From Planctomycetota bacterium (GTDB lineage Bacteria; Planctomycetota; Planctomycetia; Pirellulales; Lacipirellulaceae), in the NCBI GenBank assembly GCA_039190745.1, contig JBCCXZ010000063.1, forward strand, positions 1-19,362: a DNA stretch of 19,362 nucleotides, given 5' to 3'. The notes under the pieces were generated by a model. That model worked only from the letters and a program-made list of their open reading frames with translations, was not told the DNA's origin and ran no database searches. The translations under genes and the position numbers were made by a program. Shown here piece after piece: positions 1 to 19,362 of this stretch; positions within the stretch are counted from its first letter, which is position 1; each line of letters starts with the position of its first letter.

Positions 1-2
1 CG

Positions 3-1109
3 GACGTCGATGGCTTGGAGTTCACTGAGGGCGACAACCCGACTGAACTCGTCACCGCCGCGACTATCAGCGACGAGGACAGTTCCGAGCTCAACGGCGC
101 CACGATCTCTCTCGTCGACAACCCAGACGCGGCGGCAGAGGTGCTTGCGGTCGACACTTCGAACACCTCCATCACCGACACGTTCGAGAACGGCGTCCTC
201 ACGTTGTCCGGAGCCGCCTCGGTTGCCGAGTACGAGCAGGTGCTCCGCACGCTGACCTACAGCAACACGTCCCAGAACCCGACAGGCTCCGAGCGGACGG
301 TCAACGTCGTTGTCCGTGACGAGAGCGACAGCCCGAGCGAAGTCCGCACCGCGTCGCTCATGGTCACCCCCGTCAACGACGCCCCGACCCTCGAGAGCAT
401 CGATAACCTCACGGCGTCGTTCGGCGAGATGCTGGAGATTACCGTCACCGCGGCTGACCCCGACGACAGCACACTGACCTTCGGGCTGGAAGGAGTCAAC
501 CTACCCGACACAGCAACGATCACGCCGAACGCGGACGGCGTGTCCGCTGTGATCCGTTACCAGCCCAATATGGACGACGGCTTCGGGCCGCTTGAGTTCA
601 TCGTGACGGTTTCCGACGAAGACCCGACGACGCCGCTGACCGCTAGCGAGATGTTCGTTCTCACGATCGACGGCGGTTCCGACCCGGTCGTCGATCTGAA
701 CGGCGAGGCGCCCGATTCTGACTTCGCCGCGGGGTACCAAGAGGGCTCGCCCGCTGAACTGATCGTCGACCCGGGCCTGACGGTCGAAGACGCCGACTCA
801 ACCACCCTCGCGAGTGCAACCATCACGCTCACGAACCCGCAGGACGGCAACGCAGAGTCGCTCTCAATCGACACTTCAAACACGAGCATATCCCCAGTCG
901 CCTACGACCCTACCACGGGCGTGCTGTCTCTGATCGGCGTGGCGCCGGTGTCCGAGTGCCAGCAAGTCCTCCGCTCGTTGAGGTACCAGAACACCTCGCA
1001 AGACCCGACCGAGGGCGACCGCGTCGTTTCGGTCGTGGTCAGTGACGGGGCGTCGGAGTCCGCGACGGTCAACTCGACCGTAACCGTGACGGCGGTGAAC
1101 GACTCGCCC
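3..1109 (+). repeat. Two diverged intragenic ~130-140 aa modules (3-386 and 684-1109), each followed by an Ig-like module (A-B-A-B)
   Basis: Shared peptides DTSNTSI, GVL(T/S)L, QVLR(T/S)L.Y.NTSQ.PT and VND(A/S)P; nucleotide trace TCGACACTTC(G/A)AACAC at 151-166 and 868-883. Confidence 0.8.
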
Positions 1110-2561
1110 GACCTGAGTTTCGAGGCGCCGTTCGACGGCAGCGACACGCCGGCCTTCGTCCTGATCAATCAGCCCATCGACATCACGGCGATGGTCAACG
1201 ACCCCGACCACGACAACTACGAGCTCTTCTTCCGCCTCGACCTGAAAGACTCCGGCATCTCGCCGGGGAGCGCCCAGCCCACAATCACGTCGGCGCCGAA
1301 CGACAACCCGGGCGGCCAGTTCTCCTGGACGCCGGACGAGACGGGGACCTTCGTCATCACCGTCATCGTCACCGACGCCCTCGGCGGCGTCGACCAAGAG
1401 ACCTTCACGGTTGAGGTCATCGCCCCGACGGCAACCTGGATCAACCCGGACGGCGGGGCGTGGAACGTTGCCGCGAACTGGGAGGGCGGCGAGGTCCCCG
1501 ACGCCGACGACATCGTCTACATCGGCCCCTTGAACAGCGACTCCGAGGTGTTTGTCAATTCAGTAGAAGAGGTAGCCGGCATCCTGCTGGACGACAGCCT
1601 CCGGGTCACCTCGGGTGCGCTCACAGCAGGCGAAATCAACATCGGCGACGGGGAGTTCACTCTCGCGAGCGGAATCCTGCGTGACACCGAGATCAATGCC
1701 GCATCCCCTACCGCCGTCTCCCTAGAGAGCTTGACCCTCGACAATGTAACACTGAACGCCGACGCCACGATCAACCCACAACGGACGGTCACAGTAGTCA
1801 ACGGCCTGACGGTCAACGCCGACCTGACCCTCGCCGGCGACAGCGGCGTAGGCTCCAGTCTTCAGGCAGCGCTCCGATTCAACGGCACTCAGACGCTCGA
1901 CGGCACGGGCCGCGTCGTCTTCTCCGACCAAAACGAAAGCGGAACCCAACCCGCAAACAACCTACTCACACTGAACAACCTCTCCAACGATAGTGAGACG
2001 CTGACGATCGGGGCGGATATCGAGTTGATCGGAGAGAGCGGATCGGTCTCCGTCGCCAGCCCCGCTCAGGACAACATCGTCTTGGAAGGCACTCTCACGG
2101 TCGTCGAGGACGGCGATCTCACAATCTCAGCCATTCAGAACGACGGCTCGATCGTCGTTGCAGGCGACCTAAACGGGACCTCGATCGACAACCGCGGTCT
2201 GTTAGACGTCGCGTCAACGGGAATCGTGAACCTTAGCGAGGACTACAACCAGTCGGCCGCCGGGAGGTATCGAGTGGGCATCGCAGGTCTGGGCGCGACC
2301 GACTTCGGACGCCTCGTCGCAACGGGTACGGTCGACCTCGCCGGCGAGATCGTCATCAACCACGAGAACGGCTTCCAACCCGCCGTCGATGATGCGTTCG
2401 CCCTGATCGAGTTCGGGTCGCTCAACGGGGCGTTCGACACGATCGACGACCCGGATGGAACCACCTATGAGTTGGTCAGCGACGCCGACTCACTCGATGC
2501 GCGGGTCACGGGAGTCACTCAGTCTTCGAATTCCGTCGATCTGGCGCTCGGGGACCTGTAG
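3..2561 (+). CDS. Large secreted acidic adhesin-like protein, C-terminal part (cadherin/Ig-like repeats plus beta-helix passenger-like region); 5'-truncated by the window
   Basis: Frame is open from base 3 (GAC GTC GAT GGC TTG...), so TTG at 15 is probably not the true start; stop TAG 2559-2561. D/E/T/S-rich; two homologous modules ending VNDAP/VNDSP with 'EYEQVLRTLTYSNTSQNP'/'ECQQVLRSLRYQNTSQDP'; Ig-like modules with A/NDPD motifs; 'WINPDGGAWNVAANWEGGEVP' and 'DFGRLVATGTVDLAGEIVI...GFQP' resemble passenger/beta-helix regions. Confidence 0.8.
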   Translation, partial: DVDGLEFTEGDNPTELVTAATISDEDSSELNGATISLVDNPDAAAEVLAVDTSNTSITDTFENGVLTLSGAASVAEYEQVLRTLTYSNTSQNPTGSERTVNVVVRDESDSPSEVRTASLMVTPVNDAPTLESIDNLTASFGEMLEITVTAADPDDSTLTFGLEGVNLPDTATITPNADGVSAVIRYQPNMDDGFGPLEFIVTVSDEDPTTPLTASEMFVLTIDGGSDPVVDLNGEAPDSDFAAGYQEGSPAELIVDPGLTVEDADSTTLASATITLTNPQDGNAESLSIDTSNTSISPVAYDPTTGVLSLIGVAPVSECQQVLRSLRYQNTSQDPTEGDRVVSVVVSDGASESATVNSTVTVTAVNDSPDLSFEAPFDGSDTPAFVLINQPIDITAMVNDPDHDNYELFFRLDLKDSGISPGSAQPTITSAPNDNPGGQFSWTPDETGTFVITVIVTDALGGVDQETFTVEVIAPTATWINPDGGAWNVAANWEGGEVPDADDIVYIGPLNSDSEVFVNSVEEVAGILLDDSLRVTSGALTAGEINIGDGEFTLASGILRDTEINAASPTAVSLESLTLDNVTLNADATINPQRTVTVVNGLTVNADLTLAGDSGVGSSLQAALRFNGTQTLDGTGRVVFSDQNESGTQPANNLLTLNNLSNDSETLTIGADIELIGESGSVSVASPAQDNIVLEGTLTVVEDGDLTISAIQNDGSIVVAGDLNGTSIDNRGLLDVASTGIVNLSEDYNQSAAGRYRVGIAGLGATDFGRLVATGTVDLAGEIVINHENGFQPAVDDAFALIEFGSLNGAFDTIDDPDGTTYELVSDADSLDARVTGVTQSSNSVDLALGDL

Positions 2562-2585
2562 GCTAGCTTGCGCAAAGCAGCTCTG

Positions 2586-2671
2586 CCCGGCGCGCCGGCT
2601 GTCCTACCGATTCGCCAGGCTGAGCAGAAGCCGCCGAAACCTGCGGTCGGCCGGAGAGCCTGCGCGCCGGG
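2586..2671. repeat. Long imperfect inverted repeat / stem-loop in the intergenic region
   Basis: Arm 2586-2610 CCCGGCGCGCCGGCTGTCCTACCGA versus reverse complement of 2647-2671 CCCGGCGCGCAGGCTCTCCGGCCGA: 21/25 identical, outer 10 bp perfect; more pairing is possible inside the 36-nt spacer. Confidence 0.75.
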
Positions 2672-2691
2672 TCGTCCCGTCTTGGGGCATC

Positions 2692-2700
2692 TGATAAACT
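2692..2700 (+). promoter_or_regulatory. Putative extended -10 promoter element (TGnTAAACT) for the DUF1553-DUF1501 operon
   Basis: TGATAAACT ending 42 nt before ATG 2743; an AT-rich patch in a GC-rich spacer. Confidence 0.4.
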
Positions 2701-2742
2701 GCACACAATCCCACCGCAGGCACCCCGACCACGGACCGGCCG

Positions 2743-5700
2743 ATGAACCGCCTCCCCGGCGCCACCACGCTTTGCAAACTCACGCTCCGCGCCTCACTGC
2801 TCGCCGTCCTCAGCGTAGCCCCTCTCGCTGCGGCCGAAGCTGAGATCGAGTTCAACCGCGACATCCGCCCGCTGCTGAGCGACAAGTGTTTCCAGTGCCA
2901 CGGGCCCGACGACCAGACCCGCGAGGCGGGTCTGCGGCTCGATACGGCCGAGGGCGCCTTCGAAGACCTCGGTGGCTACGCCGCTTTTGTTCCTAACAAC
3001 ACCGAACAGAGCGAGGCGCTCGTCCGCATCCACAGCGACGACGAGTACCTCCAGATGCCGCCGCCCGAATCGAACCTCGTCCTCACCGACGAGGAGAAGG
3101 CCAAGCTCACCGAGTGGGTCCGCCAGGGCGCCCCGTGGAAGGGGCACTGGGCCTTCGACCTGCCGAAAACCGTCGCCCCGCCGGTGCTCGAAGGCGACGA
3201 CTGGTCGCGCACGCCGATCGACCGGTTCGTCTACCGCCGCCTCCGCTCCGAAGGACTGCAGCCCGCGGCCGATGCGGACCCGGCCACGCTCCTCCGCCGC
3301 GTGACGCTCGACCTCACCGGCCTGCCGCCGACCCGCGAAGAGTACGAAGCCTTCCTCACCGACCCCTCCGACGAGGCCTACGAGCGCGTCGTCGACCGGC
3401 TGCTCAAGTCCGACGCCCACGCCGAACGGCTCGCGCTCGAGTGGCTCGACGTGGCCCGCTACGCCGACTCGCACGGCTTGCACGCCGACGGCTCGCGCAA
3501 CATGTGGCGGTGGCGAGACTGGGTGATCGACGCCTTCCGCCGCAACACGCCGTACGACGAGTTCGTCACCCTGCAGCTCGCCGGCGACCTGCTCGAAGAG
3601 CCCACCCGCGAAAGCCGCCTCGCCACCGCGTTCCACCGCAACCACCCCATGACCGGCGAAGGCGGCGTCATCAACGAAGAGTTCCGCTGGAACAACGTCT
3701 TCGACCGCACGGAAACCACCGCCACCGCGTTCCTCGGCCTAACCGTCGAGTGTTCACGCTGCCACGACCACAAGTTCGACCCGCTCTCACACCGCGAGTA
3801 CTTCCAGCTCGCGTCGTTTTTTAACAACGTCCGCGAACTCGGCATGACCGGCGACGATGGTGACTACGGCCCTCTGCTCGCGCTGTCGACCGACGAGCAG
3901 ACCGAGCAGCTCGCCGGCCTCGACCGCGAGCTCGCCGCGGCCGCCGCACGCCTGGAAGAGGCCCGCGAGTCCGCACAGCCTTCAGGCGAAGAGCCTCCCG
4001 GCCTGGACCTCGCTGCGTTCATCCCCCCGGCCGACAAGCACTACCCGCTCGATGGCGCGGAAAACGTTGAGGTCAAACAAGAAAAGCCCAAGCAAGAAAA
4101 AGACGACGCCGAGGCCGCGGAGGCAAAAAAGACCGGCCCCGTACCAACCTACATACGTCTCGACGAGGCCGAGGAACTGCAGGCGAACATCCAGCCCGAC
4201 TTCCGCCCCGGCATCGCCGGCGAAGCCGCGTTCGTCGAGGGCGAGTACGGCTTCCTCAAGCTCCGCGGCGTCGGCGTGATCGACACGGCCGAGCCGCTCT
4301 CGGCCGCGTTGTGGGTCTACCCCGAAACCCCCGACCGCAGCCCCGACGCCCCGCCCAACACCCGCGTGCTGCTCGGCGCCGCGGGCGAGAAGAACCAACG
4401 CTGGCGGGGCTGGGAGCTGTACCTCGACCTCGAAGGCCGCCCGGCCGTGTCCTTCGTCCACGGCCTGCCGGACAACCAGCTCCGTGTCCGCGGGGTCGAC
4501 CGCATCCCGAACCTCATGTGGTCCCACGTCGCCTTCGCCTACGACGGCTCGGCCCGGGCCGGAGGGGTTCGGCTCTTCGTCAACGGCCGGGAGATCGAAC
4601 TCGTTGTCGAAGACGACGCGCTCGACAAAACGATCTACCCGCTCAAGCTCGCCGACGGCTACCCGCGCGACCCCGACCGAGAGATGCGCATCGGACGCAG
4701 CCAGCGTGCCTACACCGGCGACTTCGGCGTCTACAAGGGCGGCCTCGACGACCTGCGGTTCTTCGACACCGCGATCACCGCCGTCGAAGCCGCTGCGCTC
4801 TACGACTCCTACCGCGCCGCCGCCCCTGAACCGCTCGCTGCATATCGGCTGGAGCCGCAAGATTGGGCCGAGCACCGCCTCGCCCGCGACGTGCCCGAGG
4901 TCGATCAGGCGTTGCGTGCCCACCGGCAACTCCTCGCCGAACGCATCGCGTTGAACAACGAGATCGAGTCGGTCATGGTCATGCAAGAAATGCCCGAGCC
5001 CCGCCAGGCGCACATCCTCGAGCGCGGCTTGTACAACATGCTGGGCGACCCGGTCCAGCCCGGCGTCCCCGAGATCGCCGGAGCCATGGCCGACGACCTC
5101 CCCCGCAACCGGCTGGGCCTGGCCCGCTGGCTGTTCAACGAAGACAACCCGCTCACCGCCCGCGTCGCCGTGAACCGCTACTGGCAGCTGCTCTTCGGCC
5201 GCGGTATCGTCGGTACGCCGGACGACTTCGGCACGCAGGGCGAGCAGCCCACGCACCCTGAGCTGCTCGACTGGCTCGCTCTGCGGTTCCATGACAGCGG
5301 CTGGGACGTACGCGAGTTAATGCGTGTGATGGTCCTCTCCTCGGCCTACCGCCAGTCGTCGAGCATCGCCGCCTGGCAGGCCGCCGCTACCCCCGATCTT
5401 GCCGACGCGATGGTCGTCGACCCCGAGAACCGCCTCCTCTGGCGGGGCGCCTCCTACCGGCTCCCCGGCGAAGCGATCCGCAACGCCGCCCTCGCAGCAA
5501 GCGGCCTGCTTGTCCGCGACGTCGGCGGCCCCAGCGTCAAACCGTACCAGCCCGAGGGCCTGTGGATCGAGAAGAACAACTTCTCCTTCGACCTCATGCG
5601 GTACGTCCCCGACGAGGGTCACAAGCTCTACCGCCGCAGCATGTACACTTTCATCCGCCGCACGTCGCCGCCGCCGGCGATGGAAACCTTCGACGTACCC

Positions 5701-6087
5701 AACCGCAGCCGCTGCACCGTCAAACGCGAAGTGACCAACACGCCGCTGCAAGCTCTGGTGTTGATGAACGACCCGCAGTTCATCGAGGCCGCCCGCGTGC
5801 TGGCCCTGGGCGTGCTCTCTGAAGGAGATGGGGGCCCGGCCGAGCGCATTGCGGCAGTCTTCCACAAGCTCACCGGCCGCGAACCCAACGCCGACGAACT
5901 CACCGCCCTGACCAAGCTGCACGACCAGTGCCACGCCTGCTACACCGACGACGCATCCGCCTGCGAGCAGCTGCTCGCCGTCGGCGACTCCGCCTGCCCC
6001 GAGGACGCCGACAAGCCGTCCCTCGCCGCGCTGGCCGTCGTCGCCAACACCGTCATGAACTACGACGCCTTCTACATGAAGCGCTAA
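2743..6087 (+). CDS. Planctomycete cytochrome c / DUF1549 (PSCyt2) / LamG-like / DUF1553 (PSD1) domain protein
   Basis: Signal peptide (…PLAAA-EAE); '[20 protein letters not shown]' CxxCH at 2887; '[14 protein letters not shown]'; '[15 protein letters not shown]'; '[10 protein letters not shown]'; second CxxCH '[11 protein letters not shown]' at 3751; LamG-like insert ([24 protein letters not shown]); DUF1553 motifs '[14 protein letters not shown]', '[11 protein letters not shown]', '[13 protein letters not shown]'. Confidence 0.93.
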
Positions 6088-6102
6088 GGGAAAGCCCACG
6101 CC

Positions 6103-7557
6103 ATGACCCACTGCGGACGCTACGAAAACCCCGCCTCCCGCCGCGAGTTCCTCTCCCGCGCCTCGCTCGGGCTCGGCGCAGCGGCCTTCGCGTCGCTCTC
6201 CGGCGACGCCGCCCCCGCGTTCGGGGCGCCTTCTCTAGGGAAGGGCGGCGGCGTGCTCTCGCAGCCCCACTTCCCCGCCAAAGCCAAGCGGGTGATCTAC
6301 CTCTTCCAGAGCGGCGCCCCCTCGCAGCACGACTTGTACGACTACAAGCCGAAGCTCAACGAGATGAACGGCCAAGACCTGCCCGACTCGGTGCGCCAGG
6401 GCCAACGCATCACCGGCATGACCGCCGGCCAAGCCACGCTGCCGATCGCCGGCTCGATCTTCAAGTTCGCCCAGCACGGCGAGAGCGGCGCCTGGATGAG
6501 CGACCTCCTCCCCCACACCGCCAAGATTGCCGACAAACTCTGCGTCTGCAAATCCCTGTTCACCGAGGCCATCAACCACGACCCCGGCATCACTTTCTTT
6601 CAAACCGGCTCGCAGCTCCCGGGGCGCCCCTCGATCGGCTCCTGGCTCAGCTACGGCCTCGGTTCGGAGAACGACGACCTCCCCGCCTTCGTCGTGCTCG
6701 TCACCAAGGGCAAGAAAGGCCAGCCGCTGTACGCTCGGCTGTGGGGCAACGGCTTCCTCGACTCACGCCACCAGGGCGTGCAGTTCCGCTCCGGAAAAGA
6801 CGCCGTGCTCTACCTCAGCAACCCCGACGGACTGAGCCGCAACACCCGAGCCGAGCAGATCGCCGCCCTGCAGGCCCTCCAAACACAGCGACACGAGCAG
6901 CTCGGCGACAGCGAGGTCCTTGCCCCGCTGGCCCAGTACGAGATGGCCTTCCGCATGCAAACCTCCGTCCCCGAGGTGACCGACCTCTCCGACGAACCGA
7001 AAGAAACCTTCGAGCTCTACGGCCCCGACTCCCGCGACCCCGGGACCTACGCCGCCAACTGCCTGCTCGCCCGCCGGCTCGCCGAACGCGGCGTGCGGTT
7101 CATCCAGCTCTACCACCGCGGCTGGGACCAGCACACCAAGCTCCCCACCGGCATCCGCAACCAGTGCAAAGAAACCGACCAGGCCTCCGCCGCGCTCGTG
7201 ACCGACCTCGAACGCCGCGGCCTGCTGGAAGACACGCTCGTCGTGTGGGGCGGCGAGTTCGGCCGCACCAGCTACAGCCAGGGCCGGCTGAAGGTCGACG
7301 ACTACGGCCGCGACCACCACCCCCGCTGCTTCACCATCTGGATGGCCGGCGCCGGGGTCAACGCAGGCTTCACCTACGGCGCCACCGACGAGTTCGGCTA
7401 CAACATCACCGAGAACCCGGTCCACGTGCACGACTTCCAAGCCACACTGCTGCACCTCCTGGGCATCGACCACGAGCGGCTCACCTTCAAGTACCAGGGC
7501 CGCCGCTTCCGCCTGACCGACGTCCATGGTGAAGTTGTCGAACCGCTATTGGCCTAG
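6103..7557 (+). CDS. DUF1501 domain protein (sulfatase/alkaline phosphatase-like fold), Tat-exported
   Basis: Twin-arginine SRREFL at 6136; 'AKAKRVIYLFQSGAPSQHDLYDYKP', 'CLLARRLAERGVRFIQL', 'WDQH', 'LVVWGGEFGRT', 'GRDHHP', 'HVHDFQATLLHLLGIDHERLT'; 15 nt downstream of the DUF1553 gene, the usual pairing. Confidence 0.93.
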   Translation: MTHCGRYENPASRREFLSRASLGLGAAAFASLSGDAAPAFGAPSLGKGGGVLSQPHFPAKAKRVIYLFQSGAPSQHDLYDYKPKLNEMNGQDLPDSVRQGQRITGMTAGQATLPIAGSIFKFAQHGESGAWMSDLLPHTAKIADKLCVCKSLFTEAINHDPGITFFQTGSQLPGRPSIGSWLSYGLGSENDDLPAFVVLVTKGKKGQPLYARLWGNGFLDSRHQGVQFRSGKDAVLYLSNPDGLSRNTRAEQIAALQALQTQRHEQLGDSEVLAPLAQYEMAFRMQTSVPEVTDLSDEPKETFELYGPDSRDPGTYAANCLLARRLAERGVRFIQLYHRGWDQHTKLPTGIRNQCKETDQASAALVTDLERRGLLEDTLVVWGGEFGRTSYSQGRLKVDDYGRDHHPRCFTIWMAGAGVNAGFTYGATDEFGYNITENPVHVHDFQATLLHLLGIDHERLTFKYQGRRFRLTDVHGEVVEPLLA

Positions 7558-7586
7558 AGCTGTCGGCTCCATGCTGACGCGAGCGG

Positions 7587-7616
7587 TGGGGGCGATCCGG
7601 TTATTCATCGCCCTTA
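7587..7616 (+). terminator. Possible hairpin after the DUF1501 gene
   Basis: GGGCGAT (7590-7596) pairs with ATCGCCC (7607-7613), extendable by G-U pairs; no real U-tract. Confidence 0.25.
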
Positions 7617-7730
7617 GAACGCCTCCAAGAATCGCAACCCCATCGGCCCCTCTTGGGCCTAACTGTGAGCAATGCCTGCAGGGTGAGTTAGTGGATTCCC
7701 TCGCTCTTGCATTCTTATTGTGGGCTTCAC

Positions 7731-7777
7731 TTGGCTGAACCGTTTGCCGCGTCGTACAATTACAACAACACAAGGAG
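7731..7777 (+). promoter_or_regulatory. Putative sigma70-type promoter and RBS for the GspE-like gene
   Basis: TTGGCT (7731-7736), 18-nt spacer, TACAAT (7755-7760); A/C-rich leader; AAGGAG (7772-7777) 5 nt before ATG 7783. Confidence 0.55.
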
Positions 7778-7782
7778 CCGCC

Positions 7783-9261
7783 ATGAGCAGCGACCCCGCC
7801 GCCACGCGGCTCGATCAGTGGTACTTCGAAATCGGAGACGGCAACACCTACGGGCCGTACCCGATGGCGAAGCTCCAGAAATGGGCCGCGGCCGGCAACC
7901 TGATGCCGACCCACCGCGTCCGTCGTGCAGACTCGTCCGAGTGGACGATCGCCGCCTACGTTCCCGGGCTCGAACTGACCACCGCCGCAACGGACGACCC
8001 CGCCGACGCCGAGGCCCCGGAGGAGGAGCAGAAGGGCGGCTCGCTCGGCGGCCTTATCCGCGGCAAGGGCCGCAAGCCGAAGGCCCCCGCCGCCGAACCG
8101 CCGGACATCGTCGCGATGTGCCAGAAGTTCCTCGACACGGCCTACGAACGGGCCGCGTCCGATCTGCACATCGACCCCGAAGAAAACATCGTCCTTGTGC
8201 AGATCCGCGTCGACGGCGAACTCGAGCCGCTCCAGAAACTGCCCAAGGCGCTGCACGGCCCCGTGATCGGCCGCATGAAGGTCCTCGCCGGCATGGACAT
8301 CGCCGAGAAACGTCTTCCGCAAGACGGCAGCTTCGTCGCCGAACTCGGCGAGAAGAAACAACGCATCCACCTCCGTGCCGCGTGCCTGCCCACGACGCAC
8401 GGCGAACGGATGACGCTCCGCTTGCTCGCGGTGGAAACGGCCCAGCTCACGCTCAACCGCCTCGGCATGAGCGACGTTGCGTTGACCACATTCAGCGAGT
8501 TCGCGGCTCAGAAACAGGGCATGATTATGCTCTCGGGGCCCACCGGCAGCGGCAAGAGCACCACGCTCTACGCGGCGCTCCGCCACCGGCTCGCCCAGCA
8601 ACCCGGTCGCATCATCACGGTCGAAGACCCTGTGGAGTTCGACATTGTCGGCGTCGCCCAGGCGGAGGTCGACTCCGCCGACAAGGTGACCTTCACCTCA
8701 GCGCTAAGGAATATCCTCCGCAGCGACCCCGACGTGATCATGATCGGCGAGATCCGTGACTACGACTCGGCAGACATCGCCATCAAGGCCTCCCTCACCG
8801 GGCACCTCGTGTTCAGCTCGTTGCACACGAACTCCGCCGCGGGCGTTGTGACGCGATTGATCGACATGGGGCTGGAGCGGTATCAGGTAGCCGCAACGCT
8901 AAGGCTGAGCATCGCGCAGCGGCTTATCCGGCGCCTCTGCCAACGCTGTCGCCGCCCGCGGGAGCTGACACAACTCGAGGCCGAAACCATCGGCCGAGCC
9001 GACTTGGCGGGCGCCCCGGTCTACGAGCCTGGTTCGTGCGAGAAATGCAAAGAACGCGGATTCCGCGGCCGGATCGGCGTCTTCGAGATGCTTCCGATCG
9101 ACGACGAGCTCTCGCGCAAGATCGTCACCGGCTGCGACGAGGGTGAGATCAATCGCTACGCCCGCGAGCAGAACTGGCCCTCGCTCCGCCAGGACGCGGT
9201 GCAGAAGCTGCTCGTCGGGGCTACCAGCTATAGCGAGTTTATGACCGCGGCGGTTTGGTAG
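7783..9261 (+). CDS. GspE/PulE/PilB-family secretion/pilus assembly ATPase with N-terminal GYF_2 (DUF4339)-like domain
   Basis: Start moved to ATG 7783 because of the RBS. 'ASDLHIDP', 'RVDGEL', 'MDIAEKRLPQDG', Walker A GPTGSGKSTT (8536), 'TVEDPVE', 'LRSDPDVIMIGEIRD', His box 'TGHLVFSSLHTN', Zn motif CQRC…CEKC. N-terminus 'WYFEIGDGNTYGPYPMAKLQKWAAAGNLMPTHRVRRADSSEW' fits GYF_2. Confidence 0.92.
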   Translation: MSSDPAATRLDQWYFEIGDGNTYGPYPMAKLQKWAAAGNLMPTHRVRRADSSEWTIAAYVPGLELTTAATDDPADAEAPEEEQKGGSLGGLIRGKGRKPKAPAAEPPDIVAMCQKFLDTAYERAASDLHIDPEENIVLVQIRVDGELEPLQKLPKALHGPVIGRMKVLAGMDIAEKRLPQDGSFVAELGEKKQRIHLRAACLPTTHGERMTLRLLAVETAQLTLNRLGMSDVALTTFSEFAAQKQGMIMLSGPTGSGKSTTLYAALRHRLAQQPGRIITVEDPVEFDIVGVAQAEVDSADKVTFTSALRNILRSDPDVIMIGEIRDYDSADIAIKASLTGHLVFSSLHTNSAAGVVTRLIDMGLERYQVAATLRLSIAQRLIRRLCQRCRRPRELTQLEAETIGRADLAGAPVYEPGSCEKCKERGFRGRIGVFEMLPIDDELSRKIVTGCDEGEINRYAREQNWPSLRQDAVQKLLVGATSYSEFMTAAVW

Positions 9262-9266
9262 GCGGC

Positions 9267-10337
9267 TCACCCCAGGACGCGGTCGTAAACGCCCTCAAGC
9301 GTCGAGACGAAGCGTTGCCAAGAGAAGACATCCTTGGCCCGCTCGCGGCCCGCTCGGCCGAACTTCGTTGCGAGGTTGCGGTCGCCTAGCAGCGTCCGCA
9401 ACGCTTCGGCCAGCGCGGCGGGATCGCCCACGGGCACGAGCAGCCCGGTCTCATTCTCCGCGATCGACTCCGGCGCACCCCCGGCGCGACACCCGATGAT
9501 CGGCTTGCCGGACAACGCCGCCTCGATGTAGACCAACGCGCAGGGTTCTCGGTGCGACGGCAAGGCCATTACGTCGATCGCGTTCATTAGGGCCAGCGCG
9601 TCGCGTCGGAAGCCCGCGAAGCGGACCTGATCGAGGAAGCCCTCACTGCGGGCCTTCGACTCGAGTTCCTCGCGGAGCGTGCCCTGGCCGACCACCCAGA
9701 ACTGCGTGGCTGGGAATTCCGCGAGTACCCTTGGTATGGCATCGAAGAGCTCCCGGTAACCCTTCTTCACCGAGAGGTGGCCGAACGTGCCGACGACCGG
9801 CGTGTCGGCCTCGGCACCAAACTCCGCACGCACCTCCGCGGGCGACCGCGTGACCGTGAGTTCGTCGGCGTCCAGCGCATTGTAGAGCACTGTGATCTTT
9901 TCTTCCGGCAGTCCCTGGTCGATCAGGTCTTGCTTCACCGCACCCGAGACGGCCAGCAGGTGCGATTGGTTGCGGTGCCAGGAGGCGGAGGTAAAGCCCT
10001 GCACGTGGCCGATCGACCTGGGCCCCCCGAACCGCTCCAGCCAGCCGGACCACCAGCTTGCGGTCGAGAGCGTCGACTGAACCAGCTCGGCGCGGTGATC
10101 GCGTGCGGCGCGGGCGAGCGTACGCACCGCGAACAGGTTGGCTTTGCCGCCAATCGCCCGGGCATCGACGGGCAACCCCTGGTGCTCGAACTCGGGGATC
10201 GCGGGCGACCCGCTCTTCACCACGACGGGCATCGCGTGCCCGCGAGCCTCCATCCTGCGGGTGAGGCGGACGAGCTGCATCTCGGCGCCCGACATGTGCG
10301 ACGGCGAAATAACCTGCAGGATGCGGCGGGGTTTCAT
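9267..10337 (-). CDS. Glycosyltransferase family 4 (GT-B fold)
   Basis: 'ILQVISPSHMSGAEMQL', 'AVSGAVK', 'GHLSVKKG', E-X7-E motif 'EPCALVYIE', 'ETGLLVPVGDPAALA'; stop converges 5 nt from the ATPase stop. Confidence 0.92.
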   Translation of the reverse strand: MKPRRILQVISPSHMSGAEMQLVRLTRRMEARGHAMPVVVKSGSPAIPEFEHQGLPVDARAIGGKANLFAVRTLARAARDHRAELVQSTLSTASWWSGWLERFGGPRSIGHVQGFTSASWHRNQSHLLAVSGAVKQDLIDQGLPEEKITVLYNALDADELTVTRSPAEVRAEFGAEADTPVVGTFGHLSVKKGYRELFDAIPRVLAEFPATQFWVVGQGTLREELESKARSEGFLDQVRFAGFRRDALALMNAIDVMALPSHREPCALVYIEAALSGKPIIGCRAGGAPESIAENETGLLVPVGDPAALAEALRTLLGDRNLATKFGRAGRERAKDVFSWQRFVSTLEGVYDRVLG

Positions 10338-10471
10338 GGGGTAAACAGGAGACGAGGCAAGGCGGTTTCACGGTTCCAGCCTGTTCGTCAGCCCGCCTAG
10401 CGCCACTCACAGCCCGGTTGATAGCAAGAAGATAGAGCCGACCGTCGAGAGCAACAAGGCGGGTCGTAGCC

Positions 10472-10490
10472 TAAAGCCGGCGCACCGGCT
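10472..10490 (-). terminator. Weak intrinsic terminator candidate right after the DUF418 gene
   Basis: Minus strand GCCGG-TGCG-CCGGC followed by TTT directly after the TGA stop; short U-tract. Confidence 0.3.
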
Positions 10491-11872
10491 CACGCCAGAT
10501 CCGGCTTAAGCATCCGCTGCCGACGCCCGTAGGTCAGCGAGCGCCACAGCCACTCGGCCGGGCCGAAGCGGAACCGCGAGAGCCACACGGGGCTTGCCCA
10601 GAGCTGTAGCGCCCAGACCCCGAGAACGACGCCCCAGAGCGCAACGCGATCGAGCCGGCCAAACAGGGCCAGCCCGTAGCCGTAGAACAACGTCGTGCAG
10701 ACCAATGATTGGAGCAGGTAGTTGCTCAACGCGGTGCGCCCGACCGCGGCGAGGCGTTCGGCCAGCCGGGGCCACACGCGGTTCTTGCACAGCATCGTCA
10801 CGACGGCCGCGTGCCCGATCGCCACGGGGACCATCCCCAACGTGAACAGCGCTGCCCCGCCGGGCGTGCGGACCAGCTCGTACTCGGCATGGTACGTAAG
10901 CGCCATGCCCGCCGCCGTCAGCGGCAATCCCAACCCGTAACCCAAGGCGGCCAGTCTGCTGTAGAACCCCGTGGAACGCTCCGCAGAGAACACGCCGAGC
11001 TTCATCAGCCCCATGCCGATCAGCATCCGCCCGCTCGCTCCCCAGGACATGATCATCAGGAAGCCGAACGTCTGGAACATCAAGACGTCCTCCGCCCTGC
11101 CCCGCACGATCTCTGGGTAACTGCTGAGGTACAGGCCGATCTCGTCTTGGATGTCTTCTTCACTCGGCGCCAGCAGCGGCCGGAAGCCCTCCGCCCAAAC
11201 CTCTTCCATTTCGGCTTGCCAGTCTTCCGGCTCGACGCCGTCTGCGCGGGCGGCTGCTGCCTCCTCAGCCACCCCGGCTATAAAAGCGCCGTAGTTCAGG
11301 AAGGCGTACCAAACGGCAACTTGAACGATCACCAAAAGGGTGCCGACAGCGATGAGTGTGCCGGCACGGAACCTCCGGAACGGGTAAAGCACAAACCCGC
11401 ACAATGCGTACGGCACGAGGACATCGCCCCCCCAGATGAGGTAGGCGTGCACCATCCCGATGACCAACAACCAGAAGTTGCGGCGGTAGTAGACGCCGCG
11501 TAGCGAGGCTCCGCGAGCGGCGGCACGCTCGTTCATCACCACCAGCCCGGCGCCGAACAGCATCGAGAAGAGCGACATCATCTTCCCGGAGAACACCACC
11601 GAGTTGAACGCCCAGAAGGCGGTGTTCGCCGGCTCGTCGCCGCCGCTGAAGCGCGGGTTCTCGTACCCGCCCATCGGCCAGGCAAACGCCGCGATGTTCA
11701 TCGTCAGGATGCCCAGGAGGGCCACGCCACGCAGGGTGTCGACCGCCTCGATCCGCTCGTGGACCCGGATCGGCTTCGGTCTCGCCCGAGGCGGCTGTTC
11801 CGTCGGCGGCGCCTGGTCGGCATTCGCAACGGGCTCAATCGGCGCTTCGGCGTCGGGTTGCTGCTCATCCAT
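10490..11872 (-). CDS. DUF418 (YeiB-like) polytopic membrane protein
   Basis: 'RIEAVDTLRGVALLGILTMNI', 'GKMMSLFSMLFGAG', 'RRNFWLLVIGMVHAYLIWGGDVL', 'GRTALSNYLLQS', 'FGPAEWLWRSLTYG'; many hydrophobic segments; GAGGA RBS 9 nt upstream. Confidence 0.92.
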   Translation of the reverse strand: MDEQQPDAEAPIEPVANADQAPPTEQPPRARPKPIRVHERIEAVDTLRGVALLGILTMNIAAFAWPMGGYENPRFSGGDEPANTAFWAFNSVVFSGKMMSLFSMLFGAGLVVMNERAAARGASLRGVYYRRNFWLLVIGMVHAYLIWGGDVLVPYALCGFVLYPFRRFRAGTLIAVGTLLVIVQVAVWYAFLNYGAFIAGVAEEAAAARADGVEPEDWQAEMEEVWAEGFRPLLAPSEEDIQDEIGLYLSSYPEIVRGRAEDVLMFQTFGFLMIMSWGASGRMLIGMGLMKLGVFSAERSTGFYSRLAALGYGLGLPLTAAGMALTYHAEYELVRTPGGAALFTLGMVPVAIGHAAVVTMLCKNRVWPRLAERLAAVGRTALSNYLLQSLVCTTLFYGYGLALFGRLDRVALWGVVLGVWALQLWASPVWLSRFRFGPAEWLWRSLTYGRRQRMLKPDLA

Positions 11873-11923
11873 CCGTTCGATTCCTCAGCGAACAAACAGA
11901 CTCGGGGCGGCCTCGTGTTTTGC

Positions 11924-13999
11924 TCAGCCGCGGAACAGCCACCACAGGATGAGCCCCAGCAGCGGCGGGACTAACGCTGCAGGCAGGATCGTCGCCAGCG
12001 ACTGGTTCAGCGTCCGCTCCAGCCACCGCCGCTTGCTCTGGAAGCCTTGCATCTCCGCGGCAACCGCCTTCCACTTCCCGCACATCTCCTCGAACTGCTT
12101 CAGTTCCTTGCGCAGGCCGTACTTGATTGATTTGACCATCGACTCGATGTGACCCGCGCCCATGAGGACCTTGCGGGCCTGCGAGATTTTGTAGCGGTGG
12201 GTCGCGGCCTCGGTCGCTACCTCCAACTCTTCGGGCGTCACCCCGTGATCGGGCCGGAACACGAAGTCCCGCTCCAATTGCTCGCGCCACTGCAGCAGCT
12301 CCATCGAAAGGCCCGTGTCGACCGCCGGGATGCCGTACAGCTTCATTTTCTCTACATCGTAAGCACTCTCCACACCGAACGACTCGAGCATCGCCGCCAC
12401 CGAAGTGCTCATGCCCGGCATCTGGTCGACCAGGTCCCGCACGGAGTGGTTCCGCAGGACCTCGGTTTTCTGCGCGTCGCTGTGCTCGACGAGAGCCCGC
12501 GTTAGGGCCTTCCCCTCGGCGCGGTAGTTGTCCAGCTGGGTTTGCAACTCTTCGGTTTGCTTCTGGAACGTCATCTCGCGGCGGCGGTGACGCTTGGCGA
12601 TCTGCTGCGTCTTGCCGTAGAGCCTCGACTGCCCGTCCGTCAGCCACTTCTGAAAGGCCGCTAGTTGCTTGCGGATGTTCTTCGCTTCGCTGCCGAAAGT
12701 AAACACCGCGCCGCCGCCTAGGCAAAGTAGTGTGCCAACGATGAGCGCGTACCCCGTTACGACGCCGGCCAAACACAGCGCAGCCCCAACCACCATCGCC
12801 CCGCCAATCAGGTCGAGGAGCGTCAGGTCCTGCTGGACGGTAAACTTCATCCCTGGCATCTTTGGCAGCTCGAGTTCGCCCGGCGCAAGGTCGGGGAACA
12901 CTGCTACGCGGACTCCCTTGACACGCTTATTCAGCTCGGCCAGCCGGTCTTTGGTGACTGCCGAGGCGCCCGTGTCTGCCACAAAGAACGCCGGCCCGCC
13001 CTGGTCTTCGATCCGGCACCAAGGGCACTCTTGCAAGCCGCTGTAGTAGTAGTGCATCGAGTCGTAGCTGCATTGCTTCAGCTGTTTCATCAGTGCTTCG
13101 AGCTGCTCGGCCCATTCGATGGCCCGTGGCCGCTCGGGCGCCCCTGCCCCGCCGGCGCGGAAGGCCCGTTCGAACAGGTTCCCGAGCCCCGGCGGCAGGT
13201 CTTCCAGCAGCAGCGAGGCTGGCGGCGGGTCGATCTGCGTCGCCGCCCGGTCTCGTGAGAACGCGAACCGCTGCTCGCCGATCGCCTTCTCGATCGTCAT
13301 GTCGCCCGGCCCCCGATAGCGGCCCGCGAACGGGTGCCGGCTCACGAACAGCAGGTGGAAAATCAGCACCGCCAGGCCGAAGCCGTCATGGTCGACGGTG
13401 CGCGTCACGTCACGCAGCTGCTGCGACTGCAGCTCCGGCGGCGTGAAGTGCGCCGTCCCCACCGGACAGTGGTAAGTGTTGCCGTCCACACGCATCTGGA
13501 ACGAGTCGCAGTCGATCATCCGCACGCACATGTCCGCGTCGACCATCAGGTTCCCCTGATTCACGTCGCCGATGACCACGCCCGTACGGTGTACCGTGTG
13601 GAACGCGGCGGCCGTGTTCCGCGCCGCGAGCACCAGGTGGTGCCAACCTGTCCCGGGGAAGTGCCGCCGGCGGTTGGTCGTGCCGTACAGCTCGTGCAGG
13701 TGGAACGAGCCGTTGACCTTGGGCATGAGGATGCCGCACGGCTGGTTGCCGGCGGTGAACAGCAGCGACCGCGGCCAAGCCGAGATCGCCGCCAACCCCT
13801 TCGAATAGAGTGACACCATCGCCTGGAGCTTCGCGACCTGGTCGCGGTCCAGCGGGCGTTTGTGGTACAGCTTGACGACCAGCGTATCGTCGCCGGCGAC
13901 GTCGTAGACCTCGCCCTCGCCCCCCTTGCCGATGAGGTCGCCGAGCCGGATATGACGACCTTCCGAGTCAACCAGCTCGGTTAGCTGCTGCTGTTTCAC
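11924..13999 (-). CDS. yegI: YegI-like membrane Ser/Thr protein kinase of the TerY-P triad (kinase, Cys/His Zn knuckle, TM hairpin, coiled coil, degenerate HhH, C-terminal TM)
   Basis: GKGGEGEVY Gly loop; VVKLY lysine; 'IGDVNQGN' catalytic loop; 'IDCDSFQ' in place of DFG; 'FTPPELQ'; 'RHPFAG'; 'CSYDSMHYY…CPWC' (~13016-13073); hydrophobic hairpin ~12693-12820. GTG start overlaps the phosphatase 3' end by 32 nt. Confidence 0.9.
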   Translation of the reverse strand: MKQQQLTELVDSEGRHIRLGDLIGKGGEGEVYDVAGDDTLVVKLYHKRPLDRDQVAKLQAMVSLYSKGLAAISAWPRSLLFTAGNQPCGILMPKVNGSFHLHELYGTTNRRRHFPGTGWHHLVLAARNTAAAFHTVHRTGVVIGDVNQGNLMVDADMCVRMIDCDSFQMRVDGNTYHCPVGTAHFTPPELQSQQLRDVTRTVDHDGFGLAVLIFHLLFVSRHPFAGRYRGPGDMTIEKAIGEQRFAFSRDRAATQIDPPPASLLLEDLPPGLGNLFERAFRAGGAGAPERPRAIEWAEQLEALMKQLKQCSYDSMHYYYSGLQECPWCRIEDQGGPAFFVADTGASAVTKDRLAELNKRVKGVRVAVFPDLAPGELELPKMPGMKFTVQQDLTLLDLIGGAMVVGAALCLAGVVTGYALIVGTLLCLGGGAVFTFGSEAKNIRKQLAAFQKWLTDGQSRLYGKTQQIAKRHRRREMTFQKQTEELQTQLDNYRAEGKALTRALVEHSDAQKTEVLRNHSVRDLVDQMPGMSTSVAAMLESFGVESAYDVEKMKLYGIPAVDTGLSMELLQWREQLERDFVFRPDHGVTPEELEVATEAATHRYKISQARKVLMGAGHIESMVKSIKYGLRKELKQFEEMCGKWKAVAAEMQGFQSKRRWLERTLNQSLATILPAALVPPLLGLILWWLFRG

Positions 14000-14759
14000 G
14001 GAGCCTTGATGCCAGGATGAGGGTCTTGTCGTCGTCCGACCGCGTGCTCACCGACTCGGACGCTAGAAACCCGCGGAGATCGCCCGCGAGCCCTTCTAGG
14101 TCGTCGGTGTTGTGCAGGCTCCGGAACAGCGGTGCGCAGAACGGATGGAACGCGGTATGGGTGTCAAACTCCAGGGCCAACCTCTCCAGCCCGTCGGTCA
14201 GCATCGCTACTTCTGTGAAGCCGCTGTCGACCGCCTGGAACTCGACAAACTCTTCAAATCCTTTGCCGGTAATGAAGTTCGTCGAATTGGCGTACTCGCC
14301 CGACTGGGGCCAGAACACCACGCCGAAAACCCCGTGGTTACCTAGGATAATTGCCCCGTCGCCGATCTGGAAAAAGAACGACCGCTGGGGCCCCGCGATC
14401 ACGCCGACCAGCGTGGTGGCGTACTCCCGGACGCCGCACTCCCGGGCCTCGGCGTCGGCGGCGATCTTCTCCCGCGCCGCCCCGAGCCAGCCCAGCACGT
14501 CTTGCCTCTTCAGGTCGACGAACGCGCCGTGCTCTTCGTGGAAAGCCGTCGCGCCCTCAACCACTGCGTGGCAAGCAAGCGACGACCCCGTATCGCTGTA
14601 CTTGGCGCTACCCGCCCCGTCGGCGACGCACGCCACCAGGAAAGTGCGCTCCCCATCGCCGAGGACCCGGGCCCGGCTCGAGTCCTGGCACGGCGTCCCC
14701 TCCGCCTCGTGTGACGGGCCTCGGCGGCTCTCGGCTATGAATCGCCAGGGGGAGGGCAA
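13968..14759 (-). CDS. yegK: PP2C-family Ser/Thr phosphatase (YegK/PphC-like; TerY-P triad)
   Basis: 'WRFIAESRRGPSH…PCQD', 'CVADGAGSA', 'QIGDG', 'GEYANSTNFIT', 'LTDGLE', 'DDDKTL'; TTG start with GGAG ~7 nt upstream. Confidence 0.92.
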   Translation of the reverse strand: MPSPWRFIAESRRGPSHEAEGTPCQDSSRARVLGDGERTFLVACVADGAGSAKYSDTGSSLACHAVVEGATAFHEEHGAFVDLKRQDVLGWLGAAREKIAADAEARECGVREYATTLVGVIAGPQRSFFFQIGDGAIILGNHGVFGVVFWPQSGEYANSTNFITGKGFEEFVEFQAVDSGFTEVAMLTDGLERLALEFDTHTAFHPFCAPLFRSLHNTDDLEGLAGDLRGFLASESVSTRSDDDKTLILASRLRETAAANRAG

Positions 14760-14826
14760 GTCGGGTCTCCGAAGAGGCGGACGCTGCCGGCGCCCGGTTG
14801 GATTCAGAATCGTTCTTGTTCCGGGT

Positions 14827-15510
14827 TCAGATCTGTGCCCAACCCGTGGGCCCGCTGGTGGGGTCGCTCAGTTGCACTTCCTCGCCGGGGCTCGACCGCG
14901 AGACCGCCTGCTGCGAGTTCGACAGCCAGCTAAACATTTCTGCGAACTTCGTACCCTGCAGCCACAGGGGTTTGCGGACGCAGATTTCTTCGAGCACGTC
15001 CATGTTGGCGCCCTCCACGCCCACGGCGAAGAAGCAGAAAGCCTTTTTCTCCTCGCCCCGCTGCACCCGGCCGACGACCGGCTTCCAGTGGTCGTTTGGT
15101 TCACCGTCAGTGATCAAGAACGCCCAGGGCCGGTAGTAGGCGATGCCGTGCTCGCGGTAGCTCGCCTTCCGCTCCTCAACCATGTCGAGCGCCACCGTGA
15201 TCGCCTCGCCCATCGGCGTGCCGCCAATGACTTGCAGCTTTGGCGGGTCGAAGTCGGGAGCGGTGGTGAACTCCGCCAATCGGGTCACCCGCCCGCCGAA
15301 GGTCACGATCGCCACCTCGACGCGCTTCGCCGCGAGAGGGTCGTCGACCAACTCCTGCTTGTAGGTCTGCAGGCCCCGGTTCAGCTCGTCGATTCGCGGA
15401 CCCTGCATTGAGGTCGACGTATCGAGGATTAGCACGCAGGGCACGCGCGGCTCGGGGTTCTCAGCGAATTCGACGCCGCTGAAGGCGTTCTGGGACGAGA
15501 GCTGATCCAT
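14827..15510 (-). CDS. terY: TerY/YegL-like von Willebrand factor A domain protein
   Basis: Start set at ATG 15510 (MDQLSSQNAFSGVEFAENPEPRVPC), matching YegL-like N-termini; MIDAS 'LDTSTSM', 'GGTPMG', 'YYRPWAFLITDGEP', 'FSWLSNSQQAVSRSSPG'. Confidence 0.92.
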   Translation of the reverse strand: MDQLSSQNAFSGVEFAENPEPRVPCVLILDTSTSMQGPRIDELNRGLQTYKQELVDDPLAAKRVEVAIVTFGGRVTRLAEFTTAPDFDPPKLQVIGGTPMGEAITVALDMVEERKASYREHGIAYYRPWAFLITDGEPNDHWKPVVGRVQRGEEKKAFCFFAVGVEGANMDVLEEICVRKPLWLQGTKFAEMFSWLSNSQQAVSRSSPGEEVQLSDPTSGPTGWAQI

Positions 15511-15622
15511 GGCGGTTGGCAGGCGGTCGGGCGGGTCTAGGGGGCCGACAACGCAAAGCAAGACCGCACTGGCAGCAGACCAAGCCAGGAAAAACACACG
15601 CTAGCCACAACCGCGAGCCTTG

Positions 15623-16030
15623 CTACTCACAACCCCTTGTACCACCCGCACCGAGCGGTTGCAACGCACCAAAATCGGGCAGCAGCGTCTGATAAATAGC
15701 CCCGATGAGCCGCGGCAAGCCAAAGACGGCCAACCGGAAGAACACCGCCAGCAGCACCGCAGCCAGGAAAACTATCGCCATCGTCCCACCCGTCCAGCAC
15801 AGAGCCATCAGCCGGGGGGACGCCCCGATCGCCGAGAAAACCTCCGGCAGCAGCACGAAGAAAACAGTCAGCGTTGCCGAAAGGCCCTCACCCGCCGCGG
15901 CTGCAACGCCCCAGTCAATCCGGCCTTGATCCGCGTGGATAGAGCCTGTCTCAAGGGCCCCTTGTCCCGTAGGCCAGGCCGAGTTTGGGCAAGCGTCATC
16001 ACGGTAGTTCACACTCTGGCTCGAGTCCAT
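15623..16030 (-). CDS. Hypothetical 135-aa membrane protein upstream of terY
   Basis: ATG 16030 has a perfect AGGAGG Shine-Dalgarno 8 nt upstream; hydrophobic segments 'LSATLTVFFVLLPEVFSAIG' and 'MAIVFLAAVLLAVFFRLAVFGL'; fills the gap without overlapping other genes. Confidence 0.65.
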   Translation of the reverse strand: MDSSQSVNYRDDACPNSAWPTGQGALETGSIHADQGRIDWGVAAAAGEGLSATLTVFFVLLPEVFSAIGASPRLMALCWTGGTMAIVFLAAVLLAVFFRLAVFGLPRLIGAIYQTLLPDFGALQPLGAGGTRGCE

Positions 16031-16038
16031 TTGTGCAG

Positions 16039-16107
16039 CCTCCTGGATCGATTGGGGGGTGACTTCGCCTTCGACCGGAATATATCCGCTACCCGAGAAT
16101 GTGGAAA
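16039..16107 (-). promoter_or_regulatory. Putative promoter and RBS for the minus-strand membrane ORF / TerY-P run
   Basis: Minus strand TTTCCA (16107-16102), 17-nt spacer, TATATT (16084-16079); AGGAGG at 16044-16039. Confidence 0.45.
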
Positions 16108-16176
16108 AGCAGATTGCACAATTCGTCGGGACAAAGCCCGCATGAACCGATCTGTGAACAGAAGGACGGTTCCAAT

Positions 16177-16182
16177 TAGAAT
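16177..16182 (+). promoter_or_regulatory. Putative -10 box (TAGAAT) 6 nt before the SLC4 gene ATG, suggesting a leaderless transcript
   Basis: TAGAAT-TTCTCT-ATG with no Shine-Dalgarno sequence within normal distance of ATG 16189. Confidence 0.45.
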
Positions 16183-16188
16183 TTCTCT

Positions 16189-18252
16189 ATGCGTGTTCTC
16201 CGCGAAGCGATCGCCGAAGGCAGCTGCCTCCTGAACCTCGACGCGAGGACCATGCCGGAGGTGATCCAGGCGGGCTGCGAGTTCCTCGTACAAACCGGCC
16301 GTTTGCCCGAGAAGCAGCTCGAGCCCGTCGTCGAAGGCCTGCTCGAGCGAGAGCGCGTGGCGCCCACGGCAATCGGCCATGCGTGTGCGGTGCCCCACCA
16401 CTACGGCGAGGGCATCGCCGAGCCCATCTTGGTTTTCATCCGGCTGAGGCACCCCGCCAACTTCGGCGCCCTCGACCGGATCGCCACTCGGTTCGTCTTC
16501 CTGCTGATCGGCCCCAGCGACCGCGCCGGCGAGCATCTCGATACACTCGCTGCGATCGCGCGTCTGATGTCCGACGACGAGTTCCACGTCGCCGCCGCAA
16601 GCGCCCAAACGCAGCAGGCGTTGCTCGAAGCGCTCAACGAACACAACGACCGGGCCGCCTACGCGCAGACGACCAAACCGCGGGAGGTAACCGACGGGCT
16701 CCTCCCTGCAAGACGCCCCTTCGAGGGCGTCCGCCGCGACCTCCGACGCCGGCTGCCGCACTACGCAGACGACTTCCGTTCGGGTTTGGAGCGTAAGTGC
16801 ATCGCGTCGATCTTGTTCATGTTCTTCGCGTGCCTTGCGCCCGCGGTCACGTTCGGCGGCATCATGGGCCTCGCCACCGACGGCCAGATCGGCGCCGTCG
16901 AAATGCTGGTCGCCTCTGCCGCCTGCGGTGTCGTCTACGCACTGACCGCAGGCCAGCCCCTGATCATCCTCGGCGGAATCGGCCCGCTGCTCATCTTCAC
17001 CATCATCCTCTACGAACTCTGCGGCGACCTCGGCCTCGGCGACCAGTTCCTCTCGGTCTACGCCTGGGTCGGCCTCTGGACCGGACTCTTCACGGTTCTG
17101 CTGGCGGTGACCAACGCCAGCAACCTCATGCGCTACTTCACTCGCTTTACGGACGAGATCTTCTCCGTGCTGATGTCGCTCATCTTCATCTATGAGGCGG
17201 TCCGCGCCGTCGTCCGCACCTTCCGCGAGAGTTTCAGCGACCCCGCCGCCGCCCACGACTCGGCTTTCCTCGCTCTGACGCTTGCGCTCGGCACGTTCTA
17301 CATCGCCACGACGCTCTCACGCTTCCGCCGCAGCCACTTCCTTGCGCCCTGGATGCGTGAAGTGCTCTCCGACTTCGGGCCCACCATCGCCCTGTTCAGC
17401 ATGGCGGTTGTGGCGTATTGGCTCCGCGATGAGATCGTCCTGAAAACTCTTGAGGTCGGCGCCGGGTTCGGCACCACCTCGGGTAGGCCCTGGTTGGTCG
17501 ACCTCGGGGCCGTCTCGGTCGGAACACGCCTCGCCGCCGCGGGGCCCGCGGCCATCGCGACGGTCCTGCTCTTCCTCTCGCAGAACATCACCGCCCGGCT
17601 GGTCAACAGCCCGCAGAACAAGCTCAAGAAAGGCGAGTCGTACCACCTCGACCTTACCGTCGTCGGCGTGCTCGTGGCGGCCTGCTCACTGTTCGGCTTC
17701 CCTTGGCTCGTCGCGGCGACGGTCCGGTCGCTGGCCCACGTGCGGGCGCTGGCCGACGTGGAAGAAGTCGTCTCCTCCGGCGGGGCCCCCCGCGAGCGTA
17801 TTCTCCAAGTCAACGAAAACCGCCTCACCGCCCTCGTGATCCACATCCTGCTCGGCGCGACTCTCTTCTTCCTCCCCCTCTTGGAATACGTCCCCATGGC
17901 AACGCTCTACGGCATGTTCCTGTACATGGGCGTCGTCTCTCTGCAGGGCACCCAATTCATCGAGCGCCTCAGCCTCTGGTTGATGGACTCCACGCTCTAC
18001 CCCGCCACGCACTACATCCGCCAAGTGCCCATCCGTACCATCCACCTGTTCACGCTCCTCCAGTTCGGGTGCCTCGCGGTGCTTTGCGCGGTCAACGTCA
18101 GCCCCTGGCAGACGCTCCGGATTATGTTCCCGGTCTTGATCGCCATGCTCGTGATCGTCCGCTGGATGGCCGGCGGGTTCTTCGACAAGTCCCACCTGTC
18201 GATCCTCGACGCCGACGAAGAGCCCTCCGCCGAGCAGTCGCACTGGCTGTAG
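16189..18252 (+). CDS. PTS EIIA (type 2)-like domain fused to SLC4 / HCO3- cotransporter (Band 3/AE/NBC/BOR-like) anion transporter
   Basis: N-terminus 'LLERERVAPTAIGHACAVPH' is the EIIA phospho-His signature. Membrane domain 'RRDLRRRLPHYADDF', 'FFACLAPAVTFGG', 'GQPLIILGGIGPLLIF', 'YFTRFTDEIFSVLMSLIFIYEA', 'SDFG', 'KLKKGESYHLDL', 'PWLVAATVRSLAH', 'VNENRLT', 'LYGMFLYMGVVSL', 'IHLFTLLQ' follows SLC4 motifs in order. Confidence 0.92.
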   Translation: MRVLREAIAEGSCLLNLDARTMPEVIQAGCEFLVQTGRLPEKQLEPVVEGLLERERVAPTAIGHACAVPHHYGEGIAEPILVFIRLRHPANFGALDRIATRFVFLLIGPSDRAGEHLDTLAAIARLMSDDEFHVAAASAQTQQALLEALNEHNDRAAYAQTTKPREVTDGLLPARRPFEGVRRDLRRRLPHYADDFRSGLERKCIASILFMFFACLAPAVTFGGIMGLATDGQIGAVEMLVASAACGVVYALTAGQPLIILGGIGPLLIFTIILYELCGDLGLGDQFLSVYAWVGLWTGLFTVLLAVTNASNLMRYFTRFTDEIFSVLMSLIFIYEAVRAVVRTFRESFSDPAAAHDSAFLALTLALGTFYIATTLSRFRRSHFLAPWMREVLSDFGPTIALFSMAVVAYWLRDEIVLKTLEVGAGFGTTSGRPWLVDLGAVSVGTRLAAAGPAAIATVLLFLSQNITARLVNSPQNKLKKGESYHLDLTVVGVLVAACSLFGFPWLVAATVRSLAHVRALADVEEVVSSGGAPRERILQVNENRLTALVIHILLGATLFFLPLLEYVPMATLYGMFLYMGVVSLQGTQFIERLSLWLMDSTLYPATHYIRQVPIRTIHLFTLLQFGCLAVLCAVNVSPWQTLRIMFPVLIAMLVIVRWMAGGFFDKSHLSILDADEEPSAEQSHWL

Positions 18253-18303
18253 CGCCAGGCAAGCTCTACTGGCCGCCCCGAGACAAACGTGGCCTTCCGG
18301 CCG

Positions 18304-18309
18304 TATACT
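18304..18309 (+). promoter_or_regulatory. Possible -10 box (TATACT) upstream of the sulfatase
   Basis: TATACT ending 53 nt before ATG 18363; only a weak -35 (GAGACA, 18280-18285). Confidence 0.3.
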
Positions 18310-18362
18310 GCAGACTGCGGAAGTCGTTCTCCTACCCAGACGTCCCCGGCACTGACGCCGCA

Positions 18363-19362
18363 ATGCCAGCCATATCCAACAAAGTCCCCCGGGGCGTCCT
18401 GCTTCTGACAACCGTGCTCGCTTGCTGGTGCATCCAGAAAGCAGCCCCGGCCGCCGGCCCGCCGAGGATCATCTTCATACTTGCCGACGATCTCGGCTAC
18501 GGCGACCTCGGCTGCTACGGTCAGACCAACTTCCAGACGCCCCACATCGACCGAATGGCGGCCGAGGGCCTCCGCTTCACCCAGCACTACGCCGGCTCGA
18601 CCGTCTGCGCTCCCTCACGCGCGTGCTTGCTTACCGGCCAGCACACCGGCCACGTCTGGCAACGCGCCAACGGCAAGATCCACTTCCGCTCCGACCCGCG
18701 GGACCTCACGATCGCTACGATGCTCAAGCGCGCCGGCTACCGCACCGCGATGATCGGCAAGTCCGGCGTCGCCTGCAACGACAGCGACGGCAAGCGGCCG
18801 AACAAGAAAGGCTTCGACCATTTCTTCGGCTACGTGAGCCACACCGCTGCTCACCGCTACTACCCAACCTCGCTGTGGCGGAACGGCAAGCTCGTCCGCT
18901 ACACAGACAACCAAGGCAAAGCGGGCAAGACTTACTCGGGCGACCTCTTCCGGGAAGACGCACTGGCATTCATCGATGCCAATCGGCGTGAGAAATTCTT
19001 TCTTTTCCTCGCGCTGCAGCAACCGCACGCCGACCTTGCCGTGCCGGACCTCTACAGAAAACGGTTCGCCGGCAAGTTCCAAGAAACACCCCACCCAGGC
19101 GGACACTATCGAGCCGAGCCTGAGCCCAAAGCCACCTACGCGGGCATGATCTCCCACCTCGATGAAACGGTCGGGGCCGTTCTCCACAAGCTCCGCGAAC
19201 TCGGCATCGAGCGAGAGACACTTGTTCTCTTTAGCAGCGACAACGGCCCCATGTCCGAAGGGGGCTGGGACCAAGATTTCTTCAACTCCAGCGGGCCCTT
19301 ACGGGGCGGCAAGCGAGACCTTTACGAGGGCGGCGTACGCGTGCCGCTGATCGCCCGATGGC
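18363..19362 (+). CDS. Cys-type (formylglycine-dependent, S1) sulfatase, 3'-truncated by the window
   Basis: Absent from the ORF track because no stop falls in the window; translated by hand: MPAISNKVPRGVLLLTTVLACWCIQKAAPAAGPPRIIFILADDLGYGDLGCYG…CAPSRACLLTG (Cys codon 18606)…GYRTAMIGKSG…GFDHFFG…SSDNG…GGKRDLYEGGVRVP; signal-peptide-like N-terminus. Confidence 0.95.
   Translation, partial: MPAISNKVPRGVLLLTTVLACWCIQKAAPAAGPPRIIFILADDLGYGDLGCYGQTNFQTPHIDRMAAEGLRFTQHYAGSTVCAPSRACLLTGQHTGHVWQRANGKIHFRSDPRDLTIATMLKRAGYRTAMIGKSGVACNDSDGKRPNKKGFDHFFGYVSHTAAHRYYPTSLWRNGKLVRYTDNQGKAGKTYSGDLFREDALAFIDANRREKFFLFLALQQPHADLAVPDLYRKRFAGKFQETPHPGGHYRAEPEPKATYAGMISHLDETVGAVLHKLRELGIERETLVLFSSDNGPMSEGGWDQDFFNSSGPLRGGKRDLYEGGVRVPLIARW

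Follow-up and report, generated by a model that had tools for sequence, protein, structure and literature searches.

A planctomycete SLC4-type transporter with an N-terminal EIIA domain that keeps its phospho-histidine site

Architecture of the fusion

A marine planctomycete encodes a protein in which an EIIA domain with an intact phospho-histidine site is joined to a full SLC4 membrane domain. The window analyzed here, a stretch of 19,362 nucleotides of contig JBCCXZ010000063.1, carries this fusion as a single ORF, P0001, on the + strand (16189..18252, stop codon included; 687 amino acids, no internal stop); all features described below lie on the same strand. Residues 1-158 (16189..16662) form an EIIA domain of the Ntr/Fru-Mtl type, which is also the core fold of the Band 3 cytoplasmic domain. 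A short linker (residues 159-175, 16663..16713) leads to the membrane domain (approximately residues 176-675, 16714..18213), recognized by Pfam, PDB sequence search, the structural model and Foldseek. The sequences show the fusion with its folds, the conserved EIIA site and a cluster of EI, HPr and PtsN genes in a genome where no sugar EIIB/EIIC was found; gating by the PTS is inferred. We favor, with moderate confidence, a reading of the protein as an elevator-type SLC4 carrier that would move anions, probably bicarbonate, independently of Na+ and under PTS control, its intact EIIA domain being a living connection to the domain of eukaryotes.

The AlphaFold2 model of the full 687-amino-acid protein has a pLDDT of 91.5 (94 for the N-domain), with the linker modeled as coil at pLDDT 70-80. 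All of the best 120 homologues listed share the three-domain architecture, as do genome contigs, and the fusion is therefore no assembly artifact. Cultured species that carry it include Stieleria varia, Rubripirellula amarantea and Roseiconus nitratireducens. An earlier sequence-only reading of this DNA had proposed one ORF uniting the two domains, which the ORF check, Pfam and the PDB search bear out. It had also placed the His70 codon at 16396-16398, where it is indeed found within the quoted motif, and the remaining stretches quoted there are present as written. The profiles PTS_EIIA_2, Band_3_cyto and HCO3_cotransp all score above cutoff. Family searches, structure comparison, profiles and trees uphold the assignment to SLC4, the EIIA-type domain and the evolutionary tie to the N-terminal domain of eukaryotes; the earlier interpretation as a whole is partly supported.

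A weak sigma-70-like promoter match from a consensus scan (16155..16182) ends 6 nt 5' of the ATG, and from this position the transcript is possibly leaderless. A close relative, L005, has a similar -10 box. Such a box was present in only 2 of 31 loci, and a leaderless promoter was rejected as a general feature of the loci.

The membrane domain and its substrate site

Pfam HCO3_cotransp matches the protein with 561 bits against a cutoff of 27. A sequence search of the PDB returned human NDCBE, NBCn1 and AE2 at 6e-115 to 2e-112 (AE2 at 1.6e-112), BOR1 at about 6e-55 and IIA-Ntr at 4e-11, and the membrane domain is nearer to human AE2 and NDCBE than to BOR1. With the AlphaFold2 model as query, the rows listed by Foldseek were all SLC4, AE2 being matched over approximately 726 columns; against the TMD-only AE2 structure 8jni the TM-score (target) was 0.94 and the rmsd 1.9. 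The NCBIfam model TIGR00834 'ae', which has 900 positions, gave 526.6 bits, below its threshold of 599.45. A better match to SLC26/SulP or UraA, which would have spoken against the SLC4 assignment, was not seen: no such Pfam family appeared at E<=0.1, and BLAST against the SulP of a related locus gave a best E of 0.005 over 98 amino acids.

Three residues were placed in register with known transporters by the PDB alignments together with Table 2 of PMC13263692. Ile264 in TM3, in site S1 (16978..16980), takes the place of AE2 S768 and NBCn1 T668; Ser464 in TM8 (17578..17580) takes that of AE2 E1011 and NBCn1 D930, equivalent to AE1 E681; and Arg513 in TM10 (17725..17727) corresponds to AE2 R1060, equivalent to AE1 R730. 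The TM10 Arg is the anion-binding Arg of Na+-independent exchangers, and the TM8 acid is Glu in AE1-3 and BTR1 and Asp in the Na+-coupled members and BOR1. Arg513 is conserved in 240 of 240 homologues (120 in each of two sets). The TM8 position of 120 near homologues holds no acid (Ser in 115, Ala in 3, Thr in 2), and in a sister bacterial subfamily it is Asp in 120/120. The position of Ile264 is likewise Ile in 119/120 near homologues and Thr in 118/120 of the Asp-type subfamily, and S464 and I264 change jointly across the subclade. Ser/Thr-type and Asp-type copies occur together in two genomes, G496 and G658. The loss of the TM8 acid is a derived change within SLC4, not a sign of another family. 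That the subclade carries Ser where SLC4 TM8 has Glu or Asp is a new point; the replacement of this conserved acid of site S1 was overlooked in the sequence-only reading.

After TM10 the model shows a cytoplasmic beta-hairpin (residues 522-541, 17752..17811; strands E522-528 and E534-541). It is a candidate equivalent of the AE2 loop IL5, which, according to section 11 of PMC13263692, holds the cytoplasmic domain in place when AE2 faces inward.

The EIIA domain and its phospho-site

PTS_EIIA_2 matches residues 13-151 of the full protein with 83.9 bits (cutoff 27) and the domain alone with 88.5 bits; Band_3_cyto gives 62.8 bits in the full protein (cutoff 34.3; best stretch 78-154) and 69.5 bits with the domain alone. 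The N-domain model superposes on IIA-Ntr 2a0j (VIA Z 19.8, rmsd 2.0, 146 aligned), on AE2 8jnj (VIA Z 16.2, rmsd 2.7, 154 aligned) and on Band 3 1hyn (VIA Z 15.4, rmsd 2.8, 155 aligned, chain range 107-322). The domain is contiguous and begins at residue 1, and the animal-type core insertion and long N-terminal extension are absent.

The EIIA site (Arg, Glu, T/S-x-x-G, Pro, His and a second His) is complete, 7 of 7 residues. Arg54 of the pair Arg54-Glu55 (16348..16353) equals E. coli IIA-Ntr Arg57 by the 1a6j alignment; among the best 120 homologues of two sets, R54 is found in 114/120 and 116/120 and E55 in 120/120 and 115/120. His70 (16396..16398), the predicted phospho-acceptor, aligns with His73 of E. 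coli EIIA-Ntr, the named phosphorylation site (PMC2215328), and His116 (16534..16536) with IIA-Ntr His120, a position where human SLC4 proteins have Tyr or similar. P69, H70 and H116 are conserved in 240/240 best matches, down to 49% identity. His70 is thus kept in 120/120 of each set, and its loss from orthologues, the concern attached to the earlier reading, was not observed. In a set of 56 genome-locus ORFs with the N-domain, in which the query was counted twice, the P-H pair is present in 55, the remaining one being N-terminally short.

The fused domain scores 59.3 bits against the PtsN equivalog TIGR01419, below the cutoff of 138.7; the free PtsN of this genome, at 105.5 bits, also fails, and in this phylum the cutoff is therefore a poor discriminator. 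When stand-alone relatives of the N-domain were sought (86-277 amino acids), 20 of 186 candidates matched; most of the matches lie on short contigs, and some include pieces of the membrane domain. They look like fragments, and the search did not establish a free form of the domain.

Probable common origin with eukaryotic SLC4 N-domains

The eukaryotic SLC4 N-terminal domain and the planctomycete N-domain very probably derive from one EIIA-SLC4 fusion. A profile built from 56 bacterial N-domains found PtsN structures at 6e-32, followed by NBCe1, AE2, NBCn1, NDCBE and Band 3 (1e-20 to 5e-16), with IIA-Mtl, at only 2e-11, behind the eukaryotic SLC4 N-domains. With fused-domain and PtsN profiles matched for diversity (mean identity 44% and 45%), 92 of 92 N-termini that lack the His motif and score above 10 bits, be they bacterial, protist or animal, prefer the fused profile. 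The same preference holds when the halves of the domain are scored separately (22/22 animal-type, 11/11 protist-type and 12/12 degenerate bacterial rows), so the N-domain is no chimera. In a tree rooted on 15 free PtsN-type domains, all 46 fused domains fall on one branch (99/98, starred). Eukaryotes are nested within it at 94/89, unstarred, on long branches with unsettled bootstrap values, and an AU test did not reject a tree in which the His-bearing domains form a clade of their own (p 0.18); the direction of descent is not fixed.

Contiguous, degenerate N-domains occur in the protists Palpitomonas, Sphaerothecum and Barthelona, and animal-type N-domains match in two pieces that lie approximately 50-240 residues further apart. 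After the fusion, the phospho-site would have degenerated among protists and in some bacteria; in animals, an insertion of approximately 50-240 residues would have arisen just before the strand that formerly bore the His.

Late transfer from a eukaryote into planctomycetes, with the EIIA site regained by recombination with a bacterial ptsN, is very unlikely. The patchy occurrence of the family (13 of 301 Planctomycetota genomes and 40 of 401 Planctomycetia genomes over cutoff) and the identity of approximately 35-42% to animal-type proteins would fit such a transfer, as would a membrane-domain tree without a root. However, both halves of the domain are nearer to eukaryotic N-domains than PtsN is, so that no PtsN-derived patch is seen, and in three analyses, the quick unrooted mixture tree among them, the bacteria fall into several deep lineages with no nesting inside an animal or protist clade. 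N-less algal and plant SLC4 rows fall on the bacterial side of the tree (SH-aLRT 89-92).

PTS partners and proposed regulation

The genome has the gene order hpf-ptsN-ptsH-ptsI on contig C32, with one EI and one HPr beside ptsN. Its free PtsN matches PTS_EIIA_2 only, with no Band_3_cyto listed at E<=10. Two sugar EIIB/EIIC families, PF02378 and PF02302, were searched for and not found in this 95%-complete genome. The NCBI label of these proteins as a sugar PTS permease was thus rejected, the membrane domain being SLC4 and not EIIC, and the family is mislabeled in databases as a sugar PTS subunit. HPr is present in 44 of 44 planctomycete genomes that carry the fusion, a count that covers carriers and discriminates little because HPr looks common in these planctomycetes. 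A predicted complex of HPr with the N-domain scored 0.02, in a run without controls, and is counted neither for nor against binding.

Going by the conserved site, His70 is likely phosphorylated from PEP by way of EI and HPr, the donor being presumably the single HPr of the genome. The phosphorylation state may then alter docking of the N-domain on the membrane domain, for example at the hairpin that follows TM10, in the manner of the AE2 domain, so that transport would rise or fall with carbon status; we regard this step as evenly balanced. Bicarbonate could plausibly be supplied to PEP carboxylase or pyruvate carboxylase. Gating is favored by the complete seven-residue site and by the HPr and EI of the genome. 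It has a precedent in the antiporter YcgO, described in PMC11808508 as controlled by the phosphorylation state of PtsN.

The N-domain might instead be an EIIA-fold regulatory or structural module (a dimer contact, or a pH or ligand sensor) that keeps His70 for a non-PTS reason and is under no PTS control, which we consider unlikely. The domain outlives decay of the motif in bacteria, protists and animals, and the AE2 cytoplasmic domain is proposed as a pH sensor in PMC13263692. Of 11 N-domains from a second bacterial phylum, 10 keep only 1-3 of the 7 motif residues; five of these come from genomes with HPr and EI and five from genomes in which neither was found. The His itself survives in 5 of the 10, including 4 of the 5 without a detected HPr or EI; the degenerate domain of L147, for instance, keeps the His only. 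This residue is therefore under a constraint unrelated to the PTS, and its conservation alone proves no phosphorylation. The idea that His loss tracks loss of HPr and EI was accordingly rejected: decay of the motif occurs whether the PTS is there or not, and His is often retained. Against a non-PTS module, the full R-E-T/S-G-P-H-H set is present, 7/7, in 36 of 40 fused planctomycete domains compared to 28 of 30 free PtsN-type domains, whereas the bacterial lineages that keep the fold alone retain the 1-3 residues just noted. It is also conceivable, but improbable, that His70 is phosphorylated and the domain acts on other proteins as a membrane-tethered PtsN-like signal or phosphate sink, with transport unaffected or the transporter signaling to the PTS. 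PtsN binds many partners, TrkA, KdpD, YcgO and pyruvate dehydrogenase among them, in a phosphorylation-dependent way, as reported in PMC13104625, and AE1 can transport without its cytoplasmic domain, whose role is called unresolved in PMC13263692. In the same genome sets, however, EIIA is joined again and again to unrelated transporters (5 CPA, 1 CLC and 1 APC among 9 ORFs checked), which suggests control in cis, and the existence of bacterial SLC4 versions without the N-domain fits a removable regulator.

A broader reading of PTS gating appears possible, somewhat short of even: the cytoplasmic domain that Band 3 shares with every animal bicarbonate transporter would be a relic of a bacterial PTS EIIA, of which planctomycetes keep the working ancestral form, with PEP-dependent phosphorylation of His70 gating SLC4 and tying bicarbonate supply to anaplerotic carboxylation. 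The N-less algal and plant SLC4s would then descend separately from the bacterial side.

Gene neighborhoods and substrate

Bicarbonate is a reasonably probable substrate of the family. Locus L014 contains beta-CA, SulP, HPF, SLC4, Usp, EIIA-DAC and pyruvate carboxylase; L015 has SulP and PEP carboxylase with SLC4; L080 has CA and SulP beside SLC4, and L085 a SulP-CA fusion. SulP, carbonic anhydrase or a carboxylase adjoins SLC4 in 4 of 56 distinct loci, none of them in the window, and two of the four share one CA-SulP module, while related loci are no independent cases. Beta-CA occurs in 3 of the 56 loci, where the 88 matches in 43 genomes would lead one to expect approximately 0.26; it was searched for in the present genome and not found. 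No conserved operon was seen across the SLC4 loci.

For the Ser464 subclade the term 'bicarbonate exchanger' is weakened, because AE1 without the TM8 acid is crippled in Cl-/HCO3- exchange, as described in PMC13263692 and PMC2217076. Na+- and H+-independent transport of HCO3-/Cl- through Arg513 can be only tentatively proposed for this subclade, and similar transport of a divalent anion such as sulfate is doubtful. The latter would make the protein, however it is gated, an electrogenic divalent-anion carrier, for example of sulfate from sulfatases, by analogy with mouse AE1 E699Q, an electrogenic SO4/Cl exchanger in the account of PMC2217076; this too we think rather unlikely. The joint change of S464 and I264 would agree with it, the coexisting copies in G496 and G658 suggest different jobs, and a sulfatase gene lies directly downstream of the fusion in the window and in L005. 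However, the sulfatase matches in the loci (6 by tblastn and 1 by Pfam, of 59) are near the chance level set by the 16 matches in the 3.9-Mb genome studied here, and sulfatase proximity was rejected as support. Moreover, L014 and L015, beside carboxylases, have Thr in TM8 and so lack the acid as well, and Ser differs from the Gln of AE1 E699Q.

Comparison with known systems

The fusion resembles AE1/AE2/AE3 (8gv9, 8jnj, 1hyn) in the fold and sequence of the membrane domain, in the TM10 Arg and in a cytoplasmic domain that stands at the N-terminus, is followed by a linker and has a matching core fold (Z 15-16). It differs in its bacterial host, in the change of the TM8 Glu to Ser, and in an N-domain that consists of the 158-residue EIIA core alone, its His site intact, with neither insertion nor long tail. 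Na+-coupled SLC4 proteins (NDCBE 9mix, NBCn1 9ovr, NBCe1 6caa) give the best sequence scores (about 6e-115), and both halves of their N-domains align; unlike them, the planctomycete protein has the TM10 Arg and neither of the Na+-binding residues, Asp in TM8 and Thr in TM3. With EIIA-Ntr/PtsN (1a6j, 2a0j, 3urr) it shares the fold (Z 19.4-19.8), the equivalents of Arg57, His73 and His120 and the lack of a detected sugar EIIB/EIIC. In contrast to PtsN, the planctomycete domain, its phosphorylation predicted, is fused in cis to an anion carrier and belongs to a distinct subfamily (TIGR01419 59 bits, cutoff 138.7).

The 'primitive' N-less SLC4-like proteins (Nitrococcus mobilis, Chara CaSLOT, diatom SLC4 and BOR1) share the membrane domain but have no cytoplasmic domain (PMC4664831, PMC8738779). 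Nitrococcus had been mentioned in the sequence-only reading, and PMC8738779 confirms it as an uncharacterized SLC4-like protein and nothing beyond that. The CPA antiporter-EIIA, CLC-CBS-EIIA and APC-Usp-EIIA fusions of the same genome sets also join EIIA to an ion or solute carrier, with EIIA C-terminal there and N-terminal in EIIA-SLC4.

Implications

A 2015 review (PMC4664831) described the SLC4 cytoplasmic domain as EIIA-like in fold, as missing from bacterial SLC4-like proteins and as having no identifiable isolated homologous gene; a 2026 review (PMC13263692), in the portions that treat the family, calls the role of this domain unclear and assigns the family to animals, plants and fungi. 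The open-access literature searched gave no account of an EIIA-SLC4 fusion in bacteria, although it may be listed in TCDB or in older surveys of PTS fusions. The family forms a sequence-level bridge from an intact EIIA domain, through degenerate bacterial and protist forms, to the split animal form, which suggests an origin for the cytoplasmic domain of human bicarbonate transporters. It also offers natural variants of the substrate site, Arg+Asp and Arg+Ser, and a small (687-amino-acid) full-length bacterial SLC4 for structural and transport work, with a built-in switch for testing elevator gating by a cytoplasmic domain. In the planctomycete itself, the bacterium may switch this transporter by histidine phosphorylation.

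An SLC4 transporter with an EIIA N-domain

The ORF at 16189-18252 (+) encodes 687 residues in which an EIIA-type N-domain (residues 1-158) and an SLC4 membrane domain are joined, as had been proposed from the sequence alone; Pfam, sequence and fold all agree on this. The HMM search matched HCO3_cotransp at 561 bits, PTS_EIIA_2 at 83.9 bits (residues 13-151) and Band_3_cyto at 62.8 bits. No SLC26 or UraA family was among the Pfam matches, placing the membrane domain in SLC4 rather than in either of those. By sequence, the closest solved structures are human NDCBE, NBCn1 and AE2 (6e-115 to 2e-112), with BOR1 (6e-55) and IIA-Ntr (4e-11) as weaker relatives. An AlphaFold2 model built on a 114-sequence alignment (pLDDT 91.5) matched AE2 over about 726 columns and superposed on the AE2 membrane domain at an rmsd of 1.9; because the full-length rmsd is 6-15, the relative placement of the two domains in the model is unreliable. 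The protein really belongs to SLC4, as domain and fold show, with a site S1 that is atypical; fold and motif show it to be an EIIA as well. The window is of planctomycete origin: its genes bear PSCyt/PSD and DUF1501 domains, and the nearest named locus is from a Lacipirellulaceae MAG (93% protein identity).

Folded alone (pLDDT 94), the N-domain aligned with four IIA-Ntr structures at Z 19.8-18.9 and with the cytoplasmic domains of AE2, BTR1, NDCBE and Band 3 at Z 16.2-14, with as many as 155 of 160 residues aligned. Counted along the alignment to 1a6j, Arg54, His70 and His116 correspond to Arg57, His73 and His120 of IIA-Ntr, and a passage of PMC2215328 gives His73 as the phosphorylation site. 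The key control was the free PtsN of the same genome, which scored 119 bits with PTS_EIIA_2 and had no Band_3_cyto match listed; the fused domain searched alone scored 88.5 bits and 69.5 bits, respectively. His70, read from the sequence as the phospho-histidine, is conserved in orthologues: P69, H70 and H116 are kept in 120/120 of the best homologues (59-93% identity; best 120 of 1570 hits, 8000 candidates scored) and in 120/120 of the best matches of a second search (49-59% identity; best 120 of 939 hits). All seven EIIA site residues are present in 36/40 fused domains versus 28/30 free PtsN-type domains.

Distribution among bacteria

The EIIA-SLC4 family is widespread but patchy. PF00955 scored over its cut-off in 13 of 301 Planctomycetota genomes, and the protein has matches in 40 of 401 Planctomycetia genomes. 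Of 201 genomes in the phylum that includes genome G683, apparently one other than Planctomycetota, 15 also have the transporter, with the N-domain present at 11 loci. The G683 locus keeps the Pro-His motif and nests among the planctomycete rows; the other ten N-domains have 1-3 of the seven EIIA site residues left. EI and HPr are both encoded in five of the ten genomes, and neither was found in the other five (all at least 80% complete). Among the ten decayed domains, 5 still have the His, 4 of them in genomes without EI or HPr. The residue is therefore under some PTS-independent constraint, and phosphorylation has to be argued from the entire motif, not from His70 alone. Another degenerate cluster occurs in Saprospiraceae/Chitinophagales, and a cluster without the N-domain in Pseudomonadota. 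Frameshifted or N-terminally short copies, reflecting assembly error or decay, were seen at loci L089 (7363-8995), L145 and L087 (6997), from genomes G665, G745 and G574.

Relationship to eukaryotic N-domains

A search of 50%-identity representatives gave 771 hits at 1e-30, and among the best 150 listed the N-domains form a gradient of states. The domain is contiguous and degenerate in the protists Palpitomonas bilix, Sphaerothecum destruens, Barthelona sp., Sphaeroforma arctica and Vermistella antarctica. In animal-type proteins the match is split in two (positions ~4-57 and 74-155) by some 50-240 extra residues, and the human NBCe1 chain is matched in the same two-part way; animal-, alga- and protist-like labels of rows without a species name were assigned from architecture and clustering. 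In one protein of 1147 aa (P0141), the sequence seems to show an additional EIIA-like repeat that lies ahead of the main one and is further decayed.

The 121 N-termini tested were those of 10 loci and of the 111 representatives, out of 150, in which over 120 residues precede the membrane domain. With 13 intact bacterial ones excluded, 92 of the remainder scored above 10 bits, and a fused-domain profile outscored a PtsN profile of equal diversity in 92/92. Each half of the domain separately favours the fused profile (22/22, 11/11 and 12/12), which argues against a chimera patched with PtsN. In a tree of 61 rows and 148 columns, rooted on 15 free PtsN-type domains from two phyla only, 46/46 fused domains fall on one branch (99/98, bootstrap unsettled). 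Within it the His-bearing rows are basal, and the eukaryotic and degenerate ones are nested (94/89); the alignment was made to the fused profile, with the animal rows filled to about half, and branches are long. A topology with the His-bearing domains as a clade of their own was not rejected in an AU test (p 0.18). Shared ancestry of the fused bacterial and eukaryotic N-domains, suspected in the sequence-only reading, is well supported, and parsimony favors an ancestor with an intact EIIA site.

An unrooted tree of the membrane domain, built with a quick mixture model from 66 hand-picked rows and 487 columns, has bacteria on one side together with the algal and plant proteins that have no N-domain (Marchantia, Cyanidioschyzon, Cladosiphon). 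The opposite side holds the eukaryotes that carry the N-domain, along with BTR/BOR-like rows and five without a name (SH-aLRT 92). A prior FastTree was built from 156 of 169 rows after 13 with low coverage had been removed. Algal and liverwort SLC4s without the N-domain (P0135, P0139, P0158) cluster with degenerate and N-less bacterial proteins, not with animal/BOR rows; this moderately supported grouping hints that they came from bacteria separately.

Gene neighborhoods

No operon is conserved across the SLC4 loci. Bicarbonate-related neighbors occur in 4 of 59 planctomycete-set loci (3 of the 59 are duplicates). Locus L014 has, on one strand, beta-CA, SulP, HPF, SLC4, Usp, EIIA-DAC and pyruvate carboxylase genes, and L015 has SulP, PEP carboxylase and SLC4, also on one strand; CA and SulP genes (L080) or a SulP-CA fusion (L085) are convergent with SLC4. 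The 88 beta-CA matches in 43 carrier genomes predict ~0.26 in the ~813 kb of loci versus 3 seen, in kin that are not independent and with one module common to L014 and L080. In genomes G636 and G684 the beta-CA at the locus is the sole match. A tblastn search for bicarbonate-related partners in 15 second-phylum loci detected none.

In the window, a sulfatase gene cut by the window end lies directly 3' of the transporter (18363-19362, +), and a divergent cluster upstream (11924-15597, -) holds three consecutive genes, one for VWA, one for PP2C and one for a kinase-like protein whose C-terminus is a membrane anchor, which we take to resemble the TerY-PP2C-kinase triad. Between them and the transporter is a divergent 135-aa hydrophobic ORF (15623-16030, -) with no Pfam or NCBIfam match. 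Locus L005 has the same sulfatase order, and there a molybdopterin oxidoreductase gene comes next; its PP2C and VWA genes, and an ORF of similar size to the hydrophobic one, are placed as in the window. The window also encodes a T2SS/pilus ATPase with an N-terminal GYF_2 domain (7720-9261, +). In four loci (L019, L070, L072 and L014) the gene immediately after SLC4 encodes Usp; the one in L019 (175-4559) lies between two SLC4 genes.

Substrate site and PTS context

By alignments and Table 2 of PMC13263692, Arg513 of site S1 corresponds to AE2 R1060, Ser464 to AE2 E1011 and NBCn1 D930, and Ile264 to AE2 S768 and NBCn1 T668. That review treats the Arg in TM10 as what distinguishes Na+-independent exchangers and the Asp in TM8 as the residue anchoring Na+. 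The subclade of the window's protein has the Arg, no TM8 acid (Ser 115, Ala 3, Thr 2 of the best 120) and Ile in 119/120; a commoner bacterial subfamily has the Arg, Asp in 120/120 and Thr in 118/120 of its best 120 matches. Copies of both types coexist in genomes G496 and G658. Mouse AE1 with this acid neutralized is described, in the abstract of PMC2217076, as an electrogenic sulfate/chloride exchanger. We infer that anion movement by the Ser-type subclade is independent of Na+ and H+.

The genome's hpf-ptsN-ptsH-ptsI cluster, on contig C32, encodes its single EI, HPr and free PtsN; PF02378 and PF02302 were not found in this 95% complete genome, and its PTS looks regulatory-only. HPr is present in 44/44 planctomycete genomes with the transporter (carrier genomes alone covered). 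Free PtsN controls transporters through phosphorylation-dependent binding, according to portions of PMC11808508 and PMC13104625. Nine other long EIIA-bearing ORFs, hand-picked, included five CPA antiporters, one CLC and one APC permease; EIIA is joined to a CLC-CBS channel at L193 (2208-4499) and to CPA antiporters and an APC-Usp permease at L186-L190 and L195. An EIIA-transporter fusion of genome G757, which lacks HPr and EI, has no Pro-His motif. At L014 (9091-10443), an EIIA-diadenylate cyclase fusion lies two genes downstream of the SLC4 fusion.

Proposed mechanism and significance

We infer both the regulation and the substrate of the fusion. The carrier most likely moves anions by the elevator mechanism established for SLC4 proteins. 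Its EIIA domain, on a short linker, would probably be phosphorylated from PEP via EI and HPr. By analogy, the phosphorylation state has perhaps an even chance of altering docking on the membrane domain and thereby the transport rate. Cytoplasmic domains of AE2 and BTR1 have been proposed to hold the inward-facing state, on evidence that a passage of PMC13263692 calls inconclusive. PTS phosphorylation tracks the PEP:pyruvate balance, and a switch of this kind would suit regulation of the bicarbonate that feeds PEP and pyruvate carboxylases.

The sections of PMC4664831 concerned describe the AE1/NBCe1 N-domain fold as EIIA-like, the SLC4-like transporters of bacteria, fungi and plants as lacking the N-domain, and an isolated gene homologous to it as not identifiable. 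A diatom SLC4 carries HCO3- (part of PMC5853954), and the Nitrococcus SLC4-like protein, mentioned in the sequence-only reading as little characterized, is indeed cited as uncharacterized in a passage of PMC8738779. Automatic pipelines carry the Pfam architecture, usually under the protein name 'PTS sugar transporter subunit IIA'. The open-access literature, to which our search was confined, yielded no account of an EIIA-SLC4 fusion; the protein bears directly on a question stated in the literature as open.
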